Shown in pieces: positions 1 to 64,000 of a stretch of 64,000 bases of DNA (its first letter is position 1; every line of letters starts with the position of its first letter). A program made the translations under genes and the position numbers. The stretch is from an uncultured Acidobacteriota bacterium. GTDB lineage: Bacteria > Acidobacteriota > UBA6911. The notes beneath the pieces are model-generated. The model was not told the origin of the DNA. It searched no databases and worked only from the letters and a program-made list of their open reading frames with translations. The stretch lies in contig CAWJKZ010000027.1 of NCBI GenBank assembly GCA_963843575.1, forward strand, positions 32,001 to 96,000. Reading direction: 5' to 3'.

Positions 1-213
1 GGCATGGAGCAGGAATATACAGGCTGTGATGGCGCAGGCGTTTCTCATACAATTGGAACGGCTATCAGGTTACCACAACCAGCGCTGTCCTGTTCACCGT
101 GTTTTTTGGGCAGAAAGAAAAGGCCGCGCTGCTCGCGCCCTGCACGATCACGGCAGGAAAGGTGCGGGCCGCCGGCCGTCGGGGACGCGGCAGCGATACC
201 ATTGGGAAGGGAT

Positions 214-528
214 ATGATTGCAGATCGGAAGGCGCTTGATATACTCGGTCTCGCGCGGCGCGCCGGGAAAGCGGTGTGCGGCGCCGACGCCGTGCGGGAC
301 GCCATTCGCACGGGACGCGCCTGCGTCCTCGTGCTGGCTCGCGACGCCGCGCCCAACACCGCCGACAAGGCTCGTGCCAACGCCCGTGCCGGGAACCTCC
401 CCGAACTGACGGTCGGATCCAAGTCCGAGCTGGGCCGCCGCTTCGGGCGCGACGAGGTCGCTGTCCTGTGCCTGCTCGACAAGTCCTTTCTTGCCGCCCT
501 CGAGCGCGCCCTGAAAAATGGCGCCTGA
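214..528 (+). CDS. L7Ae/L30e-family RNA-binding protein (YlxQ-like)
   Basis: MIADRKALDILGLARRAGKAVCG...VLARDAAPNT...GSKSELGRRFGR matches the L7Ae/YlxQ pattern; ATG at 214 follows GGAAGGG. Confidence 0.85.
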   Translation: MIADRKALDILGLARRAGKAVCGADAVRDAIRTGRACVLVLARDAAPNTADKARANARAGNLPELTVGSKSELGRRFGRDEVAVLCLLDKSFLAALERALKNGA

Positions 529-536
529 CCCGTCAC

Positions 537-597
537 CGAGTGCGTCCGGGGTTCAAAGGCCTCCCGGAATCGGGGTGGCGCCGAGGCGCCGCACTCC
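537..597. repeat. REP-like family A (…GCCGCACTCC), copy 1
   Basis: GAGTGCG…CGCACTC inverted arms; other copies at 7457, 10698, 14677, 52335. Confidence 0.65.
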
Positions 598-611
598 AGA
601 TCTTCAGACGA

Positions 612-1135
612 CTAGGGCGCGAGGCGGAACCCTGCCGTCAGACGGGCCGGGCCCCAGGCTATCGCGACTGTCCCCCCGGATGGGGCGTTGTTCAAGTCGA
701 TGGTGAACGATTCCACGGGCGACGGTGCCGCCCCTTTGGTGAGCCGCACGCTCGCCACGTCCTTGGCTTTGTCGTGCGTCATCACCATCCCGGAGTTCGC
801 GGAGTTGAAGACCAGTTCGTATGCGTCGGCGCGACCTTCAGCAGCCACAAGCCGTACGTCCCCTTCGGAAGCTTCGTGGCGCCAAACACCAGGTCCACGG
901 GCGTGCTCAGGGTGGTCACGCTGTTGTTGCCCATGCGCCAGTACGACCCCGTCTCCTGCCAGGTCAACGGATCCCGGCCCTTGAGCTGAGGACGGCCGTA
1001 GTCGACGACGATATCGCCTTTCGGCGTGGTCAGCTGAGCCTTGCCGCGATCCCCTTGCGCCCCGGCCGGAACGATTACAAGCACCATTGCCACACCACAT
1101 ACCAGCAGACAACCGAGCATTCGAGTCAATCTCAT
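612..1135 (-). CDS. DUF2911-family secreted protein (frameshift near 830)
   Basis: Signal peptide, then VDYGRPQLKGR and YWRMGNN...LPKGTYGLW (ORF 782..1135), continuing in another frame as YELVFN...VESFTIDL...IAWG (ORF 612..1112). Confidence 0.75.
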
Positions 1136-1269
1136 CCTGTACCCTCCTTTGTAGAGTCTAAATAATTATCGGGCTCCAACACATTTGTCCAGAACCATAG
1201 GCGCCGGTGAAACAATTTGGGACGGGAAGCATCGGTAGAGGTAAGAGCAGAACACTCGGGAGGTGCAGC

Positions 1270-1818
1270 ATGAAACCGGCGAGCAAACCAGTTTTTTGGA
1301 CCTTTCTCTCGGTCCTGCTGGCCGCCTTCCCGGCGCTGGCGGCAGGCCCTGGGCGACGACATGACCGCCAAGCGCCACAGGGGGCCGTCACGCGCCCTGC
1401 TGTCCGCGCGCCGTACGTGGCAGACCGCGACGGCCACGGCCGCGGCCAGCGACGCGAAGAAGCAAGGGAACATCGGGGCGACCGCGACGACCGGTGGCGC
1501 ATGGAACGGCGTCAGGGCAACTACCGCGGCGATCGGGACGACTACTATCGCTACCGCCCCTACCAGAACGGCAGAGGCAACAGCTACGGTTACAGCTATC
1601 GCGACCCCTATCGATACGGGAATGCCTACCCTGATGGGTACGGATCCTACGGTACCAACTCCTCCTACGATCGCGGCTACCGTGACGGGGTCACCCGAGG
1701 ACGGTCGGATTACGCCTTGGGCTACGGTTACAACCCCCGCCGTTATGACCGGCGTGGCGACCTGGAGTACCGGATGGGCTTCGACGCCGGCTACAACGCG
1801 GCGTACGGCCGCTTCTGA
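1270..1818 (+). CDS. Secreted Tyr/Gly/Arg/Asp-rich low-complexity hypothetical protein
   Basis: Signal peptide MKPASKPVFWTFLSVLLAAFPALA, then repeated YDRGYRDG / YRMGFDAGY-type segments. Confidence 0.7.
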   Translation: MKPASKPVFWTFLSVLLAAFPALAAGPGRRHDRQAPQGAVTRPAVRAPYVADRDGHGRGQRREEAREHRGDRDDRWRMERRQGNYRGDRDDYYRYRPYQNGRGNSYGYSYRDPYRYGNAYPDGYGSYGTNSSYDRGYRDGVTRGRSDYALGYGYNPRRYDRRGDLEYRMGFDAGYNAAYGRF

Positions 1819-1859
1819 ATGGCCAGTTGCCAGAACAACCCCACACCCGTCGCTTTGCG

Positions 1860-2468
1860 TCACTGGGTGTTTTGGGCCGTATTGTATTGCAGCCGGAGTG
1901 CTCCTCCCGGCCCGTTGTAGCGGAAACAGGTGGTCAGGTGATCGTTGACCATCCCGGTAGCTTGCATGTGGGCGTACACGACTGTGGAACCGACGAACTT
2001 GAATCCACGCTGCTTCAAGTCCTTGCTGGTCAGGTCCGACAGGGGGGTGCGGGAGGGCAACTCCGCGAGCGAGCGAAAACAGTTTCGGATGGGTCTGCCG
2101 TCGACGAAGCGCCAGATATACCGGTCGAACGACCCGAACTCGGCCTGCACCTCGAGAAAGCGCCGCGCGTTGTGAATGGCAGCTTCGATCTTCTGCCGGT
2201 TGCGAATGATCCCCGCGTCCCGCATCAGCCGCCGGATCTGGGGCTGGCCGTAGCGGGATACTTTCGTCACGTCGAAACCGTGAAAGGCTTTTCGGAAATT
2301 CTCCCGCTTGTGGAGAATCGTCCTCCAACTCAACCCCGCCTGCATCCCTTCGAGGATCAAGAACTCGAACAGCCTGGCGTCGTCGTGCAGCGGTACGCCC
2401 CACTCGTCGTCGTGATAGGCCACCATCAGCCCGTCGGTTCCGCCCCAGCACCTCTGGATCCCTTCCAT
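1860..2468 (-). CDS. tag: DNA-3-methyladenine glycosylase I
   Basis: RCW...YHDDEWGVP, LILEGMQAGLSW, RNRQKIEA, GFKFVGST, GMVNDHLTTC zinc-binding pattern. Confidence 0.95.
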   Translation of the reverse strand: MEGIQRCWGGTDGLMVAYHDDEWGVPLHDDARLFEFLILEGMQAGLSWRTILHKRENFRKAFHGFDVTKVSRYGQPQIRRLMRDAGIIRNRQKIEAAIHNARRFLEVQAEFGSFDRYIWRFVDGRPIRNCFRSLAELPSRTPLSDLTSKDLKQRGFKFVGSTVVYAHMQATGMVNDHLTTCFRYNGPGGALRLQYNTAQNTQ

Positions 2469-2506
2469 GTGAACCGCTCTCCTGGAAAACCTCGCCAAAC
2501 GCAGCC

Positions 2507-2830
2507 TCAGTCGGTGTGGAAGACCTCTTCCATCGGGTCCCACCATTCCCCTTGGGGGCAGCCCTCGACCGGTTGCTGCATGGGCATCATGATCTCCCAC
2601 CATTTCTGTGTGACGGGGTCCTCTCCCATCTTCGCCATGTCGGCGGCGAAGTCGTCGCCGTGGTATTCGAAATACGCAAAAAGGACCCCATCGCGGTAGA
2701 AAATGGAGTAGTTCCGGATGTTGCACCGCCGGATCGTGTCCAGAACTCCGGGCCAGACTTCCCGGTGGTAGCGCCTGTATTCCTCGAGCCTCTCCTTCTT
2801 CAGTCCGATAAGCTGACCGTAGCGTTTCAT
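2507..2830 (-). CDS. rhaM: L-rhamnose mutarotase family protein
   Basis: EYRRYHREVWP, IRNYSIF, LFAYFEY, TQKWW, MEEVFH motifs. Confidence 0.88.
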   Translation of the reverse strand: MKRYGQLIGLKKERLEEYRRYHREVWPGVLDTIRRCNIRNYSIFYRDGVLFAYFEYHGDDFAADMAKMGEDPVTQKWWEIMMPMQQPVEGCPQGEWWDPMEEVFHTD

Positions 2831-3033
2831 AACGGCGTCCTCACAATGGGGGAAAGCCTGTGCCCGCTATCTGGTTCGCCGGTAATGACGGTACCGACCT
2901 TCTCGAATGCGGCTGCGTACTGGCCCATCAGTTCGGGCGCTTCCCCATCGAGCGGCGGCAGGAACACATTCGTTGCCCGGCACCAAAGCGGAAACCACAG
3001 GTGGGTGAGCCACCATTTGGCCTCGGAGCCCAT
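2827..3033 (-). CDS. Short hypothetical protein or gene remnant
   Basis: 68-aa ORF overlapping the rhaM start; no recognisable full domain. Confidence 0.3.
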   Translation of the reverse strand: MGSEAKWWLTHLWFPLWCRATNVFLPPLDGEAPELMGQYAAAFEKVGTVITGEPDSGHRLSPIVRTPL

Positions 3034-3076
3034 CTCCAGCTCGTGCTGTTCCGGGTGATCGCGGAAACCCGCCTTG

Positions 3077-4489
3077 TCACGGCGCGTGTTTCCTGGATTG
3101 CCCCCGGATACTTACCTCCTCCTGGCGAGCCAATCGGCCCAGAAGACTGTGAATGACTTCCTTGACGCGCGCCTCGGTCCCGGGGCCGGCGTTGCTCGCT
3201 CCCGGTTCGTATCCCCCCTCGGCGAAGGCCCGGTCGGTGCAGAGGTAGCCGGGGCTGATGTCGCCGTACCCGGCGATCGCCGCAAAGTCCCCGGCCGCGA
3301 GACCCTGGGCATAGCGCTGGAACTCGAGCATGGGCTCGCCCGGCAGGTGCAGGATGCGGACCGGCCCGATCCGCAGGGCGCTTGCGGGAAGCGGACGCTT
3401 CCGCTCCGTGAACGAAAGCGACAGGGCGGCCCGGTAGGCGTCGTCGTCGGCAGCGGACGCGGCGAGCCGCGAACGCAAACGGGCGTCCGACCAGGCCGGG
3501 TCCGTCTTCAAAGGCAGGCGCAGGTCGGCGGCGCACCACCGAATCTCCGTCGCAGGCGCGAGCCTCGTCGAGGCAATCGCGGCTTTCATCCCGGCATAGA
3601 GCCGGTCGCGCAGCGCGGCGCGCGCTTCCTGGGAGCCGTCGTTGTACTTGCCGACCGTAACGTCGCCCGCGCAACCCGTGAAGTAGACCTGGGGCACCCG
3701 CTCGTCCTGCTCGAGGCTTTCGCGGGCTGCTGAGACGAAGTCGCCGGTGACGGTCCCTTCACAGCAGAACGTCTGCGGGTGTGTGGCGTAATAGTGCAAC
3801 CGCACGATCGGCCTGCCGGCGGCCGAGATCGTGATCGTCCTGATCAGCGTGTCGACCGCGCCTTCCGGGAGCGCCGCCAGTGCCGGGTCCTTTCCCCCGG
3901 AACTGAACCGGGTGACGAGGCTGCCGTCGCTCCCGGCGATCCGTCTCGCCGAGGCCACCCCGGGAACGGCGGCGGTTCCCGTACCGACTTCGTCGAACGT
4001 TTCCAACCGGGTCGCTGCCGCACGCACCGCGGCCGCGAGACGGTCGGCAACCCGCTCGAGAAACGCCGCCTGCGCCGCCGCGGGAGGTGTGAGGCGCGAG
4101 GCGAGCATGCGATAGGCGCCCAGGTCGACATAGGGCGCCGTGTGCTGGTGAACGGCATGGAGCGCCACGCGCCCGGTCCCGGTCCCGGCGGCGGCGGCAA
4201 TCCTGCTTCGGAAGAGCCGGTCGGTTTCGCCCCCTACCCCGCACCAGTCGATGGCGCAGAGCACGTACCGTTCGCGGCCGTTCTCCAGGAGAATCCCTTT
4301 AGCCCACAGCGGGTCGGAAACCCGCGCCGCGGGCGTCGTCCAGATGAGGGGCTGGCCGAGCTCGGGGGTGATGTCGCACCGGAATGGGGCGACCCGGGGC
4401 AGCGTCGCCGCCTGCAGGGGCCCAAACCAGGCGGCGACGACAATGGTTGCGAGGATACTGGCTGTTCGCCGGACACGCGCTTGGTCCAT
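3077..4489 (-). CDS. Secreted neutral/alkaline ceramidase-like hypothetical protein
   Basis: Signal peptide; CDITP, DPLWAKG, HAVHQHTAP, YATHP, FTGCAGD, HLPGEP, YGD..PGY motifs typical of this uncharacterised family. Confidence 0.7.
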   Translation of the reverse strand: MDQARVRRTASILATIVVAAWFGPLQAATLPRVAPFRCDITPELGQPLIWTTPAARVSDPLWAKGILLENGRERYVLCAIDWCGVGGETDRLFRSRIAAAAGTGTGRVALHAVHQHTAPYVDLGAYRMLASRLTPPAAAQAAFLERVADRLAAAVRAAATRLETFDEVGTGTAAVPGVASARRIAGSDGSLVTRFSSGGKDPALAALPEGAVDTLIRTITISAAGRPIVRLHYYATHPQTFCCEGTVTGDFVSAARESLEQDERVPQVYFTGCAGDVTVGKYNDGSQEARAALRDRLYAGMKAAIASTRLAPATEIRWCAADLRLPLKTDPAWSDARLRSRLAASAADDDAYRAALSLSFTERKRPLPASALRIGPVRILHLPGEPMLEFQRYAQGLAAGDFAAIAGYGDISPGYLCTDRAFAEGGYEPGASNAGPGTEARVKEVIHSLLGRLARQEEVSIRGQSRKHAP

Positions 4490-4596
4490 AGGATGGGCTC
4501 GAGATCCTGGTATCCCACTTCGTATCCACGGAAGTATATCACCCACCGCAGGCCATCGGCGCGTCCGCACACCCCCCGCGGCGGGGCTGCGCCCGG

Positions 4597-5964
4597 CTAC
4601 CTGGCCGCGAAGGGCCCGCGCAGCCGGATCAGGTCGGTCCGGGTCTTTCCGTTTTCCGTAATCCTGGACAGCGTGTAAACGTCGCCATTCCGACCGACGG
4701 CAATCGAGTTCACGTACGCCGGGCGTTCGCCGTTGTCGAAAAATATCGGGCCCTGGTCCGCATATTTCCCGTCGGGGATATCGAACGTCACCAGGTGCAG
4801 GTTTTCCTGCCCCTTGGACTCCCCTTTGGCGGTGCTCTTCTTCCCCTCGACCCGTTTTCCCGCGACATAGACGGGCCCGCCGGTCAGGTAGTGGATCGTG
4901 CGGCCGTCCGGTCCGAGCTCAAACCCGAGATACCCGTAACTGAACTGGTCGAACATGCCGCTTTTTTTGGAAGGCTGGGACGTGATCCGCTCGACCACAT
5001 CCACGGCAGGGGCGCGCGGGTCGAAACGGAATAGGTACCCCGAGTTGCCGTGCACCCCGTAGATCACGCGCTCCGCAGGGTACCAGATAGTCTGGCGCCA
5101 GTTGTACCCCATGTGCCCCGGGGACGTCGGGTCGTAGATGCCGAAGTAGTCTTTCACGAGGTCGGCCCCGGCGATCTTCTCGACCGCATCGTTCGACGGG
5201 AGGTAGCGGAGAATGGAGCCCTCGGAATTCGTGAAATAGAGGGTTCCGTCCCCGGGATCGACGACCAGGGACCGGCACAGGGTCCGGTATTCGGGGCCCT
5301 TCCCTTTCTCCCCCAGCGCGGCGAAAGTCCCGAGGTTGCGCAGGCGCCGGTCGGCGAGGTCGAAACGGAGCAGGTATCCGGTCGGCCAGGTAAGGCCGTA
5401 GATCCGGCCGCGCGCCGTGTCCATCGTCATCGACAGGATCCCCTCCTGGTGGGGTGCGACGGCGAGGTTTTCGAACTTGCGCGCCGCCGGATCGTACGAC
5501 AGGAAGTGGCCGCCGGGATAGGGCTTGGTACCGGGAGGAGGATCCCCTACGGTCTCCATGCCGTCCTTGATCGTGTAGTAGCCGATGTGGGTGGCGAAAT
5601 AGAGCTTCCCCCCCGATTCGATGAACCGCACGTGGGATTTTCCCTGCGAAACGGCCCGGAGATCCTTCTCGCCGCACGCTTCGTTGAGGTCTCCCAGGTG
5701 CTCGATCTTTTCGCTCGCGGGGTCGAACGAATACATCTGTCCCGCCACGTCGAATTTCTCGGAACAGAGGACGTAGTAGATCGTGCCGTCCGAGGCCGTG
5801 GACATACCGTTGTAGGTGTCGTGGGAGTCGGAGAAGCCGGAGTTGTACGTCTTGGCCAGGAGCTTTTCCGGGCGGGGGGCCGGGAGCGGGGCTGACGACC
5901 TTTCGGGTACGCTGCAACCCGTGATGGCCAGGGCGCACGCCAACGCCGCAATCATCCTCATCAT
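4597..5964 (-). CDS. Lipoprotein, probable beta-propeller, function unknown
   Basis: Lipobox-like LAITGC; repeated blade-like segments (DGTIYY, GGKLYF, GRIYG, DGTLYF). Confidence 0.75.
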   Translation of the reverse strand: MMRMIAALACALAITGCSVPERSSAPLPAPRPEKLLAKTYNSGFSDSHDTYNGMSTASDGTIYYVLCSEKFDVAGQMYSFDPASEKIEHLGDLNEACGEKDLRAVSQGKSHVRFIESGGKLYFATHIGYYTIKDGMETVGDPPPGTKPYPGGHFLSYDPAARKFENLAVAPHQEGILSMTMDTARGRIYGLTWPTGYLLRFDLADRRLRNLGTFAALGEKGKGPEYRTLCRSLVVDPGDGTLYFTNSEGSILRYLPSNDAVEKIAGADLVKDYFGIYDPTSPGHMGYNWRQTIWYPAERVIYGVHGNSGYLFRFDPRAPAVDVVERITSQPSKKSGMFDQFSYGYLGFELGPDGRTIHYLTGGPVYVAGKRVEGKKSTAKGESKGQENLHLVTFDIPDGKYADQGPIFFDNGERPAYVNSIAVGRNGDVYTLSRITENGKTRTDLIRLRGPFAAR

Positions 5965-5983
5965 GGAATCATTCCTCGCAAGA

Positions 5984-6081
5984 GTGGGCGGGGACGGCTC
6001 GACCCCGCCCAATGAGCTGCGACCGGGAGCTGTCAGGCATTGCTCCGAGACAACATGGGCCGCGTCGGGCCGACGCGGCCC
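5984..6081. repeat. REP-like families D+C composite
   Basis: GTGGGCGGGGACGGCTCGACCCCGCCCAAT, then GGGCCGCGTCGGGCCGACGCGGCCC. Confidence 0.65.
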
Positions 6082-6088
6082 GCAAGGT

Positions 6089-7354
6089 TCAGGCCAGGCG
6101 GTCGAGGCGGCGGATTGTTTCGATCATCGACCGGACGGTGTGGTAACAGATCTTCCATGCATGGCCGAGGGCGTCGTCTATAGGGCGCCCTTCCCTGTCC
6201 ACCCGTTCGTACCACTCGCCGCCGCCCGCCATGTTCACCATTTTGGTAAAGACGAAATCGTAGACGTTGCGGAAGGCGCGCCAGTACTGCTCCTCACCGA
6301 ACAGCTCGTAGGCATCGAGCATCCCGACCAGGACCTCGGCCTGCTGCCAGAATTGCTTTTCGTGCAGGCTTGTCGGTGCGTCGGCCGGGGTGTCGGCATA
6401 CACGCCGCCGAACTCGTGGTCGATCCCGATCCGGACGCAGTGGTCCGCGATCTTGCGGATCAAGCCCGCATAGGTCTGCCGGGGATGCCGAGAACATCGG
6501 CGGCGTGCAGGAGAAGCCAGGCGAACTCGACGTTGTGTCCGGGGGACGTCATGTTGAGCGGCCGCGCAACCCCGTCGGCCGGCCTGGCGTCTCGCCCCCA
6601 CGAACACCGCGAACAGGATGGCGGGGAGCGGCTCGAAATCCATCGTGAACTGGACGTAGCCGGTGCCGTCGGGGCGCAGCATGCGGGTCAGGATCAGGTC
6701 GATGCTCTCCAGCAGCCGCCGGCGCTGGGTCGGGTGGCCGGTCATCTCGTAGAAGGTCGTCAGCGCCTCCATCATGTGCATGTGCACGTCGAGGCTCTTG
6801 CGGTCGCCACCGTAGATCCCCGGCGGCGCGGGCTGCCAGTCCGCGCCCATCAGCTCGAGAAAACCGCCGTTGCGCGTGTCGGCCATGTTCTTGCAGACGG
6901 CCGCGTAGGTCCTCGCCGCATACTCGCGGCCGCGCGGGTCACCGGTGGCGAGGAAGTACTCGCTGAAAGCATAGATCCCGAAGCAGTGGCCGTAACCGAC
7001 CTTGTCCTTGAACGTCGGCTTCCCATGCGCGTTCGGCGATCCAATACCACCCTTCGTGCTCCGGGTCCCAGTAGTGTTCGGTGATGAAATCGGCGGCCCT
7101 GCCGGGCCAGTTCGGCGCAACGCCCGCCGCCGTAGCCGGCCCGGTGGGCGGCCGACATGGCGAACAGCATCCGGATCTGCATGAGGAACGGCTTCACCGT
7201 TTCCCCCGTCGCCCTGCCGTCGCGGTCGAAGTAACTGAGAAAACCGCCGTATTCCGGGTCGGGCGACCTGTTCGATCCAGAAGGGCAGCAGCGAGTTCAC
7301 CAGATACGAATGGGTCCTGTCCCGCAGATCTCTGATCTCTCTTTTTTCCGGCAT
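6089..7354 (-). CDS. AGE-family epimerase/isomerase (cellobiose 2-epimerase-like), multiple frameshifts
   Basis: LLPFW, KPFLMQIRM, YGHCFGIYAFSEY, KSLDVHMHMMEA, GHNVEFAW (alternate frame), KQFWQQAE, WKICYH. Confidence 0.85.
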   Translation of the reverse strand: MPEKREIRDLRDRTHSYLVNSLLPFWIEQVARPGIRRFSQLLRPRRQGDGGNGEAVPHADPDAVRHVGRPPGRLRRRALRRTGPAGPPISSPNTTGTRSTKGGIGSPNAHGKPTFKDKVGYGHCFGIYAFSEYFLATGDPRGREYAARTYAAVCKNMADTRNGGFLELMGADWQPAPPGIYGGDRKSLDVHMHMMEALTTFYEMTGHPTQRRRLLESIDLILTRMLRPDGTGYVQFTMDFEPLPAILFAVFVGARRQAGRRGCAAAQHDVPRTQRRVRLASPARRRCSRHPRQTYAGLIRKIADHCVRIGIDHEFGGVYADTPADAPTSLHEKQFWQQAEVLVGMLDAYELFGEEQYWRAFRNVYDFVFTKMVNMAGGGEWYERVDREGRPIDDALGHAWKICYHTVRSMIETIRRLDRLA

Positions 7355-7414
7355 CACCGGGGCTCCCTGCGCGTGCCCACTCTATGGTCAGAGGACCGGA
7401 CGGTCAAGGGACAA

Positions 7415-7468
7415 AGAATTGCGGCGGCTCGACGCCGCTTTGCGGGCGGCGCCGGAGCGCCGCACTCC
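7415..7468. repeat. REP-like family A doublet
   Basis: GCGGCGGCTCGACGCCGC followed by GCGGCGCCGGAGCGCCGCACTCC. Confidence 0.65.
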
Positions 7469-7547
7469 GGGTTGTCGATACCGCGCTTCATCGCGCTTGG
7501 CAGTTGTCGCCGGTATGATTATGCTTGCCTGGTTGCAGGAGGAGAAA

Positions 7548-9508
7548 ATGCTCGACACGGAAGTTCCCGCCCGCCTGCGGGAATTTGAGCCGATGACGGA
7601 AGCCCGGCTGCGGGAGGTCCTCGACACGGATCGCCAAGACCCGCATCTGGGTGCTCGGCGATTACTGCCTGGACGTGTACTGGTTCGTCGATTCGTCCAG
7701 GAGCGAGAAATCGCTCGAGACGGGGCTGCCGACCAGACCCCGTGCGGCAGCAGCGCTACTCGCTGGGGGGCGCGGGCAACGTGGTGAACAACCTGGTTGC
7801 CGCCGGCTGCCGGAACGTGCGCGCGCTCGGCGTGGTGGGCGACGACCCGTGGGGGCGGGAGATGGTGCGCCTGCTGGGCCGGATCGAGGTCAACACGGAC
7901 GACCTGCTGGTCCAGAAAGACGGCTGGGCCACGCTCGCCTACAACAAGCCCCACATCGAAAAGCAGGAGAGCAGCCGTTTCGATTTCGGCAACTTCAACG
8001 AACTCTCCCCCGAAACCGCCCGCACGCTTCTGGCGCGCTGCCGGGCGGGCGCGGGCGGGGCGGACCTGGTCATCGTCAACCAGCAGGTGCGCCAGGGGAT
8101 CCACACCGAGCCATTCCGCGCCGGGCCTGGCCGAACTGATCCGGGGGACCCCGGAAAAGACTTTCGTCGTCGACAGCCGCCACTACAGCGAGTGCTACGC
8201 CGGCTGCATCATGAAGATCAACGACCACGAGGCGGCGCGGCTGTGCGGGACCGTGCGCGCGCCCGAGGAGCTTGTCCTGCGCGAGGAGGCGCTCGCCTCC
8301 GCCCGGGCACTGTACGCGCGCTTCGGCAAGCCCGTGTTCGTGACCCGCGGCAGCCGCGGGCTGGTGGTGGTCGACCAGGCAGGCCTGTGCGAAGTCCCCG
8401 GCATACAGGTGCTCGGCCAGGTGGACACGGTCGGCGCCGGCGACAGCGCGCTGGCCGGCATCAGCCTCGCGTTGGCGGCCGGGTGCGACCCGGTAGAGGC
8501 GGCGCAGTTCGGCAACTTCGTCGCCGGCGTCACCATCCAGAAACTCAATCAGACCGGCACCGCCTCCCCCGCGGAGATCCTGACGATCGGCCGGGAACAG
8601 GCCTACGTCTACCACCCCGAGCTGGCCGAGGACCCGCGCCGCGCGCGCCACCTCCCCGGGACGGAGTTCGAGGTCGTCCGCGACGTTCCCGCCGGCTTCG
8701 CCGTCACCCACGCCATCTTCGACCACGACGGCACGATCTCCACCCTGCGCCAGGGCTGGCACCTGGTGATGGAACCGATGATGGTCAGGGCCATTCTCGG
8801 ACCGCGCTACCAGTCCGCAGACGAAGCCCTCTACCGGCGCGTCGTCGAGGCGGCGAGGAAGTTCATCGACGACTCGACCGGGATCCAGACGCTCGTCCAG
8901 ATGCAGGGCCTGGTCGACATGGTGCGGGAGTTCGGCTGCGTCCCCGAAACCGAAATCCTCGACCCGCCCGGCTACAAGGCCATCTACAACGAGGCGCTCA
9001 TGCGGCTGGTGCGCGAGCGCCTCGCCAAGCTCCGCAGGAAAGAGCTGGCCGTGGAGGACTTCGTCGTCAAGAACGCCGTCCTGCTGCTCGAACGGCTGCA
9101 CGCCGCCGGCGTGCGCCTCTACCTGGCCAGCGGCACGGACCAGCAGGACGTCGATCGACGAGGCGGAGGCCCTGGGCTATGCCCGCCTGTTCGACGGCGG
9201 CATTTTCGGATCCGTGGGGGACGTCAAGGTCGAGGCCAAGCGGGTCGTCCTGGACCGCATCCTGACCGAGATCGGCAGCCGGCGTGGTGCGCACGCTGGC
9301 CACCTTCGGCGACGGCCCGGTGGAGATCCGGGAGACGCACAAGCGGGGCGGGCTGGCCATCGGGGTCGCCAGCGACGAAATCCGCCGTTACGGCCTCGAC
9401 ACCTCGAAACGGGCGCGCCTGGTCCGGGCTGGCGCCGACCTCGTCGTCCCCGATTTCTCGCAGCTCGACGCGCTGCTAGGCCTGCTCGGGGCGGGAGCGG
9501 CGCGATGA
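7548..9508 (+). CDS. PfkB/HldA-like sugar kinase fused to a C-terminal HAD hydrolase (frameshifted)
   Basis: LGDYCLDVYW, LGGAGNV, VDTVGAGDS kinase motifs; FDHDGT, LASGT, FGDGPVEI HAD motifs, spread over ORFs 7651, 7742, 7797, 9214 and 9284; RBS GGAGGAG before ATG 7548. Confidence 0.8.
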
Positions 9509-10739
9509 CAGGCATCCGGCTGGACCGCGCCGCGCGTCAGGATGAAGCCCCTCGCCGAGAGGCGGAACCGGACCTCCATCGACGACCGGGTCGATCCCGC
9601 CCTCCGCCCCGCCCCACGCGGCCTCCGAGGGCGCCAGGATCGTCGAAGAAACCCTCGCCCGCATACGGTGCGCCCGCCAACGGGGGCGCCCGGTCGTGCT
9701 GGTGTTCGGCGCGCACACGATCAAGAACGGCCTCGGCCCGGTGCTCATCGCGCTCATGGAGGGCGGCTGGCTCACGCACCTGGGGACCAACGGCGCCGGG
9801 ATCATCCACGACTGGGAGTTCAGCTTCCTCGGGCCAGACCAGCGAGCACGTGCGCGAAAACGTCCGCGCGGCACGTTCGGCAACTGGGAGGAAACGGGGT
9901 TCTACATCAACCTGGCGATCAACGTCGGCGCGTGGGAAGGCCGCGGCTACGGCGAGTCGGTCGGGGCGCTGATCGAAAACGAAGCGCTGACCGTCCCTTC
10001 CACCCGGGAGCTGACCGCACAATCCCGCGCCCTGCTGGATACCGACCCCGAACAGGCTGCGGCCGCCGCCGACCTGCTCGCCGTCGTGCGCCGGTTCGAC
10101 CTCAAGCCCGGCCGCCTGTCCGTGGCGCACCGCTGGAAGCAATACAGCGCCCAGGCTGCGGCCTTCCGGCTCGGCATCCCCTTCACCGCCCACCCGATGA
10201 TCGGCCACGACGTCATCTACACCCACCCGATGAATCACGGCGCCTCCCTCGGGAGGGCGGCTCTGCGCGATTTTCTGACCTTCGCGGGGACGATACGGGA
10301 TATCGAGGACGGCGTCTACCTGTCGATCGGATCGGCGGTGATGTCGCCCATGGTGTTCGAAAAGTCGCTCTCGATGGCGCAGAACCTCGCTGCCCAGGAA
10401 GGGCGCGCCATCCGGAACCACTACATCCTGGTGGTCGACCTGGCCGAGTCGTCCTGGGACTGGAGCAAGGGCGAACCGCCCGAGAACGATCCGGCGTACT
10501 ACCTGCGCTACAACAAGAGCTTCAGCCGCATGGGCGGGACGATGCGCTACCTCCGCATGGACAACCGCGACTTCCTCCTGCACCTGCACCACGGTCTCGG
10601 CTCGAAAGTGGGCCGCGGCGGCTCGACGCCGCCCGGTGGCGGCGCCTCGGCGGCACCAAAGGCCGAGGTTGCAGGGTCGCCTTTCGCAATTCGGCGAGGC
10701 GCCGCACTCCAGATTCGGATGCAGTTTTGCCATCGCTAG
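9505..10739 (+). CDS. Deoxyhypusine-synthase-like uncharacterised protein (frameshifted; C-terminal tail overlaps REP-like repeats)
   Basis: ATGA overlap with the upstream stop; FGAHTIKNGLG, TNGAGIIHDWE, HPMIGHDVIYTHP, SIGSAVMSPMVFEK. Confidence 0.7.
10614..10710. repeat. REP-like family A doublet
   Basis: GCGGCGGCTCGACGCCGC (identical to 7421) … GGCGCCGCACTCC. Confidence 0.65.
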
Positions 10740-10766
10740 GTGCGACAGTTGCCGAACAGGGGAGAT

Positions 10767-13511
10767 CTAATCCCGTCCGGGCTGAAGCCCGGACTCACTT
10801 GTTTTGCGGCTGCGGAGTGTCGAGCGCACCTCGAATTCCGTCGCTTGTCCCGGGACGAGCGGGTACCGGGCCAGGCCCGCGCGGCGGTGGCGGCTCGCGC
10901 ATCGTCTCCAGCGAGACCGCGTCGCCGGCCGGGAACAGGACGCTCGCGGACAATTCCTTCGGGGAGCGAGATCCTGTACCGCCGCCTGGACGGCCCCCCC
11001 TCGACGGAGAAGTCTATCGGACCGCGGACGGTTCGGGCCGTCAGCCGGAGAGTGCGCAGGTCGCCCGGCTGCGGCCTGATCTCTGCGCCGATTGAATCCG
11101 GGCTCCAGCGGCCGGATCCCGGCCAGGTTCATGTAGGCGACATACAGCGGGCACGACCGCGCAGTGGCTCCACTGCGAGCCGGAATCGGGTCGCGCGATC
11201 CAATCCTCCTGGATCGTGTTGTTCTGCAGGACCGAGGCGAGCGTGGTCCAGCGCTGCCGCAGGTCGGCCAGAGCCACGTCCCCCCGGCCCGCCTCGGCCA
11301 GGGCCCACAGGCGCCACCCTGCGTTGGCCGGGTACGACAGGCCCATTTCCGCGTGGGCACTCGGCCAGAGACGCGCGCGCCGGGCTCGATCCGGCCGCCG
11401 GGGCACTGCCCAAACAGGATCGACGTCGCGATCGGAACGGTCGCACATGCGCACCCGCCCTTCGCTCCGGCCCCACGGGCGGTTCGCCACAAACACGCGC
11501 CGGTCGGGATCCCAGAATCGCGCGACCGCCGCCTCCAGCAGCGAGGCGCCGAAATCGTCTCGGCGTCGCGCGCGTTGCGCTCGTCCCCGAACGCCCGGGC
11601 GATCGGGGCGAACGCGCAGCGCATCATGGCCGCGGCATACAGGTTGAAGGCGCACTGCTTGTGCCGCTGCTCGAGGTAGGCCTGGTGGTCGATCCAGACC
11701 GCGGGCGTGCCGAGATCCTCGACCGGGAGGAGCCCGTCGCGCCTCGGCAGGCGCGAGAGGTAGTCGAGGAAACGCACGAGCCGCGGATAGGGCTCGCGCA
11801 GGGCCGCGAGGTCTCCCGTGTACAGGTAGTGGTGCCAGCAGTCGAAGTTGAAACCCACGCCGTGGTCCAGCAACGGGCCCCAGCTCGTCAGGCTGACCTC
11901 GCGTTCCATCACACGGGCCAGGCGGTCGAAGGCGGGCCAGCAATCGAGAAAGAAACCCTGCAGGGTCATGCCCTCGCTGAAGGTGCGCAGGTAGCGCGCG
12001 GGAAGCCGCCACTCTCCGCAGCCCGCGTATATCGCATGGATCTGGTGCCCGCAGTCGCCGCTGTACTGCTGCCGTTCGCGACCCATGCCGTCGACGATGG
12101 TCTCCTGCGCCGAGTTGTCGAGCGTGTTGACGCACGCCCCGAGCAGCCGGTTGAGGGCGGCGTCCGAGGTGGCGACGTCCGGCCGCGCGGGCCACGGGTA
12201 GACCCTGCGCCTGACGCCGACGCCGCCGACGGAGACCGGGCGGTCGAACCCGCGCAGGTGCAGCTGCATCCAGCGCAGGGACTCGTAGTCGAAGGTTTCG
12301 AATCGATTGAGCCCCTCCCGGCAGACGAAGCGCGTCCAGCTGAAATGATGTGTGTCGAGCCAGCGGGGTCCGGTTGGGGCGTGCGACTCCTGCGTCATCA
12401 GCTCCACGACCGTCCCTGCGGGCGCGTCGATCGTAAAATGGGGCCACCCCACGATCTGTTCCGTGAACTCGAATGTGAGCGCCGCGGACTTTCCCGCCAC
12501 CGGGTCGATCCGCCAGGATTTCCCCTCGGCGGCCGCCGCGTCGCCCCCGCCGTCGATCTCAAAGGAGCCGGGCGTCTGGCAATCGAAGTATTCCTCGGGC
12601 GGCCTGGACCAGCGCAACCGAAAAGAATCCGAAAGCCGGGCTGCCGGAACTTCAGCTTCGAGCAGCGCCGGGATCTGGCGCGGTCTCAGGAAGCAGACCG
12701 CGCGCTCGCCCCGTGTGTCCATCGAGTAGTCCGTATAGCTCGAGCAGACGGACGGCTTGTCGGCAGGGCAGTCCAGCACCTGCGCCGGCAGCCAGTCGGA
12801 GTCGGGCGCGAAATCGGCTCGGTCCCAGCCTTCCGGGTGGAGCCGAGCGTCGAATTCCTCCTGCAGGGCCCTGAGGTACCAGCGCCGATAGTGGCCCGCG
12901 CGCCACGCCTTCGCCAGGCAGCAACGCCACTGTGCGTCGGACGCGATCACGATGCGCCCGCCGTCGGAACCCTCGAGTTCGAGCCTGAAGATGAAGCCGG
13001 GTTTCCCGATCGGCCAGGTGCCGTCGCCGGATCCGTAGAACAGCACGGTGGCGCCGATGACGTTGCGGCCCGGGCGCAGCCGCGGCGCAAGGTCGACCGG
13101 GTCCACGTCGGGCCAGCGCGGGTCCGAGGGGGCCGGCCCCCACTGCACGCGTTCGCCGTTGACCGTCAGGAAATACCGGCTGTCGGCGGTGACCCACCCG
13201 CGGGCGGCACGGATCCCCGGCGGGACATCGATCACACGGCGAAACAGGACAAACGTATTGGGCAGACAGCGCCCCGAGGGATACCAGAGCCACTGGGCGG
13301 GCGCGAGGTCGATCCTGGTGGGCCCCGGTTCCGGCTGCGGCACCACCACGGCGGCCTGGCCCGTTCCAAGGCATCCGAAACCCGACAGCCCGCCCCCCGC
13401 GCCCAGCGCCGTGCCCGCAAGGAACTCGCGCCGGGACAACGTCGTCTCGGTAATCCCCGGCATCCCGCGCATCTCCTCGGCGGAGTCTTCATGTTTTTTC
13501 ACGGTTTCCAC
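10767..13511 (-). CDS. Tat-exported alpha-L-rhamnosidase-like glycoside hydrolase (GH78), frameshifted near the 3' end
   Basis: SRREFL Tat motif; ADSRYFLTVNG N-terminal domain; VDGMGRERQQYSGD; TIQEDW...SQWSHCA in an alternate frame. Both ends are approximate. Confidence 0.8.
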   Translation of the reverse strand: METVKKHEDSAEEMRGMPGITETTLSRREFLAGTALGAGGGLSGFGCLGTGQAAVVVPQPEPGPTRIDLAPAQWLWYPSGRCLPNTFVLFRRVIDVPPGIRAARGWVTADSRYFLTVNGERVQWGPAPSDPRWPDVDPVDLAPRLRPGRNVIGATVLFYGSGDGTWPIGKPGFIFRLELEGSDGGRIVIASDAQWRCCLAKAWRAGHYRRWYLRALQEEFDARLHPEGWDRADFAPDSDWLPAQVLDCPADKPSVCSSYTDYSMDTRGERAVCFLRPRQIPALLEAEVPAARLSDSFRLRWSRPPEEYFDCQTPGSFEIDGGGDAAAAEGKSWRIDPVAGKSAALTFEFTEQIVGWPHFTIDAPAGTVVELMTQESHAPTGPRWLDTHHFSWTRFVCREGLNRFETFDYESLRWMQLHLRGFDRPVSVGGVGVRRRVYPWPARPDVATSDAALNRLLGACVNTLDNSAQETIVDGMGRERQQYSGDCGHQIHAIYAGCGEWRLPARYLRTFSEGMTLQGFFLDCWPAFDRLARVMEREVSLTSWGPLLDHGVGFNFDCWHHYLYTGDLAALREPYPRLVRFLDYLSRLPRRDGLLPVEDLGTPAVWIDHQAYLEQRHKQCAFNLYAAAMMRCAFAPIARAFGDERNARDAETISAPRCWRRRSRDSGIPTGACLWRTARGAGAKGGCACATVPIATSILFGQCPGGRIEPGARVSGRVPTRKWACRTRPTQGGACGPWPRRAGGTWLWPTCGSAGPRSPRSCRTTRSRRIGSRDPIPARSGATARSCPLYVAYMNLAGIRPLEPGFNRRRDQAAAGRPAHSPADGPNRPRSDRLLRRGGAVQAAVQDLAPRRNCPRASCSRPATRSRWRRCASRHRRAGLARYPLVPGQATEFEVRSTLRSRKTSESGLQPGRD
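10775..10794. repeat. REP-like family B palindrome
   Basis: GTCCGGGCTGAAGCCCGGAC. Confidence 0.75.
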
Positions 13512-13520
13512 ACTCCTTGG

Positions 13521-14444
13521 TTACCTCGGGACATAGCTCCGGCGGGCGTTGATCGTGTATTTTCCGCCAGGGATGGCCACCTCGATGCGGCGGGGTTTGG
13601 CGTCGCCCTCTTTGATCTCGGTCTGATACGCAAGCGCGTAGTAATTCTTGAGCGAATACGCGATCGTTCGGCACACGCCGGTGATGTCCGCCGTCTCAGC
13701 CGGGAACTGCCGGCCTCCCGACTCGCGCATCAACTGCCTCCGGCTGATCTCGTCGCCGCCCAGCGAGACGAGCATGGCCGCTTTGTTGCCGAACCCCAGA
13801 GTCAGCAACGTGCAACCCGATTCCTGCACGTGCTCCACCGTGGCGGGCCCCAGACCGAGGAATCGATTGGAAATCACCAGCAAAGCCTTCTTCGGGTGGC
13901 GCGATCCGCGCAACTCAGCCAGGGCGAGGTCGATGGCCAGGGCCGTCGGCGGCACCCCGCCGAACAACCTTTTTAGGAGCCCTCCCGAGCCATGGGACGG
14001 GACCGAGATGTTCTCGAGGGCTTCGATCATAGGCGCACGATCGATCGTGAACCGCACCTCCAGTTGGGCGTCCGCTCTGCCCAGCGTAAACAGGCAGATA
14101 TCGTCGTCGCGGCCGAGCAAGTGAATGAGTTCGAAGACGAATTCCTTCGCCACGTTGAGCTTTTCGAGCGCGATCGCGCTCGTGTCGAGCACGGTGGCGA
14201 GGCTGACCGGTCGGTCGCTCAAACGCGCGAAGTTCGTGATAGCCACGGGCCTGCCATTTTCCTTGACCACGAAATCTTCCCGTGCGAGACCCTGCACCGG
14301 ATTTCCGGTCGCGTCGAGCACTTCCGCATCGACCGAGACCACCGAGACGCGCGCATTGAATTGAGGCTGGGTCTGATCCTGTGGTGAGGGAATGGCCTGA
14401 GTCGACAACAGCAGGCAGAGCGAGATCGGCAGCCACAAGCGCAT
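13521..14444 (-). CDS. Acidobacterial VWA-domain protein
   Basis: Signal peptide; VSVDAEVLD..GNPVQGL.REDFVVKENG, VLDTS, KKALLVIS, ESGG, YALAY; the MIDAS motif is degenerate. Confidence 0.85.
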   Translation of the reverse strand: MRLWLPISLCLLLSTQAIPSPQDQTQPQFNARVSVVSVDAEVLDATGNPVQGLAREDFVVKENGRPVAITNFARLSDRPVSLATVLDTSAIALEKLNVAKEFVFELIHLLGRDDDICLFTLGRADAQLEVRFTIDRAPMIEALENISVPSHGSGGLLKRLFGGVPPTALAIDLALAELRGSRHPKKALLVISNRFLGLGPATVEHVQESGCTLLTLGFGNKAAMLVSLGGDEISRRQLMRESGGRQFPAETADITGVCRTIAYSLKNYYALAYQTEIKEGDAKPRRIEVAIPGGKYTINARRSYVPR

Positions 14445-14636
14445 AACCCTCGAGCACGGCACCTTGGCGCCGATTCCCCCCTGCGTCGCGCGCCCGAAAC
14501 ACCCGGCACCTCGGCCCGCCCCGAAAGGGCCGTCTGCGCCGGGTTTTCGAGCGGGAAGCCTTCGCCGTCGCATGAGCCCCTGAGAGCCTCGGAGGTCAAG
14601 CACCAGAGGTCAACTCAGGGGCTCAGAGAGAACCGA

Positions 14637-14686
14637 AGTGCGGCGGGACGAGACCGGATCAGTCCGCGAGCCGGCCGCCGCACTCC
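14637..14686. repeat. REP-like family A hairpin
   Basis: AGTGCGGCGG … CCGCCGCACTCC inverted repeat. Confidence 0.6.
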
Positions 14687-14690
14687 ATGG

Positions 14691-16127
14691 CTATCCCAAC
14701 TTGGGGACGACGAAGGGCGCACGGTATTCCCGGGTGAGCAGCTTGTCGGCTTCGGGGTCGTTGACGAACCTCTCCGTCGTGCCGTTGAACTTGAGTTCCC
14801 GGCCCAACCGGTAGGAGATGTTGCCGAGCGACGGGAGCACGCTAGAGCGATAGCCGACCTCGATGTCGCACGACAGATCGGCTTGCTTGCCGGCTCGGAC
14901 GGCCGCGATGAAATTCCCGAAGTGCCCGCCCATGCCCGAGCCGATTGTGCTCAGGGTGTCGGAGGCTTCTTCCTCAATGTTCTTGGAGTCGGGGCCGGGT
15001 TCGCCCTTGCGCCCCAGGAAAGTGCGCCAGTTGCCGTCGGCGTCGATTTCCAGCCACCCCTCGCTGCCGTAGAACACGTTGCCGATCTTCACGGTCCCTT
15101 CGGCGTTGGTCACCAGGCCCCGCGTGGCGAATTCGAGCACGGCGCCGTCCGCGTACTCGAAGGTGCTGGTCTGCGTGTTGGGCGTGTTTTGCGCCGAGTC
15201 GGTGTAGATGTACAGCCCGCCGAACGACCGGACCTTGACGGGGTAGTCCTCCTTGTTGAGACCCCACCGGGCGATGTCGAACTGGTGCGGGCCCTGGTTG
15301 CCCGTATCGCCATTGCCGTACTCCCACTGCCAATGCCAGTTGTAGTGGAAACGGTTGCGGTTGAACGGGAGTTTGCGCGCCGGCCCGATCCACTGGTCGT
15401 AGTGAACCTTGTCCAGGTACGCCTGCGTGTAGGAGGGCATGTCGCCCCCTTCCTTCGTCAGGGTGAACTTCTCGCCCGCGGCCATCGGGCCGTCCGGGTA
15501 GCGCCCGATGTCGCCGCGCGGCTTGAAGCAGAGCCCGCGGGCCATGTAGATCTTACCGAGTTTGCCGCTGTGCAGGAGCTTTATGGCCGCCCGCGTCGTG
15601 AGACGGGACCGATTCTGGAAACCGACCTGGACCAGGACATTGTTTTTGCGGGCCGCGTGCACCATCTGGCGCCCTTCCCACACACCCCAGCAGGCCGGCT
15701 TTTCGACATAAACATGCTTCCCGGCCTGGCAGGCCCAGATCGTGCCGAGCGCGTGCCAGTGGTTCGGAATCGCGAAAGTCACGGCGTCGATGTCCTTGTC
15801 CTCGAATACCCGACGCATGTCCCATTCCGTCTTGGGTGCGTACCCGTGCTTCCCCTGCAGGTACTTTAGTCTCTCGGGGTAGAGGTTCTCGTCGATGTCG
15901 CAGAGCGTCTTGATCTGGACGTTCGGGACGCGGGCAAATCCCTGGATGTGCCCGTACCCCTGCCCTCGTATGCCGATGATGGCCAGGTTGACCCGGTCGT
16001 TGGCGCCCAGGACCTTCCTGGGAGCCTGTGCGGACTGCGCCTTGTTGGCCAGGATCGTCCCGGCCGCCGCCGTCAGCGCCGTGTCGCGAAGGAAGCTCCT
16101 TCGGCTGATACCGTCTTGAACCGCCAT
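14691..16127 (-). CDS. Tat-exported Gfo/Idh/MocA oxidoreductase
   Basis: SRRSFL, GANDRVNLAIIG, PNHWHA, GKHVYVEKP, GNQGPHQFD. Confidence 0.92.
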   Translation of the reverse strand: MAVQDGISRRSFLRDTALTAAAGTILANKAQSAQAPRKVLGANDRVNLAIIGIRGQGYGHIQGFARVPNVQIKTLCDIDENLYPERLKYLQGKHGYAPKTEWDMRRVFEDKDIDAVTFAIPNHWHALGTIWACQAGKHVYVEKPACWGVWEGRQMVHAARKNNVLVQVGFQNRSRLTTRAAIKLLHSGKLGKIYMARGLCFKPRGDIGRYPDGPMAAGEKFTLTKEGGDMPSYTQAYLDKVHYDQWIGPARKLPFNRNRFHYNWHWQWEYGNGDTGNQGPHQFDIARWGLNKEDYPVKVRSFGGLYIYTDSAQNTPNTQTSTFEYADGAVLEFATRGLVTNAEGTVKIGNVFYGSEGWLEIDADGNWRTFLGRKGEPGPDSKNIEEEASDTLSTIGSGMGGHFGNFIAAVRAGKQADLSCDIEVGYRSSVLPSLGNISYRLGRELKFNGTTERFVNDPEADKLLTREYRAPFVVPKLG

Positions 16128-16286
16128 AAAATCCTCCTGTATGTCATACACTTTTAGCACAAACACCCCGCGCGGAGCTTGATTATTCAGCTTCGGAGCC
16201 GCCGGCGGAAACGCCGGGCGCGGCGCTCTTGAAAACCGGGCATTCAGGGGCTGATCCCGGCAGTATAATCGCTTGCGAGGACGCCG

Positions 16287-17186
16287 ATGCGCAACTGCCG
16301 ACCGATCCTGCTCCTGCTCTTCTTTGCCCTGGTCGCCGCCGCACACTTCGGGGCCTCCGGGCAGCCGGGAGTGCGAAAAAGGCAGATCGTCCGCCAGATC
16401 GACCGCATCCTCGTGGAATCGACGGACCCCCGGGAACTTTACGACCTTTTCACCGGTCCACTCCAGCTCCCGGTTTCCTGGCCTCTGGGTGAAAGCAACG
16501 GCTTCATCAGTGGTGGTTTCGGCACCGGGAACCTCAGTATTGAGGTGTTTCGCTCCGCTTCGACCACCCCGGCGAGGTCCGGGCACCGCCGTGCGCAGTT
16601 TGCGGGGCTGGCCTTCGAGCCATACGCGCCGGTCGCGGAGGTCCTGCCGGAGATGGAGACCGCGGAAGTCGCCCACGGCGGGCTGGAACCTTACGTCTCG
16701 ACGCTGCCTGACCGGTCCCAGGGCGTCGTCTGGACTACCGTCGTCCTCGAAGGCCTGGCCGCTCCCGGGATGCGCGTTTTCCTCTTCCAGTACAGCCCGG
16801 CATTCCTTAACGTGCACGTCCGGCGGAACCAGCTGGCGGGCCAACTCGCCCTCAGGAAAGGGGGACCGCTCGGCATCGTCTCCGTTTCGGAAACCGTCAT
16901 CGGCACGCCGGACCTGAAAAACGACACCGCGCGGTGGCAGAGACTACTCCCCGCAGCCGACGGTCCCGGACTGTGGAAGCCAGGCAGCGGACCCGCGCTG
17001 CGGCTGGTCGCCGACAGGGAGACCCGCATCCGTCGCGTCGTGTTCGAAGTGAGGTCCCTCGAGCAGGCGCGAGCCTATCTCGCAAAGAACAAGCTGCTCG
17101 GCCCCGGCTCCGCCGGTCAGATCAATATCGAGCCCGCACGGGTCCAAGGCCTGAGCATTCGCCTCACGGCCGCGCAGGAACGCTGA
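16287..17186 (+). CDS. Secreted hypothetical protein, VOC/glyoxalase-like repeats
   Basis: Signal peptide; IDRILV...LQLPVSWP...GNLSIEV pattern with a weak second repeat. Confidence 0.65.
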   Translation: MRNCRPILLLLFFALVAAAHFGASGQPGVRKRQIVRQIDRILVESTDPRELYDLFTGPLQLPVSWPLGESNGFISGGFGTGNLSIEVFRSASTTPARSGHRRAQFAGLAFEPYAPVAEVLPEMETAEVAHGGLEPYVSTLPDRSQGVVWTTVVLEGLAAPGMRVFLFQYSPAFLNVHVRRNQLAGQLALRKGGPLGIVSVSETVIGTPDLKNDTARWQRLLPAADGPGLWKPGSGPALRLVADRETRIRRVVFEVRSLEQARAYLAKNKLLGPGSAGQINIEPARVQGLSIRLTAAQER

Positions 17187-17263
17187 CGGCCGGCTCCGAG
17201 AGTCACGGCAGGGCAGGATCATCCTGCAGGTCCGCCTGCCGGCTTGAATGACGGAGAATCCAG

Positions 17264-19203
17264 ATGAACGTATGCCCGGGCTTCCTCGCCTTTGTCGCCG
17301 CGGTCTCGCTGGCTGTCTTCCAGGATCCCCTGCACGCGGCCTTTCCCCAAGTCCACCCCGGACACCCGCGCCTGTTCTTTCGCGCGCAGCCCTGGAATGC
17401 GAGGGGCCTGACGCTGGACGTGCTGCGGCAACGCGCGCAGGCGCCCGGCGCCCGGCGCGTACTCGACGAGTTGGCGCCTTCCCCGCCCAACCTGGCGCTG
17501 CGCAGCCTTCTGCTCGGCGACGACTCGGCCGCCCGACGCGCGGTGGACGGCCTGCAGGAAGCGGTGCGCTGGAGCGAGATCACCACCGACGAAGGGATCG
17601 AGGTGGGCTGGCGCGCCATGGCGTACGACTGGCTTTACGGCCACTCCTATTTCACCCCCGAGAGAAAAGCGCGGGCGGCGCAGAACATCGCCGACGCGGC
17701 CGACAGGCTGCGCGAAGAGCTGGACCACGGCGGGGCTCACATTTTCCACACCCGCATGTACGGGTGGGCCATGGGGATCACCCTCGCGGGCCTTGCCCTC
17801 TGTGGGGACCACCCCAGGGGGAAGCGCTGGCGTCGTACGGCAGCGCATATTTCACCTCGAAGCTTTTCCCGGCACGCCAACTGCAGGACGGCACCGTCCA
17901 CAACGGCTTTGGGTATGGCAGAAAGTACACGATGTGGGCCACCGCTCACTTCATTTCGTGCTGGCTGTCCGCGACAGGCCGGGACCTCTGGCAGGACATC
18001 GCCGAAAACCAGGATGATTGGGCGCGGCGAGAAACACTGTTCCTGTACTACGGCCGATACCCGGACAGGACGTACCTCAGGTTCGGCGACAGCTACAGCA
18101 TCAAGTCGGACGACTACACCTTCAGGGCAATCGCCGAGCGCACCTGGGGCTATGGTGACCCCGTTGGGGCGGCGATCCTGCACCGGCTCGTCCGCGAGAA
18201 CGACGGCAAGGTGGTCGAAGGCCCCTCCGGGTACGTCTACCTCCTCTTTTACGACCCGCAGCAGGGCGGAACCGCCCTCGACACGCTCCCAACCAAGGCG
18301 TTGTTCAGCCGGTCGGGCACCGGCATGGTCGTCTGGAAAAGCGGCTGGAAGCCCGAGGACACCACCGTCTTCTTCAAGTGCGGTAATTACTTCGACGACC
18401 ACGGGCACTTCGATCAGGGCCACCTCGACGTATTCCGCCGCTCGATGTTGCTGCTCGACAGCGGGGCGTACCTGACGTTCGATGGGGCGTTTCGCACCGA
18501 GTACTGGCACCGGTCCGTGGCCCACAACACCGTCCTGATCGTCGATCCCGCGATTCCGGGCGACGAGGGGGGACAGCGCGTGTTCCACAGCCAGACCGAC
18601 GGATCGATGCAGGAATACCTGGCCAACCGGCTTGCGGAGACCGGCGAGATCCTCGACTATCGCGAGACCGCTGGGCTGACCTACGTCGCAGGCGATTTCA
18701 CGGCTGCCTATCCGGCAGACCGTGTCGAGAGGGTGACCCGCGAACTGGCATTCGTGGACGATCGGTATCTTGCGGTCCTGGATCGGGTCACAACCCGCCG
18801 CCCCGGATTGCGGCCGACCGTGCTCTGGCACACCCCCGTCGCTCCCCGTATCGAGACCCGTGGGACCCGGTTCGTCGCCGGAAGAAACGGCTCCAGGGTG
18901 GTCCTCACGGCGCTGCTCCCCTCGGAGGCACGGATGGAGTGGGTTGGGGGATTCGTCGCGGGAGGGAGAACGATTAAGGCCGAAGGAAGGCTGAAGCCCG
19001 AAATGGACATGGGCGCCGGACGGGTGGAGGTAGCGGGGCGGGACGCGGCAACGCGTAACCATCTTTTTCTGCACGTCCTGGATATCGCCGACGATTCCGA
19101 TCCGCCCGGGCGGGTGCGCGCGTCTGCCGACTCGAAACGCATTCGCGTGACGATCGGAAAACGGGAACTCACCTTCGACGCCTCCAACCCCGGCCTCCGG
19201 TAG
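17264..19203 (+). CDS. Heparinase II/III-family (polysaccharide lyase-like) protein, frameshift near 17820
   Basis: HPRLFF and AMAYDWLY in ORF 17264; FGD, HGHFDQGH, LLDSGAY, SVAHNTVLI in ORF 17248. Confidence 0.82.
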
Positions 19204-19318
19204 CGCAGACCCAAGCCAGGACCGCAGGGGACACCTCACATTACTTTTGCCTGCAAGACCGTGCTGCTGTAGCATTGGCGGCTCGCGCCGTCTGTTTTTG
19301 CATGGAAAGGAATACCCG

Positions 19319-21758
19319 ATGATCACACCCAGGGGCCCTGTCAGGTTCGCAGTCATACTCTTCGCGTGCATTTCGCTCAACGCGGCCGGTGCCGCACAGA
19401 ACAGGCGGAAAACCGCACCGCCGCCGGCCGCCGGGCCGACGACCGTCAAGGTGGACGGCAACGTCATCAAGTCCTACATCGGGTTCATGGCGGCCCCCGA
19501 CAAGGAAGGGCGGAAGTCGCTGACACCGGGGTTCGAAAAGACGGCGGAGTGGGCCGCGGCCAGGTTCAAGGAGTGGGGACTGAAACCTGCCGGCGACAAT
19601 GGGACGTTCTTCCAGGACGTACCGATCACAGGACGGCGCACCACCTTCGCCTGGACGACCGGCATCCCGGTCCTGACGGTGGACGATCGCACTTTCAGCA
19701 TCAAAGACAACGACTTCACCCTGGATCCCGCCTCCACGCCAGCCACACAGGCGAACGGCGAGGTGGTCTTCGTCGGCTACGGCATATCGACCGCAGGCAA
19801 GGGGCTCGACGAATACGCGGGGGTGGACGTCAAGGACAAGATCGTGCTGGCGTTCAAGGGCTCGCCCAAGGACGCCCCCGCCGCCCGCGGCATGTTCGGC
19901 ATCAATCCGCCGGAACCGAAGCACCCCGAGCCGTGGACGGAAGAGTCGACAGATCAGGCCAAAATCAAGACCGCCTACGAGAAGGGAGCGGCGGCGATCC
20001 TCCTCTTCAACCCGGACAAACTGGCCCTCCCCAACCCGTTCGGCGGTCAGCAACAGCCGCAGCAGCCAACGATGGCGCAGATGTTCGGCATGGGTCGCGA
20101 GGTCGAAGGCTCGCCCTACACGAGGCCCTTCCTCGTCGTGACGGACGTAAACGAGCGCGTGTTCCGGGAGGCTTTGTGGCGCGACCCGCAGGAGTCGGCC
20201 CGCGGCTTCGTGGGCCGCATCGACCAGATCCGCCGCGACATCAGGGACAAGAAGGCCCGCTCGCAGGCGACCGGCGCGAAGGCCACGGTCAAGGGCTACG
20301 ATACCACCCAGTTCTACGGTGAGAAATTCAAGAACAACACGTCGCACAACGTCATCGGCAAGGTCGAGGGGACCGACCCGAACCTGGCAGGGGAGTACAT
20401 CCTGATCGGCGGACATCTCGATCACGTGGGGATGACCAACGACGTGATCTACAACGGAGCCGACGACGACGCCTCCGGCGCCGCCACCACGATGGAGATG
20501 GGACGGCTCTTCGCGGCCAATGCCGCCACGCTCAAGCCGAAGCGGACCGTGATCTTCGCGCTCTGGTGCGGCGAGGAGATGGGATTGCTCGGGTCCAGCC
20601 ACTACGCGAAATCTCCCTCGGACGGCGTGAAGATCGATAAGATCGTCGCCAACTTCAACCTCGACATGGTCGGGCTCGGCGAGCGCATCGGGGCCCCGGG
20701 CGGGCTCAACTTCCCGGCCCTGTTCAACGTGATCATGAAATATCAGGAACCGGACGTGGCCAAGGTCGTCGACGCGTCCACCGGAGGTCCGGGCGGCAGC
20801 GATCACTCCGCGTTCATCGAACAGGGGATCGAATCGCTCGCGCTGATGACGAGCGGCGGGCGTCGGCCACCCCGATTACCATGACTCCGGCGACAAGACG
20901 GAAAAGATCGACCCGGAGATCCTGCGCAAGACCGGTCAGTTCGTGCTCCAGGGGGCCATCAACCTGGCCAACGAAACCTCCACGCCCCTGCTCGTCCCCG
21001 ACCGGCTGCACCTCTACCACGGGATGCGGCTCATCCCTCTGAACCTCGAGGAGGCTCGTGCCGGCGGCGGGCGCAGCTTCATGGGCGCTCAACCGAACCC
21101 GCAGGGGCCACGGTTCAACGTGGGCCTCAGCGACTCGTCCGCCTTCGGCGGCAACCTCAGCCTCATCGACCTGGCGGCGAAGCTCCTCTCCGTCGGGCGG
21201 GTGGAAGTGTCCAGCCGCGGCGACGGGCAGTGGTTCGGCTCGAGTGGCCTCACCGAACGCGGCCGCGCAGCCGTGAAGGCGTTCGAGACCAACGGCGTGG
21301 TCATCAACCTGAACAACCCGTCCGAGCGCCTGCTCGACGACATGCTCGAAGTTGCCGGGAAACCGTTTATCGTCTCGAACCTCGCGCGCGGACTGGACGC
21401 CGATACCGCCAGGCGCATCAATGAAAAGAACGTCCTGGTCGCCGTGGCCTGGGACGGCGCGGCGGCCGCGAAGCTGATCGGCCTGAAGAAGCTCATCGGC
21501 GATTCCGACAACCTGCTGCTCACGACGCGGCTCGCGGGCCCGTCGGCGCTCTCTGAAATGGGTCTCCCCGACGGAGCGGCCCGCCCGGGACCCGACGAGG
21601 CGAAGCAGAAAATGTACCTCGATCTGATCAAGGCGGGCTGGACCAAGGACGAGATCTACGCGATGGTCGGGGTCAGCCCCGCGCGGACCGGCCAGATGCA
21701 GATGCCCCCCGCGGGTCCCCCCCAGCTCGGCGGCAACCTCGCCAGGCTGTCCCAATAA
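19319..21758 (+). CDS. M28 peptidase with PA domain and C-terminal dipeptidase-like extension (frameshift near 20860)
   Basis: VFVGYG...VKDKIVL PA domain; GGHLDH, NGADDDASG, GEEMGL, NLDMVG, SDHSAF; HPDYHDSGD follows the shift. Confidence 0.85.
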
Positions 21759-21837
21759 GCGACGGCGCCTGCCGTCAAGTGCGTTCGGGCCTCAGAGGCT
21801 GTCCAACGGTTCATCTGCCCGATCCAAACAGAATACG

Positions 21838-21935
21838 GTCCGGGCTTCAGCCCGGACGCTGTTTGCGGTCGCTATAACCTGCGCGCCTGTCGCCACATAG
21901 ATCAGATCAAAAGACGTCCGGGCTGAAGCCCGGAC
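21838..21935. repeat. REP-like family B inverted pair (REPIN-like)
   Basis: GTCCGGGCTTCAGCCCGGAC (21838) and its reverse complement (21916). Confidence 0.78.
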
Positions 21936-22079
21936 CCACTTGGGCAGACTTGGGCAGGGAAAAGCTTGCCTGCCTGGCGGCCGCGGGTTATGGTAAAGGG
22001 CCACCTGCAAGGCGCCACGTCCCTCCTCCCCGACGTGCCCTTCACTCCCGGCCATCCGGGAGTTCCATAGGGCTATGGA

Positions 22080-24380
22080 ATGAATCACGGGAAAAAGCTC
22101 GAGCAGATGACGCGCGAGGAGTTGATCGCGGAGTTGCGCGCGCGGACCGCAGCGCTCGTGAAATCCCAGGAGGAGCTGGCGTTCTGCCGCGATCGGTATG
22201 CGGACATGTACGATTCCGCACCGCTGGGCTACGCCACCCTCGCGCCGGACGGGACCATCCAGGAAATCAATCGCACGGGGGCGCAATCGCTCGGCGCAGA
22301 GCGCCCCAAGCTGCTGGGCGCACCCCTGGAGAAGTTCCTGGCACCCGAATCGCTCGAAGCGTTCAGGGCGCACAGGCAGGCCTGCCGCGCGGGCGCGCCG
22401 GCGGCCGCAACCTTTGTCAGGATCGCTACGCCAGACGGCGGGACCCTGCCCATGCAGTTGTCCAGCAAACCGGCAGCCAATCCGGATGGCACGGTGTCGA
22501 TCAGGACCGCCCTGACAGACCTCACCGAGCGCGAGCGCGCCGAGCAGGCGGTGCTTCAGCTCAACGCGGACCTCGAGCTGCGGGTGCGCCAACGGACGGA
22601 GGAACTGGAAGCCGCCAACCGGCACCTGAGGGAAGAGGTCGAGCGGCGGGCAAACGCGCAGCAGCAGCTCAAGGACTACGCGAGGGCGCTGGAGAACGCC
22701 AATCGTGCGCTGCACAAAGCGTACGAGGACGCGCGCACCGCGGACAGGGCCCGGCTCGACAGCGAGCGGGCCGCACGGGCCGAAGCGGAAAAAACCAGCC
22801 AGATCAAGGATGAGTTCCTGGCCACCCTCTCGCATGAACTCCGCACCCCCCTGAACGCGCTGCTCGGTTGGGCGCAACTGCTCCGCAGCGGCAGGCTGTC
22901 GCCGGAGGAAACCGAGCGCGCCCTGGAAGTCATCGAGAGGAACATCCGACTGCAGAGCCAGCTCGTCAGCGACCTGCTCGACATGTCCCGCATCATTTCG
23001 GGCAAATTCTCGCTGGACCTACAATCCGTGGCGCTCGGGCCCGTGGTGGAGTCGGTAGTCGATTCGGTGCGGCTCTCGGCGGACATCTCCGGGGTAAAGA
23101 TCGAGACCAAGGTGGACGATGCCGTCGGGGAGCTGACCGCCGACCCGAACCGACTGCAGCAGGTCCTGTGGAACCTCCTGCAAAACGCGGTCAAGTTCTC
23201 GGCCAGGGGTGGCAGGGTGGCGCTCCAGGCGAAGAGCAGGAACGGGAATGTCGAGATCAGAGTCAGCGACAACGGCATCGGCATCCGGCCGGAGTTTCTC
23301 CCGTACGTGTTCGACCGCTTCCGGCAGGCGGATGCCTCCAGGACGCGCCGCCAGGGCGGCCTCGGCCTGGGCCTCTCCATCGTGCGGCACCTCGTCGAAG
23401 CGCACGGGGGAACCGTCACCGCGGAGAGCGAGGGCGAGACGAAGGGAGCCACGTTCACGATCCTGCTCCCCGTCGGTTACCCCGATGCCCGGGCCGCCGG
23501 AGCCGATCAGGCGTCGTTGCGGATCCCTTTCGACCCTGCCGCAGTCCAGGGCATAAAGGTCCTCGTCGTTGACGACGACCCGGACTCGCGAGCCCTGATT
23601 GGCAGGCAACTGGAGGATCTCGACGCCGTCGTCGTCCTCGCGGCGTCGGCGACCGAAGCGTTGCGCAAGCTCCGCTCCTTCCGCCCCGACGTGATCGTGT
23701 CGGACATCGGGATGCCGGACGAGGACGGCTACGATCTGATCCGAAACGTGCGAAACATCAAACAGGTAAGCGATATCCCGGCACTTGCGCTGACCGCATT
23801 TGCCCGCCCGGAGGACCGGGAACAGTCACTTCAGGCCGGATACCAGATGCACCTCAGCAAACCGGTCGAGATGGCCAGGCTGTGCACGGCCATCGCGCGG
23901 CTGGCGGCCCGCGGCAAGGCTGCCGCCCGGGACGCGCCCCCGGCCCCCGCGGAACCTCCTCCGCCAGCCCACCAGGCGCACCGTACGCCCCGGAGGTTGC
24001 AGGCCTCCCCGGAATCCCGCCTGCGGATCCTCGTCGTCGACGACAGCGACGACTCTGCCGCATACGTGGCCGCCGTCCTGGAGATGCAGGGGTACGAGGT
24101 GATGATCGCGCGCGACGGCTCCTCAGCCGTCGAGATCGCCACCCTGTTCCGTCCGCAACTGGTCCTGCTGGACATCGGGCTGCCGGACCTGGACGGATTC
24201 ACGGTCGCGCGAAGGCTCCGCGGCCACGCTGATCTGAAGGACACGGTCGTAGTGGCCGTCACCGGCTACGGCATCGACCGCCAGCGTCTGGATGAGTCGC
24301 CCGTCGATGCCTACCTGCAGAAACCCCTCGAACCGGACACCCTCACCGACTTCATCCGGAAACTCACCGCCCAACCGTAG
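22080..24380 (+). CDS. Hybrid sensor histidine kinase (PAS-HisKA-HATPase-REC-REC)
   Basis: SHELRTPL, NLLQNAVKF, DNGIG, GLGLGL; two receiver domains (VSDIGMP, LLDIGLP). Confidence 0.95.
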   Translation: MNHGKKLEQMTREELIAELRARTAALVKSQEELAFCRDRYADMYDSAPLGYATLAPDGTIQEINRTGAQSLGAERPKLLGAPLEKFLAPESLEAFRAHRQACRAGAPAAATFVRIATPDGGTLPMQLSSKPAANPDGTVSIRTALTDLTERERAEQAVLQLNADLELRVRQRTEELEAANRHLREEVERRANAQQQLKDYARALENANRALHKAYEDARTADRARLDSERAARAEAEKTSQIKDEFLATLSHELRTPLNALLGWAQLLRSGRLSPEETERALEVIERNIRLQSQLVSDLLDMSRIISGKFSLDLQSVALGPVVESVVDSVRLSADISGVKIETKVDDAVGELTADPNRLQQVLWNLLQNAVKFSARGGRVALQAKSRNGNVEIRVSDNGIGIRPEFLPYVFDRFRQADASRTRRQGGLGLGLSIVRHLVEAHGGTVTAESEGETKGATFTILLPVGYPDARAAGADQASLRIPFDPAAVQGIKVLVVDDDPDSRALIGRQLEDLDAVVVLAASATEALRKLRSFRPDVIVSDIGMPDEDGYDLIRNVRNIKQVSDIPALALTAFARPEDREQSLQAGYQMHLSKPVEMARLCTAIARLAARGKAAARDAPPAPAEPPPPAHQAHRTPRRLQASPESRLRILVVDDSDDSAAYVAAVLEMQGYEVMIARDGSSAVEIATLFRPQLVLLDIGLPDLDGFTVARRLRGHADLKDTVVVAVTGYGIDRQRLDESPVDAYLQKPLEPDTLTDFIRKLTAQP

Positions 24381-24462
24381 AGAAGTCGGCCTCGTCGGAA
24401 GATGGTGGGCCACGGCGCGTCGAGCCGGCACAGCGCCGCCTCGCATCGGCTATAATGGGGGC

Positions 24463-24750
24463 ATGCTGCGACAGGCCAGGAGAATCGTCATCGCGGTGGT
24501 CGGGACGACGGTGCTGCTGATAGGCGCCGCAATGCTCGTACTCCCCGGCCCCGCCATCGTAGTGATTCCCGTCGGGCTCGCGATCCTGGCCACGGAATTC
24601 GCCTGGGCGCGCCGCTGGCTGAACATCGTACGCGACTCGGCCGAGAAGGGGGCCACCAGGATCGGGCTCGGCGCCCCTTTCAGGCGCCGGGCGAAAGATA
24701 GCGCGGAGCCGCCGGAAGGCCCGTGCCGCTCCCCTAGAGCAGGTCCTTGA
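24463..24750 (+). CDS. PGPGW-domain membrane protein
   Basis: MLVLPGPAIVVIPVGLAILATEFAWA. Confidence 0.85.
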   Translation: MLRQARRIVIAVVGTTVLLIGAAMLVLPGPAIVVIPVGLAILATEFAWARRWLNIVRDSAEKGATRIGLGAPFRRRAKDSAEPPEGPCRSPRAGP

Positions 24751-25610
24751 AGTAGGCCGCGGCGGCTTCCCAGTCCACGGACTCGTCGGGCTTTCGGCCC
24801 AGCTTGTCGTAGAGCCGGCGGCGGGACTTCTTGTCGTCGACAGCAATCCGCGCGGAAATCGCCAGGACATCTTCCGCGACCTCGTGCGGGACGACGATGC
24901 ACCCGTCCCAGTCGCAACCGACGATGTCCCCCGGGCGGACCATGACGCCGCCGCAGCTGATCGGGACCTCGACGTCCACCAATTCCACCCGGCCGGGTAT
25001 AATCGTCCGTCCGATACCGCGGCAGGCGACGTTGCACTTCTGCATGATCACTTCGTCGGTGTCACGGCAATTGCCCTCCGTGACGATCCCCGCGACGCCC
25101 CGGCTCATCATCCCCAGGCTGTTGTTGGAACCCCAATACCCGCACTCCCCGGCTCCCCCGGTGGACATGACGATGACGCACCCCGGCTTGACGTGCGGGT
25201 CGACATTGGCGCGCCAGCCACCCATCTCGCCCCAGATGTCGTGCTGCTTGAGCGCATCCTTCCGCGAGACCAGCGGCATGCGGCGGTTGGTCGGCACGAC
25301 CCGCATAGTCACGGCCGGGCCGAAAAACCGCATCCCCATCCACAGGGGGCGAATTTCAGGGTCCATCAGGGTCAGGTCGGCGCGGCCGACCGCGTCGAGC
25401 CCGTCGGTGACGTCCGTGACCCTGAGGAACTTGTTGAAGCGAGCGGCAAGGGCATAGGTGTCTTTCCGGCCGGCCGGCGCCGCGGCCTGCGCCGGAGCTG
25501 CCTGCGCCGGCTGGATGTACGCGGTTCCCGCGGCGGCGGCCACAAGCGTCAGAGGAGCGCAGAAAGTCACGACGCGAGGACTGCGGATCGGGCGGCATTT
25601 TCTCGGGCAT
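24734..25610 (-). CDS. RraA/HMG-aldolase-family protein with Tat-like leader (frameshift near 25545)
   Basis: SSRRDFL leader; DVTDGLD, FGPAVT, WGSNNS, GNCRDTDE, VRPGDIVGCDWDG. Confidence 0.8.
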
Positions 25611-25714
25611 GATCGGTTCCTCCAGTGGGTAAAGGTGCCGAGATGGTATCAGCGAACCGCCATGGCCGCAGCAATCTTTTGCTTTTATCCAGTCGGGGCA
25701 CCTAGAATGGGTTA

Positions 25715-26872
25715 ATGAAGACACTTCCTACACGACGCGCTTTCCTGGCTGCCGGCCTGGCGGCCCCCGCATTGGCAGCAAACCTGCAACCGGCCCGCAC
25801 CCAGGAAAAGCCGCCACTGCGCACTCTCGGAAAGACCGGCCTCAAGGTGGCGCCGCTCGGCTTCGGCTGCATGACGACCTCTGACCCCGCCGTCATCGAG
25901 CGCGCCGCGGACATCGGCCTGAACTACTTCGACACGGCCCGCTCCTACCAGGGGGGCAACAACGAGCGCATGGTGGGCGCCGCCCTGAAAGGGAAACGCG
26001 GCCGCGTCGTCATCTCGACCAAGACCCCGGGGAAGACCCGCCAGGAGGCCCTCGCCGACCTCGACACGAGCCTGCGCGAGCTGCAAACCGACTACGTCGA
26101 CGTCTGGTATCTCCACAGCCGCGATACGCCCGCGGACGTCACCGACGAACTGCTCGAAACCCAGCAGGCCGCAAAGAAGGCCGGGAAGATACGCTTCGCC
26201 GGCGTCAGCTTCCACTTCAACATGCCGGACATGCTCGCACACCTGGTCCGGCGCGGACAGACCGACGTCGCGCTGGCCAGCTACAACTTCACCATGAAAC
26301 CGGAACTGACCCAGGCGATTCACGAGGCGCGGCGCGCCGGAATGGGAGTCGTGGCCATGAAAGTGCTGGCCGGCGGCTTCAGCAGGATCCAGCGGGGCGA
26401 CAGGCTCTACGGAGTCAACCCCTCGGGGTTGACGAGCACGCTGAAGAAGGAGGGGGCGATGCTCGCCGCGATCAAGTGGGCCCTGAAGAACACCTCCGTG
26501 GACACCGCCATCGTCTGCATGACCGACTTCGACCAGCTCGACGAAAACCTCCGGGCCATGTCGGAGCCCTTCACGAGCAGCGACGAAAAACTCCTCGCCG
26601 ACCAGCTGGCCTGCATCCGGCCGCTCTATTGCCGGATGTGCGGCAACTGCGGGGGAACCTGCGACAAGGGTTTGCCGGTGCCCGACGTGCTGCGTTTCCT
26701 GGCCTACGCCGAGGGATACGGGCAGTACCCCATGGCACGCGAGCGCTACCTGGAACTGCCCGCGGCGGCACGCGCGCCCCGTTGCCGGGACTGCGCCTCC
26801 TGCTCGATCGACTGCCCCAGCGGCGTCGACGTGAAGTCCCGTGTCATGCGCGCGCAGGCCTTGCTGGCGTAG
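25715..26872 (+). CDS. Aldo/keto reductase with C-terminal Fe-S domain and Tat-like leader
   Basis: TRRAFL; RTLGKTG, FDTARSY, STK, YLH; CRMCGNCGGTC and CRDCASCSIDCP. Confidence 0.9.
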   Translation: MKTLPTRRAFLAAGLAAPALAANLQPARTQEKPPLRTLGKTGLKVAPLGFGCMTTSDPAVIERAADIGLNYFDTARSYQGGNNERMVGAALKGKRGRVVISTKTPGKTRQEALADLDTSLRELQTDYVDVWYLHSRDTPADVTDELLETQQAAKKAGKIRFAGVSFHFNMPDMLAHLVRRGQTDVALASYNFTMKPELTQAIHEARRAGMGVVAMKVLAGGFSRIQRGDRLYGVNPSGLTSTLKKEGAMLAAIKWALKNTSVDTAIVCMTDFDQLDENLRAMSEPFTSSDEKLLADQLACIRPLYCRMCGNCGGTCDKGLPVPDVLRFLAYAEGYGQYPMARERYLELPAAARAPRCRDCASCSIDCPSGVDVKSRVMRAQALLA

Positions 26873-26914
26873 GGACGTCGGTCGAGAGTCCTTGCGAGCC
26901 CCGGATGCAGCGCC

Positions 26915-27331
26915 CTACCGGGCAGCTTGAGCGAGACGAGGCAGCTGATCCAGGCGACGCTGCCACAGAGGATGGTGCCCCAGATCAGATCCACGACGGT
27001 GATCAGCAGCGGCCAGTCCCGGATCGTCGCGAGATTGGTCAGATCGTACGTGGCGTAGGCGAAAAACCCGAGCACCGCTCCGTAGGCCAGCGCGCGCGGG
27101 GGGCTGCCCAGCCTCGATGCCGGGCCTTACAGCGAACAGCACGATCCCCGCGACAAACACCAGGTAGAACGTGATCGCCGCGGCCCAGTTGATCCGTGGA
27201 GAGAGCAGGTAGCCCAGGTGCTTCCGATAGAGGTCCTTCGCCACCACCCCCAGCCACAGGAGGTCAATGGCGAGGAAGATCGGGACGGTCAGCAGGTACG
27301 TGGTCACCGCCCTGCCCGGAGTCATTTCCAT
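26915..27331 (-). CDS. DUF2177-family membrane protein (frameshift near 27100)
   Basis: FLAIDLLWLG, AAITFYL, YATYDLTNLAT..DW...VDLIWG. Confidence 0.85.
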   Translation of the reverse strand: MEMTPGRAVTTYLLTVPIFLAIDLLWLGVVAKDLYRKHLGYLLSPRINWAAAITFYLVFVAGIVLFAVRPGIEAGQPPARAGLRSGARVFRLRHVRSDQSRDDPGLAAADHRRGSDLGHHPLWQRRLDQLPRLAQAAR

Positions 27332-27372
27332 AGATCACCTCTTCCAATCCGTCAGTGACGGCGACAGCTGTA

Positions 27373-28807
27373 TTACTTGCGGTAGTCGAGGGGCGGCTTC
27401 GCATCTGCCGGGAGGCGCGACTTGTACGCCCGGCCGGCGCGGCGTTGGTCGAAGCTGTCGCGGGCGGCCTTCAGCTGGGACGGGTCCGTCAACAGTTCGA
27501 CGCCGGTCAGCGCGAGGGTCTTGGCCGCAACGACCATTCCCTTCCGCCCGATGCTGGTTCCGGCGCACGCCGAGGCCTGCCAGCTGTGGTTCACCACGCC
27601 GGGCACGTGGGTGGCGGCGTGAATCCACCCGGTCGGGACCACCCAGCTCACGTCCCCGGCATCGGTCGAGGCGATGACGAGCGGCTCGTTCAGACGGCCG
27701 TATGCCCTCCTGGCTGCCGAGCGGAAGCCCGGTGTCGGTGAGGGTCTTCCGTATCGCCACGGCGAACTCCTGTTCCGCGGCCGTGTACTTGACTCCCCCG
27801 ACATATTGCAGGTTCCGGTAGAGCATGCCGGTGAGGGCGTCGTTCGGGAGCACGTTGTAGTTGCTGCCCAGCGCGCCCTGGGTCACTGGGTTTCGGTCGC
27901 CAGCGCCCCGGCGTCGGCGCATTTCGTCACGCGCTGCCAGATACCGTCGAGTTCGGACATTTCCGGGTGGCGGGCGTACAGGTAGATCTCGGCCTGAGCG
28001 GGCACGATGTTGGGAGCTTCGCCACCGTTGGAAACGATGTAGTGGATGCGGGCCGACGAGGGGACGTGCTCTCGGAGCATGTCGACGGCGTGCGCCATCA
28101 GCAGGGCTCCGTCCAGCGCGGACCGTCCTTTTTCCGGGGCCGCGGCCGCGTGCGCGGCCTTCCCCTCGAAACGGAAGCGCGCGGAATAGGATCGCGAGCG
28201 TGCTCGTGGTCGGTGGCGATGCTGCGGTCCTCGGGGTGCCAGTGCAGCACCGCGTCGGCGTCGTCGAACACACCGGCCCGGATCATGTACACCTTGCCGC
28301 TGCCCCCCTCCTCCGCCGGGCGTACCGTAGAATCGGACCGTGCCGGGCAGCTTATCGCTTTCGAGGGTTTCTTTCGCGGCCACCGCCGCGAGCGCCGACC
28401 CGGCGCCGAGCAGGTTGTGGCCGCAGCCCTGGCCGTATCCGCCGGGGACGCGCTCCTTCCGGACCGGCTCCGCTTCCTGCGACAATCCCGGGAAGCGCGT
28501 CGTATTCGCCCATGAACCCGACTACGGGCTTCCCGCTTCCCCACTCCGCGACAAACGCCGTCGGAATGCCGGCCACGCCGTCGCGGATCCGGAACCCCTC
28601 CTTGCGCAACTCCTCCTTCAGCAGGGCGGCACTCTTCGTCTCCCTATAGCCCGGCTCGGCGTACTCCCAGATCAGGCGCGAGATCACGCCAAAACGTGAT
28701 GCGTGCGCATCGACCCGGGCGGTGACCTCGGCCCGCCGGTCGGCGGCTGGCGCGGGCGGGGCCATGAGATGAAATGCGATCGCCACGGATAGGATTATGG
28801 ACTTCAT
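27373..28807 (-). CDS. M20 amidohydrolase (AbgB-like), secreted, multiple frameshifts
   Basis: IWEYAEPGYRE, GEYDALPG, GQGCGHNLLG, PAEEGGSGK, GKAAHAA, STDAGDVSW. Confidence 0.85.
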
Positions 28808-28911
28808 CGGCAACTCCCCGAAATGGATCCGCCTATTATGGCAGAACCACCTGCCCGCCTGCAAAGCGCCGAAGAAGCGATTCGTGTCGCGCGCTCCGAC
28901 AGGGAAGGTAT

Positions 28912-28941
28912 TTGACCGCCGTCTCGAGACCGACATACAAT
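28912..28941 (+). promoter_or_regulatory. Putative sigma70 promoter, possibly driving a leaderless transcript
   Basis: TTGACC (28912) - 18 nt - TACAAT (28936); GTG start at 28948. Confidence 0.45.
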
Positions 28942-28947
28942 CACGGG

Positions 28948-30030
28948 GTGATCAACCCGGCGACATTCGAGGAAGTGGCGGACCGGTTTTGCCGGGCGCT
29001 CTCCTCCATCGCGGACGCGATGATGCCCACGGGCGACTGGAGGGCGGTGCTCGACCGCATCCTCAGGGCGCTCGTGGACGAGCTCGGGTACAAGGCGGCG
29101 TCTGCCCGGCGGCTGGATGCGGAAAATCGCACGCTGGTCTTGTGCGGGGCCGTGGGGCTCAGCGAAAGCTACCTCGACAAGGGCGTCATCGAAATCGAAA
29201 AGAGCGGCATCGACCGCGAAGTCCTGTCGGGGAGGGTGATCGAGATCCGCGATGCGGCCAGCGACCCGCGCCTGCAGTACCCCGAGGCGGCCGCGCGCGA
29301 AGGGATCGGGAGCATCCTGGCCGCGCCGCTGGCCTTGCGCGACCGGGCGATCGGGGTCCTCAGGGTTTACTCCGCAGAGCCGCGCCCCGCCGATCCGGTC
29401 GAGAAGAAATTCCTGCAGTCCGTCGCCCGGCTCACTGCCCGGGCCCTGATGACCTCACACCGCATCGAGCTGCTGCACAATCTCGCCCGGCAGGTCAACG
29501 CGTCGCTCGATCCGCAGGTCGTGCTCAGCGAGATGCTGCAGAAGACGGTCGACGAACTCCACTACAAAGGTGGCATCGTGCGCCTGCTCGACGTCAAGGG
29601 CGAGCGGCTCGAACTGGTGGCTGCGACGGGAGTGACCCAGGCTTATCTCAACAAGGGACCCATATTCGTCAATCAGAGCACCATGGACCAGGCGGTGTTG
29701 CAGGGGAGGACCGTCACCATCTACGACGTGACGGCCGAGGGGGGGTACCAGTACCCGGAGGAGGCGCTGCGCGAGGGCATCCGATCCGTGCAGGCGATCC
29801 CGCTGGCCGCGATGGACCGCGCTTCCGGCCAGTCGCGGGTTTTCGGTGTCCTGCGCGTCTACTCGGCCCAGCCGCACCGCTTCGGCGAAGACGAGGTCGC
29901 ATTCCTCCAGAGCATCGCCAACCTGGGCGCCATCGCGCTGGAAAACGCACGGCTGCACCAGGAGCTGATGCAGCGCGTCGAAGCCCTCAAGCCGGACGAA
30001 GAGGGGTGGTACCGCATCGAGGAACCCTGA
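28948..30030 (+). CDS. Tandem GAF-GAF domain protein without output domain
   Basis: Two internal repeats (GLSESYLDKG...LQYPEAAAREGI...GVLRVYS / GVTQAYLNKG...YQYPEEALREGI...GVLRVYS), ending ALENARL. Confidence 0.88.
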   Translation: MINPATFEEVADRFCRALSSIADAMMPTGDWRAVLDRILRALVDELGYKAASARRLDAENRTLVLCGAVGLSESYLDKGVIEIEKSGIDREVLSGRVIEIRDAASDPRLQYPEAAAREGIGSILAAPLALRDRAIGVLRVYSAEPRPADPVEKKFLQSVARLTARALMTSHRIELLHNLARQVNASLDPQVVLSEMLQKTVDELHYKGGIVRLLDVKGERLELVAATGVTQAYLNKGPIFVNQSTMDQAVLQGRTVTIYDVTAEGGYQYPEEALREGIRSVQAIPLAAMDRASGQSRVFGVLRVYSAQPHRFGEDEVAFLQSIANLGAIALENARLHQELMQRVEALKPDEEGWYRIEEP

Positions 30031-30042
30031 CGCCCCCGTGTC

Positions 30043-31839
30043 TCAATAAGGCCACATCCGCGGCACCAGCAACAGCGCGATCAGGAAGGTCAGGACCGTG
30101 AGCACCCCGCCGACCCGCGCGTAGTCGCTGAACCTGTATCCACCAGGCCCCATCACCAGCACGTTGGCGGGATGGCTGACCGGGGTCATGAACGCGGTCG
30201 ACGTCCCCAACACCACCATCATGAGCAGCGGGTACGGGCTCATGTGGGACTGCTCGGCGGCGCTGAGCGCGATCGGCGCCGTGAAAATGGCCGTGGCGGT
30301 GCCGGAGATCGCCTGCGCCAGGAGCATCGAGACGAGGTAGAAGCCCGCGGCAATCGCGGTGGGGCCGAACGGGGCGAATGCGTGCAGGAGGTTGTGGGAG
30401 AGCATCGCGGCGGCCCCGCTCTTGTCCATCGCGGTCCCTATCGCTAGCATCCCGCCGACCATTACCACGGCCTTCCACTCGATGGCGCGATAGCCGTCCT
30501 CGATCTTGACGGCCCCGGACAGGATCATGATCATGGCCCCCAGCATCGCCGAGGTCGCTAGCCGCAGGACGCCCAGCGAGGCCAGCACCACCATCAGGAT
30601 CATGCCGGCGACGGCCCAGGGCGCCTTGTCGGGGTGAACGATCTCGTCGATGTCGTCGGGGGCGTTCAGGACGATGAAATTCCTCTCGGAGCGCAGGAGC
30701 CGCGCCTGCGACCGGGGCCCGTGCAGCAGGAGCGCGTCGCCGAAACGCAGCGGCATCTGCGAGATGTCCCCCGCGGCAGGCTCCCCTTCACGCCGCAACG
30801 CCAGCACCGTCAGGCCGTATTTCTCCCGGAAATGGACGTCACGCAGGGACTGCCCCACGATGTCGGCATAGGGGGACACGACCACTTCCACGATGCCGAT
30901 GTTACGGTCGGCCCACTGCACCGCCTGGCCGGCGCCGGCCTCGTCGAGCACCAGCCCGAGGGTCTCACGCGTCTGGTGCAGCTGCTTGTGCTCCCCTTCG
31001 ATCAGCAGCCGGTCGCCCGCGCGCAAGATGTCCCCGGGGGCCGGCGCCAGCTTGAGCCGGCTGGCCCGGATGATGCCGACGATGTTGAGGTGGTACTCCT
31101 CCCCCAACTGGCTCTCGCCGAGAGTCAAACCGTCCAGCCTGGAACCCGCGAGTATCCGGGCCTCGAAGATGCGCTCGGGTACGTGGTAGAGCTGCGCCAG
31201 CTCACCGGGCAGCTGGCGCACCGGTGTGAGGCTCTTCACTCCCTGGCTGGGCAGGAGGCGGCGACCCACCGTGGCCATAAAAAGGATGCCGGCAGCGGTC
31301 AACACGCTGCCGATCCGGAAATAATCCCACATGGTGAAGGGCTCAAGCCCCCGGGAGCGCAGCGAGTCGTTCGCGATGATGTTGATGGTGGTAAAGAGCG
31401 TGGCCATGCCCCCCAGCAGCGTGCCGAACGACAGCGGGATCATCAGCTTCGACGCGCTGATACGGGTCTGCCTGGAAACGCTCGACACCCCGGGCAGAAG
31501 GACGGAGGCCGACGCAATGTTGTTCATCACGAGCGACAACAGCGCCGCCGCGGCCATGGTGACGGCAATGAGCCGGGATTCGCTCGCACCGGCGACCTGC
31601 AGCAGCCGCCGCCCCATCCAGGCGGCCACGCCCGTGGCCCCGAGCCCCTCGGTGACGAGAAATATGGCTGCGATCGTGATCACGGCCGGGTTTCCGAACC
31701 CGGCCAGCGCGTCGGCGGTCTGGAGCGAGCCGGTCAGCACCAGCGCCAGCACGGCCAGCAGCGCCACCACGTCCGGCGAGACCCTGTCGCTCAGAAACAG
31801 TACGATCACCCCCGCCAGAATCCCCAGCACCCAGACCAT
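30043..31839 (-). CDS. SLC13/CitMHS-type permease with two TrkA-C domains
   Basis: GFGNPAVI, SLVMNN, LSFGTLLGG, two RCK_C repeats, FMTPVSHPAN, GGYRFSDY. Confidence 0.92.
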   Translation of the reverse strand: MVWVLGILAGVIVLFLSDRVSPDVVALLAVLALVLTGSLQTADALAGFGNPAVITIAAIFLVTEGLGATGVAAWMGRRLLQVAGASESRLIAVTMAAAALLSLVMNNIASASVLLPGVSSVSRQTRISASKLMIPLSFGTLLGGMATLFTTINIIANDSLRSRGLEPFTMWDYFRIGSVLTAAGILFMATVGRRLLPSQGVKSLTPVRQLPGELAQLYHVPERIFEARILAGSRLDGLTLGESQLGEEYHLNIVGIIRASRLKLAPAPGDILRAGDRLLIEGEHKQLHQTRETLGLVLDEAGAGQAVQWADRNIGIVEVVVSPYADIVGQSLRDVHFREKYGLTVLALRREGEPAAGDISQMPLRFGDALLLHGPRSQARLLRSERNFIVLNAPDDIDEIVHPDKAPWAVAGMILMVVLASLGVLRLATSAMLGAMIMILSGAVKIEDGYRAIEWKAVVMVGGMLAIGTAMDKSGAAAMLSHNLLHAFAPFGPTAIAAGFYLVSMLLAQAISGTATAIFTAPIALSAAEQSHMSPYPLLMMVVLGTSTAFMTPVSHPANVLVMGPGGYRFSDYARVGGVLTVLTFLIALLLVPRMWPY

Positions 31840-31851
31840 CTCTGAAGCATA

Positions 31852-32758
31852 GGGGACGGACCAGAACAATATCAACAGATTCTTCGGTTTATGGAAAAAA
31901 CGGGGGCGAAACCAGGCCTTATTTGCGATTTTTGAGCCGATTTTTCTGAAATGAGCGGCCCCGGCCCAAACAATAGGGGCACATGGGATTAGACAGGAGG
32001 AAATCATGCCGAGGGGGAATCGGTACATGCTTCCGGGAGAGGTCTATCATCTGACGCACCGGTGTCACAACAAGGATTTCCTGCTGCGCTTCGGGTGCGA
32101 CCGCACCGAGTACTGCCGACGATTGCGCAATGGGGTCCGGGAGTTTGGCGCCTCGCTCTTCAGCTACTCAATCACAAAAAACCACACGCACCTGCTCGCC
32201 AGGGCCAAACACATGGAGAGCATTTCGGAACTTATGCACAAGGTCGACGGCGGTTTCGCCTCGTACTACAACCGACGCAAGAGCGAGCGCACCAACGCGT
32301 TCTGGGGCGATCGCTTCCACGCAACCATGATCGAGAGCGGGGGACACCTGTTGAACTGCATGGCCTATATCGACCTGAACATGGTCCCGTGCAGGGACGG
32401 TCGGGCACCCGCGCGATTGGAAGTGGTGCGGCTACCCGGAGCTAATGGGATGGAGGTTCAGGAACCTGTTTCTCGATCTCGCGCTGCTACTCAACTCCTC
32501 GGGTTTGGCACCCTCGAACAGCTTCGGGCCGAAATCGGAGAGCGCGTCCAATGCGCCATCAGGGAGCGATTGCTCGAGAGGCAGCGCTGCTGGACCGAAG
32601 GGGTCGCGGTGGGAAGCGAGCCCTATGTCAAGCGGATATCGGCGGCGTGGTCCGGGCTTGGGAGCCTTCCCGAGCCGGTTCTCGAGACGAAGGGTGTCTG
32701 GGCGGTTTATGAGCTTGGGGCTGCTTCGGAGATATCTTACTCATAACGAACTACTTAC

Positions 32759-32772
<14 letters not shown>
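31852..32772 (+). mobile_element. Y1/HUH transposase element bounded by 11-bp terminal inverted repeats
   Basis: GGGGACGGACC at 31852-31862 and GGTCCGTCCCC at 32762-32772; AT-richer than its flanks; contains one transposase gene. Confidence 0.75.
32006..32746 (+). CDS. Y1 tyrosine transposase (RAYT/IS200-superfamily), compensating frameshifts near 32388 and 32490
   Basis: MPRxxR start, YHLTHRCHN, HUH motif NHTHLL, FWGDRF, YIDLNMV, then RAGTVGHPRDWKWCGY in the +1 frame; RBS AGGAGG. Confidence 0.9.
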   Translation: MPRGNRYMLPGEVYHLTHRCHNKDFLLRFGCDRTEYCRRLRNGVREFGASLFSYSITKNHTHLLARAKHMESISELMHKVDGGFASYYNRRKSERTNAFWGDRFHATMIESGGHLLNCMAYIDLNMVPCRDGRAPARLEVVRLPGANGMEVQEPVSRSRAATQLLGFGTLEQLRAEIGERVQCAIRERLLERQRCWTEGVAVGSEPYVKRISAAWSGLGSLPEPVLETKGVWAVYELGAASEISYS

Positions 32773-35955
<3,183 letters not shown>

Positions 35956-36163
35956 CCTAACTCCTGATCGTAATATCCGCTTCCGCGCGCACTCGGCCCG
36001 GGATGCGTTGTTTTCTTTCCATGTCGGGTCTGCCGGAAAAACGAGCGCTATCATAGCCGCTTGCCCCCCCTCAGGCCACTGATTTGACACATCGCGTCCG
36101 ACGGGTGGCCGGATATCGGTTTTGCTTTTCCGGCCCCTGCGATACTGCTAAGCTCGGCACACT

Positions 36164-37730
<1,567 letters not shown>

Positions 37731-37925
37731 CGGTCCTGGGAGCGGCGAGAAACAATAACTCACCACGGAAGACACTGAAGGACCCACCCGGCAAGTGTTG
37801 TCGCAGGCCGGCGCACGTTCGTCCGCGGCAAGGTTTTTGATTTTTCCCGTTCCTTGCATCCGGAAGGCCGGGGAACGGGGCGTCCTCGGCCGAAAACGTA
37901 AGTCCGCCAGGTGCTGAACGGCGGG

Positions 37926-38333
37926 ATGGGAGAGAACGTGAGCGAGACGCAAGAGACTGAAACCGGCACGATGTCGTGGGCGGACCTCACGGTCCCGGAC
38001 GCCGCCGCGGTGCGGGATTTCTACCAGGCCGTGGTCGGGTGGAAATCGACAGCATTGGACATGGGAGGATACGACGACTACTGCATGAATCTCCCGTCCA
38101 GCGGCACCACCGTCGCCGGGATCTGTCACGCGCGCGGCGTCAACGCGGCGCTCCCGCCGGTCTGGCTCCTGTACATCACGGTCGCCGACATCGACGCGAG
38201 CCTCCGCCGCTGCCTGGAACTCGGCGGCACGGTGATTGCCGGGCCCACGGACATGGGGAGCCAGGGCCGGTGCTGCGTCATCCGCGATCCGGCCGGCGCG
38301 GTCGTCGCACTCGTGGGCCGCAGCGCTTCGTGA
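37926..38333 (+). CDS. VOC/glyoxalase family protein
   Basis: WADLTVPDA...FYQAVVGW, WLLYITVAD, IRDPAGA. Confidence 0.9.
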   Translation: MGENVSETQETETGTMSWADLTVPDAAAVRDFYQAVVGWKSTALDMGGYDDYCMNLPSSGTTVAGICHARGVNAALPPVWLLYITVADIDASLRRCLELGGTVIAGPTDMGSQGRCCVIRDPAGAVVALVGRSAS

Positions 38334-38345
38334 CCCTGGGAGGCA

Positions 38346-38435
38346 GTGGGCCGCACCGACCCGCGCGGCCCGCACCACCGGGTGGTTTTCGCCTCTACTG
38401 GTCGCCCCGGGCGAGGGCGAGCCGCCCCGCCCAAT
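38346..38435. repeat. REP-like families C+D composite (degenerate)
   Basis: GTGGGCCGCACCGACCCGCGCGGCCCGC … GGGCGAGGGCGAGCCGCCCCGCCCAAT. Confidence 0.55.
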
Positions 38436-38495
38436 TACAGAAACCTGTTGATCCCGCACGAAAACCCTTTATCGTGGACTTGGAGGCCAACCGCT

Positions 38496-39809
38496 ATGGA
38501 ACTGTTCCGGGGTCGGGTCAGGTGGGTGCTCATATTCTGGATGTTCGTCCTCAGCGCGGTGGCATACCTCGACCGCGTCAATATCTCGATCGCGGCACGC
38601 TCGATAGCGCAGGAGTTTGAGCTGGACAACATCCGCCTGGGATGGGTCTTCAGCGCATTCGTGCTCGGCTACGCCCTGTTCCAGGCACCGGGAGGCCGCC
38701 TGGCCGACCGTTTCGGGCCGCGCAGGGTCCTGGTGCTGGCCACCGTGTGGTGGGGTCTGTTCACCGCCCTGACGGCGGCGGTGCCGGCCGTTCCGGGCAT
38801 CCTCGGTGTGTTGCTCGGGGTCCGTTTCCTCCTCGGCGTCGGGGAGGCGGTGGTTTACCCGGCATCCAACAGGCTGGTGGCCAACTGGATCCCCTCGCAG
38901 GAACGGGGCATCGCCAACGGGCTGATTTTCGCGGGGGTCGGGGCGGGCGCCGGGATCACGCCGCCGCTGATCACCTTCATCATGCTGAACTACGGATGGC
39001 GCTGGTCCTTCTGGATCAGCGCGATGATTGGGCTGGCCGTCGGCGGCGTCTGGTTTTTCCTCGCCCGCGACAACCCGGAGAGCCATCCGTGGATGAGCGA
39101 GGCCGAAGCGCAGCACATACGCTCGGGGCTGCCTCAATCCGGCGCGCGGGCCGGGGCGCCCGCGGCCCTGCCCTGGAGCGCCATCGTGGCCAACCGCGAC
39201 GTATTGGCCGTCACGGCCAGCTACTTCTGCTACGGCTATGTCGCGTACATCTACTTCACCTGGTTTTTCATGTACCTGAGCACGGTGCGCGGCCTAGACC
39301 TCAAATCGAGCTCTTATTACGGCATGCTTCCGTTTGCCGCCATGGCGGTCTGCTCGCCGCTCGGAGGCATCATCAGCGACCGCGTGACCAAACGCTACGG
39401 GAAACGGGCCGGACGCTGCGGCATCGCAGTGGTCGGGCTGGCCCTTTCGGGGGTCTTCATTGTCCTGGGGACGCAGGCGCAGGACGCCAGGCTTGCGAGC
39501 GTCGTTCTGGCAGGGGGTGCCGGGGCGCTGTATCTCTCGCAAAGCTCGTTCTGGTCCGTGACGGCCGACATCGCGGGGCGTTCCGCGGGATCGGTGTCCG
39601 GCATCATGAACATGGGAAACCAGATCGGCGGCGCGATCACCGCCTCGCTGACACCGCTGCTGGCCAAGTACTTCGGCTGGACCGCCTCGTTCCTGGTCGC
39701 GGCCGGGCTGTGCGTGGTCGGCGCCCTCGCCTGGCTCGCGGTCCACCCGGACAGGCAGATCCTGGTGGACAGGAGCGCGGGGGCCGCGGCGCGGACGCAG
39801 TCAACTTAA
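38496..39809 (+). CDS. MFS transporter, anion:cation symporter (glucarate/hexuronate-like)
   Basis: YLDRVNISIA, GRLADRFGPRR, RFLLGVGEA, WIPSQERG. Confidence 0.9.
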   Translation: MELFRGRVRWVLIFWMFVLSAVAYLDRVNISIAARSIAQEFELDNIRLGWVFSAFVLGYALFQAPGGRLADRFGPRRVLVLATVWWGLFTALTAAVPAVPGILGVLLGVRFLLGVGEAVVYPASNRLVANWIPSQERGIANGLIFAGVGAGAGITPPLITFIMLNYGWRWSFWISAMIGLAVGGVWFFLARDNPESHPWMSEAEAQHIRSGLPQSGARAGAPAALPWSAIVANRDVLAVTASYFCYGYVAYIYFTWFFMYLSTVRGLDLKSSSYYGMLPFAAMAVCSPLGGIISDRVTKRYGKRAGRCGIAVVGLALSGVFIVLGTQAQDARLASVVLAGGAGALYLSQSSFWSVTADIAGRSAGSVSGIMNMGNQIGGAITASLTPLLAKYFGWTASFLVAAGLCVVGALAWLAVHPDRQILVDRSAGAAARTQST

Positions 39810-39830
39810 AGCTCTCACGGAGAAAACAAA

Positions 39831-40559
39831 ATGAAACGGAAAATCCTGCTCGGTGCCGCCCTGTCGGCCCTGGTCCTGGCTTTCGGGAGCTGGATCTTCT
39901 CGCAAGCGGCCGGGGATCCCCTGATCGAGGCGTTCCGCCACACCGAGGTCGCGTCGGTCGCCGATGCCATGGAGCAGCTGTATGGAACCCAGGCCTACAT
40001 GCGCCACGACATGCGCCCCCTCTTCAAGACCAAGTTCGCCGGTCCTGCCGTAACCGTCATGATGAAGCGGGAAGAGCACAAAGAAGGCGGGGCTGCCAGC
40101 ACGGGCATGATCGACGCCATCGACACAGCACCCGAAGGGTCGGTCTACGTCATGGTCCTCGAGGAAGGTCTGGACTACGGCGCGGTCGGCGGCTTGATGG
40201 CCACCACCATGAAGTACCGCGGCCTGGCCGGGGCCGTGGTGGACGCCTCGATCCGCGACCTGCCGCAATTGCAGCGGCTGCAGTTCCCGGTCTTCAGCCG
40301 CGGCGTCTCGCCCGGCACGACCATCGGCCACTTCCGATGCACCGGCTTCAACGTCCCGGTGACCTGCGCCGGTGTCCAAGTCAATCCCAAGGACATCGTC
40401 ACGGCCGACGAGGATGGCGTGGCGGTCGTGCCCCGAGAAAAAGCCGCCGAGGTGCTGAAGAAGGCCCAGGAACTCGACTTCACCGAGCACTCGACCTATC
40501 CCTTCATCGAACGGTTCAAGTCGCTGAAGGAGGCGGTGGCCAAGTTCGGCCGGATCTGA
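39831..40559 (+). CDS. RraA/HMG-aldolase-family protein with Sec signal peptide
   Basis: MKRKILLGAALSALVLAFG leader; SVADAM, FAGPAVT, GGLM, IRDL, DIVTADEDGV. Confidence 0.88.
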   Translation: MKRKILLGAALSALVLAFGSWIFSQAAGDPLIEAFRHTEVASVADAMEQLYGTQAYMRHDMRPLFKTKFAGPAVTVMMKREEHKEGGAASTGMIDAIDTAPEGSVYVMVLEEGLDYGAVGGLMATTMKYRGLAGAVVDASIRDLPQLQRLQFPVFSRGVSPGTTIGHFRCTGFNVPVTCAGVQVNPKDIVTADEDGVAVVPREKAAEVLKKAQELDFTEHSTYPFIERFKSLKEAVAKFGRI

Positions 40560-40629
40560 CGAACTTCAGAGGCTGTTCTACGATTGAGGTTTTGAAAAAG
40601 CAAGTGCGGCCAGGCCGGGTGGTTCAACC

Positions 40630-40648
40630 GTCCGGGCTGAAGCCCGAC
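40630..40648. repeat. REP-like family B copy
   Basis: GTCCGGGCTGAAGCCCGAC (one base shorter). Confidence 0.7.
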
Positions 40649-40652
40649 GCAC

Positions 40653-42100
40653 CTATTCCTTTGCCGGGAGGAACGGCCGCGTCCAGTTGCGCCTCGCCAG
40701 GGCCTTCAATTCGTTTTTGACGTCGGCAAACCCAGGGCTCGCCGCCTTGTTCCGTTCTTCGCCCGGATCGGCATCGTAGTCGTAGAGCTGCTCGCCGAGG
40801 TTGCCGTCGTCCCCCACATCGTGTAGCGCCAGCGTTCGGTGCGCACGCTGTAGCCGCCGTAACTGGCGCGCCACACCTGGGTGAAGGCCGGCTTGTCCCA
40901 TGGCGCCCCGGGATCGTCCAGCAGCGGTGTCAGGCTCTTGCCCGCGATCCCCAGCGGCGGCCTCAGGCCGCAGACCTCGGCCAGCGTCGGGTAGATGTCC
41001 AGCAACTCCACGGTGCGAGGCGAATGGCCTCCGCGGGTCTTCTGTCCCGGCACCGACAGGATCAGCGGGACGCGGGCTGAGTTCTCGAAATTGCTCTGCT
41101 TCATCCAGAGGCCCAGCTCGCCCAGGTGATAGCCGTTGTCGCCCCAGAAGACGACGATCGTGCTGTCGGCGAGCCCCAGCCGGTCCAGCGCGTCGAGCAA
41201 GCGGCCGACCTGGGCGTCCATGAAGGCAATGGCGGCGTAGTAGGCGCGGATCGACTCGCGCGCCTGCCGCTCGGTGACGCCGAACCAGGGCCACGGCTGG
41301 GTAGAGGCCAGCGCCCCTTCGGGCACCTGGCTCGGCAGGTCCTTCGGATACCGGGGGGCTGCGATCACCTCCAGCGGCACCGGGTCGAAGTACTTCTTCG
41401 GGGCGACATAGGGGGAGTGCGGGCGGTAGAAGCCGCAGGCGATGAAGAACGGCCGGTCCCTGTGCTCCTCGAGGAGTCGTACGGCCGCCTGTGCCCCGAT
41501 CCCGTCGGTCTGCTCCTCGTCGGTTCCCTCGGCGGCCAGGAAGGAGAGCGAGCTCCCCAGTCCCCGCTTCGGCGTGTAGTTGACCAGCTTGCCCTCGTCG
41601 TCCTTGTCGCGGCCGCGCGGGTTGACAAACGCGTTCCACGAGGGCGGGTCGTCCAGCCCGCTGGTGCCGATGTCGCCGGGGACTCCGTAGTGATAGATCT
41701 TGCCGACACGGGCGGCGAAGTAGCCGTTGCGCATGAACATCTGCGGCAGCGTGACCACGTCCGGCAGCACCGAGCGGAAGTGCTTCTTGAGGTCGAACAC
41801 CTCGGTGACGTCGGGCCGCAGCCCGGTCATGAGCGAGGTGCGGCTGGGGCTGCACAGCGGGAACTGGCAGTACGCGCGCTGGAATAGGGTCCCGCGCGCC
41901 GCGAGACGGTCGAGGTTGGGCGTCTTGACGAGCGTGTGCCCGTAGCAGCCGAGGCTGCAGTTCAGGTCGTCCGAGGCGATGAACAGCACGTTGAGCCTGC
42001 CGCCCCCATGCGCGGCGACGGCCCTTCTTTCCGGGAGGGTCAGGGCGGCTGCGCCGGCTCCCGCCAATTTCAGCAGACCGCGCCTCGTTATAGTACCCAT
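40653..42100 (-). CDS. Tat-exported S1 sulfatase (iduronate-2-sulfatase-like), frameshift near 40815
   Basis: TRRGLL; NVLFIASDDL, CSPSR formylglycine motif, GKIYH, GFYRPHSP, GDNGYHLGE. Confidence 0.92.
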
Positions 42101-42203
42101 GGTTTCAGCTCCCGATCTTATTAGATTTCGCGATATTCCGTGACTCTCCGCGGCAAGGTTGGCACTGGCCCGGGCCGAGTCCTCCGGTGATTCTTCCGAC
42201 AAC

Positions 42204-43625
42204 TCACCGCAGCACGATTTTCCCGAGCGGATACCAGCCTTCGGGTGTCCGGCCGGAAATGGCGAGGTTCACCTTGGGCGCCTTCAGATCGAAGTCCATG
42301 ATCGCCAGTTCCAGGTCGTACCCCCCGGCCGCGAGGTTCGGCGGGATCTTGACTTTCCCGTCAAACAGGCTGTCGCCGGGAAGCCAGGTCGTGATGTCCC
42401 CGTCCGTGCGCAGGACAGCGGCCTGCGATCCGTTCCTGAGTCGCAGGGCCACCGGATATTTCCGGTAACAGGGTGCGACGCCCTTGTTTTCCCACCAGGA
42501 GGTAAACGACAGCTCGCCCCCGGGCTGCACGGCCGCGGGGTAGGTGAATTTGCGGAGCACGAACCGGTACCCCATCCTCTTCAGCCAGCGGTTGACCTGG
42601 GGCCACCAGTCGTCGGGCACGGGCGACGACTTGGCGTTGAACGACGAGATGTGCCACTTGAGCGACTGGTCGATGATGTAATCCACGTCCCACCCTTTGT
42701 TCTTCCACTGCTGCATCACCCAGCACACCTCGAGGGACACCGGGGCCTTCTTCCAGGCGTCCTGCATGCCGAAGTAGATGATGTTCTCCGGGTAGTAGTC
42801 GAGCATATGGGACCACGTGGGGCTGAAGCCACCCATGTCGCCGAGGCAGTCGACGCGCCAACCCACGGCGCGCCTCGACAGGGCATACTGGTTCGTCTCG
42901 CGGTCGGTGAGCTGCATCAGCAAGGGGGTTTTTTCGAAGGTGTCGAGATAGCAGTCCAGCAACGCGCGGCGGGTCGCCGGCGTGAGGCGTTCGGAGCCTT
43001 CCCCTTCGCCCCAGGCGCCAACGATGGACACGTCGATCGCTTCCACGTCCGGGTGGCCGTCGTAGCGCAACCCCAGTTGCCGGATCATCCCGCCGAAGTG
43101 TTTCGGGTAGCGCGGATCCTCGGGATTAGTGCGCCACTTCTTGACCGGGAGCACGTCGGCCTCGCTTCCCAGCATCTTCCGATACCAGTCGGGCACGTCG
43201 TTGTTGGCGTCGGTCCCGTACGGGGCGAGGCGCAGCAGCAGCGCCTGCCCGCGCGCCCGGGCGGTTTTCAGGGCCGTGTCGATGAGTTCCCACCGGTATT
43301 TCCCGCTCTCCGGCTCGATAAACTTCCAGTACACGCGGAAGTATGCGATGGAGGTCATGGGATGGTTCTTGTTCTCGAGGCTTCCCGTGGGGGCCTGGTA
43401 GACGATCGGGTATCCCTCGGTCCACCCGAGCCCCTGGTTCAGATCGTCGCCGTTGAAACGCTGAAACGTCATGAACCCGATCCCGGGATTGACGAGGACG
43501 TCGTCGATCTCGCTGGGCCGGGTCGTAACGGCATCCTGCGCGGGCGCGACGGCGATCCCGGCTGTGAGCAGCGCGGTCAAAGTCCATGACGCAAATCGCG
43601 CGCACCTGCCCGGCTTCGGCTGCAT
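42204..43625 (-). CDS. Secreted DUF4832-type glycoside-hydrolase-like protein
   Basis: LVNPGIGF, YFRVYW..IEP..G.Y.W, GAWGEG, MGYRFVL, ENKGVAP. Confidence 0.78.
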   Translation of the reverse strand: MQPKPGRCARFASWTLTALLTAGIAVAPAQDAVTTRPSEIDDVLVNPGIGFMTFQRFNGDDLNQGLGWTEGYPIVYQAPTGSLENKNHPMTSIAYFRVYWKFIEPESGKYRWELIDTALKTARARGQALLLRLAPYGTDANNDVPDWYRKMLGSEADVLPVKKWRTNPEDPRYPKHFGGMIRQLGLRYDGHPDVEAIDVSIVGAWGEGEGSERLTPATRRALLDCYLDTFEKTPLLMQLTDRETNQYALSRRAVGWRVDCLGDMGGFSPTWSHMLDYYPENIIYFGMQDAWKKAPVSLEVCWVMQQWKNKGWDVDYIIDQSLKWHISSFNAKSSPVPDDWWPQVNRWLKRMGYRFVLRKFTYPAAVQPGGELSFTSWWENKGVAPCYRKYPVALRLRNGSQAAVLRTDGDITTWLPGDSLFDGKVKIPPNLAAGGYDLELAIMDFDLKAPKVNLAISGRTPEGWYPLGKIVLR

Positions 43626-43692
43626 CCTGACCTCCCGTCATCGTTTGAATGCAATCCTCCGCCGTGTCCCCCCTTCCGCGCAAACAAAAAAG

Positions 43693-43727
43693 GGGGTGGG
43701 CCGCGTCGGGCCGACGCGGCCCACCCC
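43693..43727. repeat. REP-like family C perfect palindrome
   Basis: GGGGTGGGCCGCGTCGG-G-CCGACGCGGCCCACCCC. Confidence 0.75.
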
Positions 43728-43824
43728 TGGGTCCGGTGTACTCTGGCAGCCGACGGAAGCTATTTAGTTGAAGCCCCTCCCGACCTGGTTCTATGATCCG
43801 TCCACCGCCACCAGTGGAGGTCCT

Positions 43825-45189
43825 ATGAAAAGCACGCGGCGCGAATTCATGAAATCCGCGGTCGCGGCGCGGCCCGCAGCTTTCCTGTTCCCCACCATGG
43901 TCACCCGCCCGCTGCGCGGCGGCGCCGCCCCGGGGAGCCTGATCAACGTCGGGGTCATCGGCTCCGGCCGCATTGCCCGCGAGCACGACATGCCGGGGAT
44001 CATCAAGCACGACAAGACCGCCCGGATCACGGCGTTGTGCGATCTCGACGCCGACCGAGTCGAAGAAGGCCGTCAGTTCGTCCAGGAGCGCTACGCGCAG
44101 AAAGGGATCCCGCTGACGGTGCGGACCTACGCCGACTATCGCGAGATGCTGCAGAACAAGGAACTCGACGCGATCGTCATCTGCACGCCCGACCATTGGC
44201 ACGCCAAACCGGCCATCGATGCGGCCCAGGCGGGCAAGGACGTCTACCTGGAGAAGCCAACCTCGCTCACGATCGCCGAAGGCCGCACCATGAGCGACGC
44301 CATCATGCGTACCGGCAGGGTCTTCCAGATGGGAACGCAGCAGCGCTCCTGGGAACAGTTCCGGGTCGCCTGCGAGCTCGTGCGCAACGGCAGGATAGGG
44401 AAGCTGCACACGGTCCGCATCGGCTTGCCCGGGGATCCTTCGGGCAAGCCCGAACCCGAGATGCCCGTCCCGAAAAACCTGAACTACGAGATGTGGCTGG
44501 GCTCCACCCCCTACGTCTACTACACCGAAAACCGCGTCCACCCGCAAAAGGGCTACGACCGCCCGGGCTGGCTGCGCTGCGAGCAGTTCGGCGCCGGCAT
44601 GATCACGGGCTGGGGCCACCACCACGTCGACATCGCACACTGGGGTATGGACGCCGAGTACTCAGGGCCCGTCGAGATCCAGGCAACCGCCGATTTCCCG
44701 AAGGGCGGCCTGTGGGACGTACACGGGGACTTCCAGGTAGAGGCGCTTTACCCGGGCGGGGTGACCATGTTCATCAGCGGCAAGTACCCGAACGGGATCC
44801 GTTTCGAAGGCTCCGACGGCTGGATCTTCGTTACTCGCGGGAGCTATACGGCCACCGCCAGCGACCCGGTCAACAGCGCCGCAGGCCAGAGTCCGCTGTC
44901 GGCAAGCGACCCCAGGCTGCTGAAATCGCAGATCGGCCCCGACGAGATTCACCTGTACCCGAGCAATGACCACCACGGCAACTGGCTGGACTGCATCCGG
45001 AACCGCCGGCCGACGGTCTGCCCGGTCGAGATCGGGCACCGAGGCTGCACCACCTGCCTGCTCAGCCACATCGCCATGAAGCTGCCGCGAAAACTCTACT
45101 GGGATCACATCCGGGAGAGATTCAGAAACGACGACGAGGCCAACGCGCTCCTGGCGCGCGCGCAGCGCTGGCCATACCAGATCGGCTAA
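43825..45189 (+). CDS. Tat-exported Gfo/Idh/MocA oxidoreductase
   Basis: TRREFM, TPDHWH, KDVYLEKP, QMGTQQRS, WGHHHVDIAHWG. Confidence 0.92.
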   Translation: MKSTRREFMKSAVAARPAAFLFPTMVTRPLRGGAAPGSLINVGVIGSGRIAREHDMPGIIKHDKTARITALCDLDADRVEEGRQFVQERYAQKGIPLTVRTYADYREMLQNKELDAIVICTPDHWHAKPAIDAAQAGKDVYLEKPTSLTIAEGRTMSDAIMRTGRVFQMGTQQRSWEQFRVACELVRNGRIGKLHTVRIGLPGDPSGKPEPEMPVPKNLNYEMWLGSTPYVYYTENRVHPQKGYDRPGWLRCEQFGAGMITGWGHHHVDIAHWGMDAEYSGPVEIQATADFPKGGLWDVHGDFQVEALYPGGVTMFISGKYPNGIRFEGSDGWIFVTRGSYTATASDPVNSAAGQSPLSASDPRLLKSQIGPDEIHLYPSNDHHGNWLDCIRNRRPTVCPVEIGHRGCTTCLLSHIAMKLPRKLYWDHIRERFRNDDEANALLARAQRWPYQIG

Positions 45190-45247
45190 CACCCGCGCCA
45201 TTTCCCCGCCCTGCCGGCCTGCTGTCGTGCCTGCGATCGGAGGGAAT

Positions 45248-46192
45248 GTGAACCGAAGAATCGTGCTCCGCGCGTCCCTGTTCGGCCTGGCCGCCGCCGC
45301 GGGCCGCGCGGGCGGGATCGGACCGGGGGCTTGGCCGCAGACCGCCGCGGATGCCCAGAAAGGGATGGACGCCGAGCGGCTCGACGACCGGATCGTGGTC
45401 AGAGTCGACGGCGAAACCTTCACGTGCTATCGCTTCGGTCCGGGTCAGAAGTATCCCTACTTCTACCCGGTGAACGGCCCGGCCTCGGGCCGCTCCGTCA
45501 CGACCGAATCCTCGCTTCCCTACCCCCATCATCGCTCCCTCTTCTTCGGCTGCGACCGGGTCAACGGCGGCAACTACTGGCAGGAGGGGAACGAGCTGGG
45601 GCAAATCGTCTCCGGAGGAGCCGTGGTGGCTACAAACGGCCCGCACGTGGTCGAGATCAGGGACAATTGCCAGTGGCGCAAACCGGGTGAAAAGCCCGTG
45701 ATCGCGGACCGTCGCGAGATCCGCATCGAGGCGCCCTCGCGCGCGCTGCGACTCATCGATTTCACGGTCACGCTGACCGCCTTGACCGAGGTCCGGATCG
45801 AACGCACGAACCATGCCCTGTTCGCCGCCCGCGTCGTCCCGGAGCTCTCGGTGAAAAACGGCGGCACCCTGGCCAACGCCGAAGGCGCCCTCTCGGAGAA
45901 AGGCACGTACGGGGTGCCGTCCGCCTGGTGCGATTATTCGGGCCGCCATTGCGGTGTCGGGGAAGGAATCGCAATATTCGATTCCCCCGCCAACCCGTGG
46001 TTCCCGTGCACGTGGTTCACCCGCGATTACGGGTTCTTCTCTCCGACCCCGATGGAATGGCTGGGTCAGGAAGGTTACCGCCTCAAGCACGGAGAAGACC
46101 TGCGGCTGCGGCATCGAGTCGTCGTGCACGCCGGCACTCAGGGGCGGGGCACAATCGCAGACCTGTTCCAGCAGTGGAAGAAAACACCCTGA
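45248..46192 (+). CDS. PmoA-like (DUF6807-type) secreted protein, not methane monooxygenase
   Basis: KYPYFYPV, PHHRSLFFG...VNGGNYW, WCDYSG, IFDSPANP, WFTRDYG. Confidence 0.8.
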   Translation: MNRRIVLRASLFGLAAAAGRAGGIGPGAWPQTAADAQKGMDAERLDDRIVVRVDGETFTCYRFGPGQKYPYFYPVNGPASGRSVTTESSLPYPHHRSLFFGCDRVNGGNYWQEGNELGQIVSGGAVVATNGPHVVEIRDNCQWRKPGEKPVIADRREIRIEAPSRALRLIDFTVTLTALTEVRIERTNHALFAARVVPELSVKNGGTLANAEGALSEKGTYGVPSAWCDYSGRHCGVGEGIAIFDSPANPWFPCTWFTRDYGFFSPTPMEWLGQEGYRLKHGEDLRLRHRVVVHAGTQGRGTIADLFQQWKKTP

Positions 46193-46208
46193 AATCTGGG
46201 AAACCGAC

Positions 46209-47207
46209 ATGAGCTGGCTCCCCATCTGCATGTGCGCCACCGTCGTCGCCTGCGCCCTCTTCCCTCGCCCGGGCGCGGCGCCGGCCGCGCGGAACCCCGG
46301 CGGAGGCCAGGCACCGCCGTTCGAGTGGTGGCGGGGTGCCGACACGGTCGCGCTCGTCAAGGACGGCAGGCCCGTCTGGCAGTTCAACTACTCGCCCGCC
46401 CTTTCGAAGCCTTGCTTCCACCCCCTGGCGCTCCCGGGCGGTTCCGATCTGACCTGGCTGAGCCCTAGGGACCACCCGCATCACCTGGCGCTCTTCTTCA
46501 GTTGGAAGTACCTGAACCGCGTCAATTACTGGGAGGAGCCCGGCGGGATTCCGGAAGGAACCACAAGGTGGTCCAACGTCGAGATTGAAACCCGTGCGGA
46601 CTTCGCGGCGCGCATCAAGCTCGCGCTTCAATATCGGCCCCGGGGAGCGACAGCCGACGTCCTCAACGAGAAACGCGCCCTTGCGATCTCGCGTCCCGCC
46701 GGGGACGGGGCTTATTCCCTCGACTGGGACATGGAGTTCACGGCCGGTCCCGCGGACGTCGTGCTCGACCGCACGCCACCGGACACCACTCCCGACGGCA
46801 ACGCGCGCGGGGGCTATGCCGGGTTGTCGATCCGGCTCGCCGCAGGTCTGTCGAGTCCGCGGGTCGCCGCCACGGCCGACACCGGGCCCCTGGCAAAGGA
46901 TCGCTACGGTTTCGCAGCCTCGGCGGCCGAATTCAACGGGGTGATCGACGGGGGGGAGGTTGGCGTCGCCATCCTCGACCACCCCTCCAACCCGCGCGCA
47001 CCCACGCGCTGGTACGGCATCATGGCCCGGTCCGTTCCCTTCTGGTACCTTAATGCCAGCCTCCTGCAACTCGAGCCCTATTCCCTGGCCGCGCACCAGC
47101 GGATGACGCTACGGTATCGCATCGTCGTGCACCCTCTGCGCTGGTCCCCCTCCCGCCTCCAGGAAGAACACGCCGGATATGCCCGGGAAAACGCCCGGAC
47201 GAAGTGA
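46209..47207 (+). CDS. Second PmoA-like (DUF6807-type) secreted protein
   Basis: KPCFHPL, DHPHHLALFFSW..LNRVNYW, GGYAGLSIR, ILDHPSNPR, LRYRIVVH. Confidence 0.8.
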   Translation: MSWLPICMCATVVACALFPRPGAAPAARNPGGGQAPPFEWWRGADTVALVKDGRPVWQFNYSPALSKPCFHPLALPGGSDLTWLSPRDHPHHLALFFSWKYLNRVNYWEEPGGIPEGTTRWSNVEIETRADFAARIKLALQYRPRGATADVLNEKRALAISRPAGDGAYSLDWDMEFTAGPADVVLDRTPPDTTPDGNARGGYAGLSIRLAAGLSSPRVAATADTGPLAKDRYGFAASAAEFNGVIDGGEVGVAILDHPSNPRAPTRWYGIMARSVPFWYLNASLLQLEPYSLAAHQRMTLRYRIVVHPLRWSPSRLQEEHAGYARENARTK

Positions 47208-47367
47208 TGGTCCAGAGGGACACAGCAGGACGCGGATCTCCACGGATGTCCAGGATTCGCGGATCATCACCAGTTAAACCTGCGTATACCCGCGCAAACC
47301 CGCGTCCTGGAAGGGGTGACCACTTGCCCCCGGCCGGAGGAAGCCGCAGCGAGGAACGATACGTCCG

Positions 47368-47394
47368 GGGCCGCGTCGGGCCGACGCGGCCCAC
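47368..47394. repeat. REP-like family C copy
   Basis: GGGCCGCGTCGGGCCGACGCGGCCCAC. Confidence 0.75.
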
Positions 47395-47450
47395 TTCGGC
47401 CGTATTGTGGTAGTGTTTACCGCGGGGACGATGGGCGCGGGAGGGAAAAG

Positions 47451-48089
47451 GTGCGCAACGCTTCGACAGTGTGGCTCCGGCCCGGGGACGCGGCCTGCCT
47501 GTTCGTGTTCGCGCACGGTGCAGGGGCGGGCATGCGTCATCCGTTCATGAAGGACGTCGCGGAACGGCTGGCCGCCCGGCGCGTGGCCACGATGCGTTAC
47601 CAGTTTCCCTACATGGAGCGGGGCAGCGGCAGACCGGATCCGCCGCGCGTCCTGATCGATACCGTGCGCGCGGCCGTCGACGAGGCGCGCCGCGCAGAGC
47701 CCGGCCTCCCCGTTTTCGCCGGCGGGAAGTCGATGGGCGGGCGGATGACCTCGCTAGCGGCCGCACAGGAACCCCTGCCCGGGGTGCGCGGCCTGGTGTT
47801 TCTGGGCTTCCCTCTGCATGCCCCGGGAAAGCCTTCGGCGGACCGCGGGGCGTACCTCGGGAGTGTCGGACTGCCGATGCTCTTCCTGCAAGGGACGCGC
47901 GACAAGCTCGCGGACCTCGGCCTGCTCCGGCCCTTGTGCAACGGGCTGGGTGCGCAGGCCCGTCTGCATGTCTTCGAGGGAGCGGATCACTCCTTCCATG
48001 TCCCCAAGCGGTCCACCCCGGGCGACTTCGACATTCTCGACGAACTCGCGCGCGTCGTCTCGCACTGGGCGACCGCGGTCACTGGATAG
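47451..48089 (+). CDS. Alpha/beta hydrolase (KANL3/Tex30-like)
   Basis: AHGAGAGM, GGKSMGGR, LGFPLH, QGTRD, ADHSF. Confidence 0.9.
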   Translation: MRNASTVWLRPGDAACLFVFAHGAGAGMRHPFMKDVAERLAARRVATMRYQFPYMERGSGRPDPPRVLIDTVRAAVDEARRAEPGLPVFAGGKSMGGRMTSLAAAQEPLPGVRGLVFLGFPLHAPGKPSADRGAYLGSVGLPMLFLQGTRDKLADLGLLRPLCNGLGAQARLHVFEGADHSFHVPKRSTPGDFDILDELARVVSHWATAVTG

Positions 48090-48134
48090 TCCGGCGCCCC
48101 ACCCGGGGGTTGCCGCACATGGAGGTTGGGAAAG

Positions 48135-49565
48135 ATGGACTCTGCAACGTTCCGCAGCCTGGGGCACGAACTTGTGGACTGGGTGGCCGATTATCGGGAG
48201 CGGCTGGAGTGCCTGCCCGTAATGAGTCAGGTGCGGCCGGGCGAGATCCGGGCCCGCCTGCCCCAGGATCCGCCCATCCAGGGAGGAGGACTGGCCGAGG
48301 CCGTGCGTGCCCTGGACACGGACATCCTCCCGGGCATCACGCACTGGAACCACCCTTCTTTTTTCGCCTATTTCCCCAGCAACACCAGCTACTCTTCGAT
48401 CCTGGCGGACCTCGTCGCCTCCGGCCTCGGGGTGCAGGGAATGAGCTGGCAGACCAGCCCAGCGGCCACGGAGGTCGAGGAGATCGTCATGGAGTGGCTG
48501 CGCCGGATGGTGGCGCTCCCGCCGGCCTGGACCGGGGTCGTGCACGACACGGCGAGCACGGCGACGTTGTGCGCCCTGCTCTGCGCCCGCGAAAAGATCT
48601 CCGGGTTCGCGCAGAACGGCCCCGGCCTCCAGTCCGGGGAAGCCCCGATGGTCGTCTACGCGTCCAACCAGAGTCACAGCTCCATCGAGAAAGGGACGCT
48701 GCTGGCTGGCTTCGGCAGGAATCACCTCCGTCTCATCGACACCGACGGCGCCCACGCGCTCCGGCTCGACCTGCTGGAACAGGCCGTGCAAGTGGACCTC
48801 GCGGCGGGGTTGCGTCCCGCGGCCGTGGTCGCGGCCGTCGGCACCACCGCCACAACCGCGCTCGACCCCCTGAAGGGGATTGCCGCGCTGGCGCAGAAGC
48901 ACGGGATGTGGCTGCACGTGGACGCGGCCATGGCGGGCACCGCCATGGTCCTCCCCGAGTGTCGCTGGATGTGGGAGGGCATCGAGGAAGCCGACAGCGT
49001 CGTGTTTAATCCCCACAAATGGATGGGGGTCGGCTTCGACTTCAGCGCCTACTTCGTCAGGGACCCGCAGCACCTCGTACGGGTGATGAGCACCAACCCC
49101 AGCTATTTGCAGACTGCCCAGGACGGCCAGGTGAAGAACTACCGGGACTGGCACATCCAGCTGGGCCGCCGGTTCCGTTCGCTCAAGCTGCTCTTCTTCC
49201 TGATGGACGTGGGCGTCGAGGGGCTGCAGGCACGCATACGCCGGGATCTCGACAACGCACGCTGGCTCCGCGACCAGGCCGCGCCCGACCCGGAGTGGGA
49301 GCTGATGGCCCCGGTGCCCCTGCAAACCGTCTGTTTGCGCCACGTCCCCGCGCGGCTGCGCGGGGACGAGCCGGGGCTCACCCGCCACAACCGGGACATC
49401 GCCCTGCGGGTCAACGACAGCGGCCGGGCCTACCTGACCACCTCCGAATTGAAGGGGCGGCAAATTCTCCGGGTAAGCATCGGGGCCGAAGCGACCGAGC
49501 GCAGGCATGTTGCGGCCCTCTGGACGGCGCTCCGCGAGGCGGCGCGGCCGGCGGCGGCATCGTGA
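48135..49565 (+). CDS. PLP-dependent group II (aromatic-L-amino-acid-type) decarboxylase
   Basis: GITHWNHP, SPAATEVE, HSSIEKG, WLHVDAA, NPHKW, LGRRFRSLK. Confidence 0.93.
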   Translation: MDSATFRSLGHELVDWVADYRERLECLPVMSQVRPGEIRARLPQDPPIQGGGLAEAVRALDTDILPGITHWNHPSFFAYFPSNTSYSSILADLVASGLGVQGMSWQTSPAATEVEEIVMEWLRRMVALPPAWTGVVHDTASTATLCALLCAREKISGFAQNGPGLQSGEAPMVVYASNQSHSSIEKGTLLAGFGRNHLRLIDTDGAHALRLDLLEQAVQVDLAAGLRPAAVVAAVGTTATTALDPLKGIAALAQKHGMWLHVDAAMAGTAMVLPECRWMWEGIEEADSVVFNPHKWMGVGFDFSAYFVRDPQHLVRVMSTNPSYLQTAQDGQVKNYRDWHIQLGRRFRSLKLLFFLMDVGVEGLQARIRRDLDNARWLRDQAAPDPEWELMAPVPLQTVCLRHVPARLRGDEPGLTRHNRDIALRVNDSGRAYLTTSELKGRQILRVSIGAEATERRHVAALWTALREAARPAAAS

Positions 49566-49635
49566 GCCGGCTTGCGCGGACCGCAACCGCCCGCGGGTGT
49601 GCTAGAATCGGCTGGAGATCCGAGAGGTATCCGCA

Positions 49636-51234
49636 TTGACGAACCAGTTCAGGACCGCGCTCGAGAAGGGTGAGTTTGTCTACACGGCAGAACTGGTGCT
49701 CGGCAGGGACCACTCGGTGCCGGAGGCCGAGGAGTTCGTCCGCGCCGCGGCACGGGAGCCGCGAGGCGTGCGGATCGTCAGCGTCACCGATCTCCCCGGC
49801 GGGAACCCAGCCCTACCACCCGAGGCGTTCGTCCCCTTCCTCCTAAAAAACGGCCTCACCCCCATCGCGCACCTGACAGGCAAGGACGGCAACCGGGCCG
49901 CAATCGAGAGCCGTCTCCACGCGCTGGCGCGCCTGGGGGTCGACAACATCCTAGCCCTGACGGGCGATGCGCCGCGCAGCGGGTTCCTGGGCAGACCGAA
50001 GCCGGTCTTCGATCTCGATTCCGTCCTGATCCTCCGGCTCATCCAGGCCATGGGCTCCGGGATCCGATTCGAGGTCGGTTCCAGGACGGCACAGACCACA
50101 CCCTTCGAGTTCTTCGCCGGCGCCGTGGTCAATCCCTTCAAAGGACGGCAACCCGACCTCATGATGCAGCTCTACAAGCTGGAGCTGAAGATCAGGGCGG
50201 GCGCCGCGTTCGTCATCCCGCAGATCGGGTACAACCTCCGCAAGTTATACGAGGCCAGGCAGTACATGATGCGGGAAGGGCTTGCAGTGCCCGTCCTCGC
50301 CAACGTGTACGTCCCGACGGCCGCCATCGCACGCCGGATGAAGGAGGGTGAGATCCCAGGCTGTGCCGTCGGCGATGCGCTCATCCGCCGGCTGGAGGGG
50401 GAAAAGAAGCCGCAGCGGCTGGAACGGGCGGCCCTGATGGTCGCAGCCGCCAGGACGCTGGGCTTTGCCGGGGCGCACATCGGGGGGTTCGGGCTCAGCC
50501 ACGGCGATTTCCTCCACATCATCGACCGCTCGCTCGAGATCGGGCCCGACTGGAAAGGCCGCATCGACGAACTCCTGTTCGAGACGACGCCCGACGAATT
50601 CTATCTCCTCCCGGCGGCGGCCGACGGTCTCAGTGACGGCGCGGGACGGTATCGGCTCCCGGCCCTCCCCGCGCCCACCTTGAACGCCCGGGTCGGTGAC
50701 CTGGTCCACCGGCACCTGATCGACCCCAGCTCGGCTCCAGCCAGGTTCCTCTCCCGCCGGTTCGGCGGGCGCGAGGGGAACGGCGCGGGCTGGAGGACCG
50801 GTTTCTGGTACCGGATGCTCGGCCTGGCGACCCTTTACCGCAAGGCGGCCCTGGGCTGCGCTGGGTGCGGCGACTGCGTTCAGGACCACCTCGGTTACGC
50901 GGGCTGCTCGATGCGCTGGTGCTACAAGAACCTGCGCAACGGCCCGTGCGGCGGCTCGCGCCCCGACGGCTCGTGTGAGGCCGTCCCGGAAAACCCCTGC
51001 ATATGGAACCGGGTCTACCTGAACACGCTCGGGCTGAAGCGCGACCCCGGCAAATTCGCCTCCACCCTCGTCCCGCCGCGCGACTGGGGCCTGGACCACA
51101 CCAACGCGCTCGCCAACCGGTTCGCCGGCATCGACAACCTCGAGCGCCGGGCCAGGCTGGAGGCACCGGGGACAGAACACCGGGAAGACGACCGGAGTGA
51201 ACTCGACGGGGCGGATGAAACCCGCCCCCGCTAA
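49636..51234 (+). CDS. metF: Methylenetetrahydrofolate reductase fused to a C-terminal MetV-like Cys-rich domain
   Basis: SVTDLPGGNP, HLTGKDGNR, LALTGD, FDLDSV, KIRAGA.F.IPQ; C-terminal CAGCGDC...C..WC.KNLRNGPCGGS...CE...CIW. Confidence 0.88.
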   Translation: MTNQFRTALEKGEFVYTAELVLGRDHSVPEAEEFVRAAAREPRGVRIVSVTDLPGGNPALPPEAFVPFLLKNGLTPIAHLTGKDGNRAAIESRLHALARLGVDNILALTGDAPRSGFLGRPKPVFDLDSVLILRLIQAMGSGIRFEVGSRTAQTTPFEFFAGAVVNPFKGRQPDLMMQLYKLELKIRAGAAFVIPQIGYNLRKLYEARQYMMREGLAVPVLANVYVPTAAIARRMKEGEIPGCAVGDALIRRLEGEKKPQRLERAALMVAAARTLGFAGAHIGGFGLSHGDFLHIIDRSLEIGPDWKGRIDELLFETTPDEFYLLPAAADGLSDGAGRYRLPALPAPTLNARVGDLVHRHLIDPSSAPARFLSRRFGGREGNGAGWRTGFWYRMLGLATLYRKAALGCAGCGDCVQDHLGYAGCSMRWCYKNLRNGPCGGSRPDGSCEAVPENPCIWNRVYLNTLGLKRDPGKFASTLVPPRDWGLDHTNALANRFAGIDNLERRARLEAPGTEHREDDRSELDGADETRPR

Positions 51235-51249
51235 CGCGGAGGTCTCACC

Positions 51250-52053
51250 ATGCTCGTCATAGGCGAGCGCATCAACGCGACGCGCAAACGCATCCGGGAA
51301 GCGGTGCTTGCCGGTAACGCGGATCTGATCAAAGAAGAAGCGCGCAGGCAGGTCGAAGCCGGCGCCCACATGCTCGACGTCAACGGAGGCATCGAGGGGA
51401 GGGAGCCGGAACTGTTGAAGTGGCTCGTCGGCATCGTCCAGGGCGTGACGGACGTGCCGCTGTGCCTCGACAGCGCCGACCCGGACGCGCTGCGCCAGGC
51501 CCTGCCGCTGTGCCGCGGCCAGGCGATGATCAACTCGGTCACCGACGAAGACGCCCGCTGCGCGGCCCTTCTGCCGGTGATCCTGGAAGCGCGCACGAAG
51601 GTGGTCGCCCTCTGCATGTCCGCCTCCGGGCCGCCATCGGGCGTGGACGACCGCGTGACCACCGCCGTCCGCCTGGTCGACAGGCTCACCTCCGCGGGCG
51701 TTCCGCCGCAGGACATCTACGTCGATCCCTGCGTGTTTCCCACAAGCACCGGGGGTGCGCATGGCCCCGCGCTGCTGGAGGCCGTTGGCCGGATCAGGGC
51801 ACTCTGCCCCGAGGTCCACACGACCTGCGGGGTGAGCAACGTCTCGTTCGGGCTACCGGCGCGGAAGCTGCTGAACGAGGTCTTCCTCATGATGCTGCTC
51901 GGGCGCGGCCTCGACGCCGCCATCATCGACCCGTGCGACACCGGACTGATGGCCCGCGTAACCGCCGCCGAAGCCCTTATCGGGCGCGACGATTTCTGCG
52001 AAGCCTACCTGCTCTCCTACCGCGCCGGCAAGCTCGGGGAGGTCTCCAGGTAA
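51250..52053 (+). CDS. acsE: Methyltetrahydrofolate:corrinoid methyltransferase (pterin-binding, AcsE-like)
   Basis: VIGERINATRK, LDVNGG, PLCLDS, MINS, YVDP, GVSNVSFGLP.R.LLN, GLDAAIIDP. Confidence 0.82.
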   Translation: MLVIGERINATRKRIREAVLAGNADLIKEEARRQVEAGAHMLDVNGGIEGREPELLKWLVGIVQGVTDVPLCLDSADPDALRQALPLCRGQAMINSVTDEDARCAALLPVILEARTKVVALCMSASGPPSGVDDRVTTAVRLVDRLTSAGVPPQDIYVDPCVFPTSTGGAHGPALLEAVGRIRALCPEVHTTCGVSNVSFGLPARKLLNEVFLMMLLGRGLDAAIIDPCDTGLMARVTAAEALIGRDDFCEAYLLSYRAGKLGEVSR

Positions 52054-52323
52054 GGACCGCACTGGCCGTCGCGCGCGCCTCCTCTTTTTTGCTGACTCGG
52101 TTTTGGCACTCCTGCTATGCTCTCGCATCACCCTGTTTACCCTCTGTCGCATGCACCTCTCAGGGCGCGCCGGTCACGGTCCCGCCTGGGGCCGCATCTA
52201 CCGAAGTACCAGGGTGCTTGCCGCGCCGACACCGTCAGGCTTCAGGTTGGCGTGGTGGCACGCAATGCCGCGATTTCGGGGTTGCGCCGAGGCGCCGGGC
52301 ATCTCGGCCGCAGGGCAAGAGAG

Positions 52324-52347
52324 AGCGGCGTCAAGGCGCCGCACTCC
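52324..52347. repeat. REP-like family A copy
   Basis: AGCGGCGTCAAGGCGCCGCACTCC. Confidence 0.6.
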
Positions 52348-52409
52348 GGATTGCGGACCCAAGAACTGGAGGAACCGCCCGGGGCGCCGCGTCGGCAATC
52401 GGAATCGTC

Positions 52410-53918
52410 ATGGTCAACAAAATAAGCTACAAGCTCATCCTGGCCGTGGGCGGCGTGGCGCTTGTCATCGTAAGCGCCTACGCCTTCGTGACCCTCAGGG
52501 CCCATCACGCGCAGCTTATCAGCGAGTTGCGCCGTAGCGCGAATCAGCTCAGCGAGACGATCAAGAGCAGTACCCGATACGACATGCTGTTGAACCAGCG
52601 GGAATCCGTGCACCGCATCATCAACACCATCGGCACACAGGAGGGCATTCAGAAGGTCCGCATTTTCAACAAAGAGGGGGCGATCATCGTCTCGACGGAT
52701 TCGGCCGACATCGGCCGGATGGTGGACAAGAATGCGGAGGCCTGTTACGTCTGCCACGCGGCGAATCAGCCTATCGAGAGACTGGGGATACCGGATCGCA
52801 CCCGCATTTTTCAGCCCGCGGGCGGCGATCGGATCCTGAGCATCATCAACCCCATCTACAACGAGCCGACCTGCTGGCAGAGCGACTGCCACGCACACGA
52901 CCCCGCCAAGAAGGTGCTGGGCGTGCTGGATATATCGATGTCGCTGCGCGACGTGGACCGTGAAACGAGGGCCAGCGAGAACCGCCTGGTGCTGTTCGGC
53001 CTCGGAGCCATCGCCGCCGTAAGCCTGATCATTTACCTGTTGGTCGACCAGATCGTGCTCAAACCGGTGCACAAGATCGTGGACGCGACCCGCAAAGTGG
53101 CCGCCGGCGACCTCCACTACAAGATTGCCCTCGAGAAGCGGGACGAGATCGGTCAACTGGCGAGTTCCTTCAACGAGATGACGCAAAAACTCGCGGAAGC
53201 GCAGCGCCAGGTCTATCAGTCGCAAAAGCTCGCGGCCGTCGGCCAACTGGCCGCGGGAGTTGCGCACGAAATCAACAACCCCCTCACAGGGGTGCTGAGT
53301 TACAGCAGTTTTCTGCTCAAGCGCGCACAGGACAAGCCCGAGTTCAAGGAGGACCTGGAGGTGATCGTGCGCGAGACCAAGCGGTGCCGCGGAATCGTGC
53401 AGGGTCTGCTCGACTTCGCGCGCCAGTCGCCGCCGGAAAAACACGAGAGCGACATAACAGATATTTTCGAGCGCGCGCTCCGCATCGTGCAAACCCAGAT
53501 CGACCCGCTTCGCGTCGAGCTGAAGAAGGACATCCGCGACGACCTGCCCAAGATCTACGCGGACGCCAATCAAATCCAGCAGGTCCTGGTCAACCTGCTG
53601 CTCAACGCCAACGACGCCATGGCCGCGGACGGCGGTACCCTTTCGGTCTCCGCCCGTCTCGCGGGGGACGGGGGCGTTGCGGCTGCACAGTCCGGGAAGA
53701 TCGAGATCCGCGTGAGCGACACCGGGTGCGGCATAGCGCCCGAAAACCTGCAGAAGATCTTCGATCCATTTTTCTCGACCAAAGGGCCAAAGGGGACCGG
53801 CCTCGGGCTGGCGGTGGCGTGGGGCATCGTGGAAAAACACAACGGACGAATCGAAGCCGAGAGCGAATTGGGCAAGGGGACAACCTTTCGGGTTGTGCTG
53901 CCGATAGGCAGGGGCTAG
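52410..53918 (+). CDS. Membrane sensor histidine kinase with periplasmic heme-c motifs, HAMP, HisKA, HATPase
   Basis: Two TM segments flank CYVCH and CWQSDCHAH; AHEINNPL, NLLLNA, DTGCG, GTGLGL. Confidence 0.93.
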   Translation: MVNKISYKLILAVGGVALVIVSAYAFVTLRAHHAQLISELRRSANQLSETIKSSTRYDMLLNQRESVHRIINTIGTQEGIQKVRIFNKEGAIIVSTDSADIGRMVDKNAEACYVCHAANQPIERLGIPDRTRIFQPAGGDRILSIINPIYNEPTCWQSDCHAHDPAKKVLGVLDISMSLRDVDRETRASENRLVLFGLGAIAAVSLIIYLLVDQIVLKPVHKIVDATRKVAAGDLHYKIALEKRDEIGQLASSFNEMTQKLAEAQRQVYQSQKLAAVGQLAAGVAHEINNPLTGVLSYSSFLLKRAQDKPEFKEDLEVIVRETKRCRGIVQGLLDFARQSPPEKHESDITDIFERALRIVQTQIDPLRVELKKDIRDDLPKIYADANQIQQVLVNLLLNANDAMAADGGTLSVSARLAGDGGVAAAQSGKIEIRVSDTGCGIAPENLQKIFDPFFSTKGPKGTGLGLAVAWGIVEKHNGRIEAESELGKGTTFRVVLPIGRG

Positions 53919-54053
53919 GCATAGACTTTGCGGCCGGCGACGAGCGCTTTCCTGGATCGTGCCCCGACGGTATCCTCGCGTGGACCGTTCGGCGCGCCGT
54001 CGTGCGGACCTCATCCATGGCCGGCGGTTGTCCGGCTTCGTAGAGGCTGAGAG

Positions 54054-55214
54054 GTGGAAAACATGGTTCCTATTCTCGTCGTGACGATGATCGCGGCGTT
54101 CATCGTCGTCGATCTGCTGATCAGGTATGTGTCGAACCGAATGCGCAAGGCCAAGGAACTCAAGGAACGCCTTGCCGCACTGGATACGGGCCTGCGCCTC
54201 GATTTCACCCACGAAGCGAAATCACTCAAGCGGGTGGAGGTGGCCAAGCCGTACGCGCGCATCCTCGCCGTCGACGACGAGGCGATCGTCCTGGACAGCT
54301 TCAGGAAAATCCTCGTCGCGGCCGGATACGCGATCGACACGGTCGAGAGCGGCCGCGAAGCGCTCGGGCTGGTCCAGAGAAACAAGTACGATTTCGTCTT
54401 CACCGACCTGAAGATGCCGGAAATGGACGGCCTCGACGTGGTCAAGGGGGTGAAGCACTTCAGCCCGGAATCGGACATCGTCGTCATCACGGGCTATGCG
54501 ACGATAGAATCCGCCGTCAATGCGATGAAATACGGGGCGATGGACTACGTGCAGAAGCCCTTCACCGAAGACGAGTTGGTCGAGTTCACCAGGAAGTGCC
54601 TGATCCGCAGGCACGACCGCCTGCAGAAAGGGCTGGCCCCCACCGTGCGCGTGGTGACGACAGACCGGCTGCGCGCCAACGAGTTCCGCATCCCGGGGGG
54701 CGTGTTCATCTCCGGCGGTCACGTCTGGGTGAGTGTCACGGTGCCGGGGATCGTGCGGGTGGGGATGGACGATTTCGCGCGCAAGATGATAGGCCACATC
54801 GACGGAATCGAACTGCCGGCCGAGGGCGCCGCCCTGAAGAAAGGCGATCCCCTCTTCAAGGTGAGGCAAGGGGGACGCGTGGCCACCTTTCACGCGCCGG
54901 TCTCGGGTGTCGTCCAGAACCTCAACACCGACTTGCCGCGAAACCTGGACTGGCTGGAACGGCACACCTACGAAAACGGGTGGGTGTGCTCGATGAAACC
55001 CGATCACCTTGCCGACGAGCTCGCGCAGATGAACATCGGCGACAAGGCCGCGGCCTGGTACCAGTTGGAGATCGCGCGTCTGCAGCAACTGTTTGCACCG
55101 CCGCTCGACGACCCGTCCTCGGGGCTCGCGCCCGTCACGCTCGTGGAAGGCCAGTTGCAGGAGGCCGATGACGACCTGTGGGCCAGGTTTGCCGGGACGT
55201 TTCTGCAGCCGTAG
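54054..55214 (+). CDS. Membrane-anchored response-regulator receiver fused to a GcvH-like domain
   Basis: N-terminal hydrophobic helix; VDDE, FTDLKMP, ITGY, QKPF; GHVWV...VRVGMDDFA...HAPVSGVV...N...YENGW. Confidence 0.88.
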   Translation: MENMVPILVVTMIAAFIVVDLLIRYVSNRMRKAKELKERLAALDTGLRLDFTHEAKSLKRVEVAKPYARILAVDDEAIVLDSFRKILVAAGYAIDTVESGREALGLVQRNKYDFVFTDLKMPEMDGLDVVKGVKHFSPESDIVVITGYATIESAVNAMKYGAMDYVQKPFTEDELVEFTRKCLIRRHDRLQKGLAPTVRVVTTDRLRANEFRIPGGVFISGGHVWVSVTVPGIVRVGMDDFARKMIGHIDGIELPAEGAALKKGDPLFKVRQGGRVATFHAPVSGVVQNLNTDLPRNLDWLERHTYENGWVCSMKPDHLADELAQMNIGDKAAAWYQLEIARLQQLFAPPLDDPSSGLAPVTLVEGQLQEADDDLWARFAGTFLQP

Positions 55215-55316
55215 GCTGCCGACTCGTCCAGGAACGGCGTGAACCTCCCGGAGCATTTGCGCACGCGGCCGACCGTGTATGAACCCTAATTCCTTCAGCA
55301 ATCGTAGGTGATTTTT

Positions 55317-56256
55317 ATGGAAAAGAAGCTGCACCGCCGCACGCTCCTCAAGCTGGGCCTGGCCGCGACCGCCGGGGGTTCGACTCCCCCGCTGGCGCTG
55401 GCGTCGTCCCAGCCGCAAGGGCAGAATCAGCCCCCTCCGGACCACGCGGGCGTGCTCGTGGACACGACACTCTGTATCGGGTGCCGGAAGTGCGAGGAGG
55501 CGTGCAATCGCCGGAACAACCTGCCGCGCACGGCCGACGTCCTTTTCAGACCGGGAGGTCCTGCGCTCGTTCCGCCGGCCCAGCGAAACCGCGTTCACCG
55601 TGGTGAACCAGTTCCCGGGGAGCCCTTCACCCGACCAGGCCGACCTGCCGCAGACATATGCGAAGGTCCAATGCATGCACTGCCTCTACCCGTCCTGCGT
55701 CTCGGCGTGCATCGTGGGGGCGCTGACGAAGTCGGCGGACGGCGCAGTGGTCTACAACCCCACGATCTGCCTGGGCTGCCGCTACTGCCAGGTCGCCTGT
55801 CCCTTCGAAATCCCGGCATACGAGTTTCATGAACCGCTCGTGCCGCGTGTGCGCAAGTGCGAGTTCTGCACCGACCGCGCGCGGGGCACCGGGGCCAATC
55901 CCGCCTGCGCCGCCTCTTGCCCCACCGAGGCCCTGGTCTTCGGCCGCAGGGCGGAGTTGCTCGCCATGGCCAAGGAGCGCATCAAGAAACGCCCCAACCG
56001 CTACGTCAACCACGTGTATGGCGAGACGGAGGCGGGGGGGACCGGCTGGCTCTACCTGACCGGGCGGCCGGTGCAGGAGGTCGGACTGCTGAATCTCCCG
56101 AGCAAGGCTCCGCCGCAGCTGACCGAGACCATTCAGCACGGCATCTTCAGATTCGGCATGATCCCGATCGCGTTCTATGGCCTGCTCTCATACCTGTGGC
56201 ACCGCAACATGCAGCGGCCCGGCGATGCCGGCACGACCGAAGGCGGTGCGGAATGA
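55317..56256 (+). CDS. Tat-exported 4x[4Fe-4S] electron-transfer subunit (HybA/HmcB/NrfC-like), frameshift near 55548
   Basis: HRRTLL; CIGCRKCEEAC, CMHC..PSCVSAC, CLGCRYCQVACP, CEFC...CAASCP; C-terminal TM helix. Confidence 0.9.
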
Positions 56257-59200
56257 CCCCCAGACTTCACGACGAACACGGCCACCGCGTCACAAAACCC
56301 TTCTTCACCTTCGGCACGTTGACCCTCCTCATTTTCATGGGCGCCGGGTTTGCCTTCGGCATCACGCGCCTGTTTCTCGGGCTGGGGACCGTGACCAACC
56401 TGGACAACCACAACCCGTGGGGGATCTGGATTGCGTTCGACGTAGCGTGCGGCGTGGCCCTGGCCGCCGGCGGGTTCACCACCGCCGCCCTGGTCGATAT
56501 CTTCGGCAAGAAGAGATACAAAGTCCTGCTGCGCCCGGCCATCCTCACGGCATTCCTCGGTTACCTTTGGGTGGCTATCGCGCTGAGCTTCGATCTCGGC
56601 CGGTACTGGAACATCTGGCGGCCCATCTTCAACTGGCAGGGGAACTCGGTGCTCTTCGAGGTGGGCATGTGCGTCACCGCCTACCTCATGGTGTTGACCG
56701 TCGAGATGAGCCCGGCGTTTCTGGAAGGGCTGAAAGCCCGCATCGACCGGGACGAGTGGGGCGCGGCGCTGCTGCGCAGAGTGGAGAAACCGCTCCTCAC
56801 GCTTCACGCCGCCGTCAAGATCGCCCTGCCGATGTTCATCGTCGCCGGTGTGGTGCTCTCGTTCATGCACCAGTCATCCCTGGGGACGCTCATGCTGATC
56901 GCCCCCAGCAAGATGAGCGCCCTGTGGTTCACCCCCATCCTCCCGCTCCTGTTCCTGCTGTCGGCGATCATGGTCGGGTTCCCGATGGTCATCCTGGAGT
57001 CCATCTACGCCAACATAAGTTTTGGCCGCAACCCGGAAATGGATCTCCTGACCCCGATGGCCCGCATCATCCCCTGGTTCCTCGGGCTCTACGGCGTGGT
57101 GAAAATCGGCGACCTCGTCGTCCGGCATAATCAACTGAATTTCCTCGAGCACCCCGCATCCACCACCGCCCTCGCGATCGAGATCCTGCTGGGCGTCGTA
57201 GCCCCCTTCCTGCTGTTTCTCAGCAAGGCGGTCCGCCGGTCCATGGGCTGGATGTTCTTCACCGTTTGCCTGATCATCTTCGGCGTCGTGCTGAACCGGC
57301 TCAACGTTTTCCTGGTGGCCTACAATCCCCCGTACTCCACCAAGGCTTACTTCCCGTCGATCGGGGAGATCGCGATGACCATCGCGATCGTTTCCAGCAT
57401 ATTGTTCTGCTACCGCTTCTGCGTGACCTTCTTCCCGATCCTGCCGGGCTACGTGCCGAGCGTCGAGGTCCAGATCGCACGCATGCGCGAGGAACGCGAA
57501 ACGGCCGTGAGCCCGTTCTGGACCTGGGCGATCCGCGGTGCCGCCATAGCGTGCCTCCTGACCTTCATCGGCCTGTACAGCTTTGTGCACATCGAGGCCA
57601 TCCAGTCCTCCGTAAAAACCGTCCAGGAGGTGCGGCGCGTTCAGACGCAGATGCGCGTCTCCGCCGCCGGCGCGCCGGGGCCTTCCTATCCCCAGCGTCC
57701 CTCGGGCTACAAGAACTTCTACCTGCTGGACAGCCCCCTGCTGAAGGCCAGGGCGGACGACTACGAGCCGGTGCGCTTCTCGCACCGCATTCACGATGGC
57801 TTGACCGGGGGGGACTGCGGAATCTGCCATCACCGTTTTGCGGGCGACGAGAAGGATCGGCTGGGAAACGACGTCAAGGAGCTGCACGCGTCCATAGACG
57901 TCAAGCTGGGCGGTCCCTGCTCTTCCTGCCACGACAACATGGAACAGAACCCGCCCCAGAGCTGCACCCGCTGCCACGGGATGCCCAACGAGCCGGACAG
58001 CCCCTCACGCCTCGGGCTCAAGGGCGCCTACCACCGCCTCTGCATCGGCTGCCACGAACGCCAGGTCAAACCGACCTCCGCGCCGACGGAGTGCGCCGCC
58101 TGCCACCACCCATGGACACCGGATCATTCCAAGCTGGTCACCCTCGGAGCGAAGCCCAGCCCCCAGGACGTGACGCGGGCGTGCCTGAGCTGCCACGCCA
58201 AGGCGGGGCAGGACCTGCTCAAGACAGCCCACTGGAACTGGAAGGGCTCCTCTCCCACGCTGGCGGGCTACGAGCGCCGCACCGACATCAGCCTGAAGCT
58301 CATGGTGAACAACTACTGCGTCGCCATCGGATCCAACCAGCAGCAATGCATGTCCTGTCACATCGGCTACGGCGGCATGGATGACCGCTACGATTTTTCC
58401 AACCCGGCCAACATCGATTGCCTGATCTGCCACGACACGACCGGGAAGTACAGAAAGGATCCAAGCACGGGCGGACTGCCCGATCCGTCGGTCGACCTGG
58501 TCGCGCTGTCGGCCAGGGTGGGCCGCCCCTCACGGCAGGCCTGCGGTTCGTGCCACTTTTATAGCGGCGGAGCTCCCAATGCCAAACACGGGGACCTGGA
58601 GCCGGCCTTGACCGACTCGAACGAACCGATCGACATGCACATGGGTACCCTGAATATGCGGTGCCAGGATTGCCACACCACCAGCGAACACAGGATCGCC
58701 GGGATGTCGCTGACTGCCCCCGCCGTCGAAGGGCGCATAAGCTGCGACAAGTGCCACGGCCTCACGCCTCACGGGGTTGCCGGCTCGCTGAGCCGCCACC
58801 TGGACGATCACATCGCGAATATCGCCTGCGAAACCTGCCACATCCCTAGCTTTGCCCATCGCTCCCCCACCCTGCTGCGGCGCGATTTTTCCACCGCAGG
58901 CCAGAACCGGCCCGAAACCCTCGACCGGTACGGGATGCCAACCTACGACAAGAAGTTCGGCGCGCTTACCTGGGGGAAGGACTTGGTGCCCGTCTATCTC
59001 TGGTACGACGGGACGCGCAACGCCTCCCTCGCCGGCGGCCGCATCGACCCTTCCTCCCCCGTCCTTCTGAACGCCCCGGTCGGGGAAAAACGCAGTCCCG
59101 TGGCGCGCATCTTCCCCTTCAAGGTGCACGCCGGGGTCCAGCCCTACGACACCGAAAACAACACCCTCGCCTTGCCCGATTTCGTCGGGAACTACTGGGT

Positions 59201-59546
59201 TAACTTCGATTGGGCGAAAGCCCTCGTCGCCGGCATGAAGCGCATGGGCCTACCCTATTCGGGCAAGTACGCATTCGTGGAAACCAAGATGTACTCCTCC
59301 ATCCACCACCAGGTCGCACCGGCGAAAAAGGCGCTGGGCTGCACCGATTGTCACAGCGCGGCGGCCGTCACGTGCGCGCGTTGCCACAAGGGAGCTGCGG
59401 GGACCGCGCTCCCGTCGCACCGGCTCGCCATGTACCCCGAAGTAAAGAACCGGATGGATTTCAAGGCGCTCGGCTACACCGATGATCCCGCCCTCACGGG
59501 CGGCCGCTTTCACATCACCATCGGCCGTGGCTCGCCCGCACAATAG
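56253..59546 (+). CDS. NrfD/HybB membrane subunit fused to a class III cytochrome c and an octaheme tetrathionate-reductase-like domain (14 CxxCH)
   Basis: ATGA overlap with the upstream stop; PWGIWIAFDV..GVALAAGGF, DLGR.W, HQSSLG; VRFSH...LKGAYH; AHWNW, NNYC, CHDTTG, KHGDL, CHIP, PFKVH, IHHQVAP. Confidence 0.9.
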   Translation: MTPRLHDEHGHRVTKPFFTFGTLTLLIFMGAGFAFGITRLFLGLGTVTNLDNHNPWGIWIAFDVACGVALAAGGFTTAALVDIFGKKRYKVLLRPAILTAFLGYLWVAIALSFDLGRYWNIWRPIFNWQGNSVLFEVGMCVTAYLMVLTVEMSPAFLEGLKARIDRDEWGAALLRRVEKPLLTLHAAVKIALPMFIVAGVVLSFMHQSSLGTLMLIAPSKMSALWFTPILPLLFLLSAIMVGFPMVILESIYANISFGRNPEMDLLTPMARIIPWFLGLYGVVKIGDLVVRHNQLNFLEHPASTTALAIEILLGVVAPFLLFLSKAVRRSMGWMFFTVCLIIFGVVLNRLNVFLVAYNPPYSTKAYFPSIGEIAMTIAIVSSILFCYRFCVTFFPILPGYVPSVEVQIARMREERETAVSPFWTWAIRGAAIACLLTFIGLYSFVHIEAIQSSVKTVQEVRRVQTQMRVSAAGAPGPSYPQRPSGYKNFYLLDSPLLKARADDYEPVRFSHRIHDGLTGGDCGICHHRFAGDEKDRLGNDVKELHASIDVKLGGPCSSCHDNMEQNPPQSCTRCHGMPNEPDSPSRLGLKGAYHRLCIGCHERQVKPTSAPTECAACHHPWTPDHSKLVTLGAKPSPQDVTRACLSCHAKAGQDLLKTAHWNWKGSSPTLAGYERRTDISLKLMVNNYCVAIGSNQQQCMSCHIGYGGMDDRYDFSNPANIDCLICHDTTGKYRKDPSTGGLPDPSVDLVALSARVGRPSRQACGSCHFYSGGAPNAKHGDLEPALTDSNEPIDMHMGTLNMRCQDCHTTSEHRIAGMSLTAPAVEGRISCDKCHGLTPHGVAGSLSRHLDDHIANIACETCHIPSFAHRSPTLLRRDFSTAGQNRPETLDRYGMPTYDKKFGALTWGKDLVPVYLWYDGTRNASLAGGRIDPSSPVLLNAPVGEKRSPVARIFPFKVHAGVQPYDTENNTLALPDFVGNYWVNFDWAKALVAGMKRMGLPYSGKYAFVETKMYSSIHHQVAPAKKALGCTDCHSAAAVTCARCHKGAAGTALPSHRLAMYPEVKNRMDFKALGYTDDPALTGGRFHITIGRGSPAQ

Positions 59547-59594
59547 CCGGAGGGATTACCCGGGGGGTTCGCACAGGCCCGACCGCCCCGAAGG

Positions 59595-59700
59595 CGTTAT
59601 TTATAGAAAATGGGCCCAAAAATTCAAAATAGGGCCTGTTTTTTTGGGCCTAGTTAACGTCAACTCTCTGCAAATATAGTACTTCATCTGGTCCGTCCCC
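59595..59700 (-). mobile_element. Solo end homologous to the left end of the Y1 element at 31852
   Basis: Reverse complement begins GGGGACGGACCAGA (14/14 identical to 31852-31865) and carries a 32-nt block 26/32 identical to 31913-31944 at nearly the same offset. Confidence 0.7.
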
Positions 59701-62362
59701 GGAACTCATATAGGCCGGAGGGGGCCTCCAGCACGGCCTTGGCCCCGGCGACGCGCAGAAACCTGGTGCCTCTAATGCGGGCGTCGGGGTCGGGAACGTG
59801 CACCGTCGCGGTGGTGTTTGGGGGGACCCGGAACCGCCAGAAGAAGTTCCCCCCGTCTCTTTTCCAGGAGCTGCCGATTTCGCCGTAGGGCGAGTGAAAC
59901 GTCGCCTCGACCCATTGCACGTCGCCGGCGAGGGCGGGGGCGAGGATGAAGCGCTTGTATCCCGGGGCCGAGTCGTCCGGCCGGATACCGGCGAGACCTT
60001 CGGTAAACCACTGTCCGGCGCCCATCAACGTGGAGTGCAGCCTCGAGTTTGCGCCGTTCCACTCCTCCCAGACGGTCGTGGCACCCTGCTCGATCATGTG
60101 CCCCCAACCGGGGAACGTGGTCTGGGTCATCATGCCCGCCAGCAGATCGTCGCGCCCGATCCCGTTCAGATAACGCCACAGCAGCCAGGTGCCGTGCATG
60201 CCCGCATTGACGTGCCCGCGGTCGGTAACGCTGATGCGCCGCTCGAGCCGTTCCGTCACATCGGCGCGCAATTCCGGGGGGACCACTTCGAGCAGGAGGG
60301 GAAAGGCGAGGTAGGGCTGCTCGCCGTTGACATAAGTCTTCGTCGCCGGATCGAGATACTTCCGGTTCACTTCGGCAGCGACCTGCGCCGCCCGCTCCCG
60401 GTACCGGCGCGCGTCTTCTTTCAACGCGAGCGCGTCGGCGCAGTCGGCGGCGATCTTCAGGTTCAGGATCCAGTAGCAGTTGTTGAAAAAATGAGTGGAT
60501 CGTTCGTCGACTCGATCCCCGGGATCTTGTCCGCGGCCGGGCGGGACCCAGTCTCCCAGAAAGCTCCAGACCGGGGTCCCCGGGGTGCTGAACGAGGTGA
60601 AGGGCCGCAGCAGGTCGCCGGCGGATTTCGAATCGAGGAATCCCAGCCATTTCTTTATCGACGGATACGACACCTCCAGGATCCGCCTGTCGCCGAAACG
60701 ACGGTAGACCTCCCAGGGGAGGACGACGCAGATCCCTCCCCACGCCGGCCCTCCCCCGCCGTTCATCTGGGGTGCCGTGTGCGGCATCTCCCCGGTGCTC
60801 TGCTGGGTGTCGCGCCAGTCCTCGAGCCACTTGGTGTAGAGTGCCGCGGTGCGAAACTGGCTCATGCCGGTTTCCATTGTGGCGTGCGCGTCGCCGCCGT
60901 AGCCGAGGCGCTCGCGGTGAGGGCAGTCGACCAGGTAGCCGCCCAGCGAAAGCGATTCGTAAGTCCACGCCGTCATCTGGTAGATCTTGTTCAGCAGGTT
61001 GTTTGAGCACGAAAAAGTCGCCGCCCTGTCGTAGCCGGTTCGGACCAAGTACCCCGAGATGTCCTCATCCGGGGGGACCCGGTCGAGGTTCCTGACAGTC
61101 ACCCAGCGAAACGCGTGGTAATTGAATCGGCTCCGGAAAGGGGAGTCGTCCCTGCCCGAGCAGACGTAGACGTCGCGCTGCCCATATGAACACGCCTCGT
61201 CCTCTCGCTCGGAATACTCGAGCGAGATCTCACGCCCCTCGGGGCCCCGCAGCGGCATCTCGAACCAGCCTGTGAGAGACCTGCCCATGTCGATCCGCAA
61301 GGAGCCGTCCGGCTTCCGCTGCACGGAGGCGGGAACCAGTCTCTCGACCAACCGGTCCGGTTCGATGGTTTCGGCGGACAGCGTTTGTTGCCGGGGGCCG
61401 AAGACGCGCACCCGGTTCCAGTCCGCGTCGCTGAACGCGGCGGTGCTCCACCCCGGCTTCTCGATCCGGGCGTCGTAGCGCTCGCCCCCGAACTGCCGTG
61501 CTTTCCAGCCGCCCATCCCGGTGATGGGGCTCGCGTGCGTTTTCCACGAGCCGTCGCTCGGGACGGTTGCGCTCGAGCCATCCCCGAGGGTCGCTTCGAT
61601 CTGCAGCAGGAACATCGCGCCGTCCGCGAGCTTGTACTCCGGGTGCGACGCCCACCCGTTGCCGAGCCACACGGCGACACAGTTCGCCCCCGGTTCCAGC
61701 AATTCCGTAACCTCGTAGGTCAGGTAGCGCACCCTGCGGCCCAGATGCGAGACCGACGGCGCCAGTACCGCGTCACCCACCTTTCTGCCGTTGACGTGCA
61801 CCTCGTGATAGCCGATCGACGCGACATAGACGAAGGCGCTCCGGGGACGCGACGTGAGCGAGAACACCTTCCGGAACCACGGGGACGGCCTGTCTGGCCC
61901 GCCACCTGCCGGGGTTCCGACCCACTGTGCCCGCCAGTCTTCAGCTCGCAGCAGTCCCATGGTCCAGCGCGCGGAACGGCTCCAGGCCGACATCGCCCCG
62001 TCCTGGTCCCATACCCGCACCTTCCAGTAGCATTGCTGCTTCGACGGGAGCCTCTTGCCCGCATACGCCACGTTTACCGACTGGTCCGAGGCGATGCGGC
62101 CACTGTCCCACAGGTCGCCCTCGCTCGCTTCGAGCTTCTCGCGGCTGCTCGAAACCAGGATGCGATAGCCGGTCTGGCCAAGCCCGTGCGCATCGGCGCT
62201 CCCGATGAGTTCCCAACCGAGGCGTGGGCTGGCGATGTCGATCCCAAGCGGCCCATCCAGGTACTCGCAGCGGAGCCGAATAGGTTCCAGTTCTGCGCCG
62301 GCCGCAGGCCAGCAGAAAAGCAGTGCCTGCACGATGCTCGCCACGACAAGAATCGCTCTCAT
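59684..62362 (-). CDS. Alpha-L-rhamnosidase (GH78)
   Basis: LRCEYLDGPLGID..PRLGW, WDSG, GERYDAR, DCPHRERLGYGGD, GATTVWEEW, SPYGEIGSSW. Confidence 0.93.
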   Translation of the reverse strand: MRAILVVASIVQALLFCWPAAGAELEPIRLRCEYLDGPLGIDIASPRLGWELIGSADAHGLGQTGYRILVSSSREKLEASEGDLWDSGRIASDQSVNVAYAGKRLPSKQQCYWKVRVWDQDGAMSAWSRSARWTMGLLRAEDWRAQWVGTPAGGGPDRPSPWFRKVFSLTSRPRSAFVYVASIGYHEVHVNGRKVGDAVLAPSVSHLGRRVRYLTYEVTELLEPGANCVAVWLGNGWASHPEYKLADGAMFLLQIEATLGDGSSATVPSDGSWKTHASPITGMGGWKARQFGGERYDARIEKPGWSTAAFSDADWNRVRVFGPRQQTLSAETIEPDRLVERLVPASVQRKPDGSLRIDMGRSLTGWFEMPLRGPEGREISLEYSEREDEACSYGQRDVYVCSGRDDSPFRSRFNYHAFRWVTVRNLDRVPPDEDISGYLVRTGYDRAATFSCSNNLLNKIYQMTAWTYESLSLGGYLVDCPHRERLGYGGDAHATMETGMSQFRTAALYTKWLEDWRDTQQSTGEMPHTAPQMNGGGGPAWGGICVVLPWEVYRRFGDRRILEVSYPSIKKWLGFLDSKSAGDLLRPFTSFSTPGTPVWSFLGDWVPPGRGQDPGDRVDERSTHFFNNCYWILNLKIAADCADALALKEDARRYRERAAQVAAEVNRKYLDPATKTYVNGEQPYLAFPLLLEVVPPELRADVTERLERRISVTDRGHVNAGMHGTWLLWRYLNGIGRDDLLAGMMTQTTFPGWGHMIEQGATTVWEEWNGANSRLHSTLMGAGQWFTEGLAGIRPDDSAPGYKRFILAPALAGDVQWVEATFHSPYGEIGSSWKRDGGNFFWRFRVPPNTTATVHVPDPDARIRGTRFLRVAGAKAVLEAPSGLYEFRGRTR

Positions 62363-62430
62363 GGAATCCTCTTTCCTGAGCGGCCGCACCGGCGCCGGAG
62401 CGGTCTGAATTGTGTGAAGTGCGCGTGTTC

Positions 62431-62736
62431 TCACTCTCCGGCAGGGAGACCGAGCAGCGCTAGCTTCCGCCTGAAGCCCGACTCCTCGTTGACCGTGTGA
62501 AGAAACGTGCCGTCCGCGCGACGGTACGAAATCAGGCCGCCCCGGTCGAACGCAGCCACAAAGACCGTATCGCGGGCCCCCGGGGCGTTGAACACGGCAA
62601 CCGGAACCTGGCCCCCGACGATCTCCTCGGGCGGCATGTGCGGCGGGCAGTTCGACAGGACATACCGGCCCGGGCAGTTGCGAATCGGCCGGCAGAGCCA
62701 GCGCGCCATCACCCCTTCCACGCTGATCCCTGTCAT
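62431..62736 (-). CDS. Small hypothetical protein
   Basis: 101-aa ORF (RPIRNCPGRYVL, GGLISY, HTVN..GFRRKL) co-oriented with the GH78 gene. Confidence 0.6.
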   Translation of the reverse strand: MTGISVEGVMARWLCRPIRNCPGRYVLSNCPPHMPPEEIVGGQVPVAVFNAPGARDTVFVAAFDRGGLISYRRADGTFLHTVNEESGFRRKLALLGLPAGE

Positions 62737-62969
62737 GTCGCGCTCCCACGCCGCGGACCACCGGGCTGCCGCACTCTAACCTACATCACCCGAGCGGGTC
62801 CTGATCGAAAAATCACCGACCGTTCTCCGTACGCCAACCCGGGTACCTGGTCGGCGCTCCCTCGGCGTCCGTCGGCGTACGGGATGAGGGCGTCTTTGAC
62901 CATGGACCGGACCGAACCAGGCCTGCTATCCTCGCCGCTGGTAGTCTCGAATGGGTGAATGAGGAGTCC

Positions 62970-64000
62970 ATGACCGCTGCCCGCTGCTCCAGGATGTTGG
63001 TCGCGCTGTGCGCCGCAGTTTGCTGCTGGCTGCCGCCGGCCGCGGCGGCAACCTTCTCGGTATCGTTCGATCCGGCGCTCGGCCCGGAGCCGAGGTCAGG
63101 AAGAATCATCCTGATGGTCTCGAGAACCAGCCGGTTCCAGCCGAACGAGACCGGCACCCCTTTCTTTGGCGTCACCGTCGATGACCTGAAACCCGGTTCC
63201 GCCGCGCTGCTGGACGAGAGCGCGCCGGGATACCCGGTCAGGAGTCTGCGCGAGCTGCCTCAGGACGAATACTACGTCCAGGCGTATCTGAACGTGTACA
63301 CCACGTTTCGCCGATCCGACGGCCACACGGTCAAGCTGCACAACGACCAGGGCGAAGGGCAGAACTGGCGCCGTTCACCCGGAAACCTCTACAGCGAGCC
63401 CCGGAGAGTCTCCTTCGACCCACGCGCGGGCGAAACCATACCCGTGGTGATGACGAGGGAAATACCGCCTGTCGAACTGCCCAAAGATAACGAGTGGGTA
63501 AAGACCATCCGCATCCGGAGCGAGTTGCTTACCCGGTTCTGGGGCGTGCCCATGTACCTGGGGGCGCGCGTACTTCTCCCCAGGGGTTTTGACGAACACC
63601 CGGAGGCCAGATACCCCGTCATCTACACAATGGGGCACTTCTCCATGGGCAATCCCGGCGGCTTCCAGACGAGCGAAAACAACCCACTGTACCAGGCCTG
63701 GACGTCGCCGGACATGCCCAGGATGCTCGTCGTGTCCATCCAGCACGCCTGCCCCTATTACGACGACTCCTACGGCGTCAACTCGGAGAATGTCGGACCG
63801 TACGGCGACGCGATCACCCGTGAACTCATCCCGTACCTCGAAACGAAATACCGGGCTCTCGGCAAACCTTATGCACGCGTGCTGACCGGTGGGTCGACGG
63901 GGGGCTGGATTGCCCTCGCGCAGCAGGTTTTTTATCCGGAACTGTTCGGCGGGGCGTGGTCCTTCTGCCCCGATCCGGTCGATTTCCGCAAGTACCAGAT
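62970..64000 (+). CDS. Secreted esterase, alpha/beta hydrolase fold (truncated by the window end)
   Basis: Not in the ORF track because it has no stop. Read from ATG 62970 (RBS GAGGAG): SELLTRFWG, VLLP.GF...ARYPV, YYDDSYGVNS.NVGPYGD, GGSTGGW. Confidence 0.85.
   Translation, partial: MTAARCSRMLVALCAAVCCWLPPAAAATFSVSFDPALGPEPRSGRIILMVSRTSRFQPNETGTPFFGVTVDDLKPGSAALLDESAPGYPVRSLRELPQDEYYVQAYLNVYTTFRRSDGHTVKLHNDQGEGQNWRRSPGNLYSEPRRVSFDPRAGETIPVVMTREIPPVELPKDNEWVKTIRIRSELLTRFWGVPMYLGARVLLPRGFDEHPEARYPVIYTMGHFSMGNPGGFQTSENNPLYQAWTSPDMPRMLVVSIQHACPYYDDSYGVNSENVGPYGDAITRELIPYLETKYRALGKPYARVLTGGSTGGWIALAQQVFYPELFGGAWSFCPDPVDFRKYQ

Follow-up and report, generated by a model that had tools for sequence, protein, structure and literature searches.

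Two-component control of anaerobic respiration is known mainly at the level of transcription. The locus described here, which lies in a 64,000-nucleotide stretch of DNA (the window), raises the question of whether a sensor kinase with heme motifs could act, through a membrane-tethered receiver, directly on a respiratory complex encoded beside it.

Four co-oriented genes and no DNA-binding regulator

The four genes proposed in an earlier note on this DNA are real, and their order, strand, and positions were confirmed:

52410..53918, + strand: sensor kinase gene, 502 aa
54063..55214, + strand: TM-receiver-GcvH regulator gene, 383 aa
55317..56256, + strand: HybA/HmcB-like Fe-S subunit gene, in two frames
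56253..59546, + strand: gene for a fusion of a HybB/HmcC-type NrfD domain and multiheme domains, 1097 aa

The genes are separated by 144 nt and 102 nt, followed by a 4-nt overlap between the Fe-S and fusion genes. The same order was found in the relative loci L001, L002, L003, L006, and L127 as well as in L005, L128, and L173, where the fusion is truncated by the contig edge, and this recurrence rules out a chance arrangement. The claim that the locus holds no DNA-binding regulator also agrees with our Pfam and NCBIfam scans, which revealed DNA-binding domains neither in the four genes nor in those upstream genes that were included (two of the latter in both libraries). Scans for sigma70 promoters and terminators gave chance-level matches only. 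MTHFR and methyltransferase genes lie just upstream; a link to one-carbon metabolism through them was considered and rejected, as they had 0 matches in the fetched relative loci.

A membrane-anchored receiver with a lipoyl-less H-protein fold

The regulator, whose relatives begin at an ATG 9 nt downstream of the previously assigned GTG, is organized as follows:

Residues 2-20: N-terminal TM segment
Residues 67-174: receiver with D71, D72, D115, T143, and K165 (Pfam, alignments)
Residues ~205-345: lipoyl-less GcvH-like domain with G271 at the lipoyl-Lys column, followed by a conserved C-terminal extension

The phosphorylation residues of the receiver are invariant in the regulator alignment; counted over 80 sequences, the acidic pocket, phospho-Asp, Thr, and Lys are kept in 80, 79, 79, and 80, respectively, which is consistent with the receiver being of the phospho-acceptor type, as had been proposed. 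The output domain is well supported as GcvH-like by PF01597 (64.6 bits), a Foldseek match to GcvH (E 6e-11), and a TM-score of 0.91 on 1ONL. The full-length model is of low quality in the receiver, with a mean pLDDT of 64, and we relied on its GcvH portion only; an ESM Atlas search returned only GCV_H clusters, below 0.9. Pfam assigned Response_reg and GCV_H to the regulator and nothing else, and thus no NtrC/sigma54 or HTH output.

The lipoyl column was set by reference to the two ordinary H-proteins of the genome, which are encoded elsewhere. A Lys is present there in 2 of the 79 long members and 2 of the 54 short ones, and in none of the 14 that lack a receiver. Judged by its residues, the H-protein fold of the regulator cannot carry lipoic acid, and, as the protein also lacks a DNA-binding domain, its output is likely to be by protein contact. 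Receiver-less TM-GcvH proteins are encoded directly upstream of Fe-S/NrfD genes and align with the regulator across the whole of its C-terminal 181 columns (probability 99.6). These proteins, which head Fe-S/NrfD operons, resemble an accessory subunit of the same kind, and insertion of the receiver would apparently have made a TM-GcvH accessory switchable.

Among the matches listed, the best 120 relatives, including the protein itself, are 67-100% identical to the regulator. As labelled in the database records, the taxa encoding it comprise Acidobacteriota, Ignavibacteria, KSB1, Bacteroidota, and other largely uncultured groups. Our literature searches on the regulator returned no published description.

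A kinase with a periplasmic Cache domain and two heme motifs

The sensor kinase contains a periplasmic single Cache domain followed by HAMP, HisKA, and HATPase domains (Pfam), with the following features:

Residues 9-27 and 194-212: TM1 and TM2 (TM scan)
Residue 112: canonical CxxCH heme motif
Residue 155: CX4CH heme motif

With its H-box, HAMP, and ATPase domain, the protein has the make-up of a two-component kinase. Both heme motifs are present in 80 of 80 sensor kinases examined, and the genome encodes heme-c maturation genes. The sensor model (pLDDT 85) matches the fold of the WalK and GSU0935 Cache domains, and the Cache domain matches that of 3B42 with an E of 4.9e-6; the kinase thereby shares the periplasmic single Cache fold of sCache_heme (DUF3365/Tll0287). 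In sCache_heme proteins, the canonical CXXCH is located in the beta3-beta4 insertion. PF21563 matches 51 of 54 members and, in the window kinase, covers the CX4CH region, with the canonical CxxCH lying 43 residues before the matched stretch. PF11845 matches 0 of the 54, and a PDB sequence search with the sensor returned nothing significant. A genome query with PF21563 had no match anywhere, controls included, and is hence uninformative. The Cache domain may bind one or two c-type hemes, through which the kinase would sense a gas, for instance NO, or the redox state of cytochromes in the periplasm.

A candidate dedicated kinase-receiver pair

The kinases fall into two clades, class A, which includes the window kinase, and class B (sensor tree 100/97). 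In the H-box helix, class A carries T at H+7, S at H+14, and mostly F at H+15, and class B at the same positions mostly E, then K and L/V. Of the sequences in this comparison, L032_430 and L044_166 are class-B kinases truncated at contig ends, the TM-receiver of L021 is incomplete, and L028 is frameshifted. On the receiver side, the last position of helix 1 is I in 80 of 80 TM-receivers and W in the NtrCs that follow class-B kinases. In regulator-anchored loci, a class-A kinase accompanies the regulator in 69 of 79 cases and in 41 of the 41 loci of at least 19 kb. In fusion-anchored loci, the class-A kinase is paired with REC-GcvH in 10 of 13, the other 3 being cut by contig ends, while in L131 and L141 a class-B kinase precedes a REC-HTH_8 gene.

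Divergence of the regulator tracks that of the kinase more closely than that of the nearest NrfD, with Spearman coefficients of 0.74 and 0.58 over 60 loci and of 0.63 and 0.33 over the 16 closest loci, kin being non-independent in both comparisons. In line with this, regulators about 70% identical to that of L001 adjoin NrfDs that are only about 42% identical. Kinase and receiver thus look like a dedicated pair from their residues and neighbourhoods, and the kinase stands apart, in clade and in specificity residues, from the paralogues that precede NtrC/HTH genes.

An alternative that bears on this pairing is an indirect route to transcription, in which the receiver serves as phosphate sink, relay, or anti-activator, or in which the kinase also phosphorylates a distant NtrC. 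A transcriptional tier does exist in this genome, since contig C13 (259971-262973) encodes a paralogous heme kinase together with an NtrC, a sigma54 regulator. The kinase may cross-talk with other receivers, several of which have similar specificity residues: their helix-1 patterns are IVSKW, SISKI, TVSKI, and VVSKT, compared to IVSKI in the window regulator. In about ten loci, a class-B kinase-NtrC pair occurs together with the module, and in L059 an NtrC gene precedes the class-A kinase by 38 nt. Furthermore, a quinone-cytochrome operon is known to be controlled by a sigma54 regulator, BccR (10.1101/2021.04.15.440034). However, receiver-sigma54 genes occur in only 12 of 79 regulator loci (8 of the 41 long ones), classes A and B differ consistently on both the kinase and the receiver side, the 100% complete, single-contig genome G093 has a single sensor match, which is class A, and a sink could do without a conserved GcvH domain and without a TM anchor. 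At a threshold of 10 of 12 consensus positions, sigma54 promoter signals were found upstream of 0 of 77 kinases, as well as upstream of 4 of 74 Fe-S genes (base shuffles predict 0.25), 1 of 16 GcvH genes without a receiver, and 1 of 78 TM-receiver genes. The best sigma54 match of the window was discarded, as it lies inside the regulator coding sequence and recurs there in L002. We consider the indirect route unlikely.

The earlier suggestion of post-translational rather than transcriptional control is supported by the output domain, which has neither a DNA-binding fold nor a lipoyl lysine, but is to be qualified by the paralogous kinase-NtrC tier. Likewise, the concern that a DNA-binding regulator elsewhere is the preferred partner is lessened by the distinct kinase clade, though not removed, given the similar receivers present.

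The adjoining Fe-S/NrfD complex

The Fe-S subunit is a HybA/HmcB-like polyferredoxin with a Tat (twin-arginine) motif and a C-tail; NCBIfam HmcB/HybA models match both of its pieces. DNA alignment with L001 and L002 places one extra base at about 55537-55540, which splits the gene. This frameshift does not figure in the earlier account. Taken as real, it could mean that the complex is being lost in this organism, and the extra base is indeed single and outside any homopolymer run. However, base 55537 is missing from a public contig (depth 2 only) that is free of substitutions across 151 nt, a test of 34 one-kb bins of the assembly revealed frame splits at four places, the C13 kinase among them, and the other three genes are intact. 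The base is probably an assembly error, and loss of the complex is highly improbable.

The fusion protein contains 14 CxxCH motifs in total:

56253..57600, + strand: HybB/HmcC-type NrfD domain (PF03916) with 10 hydrophobic segments and an eleventh (hydropathy)
57601..58121, + strand: c3/c7-like domain with 5 CxxCH (PF14522, PF02085)
58122..59546, + strand: OTR-family octaheme domain (8 motifs) and one further CxxCH

The eleventh segment would lead the chain to the periplasm. Matches of the NrfD domain to NF008133 and NF045714 are below cut-offs. The octaheme domain scores 471 bits with TIGR04315 (cut-off 375), matches 1SP3 with an E of 1e-113, and has its eight heme motifs in register with OTR. 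In octaheme tetrathionate reductase, Lys56 is the ligand of heme II (PMC3769277). The corresponding column is L681 in the fusion and, among 118 relatives, Leu in 104 and Lys in 3. The fusion has a Lys in the next column, at 682 (7 of 118 relatives), so that a shifted ligand is possible in this fusion alone. The columns of OTR Cys64 and Lys153 are kept, and that of Asp150 is mostly Pro in the 118 relatives. A search of this 88%-complete genome for NrfA (PF02335) gave no match. Unless supported by a test, the fused octaheme is not to be taken as a marker of tetrathionate or nitrite reductase.

The pair as a probable optional accessory of Fe-S/NrfD modules

Fe-S and NrfD genes accompany the regulator in 63 of 79 loci and in 40 of the 41 loci of at least 19 kb; the genes thus largely co-occur elsewhere, where the earlier note had allowed that they might not. 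From the side of the fusion, the picture differs: the module is nearby in 14 of 80 fusion-anchored loci, many of them short, and in 2 of 15 loci (2 of 11 distinct clusters) with at least 4 kb on both sides. At the genome level, 2 of 11 fusion-bearing genomes have the pair and 9 of 11 have no REC-GcvH match; these nine were rechecked with the GcvH domain alone, because the first search scored only 6 candidates per genome, and the sensor match was absent in 8 of the 8 tested. Conversely, 6 of 8 further genomes sampled have only Fe-S, NrfD, kinase, and REC-GcvH, with 0 multiheme or sigma54 matches in 20 kb, and the pair was also found beside Fe-S/NrfD modules devoid of both Tat signal and cytochrome.

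Therefore, the pair appears to be an optional, swappable accessory rather than a core subunit. In almost all cases it is found next to a quinone-linked Fe-S membrane complex, and its action is probably on proteins, not on DNA. The earlier phrase "wired directly to a respiratory complex" is too narrow if taken to mean this particular complex, given that the regulator tracks the kinase more than NrfD and that the pair also adjoins cytochrome-less modules.

Direction of signaling and proposed mechanism

We tentatively favor, at close to even chances, an accessory, non-transcriptional two-component module that acts on the neighbouring Fe-S/NrfD quinone module. The kinase would phosphorylate the adjacent membrane-tethered receiver, its dedicated partner, a step for which the genomic support is strong. 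The H-protein fold should then act by protein contact at the cytoplasmic membrane face. In the last and least certain step, the adjoining Fe-S/NrfD quinone module would be the target, its activity or assembly being tuned. In this locus, the Fe-S and cytochrome parts are predicted to be periplasmic and the GcvH domain cytoplasmic, so that the membrane subunit is the only contact left, which speaks against this target. A structure prediction of NrfD, the C-terminal part of the Fe-S subunit, and TM-REC-GcvH (score 0.01, mark 0.32) bears neither way. The complex itself, which occurs without the module in most fusion genomes, would move electrons between the quinone pool and the 14-heme periplasmic head, with transcription left to the separate paralogous kinase-NtrC pair.

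Signals could also flow in reverse, with Fe-S/NrfD as a front end that senses the quinone pool and signals to the kinases, and with lipoyl-less GcvH proteins as scaffolds; at this locus, the cytochrome-bearing complex would have taken the place of that front end. Regulatory hydrogenases, which feed HoxJ/HupT kinases, provide an analogy. Of 157 Fe-S genes classified after removal of five repeat loci, 31 lack both a Tat motif and a multiheme neighbour (in this count, the Tat call for L020 is false, the Tat-less calls for L054 and L150 seem due to misplaced start sites, and cut contigs account for most of the 20 genes with a Tat motif but no cytochrome), and 0 of 15 Tat-less genes checked have a Tat-motif ORF in the 700 nt upstream. 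Such modules, although devoid of a catalytic subunit, sit with a heme kinase in L205-L208, L211, and L212; in L109-L112, they are accompanied by GcvH-like genes, a class-B kinase, and NtrC. Nevertheless, the locus has the form with Tat motif and cytochrome, which is found alone in most genomes, as an enzyme or conduit would be, and an Fe-S protein without a Tat signal could be carried along by a partner whose gene lies elsewhere, a mechanism proposed for an Fe-Fe hydrogenase module (10.1101/2023.11.02.564894). Reverse flow therefore seems improbable here.

Less probable still is that the H-fold is an adaptor or decoy for another cytoplasmic partner, such as a protease, a lipoate or one-carbon enzyme, or an assembly factor, with gene order reflecting shared growth conditions only. 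The fold does dock proteins, as seen in the solved structures of GcvH bound to T-protein, LplA, and LIAS, partners are swapped among NrfD types, and the MTHFR and methyltransferase genes adjoin the locus. However, the latter match none of the fetched loci, and the clusters of neighbouring ORFs include no recurrent gene for such a partner, whereas Fe-S/NrfD does recur.

A broader generalization is conceivable, though less likely than not: lipoyl-less H-protein domains may constitute a hitherto unrecognised class of membrane-anchored Fe-S/NrfD accessory subunits (TM-only, Cys-rich, and receiver-fused). With two clades of two-heme kinases, these would allow direct exchange of information between the quinone-handling complex and the kinase. 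Respiration would be switched by phosphorylation, or, where Tat signal and cytochrome are both missing, respiratory parts would make up a sensor dedicated to the quinone pool. If a conserved receiver that carries a new output domain is indeed tethered next to a quinone-linked complex, direct control or direct sensing could be put to the test there.

Comparison with known systems

The closest described arrangement is a module of a Tat C-tailed Fe-S protein, a HybB-like quinol oxidase, and an OTR-family octaheme (10.1101/2023.11.02.564894), which has the same three component types, with the Fe-S gene directly upstream of HybB/NrfD. The window contains all of these, although HybB, a 5-heme c3 domain, and the octaheme are joined in one 1097-aa chain and the Fe-S gene is frameshifted. 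That source saw no conserved flanking genes and, in the portion covered here, names neither a heme kinase nor a GcvH-like regulator. The Hmc complex of Desulfovibrio vulgaris (HmcABC core), also described there, combines HmcB- and HmcC-like subunits with a multiheme cytochrome and operon regulator genes, rrf1/rrf2, which are described as regulators of expression. Scores in the window remain below the Hmc cut-offs (HmcC, 288.5 versus 550; HmcB pieces, 44.6 and 229.8 versus 420), and none of the four genes is an HmcD, HmcE, or HmcF gene.

The fused octaheme is above the cut-off of the family of octaheme tetrathionate reductase SO4144 (1SP3) and differs from this protein by the Leu at the Lys56 column, as in most relatives, and by the NrfD fusion. 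The regulator domain shares the fold of the glycine cleavage H-protein (PF01597) and GcvH-L but is without the lipoyl lysine, membrane-anchored, receiver-fused, and extended at the C-terminus; these regulators are neither glycine-cleavage H-proteins nor sigma54 regulators, and annotations should be corrected accordingly.

With the sCache_heme sensors GSU0582 and GSU0935, the kinase shares a periplasmic single Cache fold and a heme-c motif, and the one HAMP-fused member tested behaved as an NO sensor (PMC12889525); in contrast to these, the window kinase has two motifs, one of them non-canonical. GSU0591 and GSU0599 are two-motif sensors (PMC3831638), and GSU0599 is presumably the kinase of BccR (GSU0598), judging from adjacent locus numbers. 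BccR, the sigma54 activator of cbcBA, exemplifies two-component control of a quinone-cytochrome module and resembles class B (10.1101/2021.04.15.440034); there, control is transcriptional, whereas the class-A partner has a GcvH-like output.

The four-gene locus

The four co-oriented genes claimed in the earlier note were all recovered at 52410-59546 of the window, in the same order and with the domain content proposed there:

52410-53918, + strand: sensor kinase; TM segment, periplasmic domain, TM segment, then HAMP, HisKA and HATPase domains
54063-55214, + strand: regulator (REC-GcvH); TM segment, receiver and GCV_H domain
55317-56256, + strand: HybA/HmcB-like polyferredoxin (Fe-S subunit) with a twin-arginine motif, spread over two frames
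56253-59546, + strand: fusion; HybB/HmcC-like NrfD domain, 5-motif c3/c7 domain, domain of the octaheme tetrathionate reductase (OTR) family and a fourteenth CxxCH

Near 55537-55540, the Fe-S gene is one base longer than in two related loci (L001 and L002), and base 55537 is absent from one public contig (depth 2) that is otherwise identical over 151 nt. Frames split at four places in this assembly (34 one-kb bins tested). The split Fe-S frame is likeliest an assembly error, and a genuine inactivation of the gene within a decaying locus is very improbable.

Upstream of the kinase by 356 nt lie co-oriented genes for MTHFR and an AcsE-like methyltetrahydrofolate:corrinoid methyltransferase (49636-52053), which are not conserved in related loci. 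A pyridoxal-dependent decarboxylase gene is found at 48126-49565; 12 related loci have a gene 38-43% identical to it on the downstream side of the regulator, a recurrence that is probably coincidental.

Sensor and regulator domains

All kinases examined (80/80) carry CX4CH in addition to the canonical CxxCH, with all four motif cysteines invariant in the kinase alignment A3. The sensor is predicted (pLDDT 85) to adopt a single Cache fold, for which WalK and the heme sensor GSU0935 are structural matches. PF21563 matched 51 of 54 sensor members, its match in the window protein covering the region around CX4CH; PF11845 matched none of the 54. Since heme-c Cache sensors have already been described, including a HAMP-fused member that acted as an NO sensor (PMC12889525, available portion), and two-motif versions, GSU0591 and GSU0599, are mentioned in the accessible part of PMC3831638, we infer that the window protein is a heme kinase of a known kind, with putative heme binding. 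Its closest relatives in the kinase tree are Acidobacteriota records.

The regulator belongs to a large, conserved family, in which the receiver catalytic residues are kept in 79-80 of 80 members. Its C-terminal domain has the H-protein fold; the lipoyl column holds Lys in only 2/79 long, 2/54 short and 0/14 receiver-less members. The receiver-less TM-GcvH proteins, encoded at the head of Fe-S/NrfD operons, resemble the regulator in their N-terminal TM segment and C-terminal extension, and the regulator may have arisen by receiver insertion into such a protein. A Cys-rich GcvH form is recurrent among related loci. Its N-terminal four-cysteine motif has a counterpart in a 235-aa protein without a Pfam match, encoded at L044:1857-2564, between a GcvH-like gene and a class-B kinase (defined below), and in 17 other loci. 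At L118:8810-15919, three GcvH-like proteins, one with an N-terminal multi-cysteine ferredoxin-like region, are encoded near a sigma54 regulator.

A probable dedicated kinase-regulator pair

Of 79 loci fetched through the regulator (drawn from the best 80 of 572 confirmed stretches), 69 carry the kinase, as does every one of the 41 loci of at least 19 kb. Kinases sharing the sensor are split by one branch (support 100/97; some class-B branches are long) into class A, upstream of REC-GcvH, and class B, upstream of NtrC or, in L131 and L141, of REC-HTH_8 genes. The classes differ at H+7, H+14 and H+15, which we take to be the positions setting kinase specificity, and the end of helix 1 distinguishes their partner receivers. 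Because the first set had been selected by the regulator, a second was fetched through the fusion as a check: class-A kinases paired with REC-GcvH in 10/13 loci, the other 3 ending at contig edges. Where the earlier note had raised a sigma54 or other DNA-binding regulator elsewhere as a possible preferred partner, a class-B kinase with NtrC does occur on contig C13 of the same genome. This C13 pair counts against strict insulation, as do receivers with near-matching specificity residues in this genome and an NtrC gene 38 nt upstream of the class-A kinase in L059; transcriptional output could be reached indirectly, which we consider unlikely. Judging from the sequences, a dedicated class-A kinase and REC-GcvH pair is very probable, with phosphotransfer predicted.

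The C13 pair (259971-262973) comprises a paralogous two-motif heme kinase, frameshifted in the assembly, and an NtrC-type regulator, with no adjoining GcvH-like, Fe-S or NrfD gene. At C13:62286-70724, genes for a double-receiver protein, a kinase, NtrC and a MarR-like protein adjoin hdrABC-like genes (names read from translations); the receivers resemble the window regulator's in helix 1.

One-sided association with Fe-S/NrfD genes

Neighbourhood conservation, proposed as a check in the earlier note, is borne out from the regulator side: besides the kinase, Fe-S and NrfD genes are near the regulator in 63/79 loci and in 40/41 long ones (from the best 80 of 572 stretches). From the complex side, the module is near the fusion in 14/80 loci and in 2/15 with at least 4 kb on both sides. 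Across 301 genomes of the phylum, the fusion occurs in 11, the regulator in 25 and both in only 2. When the nine fusion-only genomes were rechecked for the regulator, matches, where there were any, were weak and confined to short frames; the sensor was not found in the eight tested, while positive controls matched. Regulator divergence follows the kinase more closely than the nearest NrfD. Of 23 regulator-only genomes, 8 were sampled; six carry Fe-S, NrfD, kinase and regulator genes, with no multiheme or sigma54 match within 20 kb. Furthermore, 31/157 Fe-S genes have neither Tat motif nor cytochrome neighbour. Given this one-sided co-occurrence and the cytochrome-less partners, the constant partner is some Fe-S/NrfD pair, not the window's particular respiratory chain, and the module counts as an optional accessory. 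At the level of gene association, the proposed link to a respiratory complex is seen for the Fe-S/NrfD genes beside the regulator, and is weak for the complex, which mostly lacks the module.

Onto the observed domain anatomy and gene associations we tentatively place the mechanism that seems likeliest, in which the kinase would sense through its heme(s) and phosphorylate the membrane-tethered receiver, whose H-fold or TM helix would contact the NrfD module and tune its activity or assembly. Flow could also be reversed, the Fe-S/NrfD pair reporting to the kinases, which we likewise consider unlikely. That the regulator acts on another partner is more doubtful still.

In L109-L112 and L117, one or two TM-GcvH genes, a Tat-less Fe-S gene, NrfD, a Cys-rich GcvH and a class-B kinase cluster without a cytochrome; NtrC follows the kinase in L109-L112, and L117 ends at the kinase. 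These clusters are candidates for a purely sensory apparatus.

The octaheme head of the fusion

The fused form constitutes a conserved family. Among OTR positions that presumably have functional roles, the Asp150 column is mostly Pro, and those of Lys153 and Cys64 are mostly kept. The column of Lys56, the heme II ligand in OTR (PMC3769277, available portion), holds Leu in 104/118 relatives, and the cysteines of the motif at this site are lost in 18/118, with its His retained. Residue 675 is Arg in the window and His in 105/118 relatives, where it is a candidate alternative heme ligand. The octaheme head may act as an electron conduit, or it may catalyse a different reaction.

At L010:3213-7716, a 1501-codon frame extends from upstream into the NrfD fusion and overlaps the Fe-S gene, which lies in a different frame. 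Two open frames at C18:110882-116577 of the window's own genome contain 23 and 43 CxxCH motifs, unusually many.

Comparison with known systems

All component parts are of known kinds. For a receiver with a lipoyl-less H-protein output, paired with one kinase clade, we found no description in searches limited to a library of open-access papers. The kinase shares its predicted Cache fold with GSU0935 and, as far as the accessible text describes them, its two-motif arrangement with GSU0591 and GSU0599. The regulator has the fold of the glycine-cleavage H-protein, but Gly replaces the lipoyl Lys. Similarly, the octaheme domain passes the OTR family cut-off, yet lacks the Lys56 ligand. Finally, the Fe-S/HybB/octaheme trio is known, from the available part of its description, as a module of three separate genes without conserved flanks (10.1101/2023.11.02.564894), whereas in the window HybB and octaheme are fused in one chain.

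Follow-up and report, generated by a model that had tools for sequence, protein, structure and literature searches.

The window analysed here is a stretch of 64,000 nucleotides from an uncultured Acidobacteriota bacterium (GCA_963843575.1 CAWJKZ010000027.1:32001-96000). On its plus strand, one open reading frame (56253..59546) encodes a fusion protein of 1097 amino acids (P0001) with zero internal stops on translation, as the initial annotation had claimed. All 14 CxxCH motifs listed there were found, at residues 522, 556, 571, 597, 614, 644, 699, 723, 764, 804, 831, 859, 1030, and 1041, where 0.04 would be expected from composition. Profile searches detected each of the predicted domains along the chain: NrfD at residues 47-356 (Pfam), a c3/c7 region at 507-618, and octaheme tetrathionate reductase (OTR) at 624-1037 (TIGR04315, 471 bits against a cut-off of 375). 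On the DNA, a 10-helix NrfD-family domain of the HybB/HmcC/QrcD type (56301..57431; Pfam, profiles, topology, and fold search) is followed by an 11th transmembrane helix that brings the heme domains to the periplasm (57516..57593; topology and AF2 model), a c3-type tetraheme domain with a fifth heme (57735..58118; fold search and alignments), the OTR-fold octaheme domain (58122..59363; 1SP3 E 7.7e-113), and an extra, 14th heme motif, CARCH (59373..59387), all on the plus strand. There are 11 hydrophobic segments, and the alternation of the K/R-rich loops between them predicts a cytoplasmic N-terminus and periplasmic heme domains, in support of the location first proposed for the hemes. The AF2 model (pLDDT 82.9) matched OTR 1SP3 in a fold search with Z 40.5 and an rmsd of 1.7 Å over 416 residues, ActC with Z about 30, and type I c3 with a middling Z of 7.3; a phmmer search of the NrfD domain against the PDB gave no match, ActC and PsrC being recovered by fold search only. 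The modelled protein is likely a membrane protein of 11 helices that bears a head of 14 hemes in the periplasm and is predicted to bind quinone. A promoter and terminator scan gave results at chance level.

Counting the query, at least 132 full-length 90% clusters, most of them from uncultured Acidobacteriota, keep the NrfD/HybB–c3–OTR–extra heme fusion as one ORF, so both the single-chain claim and the search for homologues spanning all domains were borne out by 131 other clusters. Before these counts were made, 10/120 homologue matches shorter than 1080 aa were dropped, as were 71/148 later-found rows without the heme II region; P0122-P0167 were left out of the unfused set, being treated by identity as partial fusion-family sequences, and 2 fragments were removed from the remaining 74 unfused rows. 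A stop-free fusion ORF occurs in 10/40 relatives' genomes. At the junctions, a short-read contig (run X2, 57846-58394) crosses the c3-OTR boundary and the heme II site with 3 substitutions and no gap; none of the contigs aligned covers the NrfD-c3 stretch 57465-57615. The other clusters, the relatives' genomes, and the junction-spanning contig led us to reject an assembly artefact. Cleavage after helix 11, which would free a soluble or loosely bound cytochrome of ~80 kDa from a polyprotein fused for co-expression, is very improbable: unfused cytochromes do start with a hydrophobic signal or anchor and the linker 452-475 has a pLDDT below 50, but 129/132 fusions retain His446, which lies where helix 11 ends on the outer side, and the AF2 model shows a single continuous helix 421-459. 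Helix 11 itself would descend from the N-terminal signal or anchor of the cytochrome.

Directly upstream (55317..56256, plus strand) lies the gene of a HybA/HmcB-like subunit, exported by Tat (RRTLL) and anchored by its C-terminal tail. Its four Cys groups are predicted to hold 4x[4Fe-4S], and the stop of the gene overlaps the start codon of the fusion (ATGA). As assembled, one extra base near 55537 splits the reading frame of this Fe-S gene. A 151-nt short-read contig (run X1, depth 2) is otherwise identical and does not have this base, and the gene reads through in 5/5 relatives translated; the frameshift is probably an assembly error, and given this contig and the intact relatives a true pseudogene is unlikely. 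Intact relatives scored 271 and 257 bits against a HybA cut-off of 263. A Tat Fe-S gene was found directly upstream of the fusion in 24/24 loci with room, a pairing that supports the two-gene complex proposed initially, and the absence of a hydrogenase or molybdoenzyme subunit also held, no such family being present among 38 flanking genes scanned (hand-picked near neighbours). No conserved partner gene next to the operon was found among the flanking genes examined. Two accessory genes lie further upstream on the plus strand: a HAMP histidine kinase, a predicted c-heme sensor (52410..53918; Pfam HisKA/HATPase/HAMP/sCache_4) with CYVCH and CWQSDCH in its periplasmic sensor, and a regulator with an N-terminal hydrophobic segment, a receiver, and a GcvH-like domain (54054..55214; Pfam Response_reg, GCV_H). 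A homologue of the kinase (>70%) adjoins the fusion in 5/25 named loci and the regulator does so in 7/25.

To place the membrane domain, QrcD residues D70, Y110, D120, E142, Y150, E157, E164, and H199 were mapped by spacing from PMC6303296, without a QrcD sequence alignment. In the fusions, W56, I60, D63, Y104, D114, E136, Y144, E151, and H206 are kept in 130-132/132 (D63, Y104, D114, E136, Y144, E151, and H206 in 131-132/132) and E158 in 119/132; the predicted QrcD-type quinone-site and proton-path pattern is thus kept, and electrons may flow in either direction. In PMC6303296, QrcD/HybB/HmcC-type subunits are described as quinone reductases taking cytoplasmic protons, so the energy-conserving direction would be inward, and the quinol-to-catalyst direction of the initial annotation is unsupported as stated.

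In the trees, the OTR domains of the fusions form one clade (support 100/100), sister to c3-OTR proteins of ~710 aa (99/96), whose relatives lie in Fe-S/NrfD/c3-OTR operons at 34/80 loci; where NrfD lies upstream at unfused loci, a stop separates it from OTR in 42/42. Descent of the fusion from a Lys-bearing Fe-S/NrfD/c3-OTR operon was thereby shown. NrfD plus 6-heme fusions in G040 and G005 were discarded as intermediates, since they carry a different cytochrome in Hmc/Tmc-like operons. The fifth heme motif of the c3 region, CSSCH 556, sits with H545 in an insert absent from 12 aligned unfused c3-OTR proteins. The CARCH motif is present in 132/132 fusions, and the distal ligand of its heme is likely His849 (58797-58799), as judged from covariation: among 72 unfused OTRs, this His and a motif at the CARCH position are both present in 13 and both absent in 59.

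The heme II site of the OTR fold (58293..58361, plus strand) is remodelled. In the alignment to 1SP3, Leu681 corresponds to OTR Lys56, Cys689 to Cys64, and CMSCH 699-703 to C74xxC77H78; the residue numbering and Lys56 as ligand of heme II are from PMC3769277, and a Lys ligand of heme II in OTR is also given in the MmcA paper (10.1101/2023.04.20.537704). Lys56 is kept in 72/72 close unfused OTRs and in 64/73 diverse non-NrfD OTR-like rows. Among 132 fusions, this column holds Lys in 3, Leu in 110, Arg in 8, and others in 11 (K, R, L, M, V, F, A, I, and P being seen). The next position in P0001 is a Lys (K682), but only 10/132 fusions have Lys in that column. An Arg before heme II, conserved in 67/72 unfused OTRs, is also replaced by other residues in fusions. 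We do not claim a single loss of Lys, because a basal Lys/Arg clade appears with FastTree while the base is unresolved with IQ-TREE and the three Lys fusions are scattered. The heme II CxxC is present in 110/132 fusions and absent in 22, each other motif occurring in 131-132/132. Its loss by substitution had two origins on a site-excluded tree (IQ-TREE; a single origin gave AU p 0.011). Two relatives of the same NrfD clade (SH-aLRT 99), P0267 and P0268, which occur on 3 and 6 contigs, have in-frame deletions that remove most of the beta domain together with the heme II loop and leave the other seven OTR motifs in place. By these comparisons, the site is lost at least four times, twice by substitution and twice by deletion, and the losses came without change of operon or architecture. 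Two divergent fusions, P0264 and P0266, retain the whole OTR site.

The initial annotation had placed an S- or N-oxyanion active site here; as stated this is unsupported, with Leu681 in place of Lys56 and the site eroding across the fusion family. A quinol-fed canonical OTR-type reductase of nitrite, hydroxylamine, tetrathionate, or sulfite, in which K682 or His703 replaces Lys56, is improbable. It would account for the TIGR04315 score, the eight motifs, the retained fold, and the Cys64, Lys153, and His154 equivalents found in P0001 (1SP3 alignment), and the full site of P0264 and P0266 fits it; NrfA variants with CxxCH in place of Lys still reduce nitrite (PMC12285233), so loss of Lys alone is no proof of lost catalysis. 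Against it, Lys56 is invariant in the close unfused OTRs and drifts in fusions, with high-potential acceptors a proton path that faces the cytoplasm would be wasteful of proton-motive force (by extension from PMC6303296), and Shewanella OTR itself is described as dispensable for tetrathionate respiration in PMC12949373, where the native role of OTR is given as an open question.

The Cys of the site follows a different course. In the near clade of P0001 (90 rows, at least 58% identity), Cys689 is found in 85/90 and the heme II motif in 87/90, with a region conservation of 0.74 against 0.78 elsewhere, so heme II probably remains bound there and subject to selection. Over all fusions the Cys64 equivalent is Cys in 86/132 and absent in 46/132, 17 of the latter with heme II, and 39 have no Cys at 688 or 689; K778 is kept in 117/132 and H779 in 124/132. 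In unfused relatives, 31/72 readable loci have an in-frame TGA at the Cys64 codon with one 7-bp hairpin after it, TAA and TAG never being seen there, a pattern in which TGA is probably selenocysteine. Cys689 and heme II could belong to a remodelled sulfur enzyme, a tentative reading in which, without the Lys, a His/Cys heme like that of TsdA or MccSep would have His703 as its proximal ligand, with Cys689 serving as distal or catalytic thiol. Menaquinol oxidation by a QrcD-type path, driven by proton-motive force, would reduce a low-potential sulfur acceptor (polysulfide, thiosulfate, sulfite, or an organic disulfide), and lineages without heme II would be secondary wires. The retention of Cys689 and CxxCH in near relatives, the redox role suggested by a selenocysteine, the His residues that fusions acquired at 675, 959, and 1018, the catalytic His/Cys hemes of sulfur enzymes (PMC13510729), and the presence of dsrA in 6/12 fusion genomes against 3/29 others (kin, hence non-independent) are in its favour, but the Cys is missing from its column even in those 17 fusions that have heme II, four or more losses of the site left operon and architecture unchanged, and dsrA was not found in this genome (88% complete). 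That the Acidobacteriota clade of P0001 rebuilt the OTR site as a His/Cys catalytic heme on one chain with a quinone site coupled to proton-motive force, in a two-gene sulfur-respiring complex, is a little more doubtful still. If true, TsdA/MccSep-type chemistry was reached in an OTR fold in soil and sediment bacteria, and the wider family spans a selenocysteine/Lys enzyme, a remodelled enzyme, and a pure wire.

We narrowly favour, at somewhat better than an even chance, a reversible quinone–periplasm wire made of the fusion and its Fe-S subunit, with the OTR part acting as a heme chain and not as an enzyme. This reading rests on the loss of Lys56, the repeated loss of heme II, the replacement of the Arg, the QrcD pattern, the decahemes of the genome, and the precedent of MmcA, which lost Lys and heme II and works as a conduit (10.1101/2023.04.20.537704). 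Electrons would pass between quinone at a periplasmic-side NrfD pocket, the Fe-S clusters, the c3 hemes, the OTR-fold hemes, and the extra heme, and from there to or from a partner among periplasmic or outer-membrane cytochromes. Protons would be exchanged with the cytoplasm along the kept QrcD-type polar path, so that quinone reduction by inward flow would generate proton-motive force, which outward flow would consume to pass electrons to low-potential acceptors. We lean only slightly toward the inward direction. An MtrC/DmsE-type conduit of the same genome, not encoded beside the fusion, is a candidate partner: decahemes of the MtrC family and DmsE score above cut-off there, DmsE-type decahemes being non-discriminating (10/12 fusion genomes, 19/29 others). 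A search of this genome (88% complete) recovered neither a group-1 uptake hydrogenase nor a periplasmic formate dehydrogenase as donor for inward flow. Counter-evidence to the wire lies in this missing donor, in the lack of a conserved partner gene beside the operon, and in the near-clade Cys689 and heme II, K778/H779, K682, and the whole site of P0264/P0266.

The OTR-like head is thus likely an electron wire, unlike the reductase label given by databases; P0093, which lacks heme II, still passes TIGR04315 with 421 bits. In the class sampled, 12 genomes have an OTR match above cut-off, in every case the fusion (only one has a second, separate match), so tetrathionate respiration inferred there from "otr" may be wrong, and the family is a warning against annotation-based metabolic claims. 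In Ca. Sulfomarinibacter, "otr" is reported as induced by tetrathionate (RT-qPCR, 10.1101/2020.10.01.322446); one primer of that assay had no match in L037 with up to 3 mismatches, and this induction is not assignable to the fusion. One operon context gives a natural series: unfused forms with Lys and either Cys or TGA, then fused forms that are intact (P0264, P0266), Lys-less (P0001), or heme-II-less (22/132), and lastly those with the catalytic loop deleted (P0267, P0268). This series makes testable both the residues that make OTR an enzyme and a bacterial repeat of the enzyme-to-wire route of MmcA.

Among known systems, Shewanella oneidensis OTR (1SP3) shares with the fusion the fold, eight motifs, seven conserved His taken as distal ligands, and Cys64. 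It is a soluble, stand-alone periplasmic protein, whereas the fusion is membrane-fused with 11 helices, has six extra hemes, and has Lys56 as Leu and Arg73 and Asp150 replaced. With QrcCD/HmcBC/HybAB it shares a 10-helix NrfD-family subunit, the quinone-site and proton-path pattern, a 4-cluster Fe-S partner, and c3-type hemes, as far as PMC6303296 describes them. It scores below the QrcD, HmcC, and HybB cut-offs (103/570, 288/550, and 314/450 bits) and those of Nhc and HmcA (40.6 against 640 and 59.9 against 400 bits), differs at the QrcD Y88, N100, and M139 positions, and has no QrcB, HmcDEF, or hydrogenase adjoining and no hyb, hmc, or qrc operon. MmcA of Methanosarcina acetivorans is likewise an OTR-derived heme chain without Lys (10.1101/2023.04.20.537704), and heme II is also missing, like in MmcA, in 22/132 fusions and in P0267 and P0268. 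MmcA is an Rnf-linked archaeal protein of a clade distinct from OTRs, whereas the fusion family nests among bacterial OTRs, P0001 has the heme II motif and scores 22 bits against the TIGR04314 cut-off of 250, and the neighbours are the Fe-S gene, regulators, and unrelated genes. The parallel would be one of convergence, MmcA lying outside the trees built here.

The closest system is the three-gene module, published and uncharacterised, of Gallego-Parrilla et al. 2024 (PMC10924467, Fig. 3), in which a tail-anchored Tat Fe-S protein, a HybB-like quinol oxidase, and an OTR-family octaheme cytochrome already occur together, so a view of these parts as normally unrelated does not stand. No description of the fusion was found in the full-text literature searched, most subscription papers being outside this scope; main text passages of PMC10924467 make no mention of it, and its supplements could list fused members. 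The fusion derives from this module. Parts and order are alike in both, with a Tat, C-tail-anchored Fe-S gene directly upstream of the HybB-like part and then the OTR-family cytochrome, and both are without conserved flanking genes. Lys, heme II, and a Cys or TGA are all retained by the unfused forms; the fusion joins NrfD to the cytochrome in a single chain, has gained a fifth c3 heme, and has lost Lys56.

The fusion protein (window 56253-59546, +) had been described as a single uninterrupted frame with 14 CxxCH motifs, and both points held: the region reads as one frame of 1097 aa and has the same 14 motifs, where 0.04 would be expected from composition. Pfam/NCBIfam profile searches placed an NrfD domain at residues 47-356, a c3/c7 domain at residues 507-618 and, above cut-off, the octaheme tetrathionate reductase (OTR) model TIGR04315 at residues 624-1037. 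Hydropathy gave 11 hydrophobic segments, and the K+R counts of successive loops alternate (family means 2.7, 1.2, 4.2, 1.9, 5.5, 1.0, 2.3, 1.3, 2.9, 0.9 and 4.4), which implies a cytoplasmic N-terminus and heme domains on the periplasmic side, where the initial annotation had put the active site. His446 (window 57588-57590), which lies where helix 11 ends on the outer side, is conserved in 129/132 fusions. The AF2 model (pLDDT 82.9, pTM 0.61) matched ActC over residues 2-399 (Z about 30), a type I c3 over 484-619 (Z 7.3) and OTR (1SP3) over 622-1087 (Z 40.5, rmsd 1.7 A). The c3-OTR junction is crossed by one short-read contig, in which the heme II codons are unaltered; the NrfD-c3 junction lies outside the contigs' cover. 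That the product is a polyprotein cleaved into its parts seems to us highly improbable.

Two homologue searches, with 689 and 514 matches, yielded between them 132 full-length 90% clusters (1085-1118 aa, query counted); these were taken from the best-ranked matches and are no census. The fusion was present in 12/41 related genomes (11 stop-free, one frameshifted) and was not found in the sole same-genus genome examined, which is 81% complete. The same NrfD-c3-OTR fusion was seen in 25/29 named loci, from Acidobacteriota (Terriglobia, Holophagae, Thermoanaerobaculia), Aminicenantes, NC10, Binatia and one deltaproteobacterium; from these taxa the host is likely an acidobacterium. The fusion was not found described in the openly accessible full-text literature searched, which took in the main text of PMC10924467.

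The proposed upstream Tat subunit with four [4Fe-4S] clusters was recovered as a HybA/HmcB-like gene immediately 5' of the fusion in 24/24 loci with room for it. The product carries four Cys groups as well as a twin-arginine signal and a C-terminal helix, and the stop codon of the gene and the start of the fusion overlap. One extra base near 55537 interrupts this gene in the window; because a 151-nt short-read contig, identical elsewhere, is without that base, the frameshift is probably an assembly error. Hydrogenase and molybdoenzyme subunits, said to be missing, were absent from 38 hand-picked flanking genes. The fusion is accompanied in 5/25 loci by a kinase that has the motifs of a predicted c-heme sensor, and in 7/25 by a receiver-GcvH protein. 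In the window (52410-55214 region) the histidine kinase has periplasmic CYVCH and CWQSDCH motifs, and a membrane-anchored receiver continues into a GcvH-like domain apparently lacking the lipoyl lysine of the canonical motif; further related GcvH-domain genes are at loci L021:4971-5714 and L038:13392-15332. An MTHFR-like gene with a DUF5981 tail adjoins a pterin-binding methyltransferase 5' of the kinase (window 49636-52053). Other multiheme genes lie near the fusion in five loci, two of which have a Lys-bearing OTR.

For QrcD, a quinone pocket and a cytoplasmic proton path have been proposed (PMC6303296). Placed on the fusion by spacing (E413 lies outside this mapping), they correspond to W56, I60, D63, Y104, D114, L134, E136, Y144, E151, E158 and H206, while QrcD Y88, N100 and M139 have no matching residue. 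Most mapped residues are kept in 130-132/132 fusions (L134 in 122, E158 in 119). That paper classes QrcD, HybB and HmcC together as enzymes that likely reduce quinone electrogenically and can run in reverse by spending proton-motive force, and it says that the family has no redox cofactors. Since His206 is the sole invariant His of the ten-helix domain, there is reason to doubt the name 'cytochrome b subunit' given to it in databases. Inward electron flow would conserve energy; outward flow would suit only low-potential acceptors.

The nearest unfused relatives of the same layout are c3-OTR-extra-heme proteins of ~710 aa from Desulfobacterota, e.g. Desulfatibacillum. Around the unfused P0190, NrfD is directly 5' in 42/80 metagenome loci, with a stop between in 42/42, and an Fe-S gene occurs as well in 34/80 (loci partly redundant); these operons are the three-gene Fe-S/HybB-like/OTR-family module published in PMC10924467, as far as its main text describes it. 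When 86 OTR domains were placed on an IQ-TREE phylogeny with the heme II region omitted, the fusions formed a single clade (100/100) with c3-OTR as sister (99/96). The extra C-terminal heme and His849, both present in 13/72 unfused proteins and both missing in 59/72, are by their sequence distribution inherited from the fusion's ancestor. The fifth c3 heme and His545 sit in an insert missing from 12 aligned c3-OTR proteins. The divergent fusion P0266, which clusters with NrfD of the unfused kind, may have been fused independently.

In 1SP3, the catalytic heme II is bound by C74xxC77H78 with Lys56 as ligand (PMC3769277). Alignment to it gave Leu681 for Lys56, Cys689 for Cys64 and residues 699-703 for the heme II motif. 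Lys occupies the Lys56 column in 72/72 close unfused OTRs and 64/73 diverse non-NrfD sequences, vs 3/132 fusions, with any Lys within 679-684 in 16/132. Both heme II cysteines are lost in 22/132 fusions, in two separate lineages (IQ-TREE, AU p 0.011), and each other motif is retained in 131-132. P0267 and P0268, of the same NrfD clade, have lost by deletion the entire heme II loop together with the bulk of the beta domain. These two are NrfD-c3 fusions with the OTR head cut down to seven non-catalytic hemes; P0268 has additional C-terminal motifs. Judged from these alignments, the OTR catalytic site is eroding across the family. A heme chain running non-enzymatically between the quinone pool and periplasmic or outer-membrane cytochromes is the role that we somewhat favour for the OTR-fold part.

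A remodelled His/Cys sulfur enzyme is a serious, if fairly unlikely, rival. Among the 90 nearest proteins, Cys689 is present in 85, the heme II motif in 87 and Leu at the Lys56 column in 83; His703 is retained in 132/132 fusions, cysteine-less ones included, and His at 675, 959 and 1018 are gains. The full OTR site is retained in two divergent fusions, one of them P0266, and CxxCH NrfAs are reported as still active (PMC12285233). The Cys64 codon is TGA in 31/72 readable unfused loci, with the same 7-bp hairpin 3' of each. These are metagenome loci among L062-L110 (e.g. L073:7646, L065:7790); the hairpin lies 16 bases on, and TAA or TAG never occurs at this codon. A GenBank-annotated selenocysteine form of TIGR04315 is listed in PMC13188914, and its characterisation was not encountered in the literature searched. 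The unfused TGA forms are probably selenocysteine OTRs in Fe-S/NrfD operons. With His/Cys hemes catalytic in TsdA and MccSep (PMC13510729), the Cys64 position is thus likely redox-active, which keeps the sulfur enzyme in contention.

In the host genome (88% complete), dsrA was not found, hydrogenase matches were weak, with a best E of 6e-19 and an Mvh/Hdr type for the one looked at, and molybdopterin matches were NuoG and a Psr/Ttr-like enzyme. The Mvh-type large-subunit match (G000:C13:80738-80974) has one in-frame TGA. MtrC-family and DmsE decahemes were above cut-off; at L133:5280-10438, on the same contig, MtrC/OmcA-family and DmsE-family genes are followed by a long ORF, possibly a porin. 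dsrA occurs in 6/12 fusion genomes vs 3/29 others, a comparison among kin that are not independent. Neighbouring host frames with 23 and 43 CxxCH motifs (L134:5354-10578, contig C18) may together make up a single, very large multiheme cytochrome interrupted by a frameshift; the 23-motif frame had no NCBIfam match at 1e-15. A second, distinct NrfD + 6-heme fusion (L141:6426-8351 and L142, genomes G040 and G005) lies in Hmc/Tmc-like operons that also hold DsrK/HmcF-like and HmcE/TmcC-like genes, and probable sulfate-reduction genes adjoin it in L141. Proteins P0270, P0280, P0284, P0285, P0292 and P0352 (about 1000-1430 aa, 15-22 CxxCH) have an OTR domain, in P0270 a tandem pair.

New here are a series counted against controls, losses that recurred and in part took the form of deletions, the link to TGA and the argument on direction. 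The original interpretation survives in part: the single-chain fusion with outward hemes stands, whereas a canonical OTR, which requires the Lys ligand that the fusion lacks, is very unlikely. The fusion is no member of HybB, HmcC or QrcD by cut-off, and an Hmc/Qrc-type quinone module is the closest working likeness for its membrane part. MmcA, described as an electron conduit, has the same losses at the OTR site (10.1101/2023.04.20.537704); the fusion is no member of MmcA, and an MmcA-like OTR-derived heme chain is the closest working likeness for its heme part.
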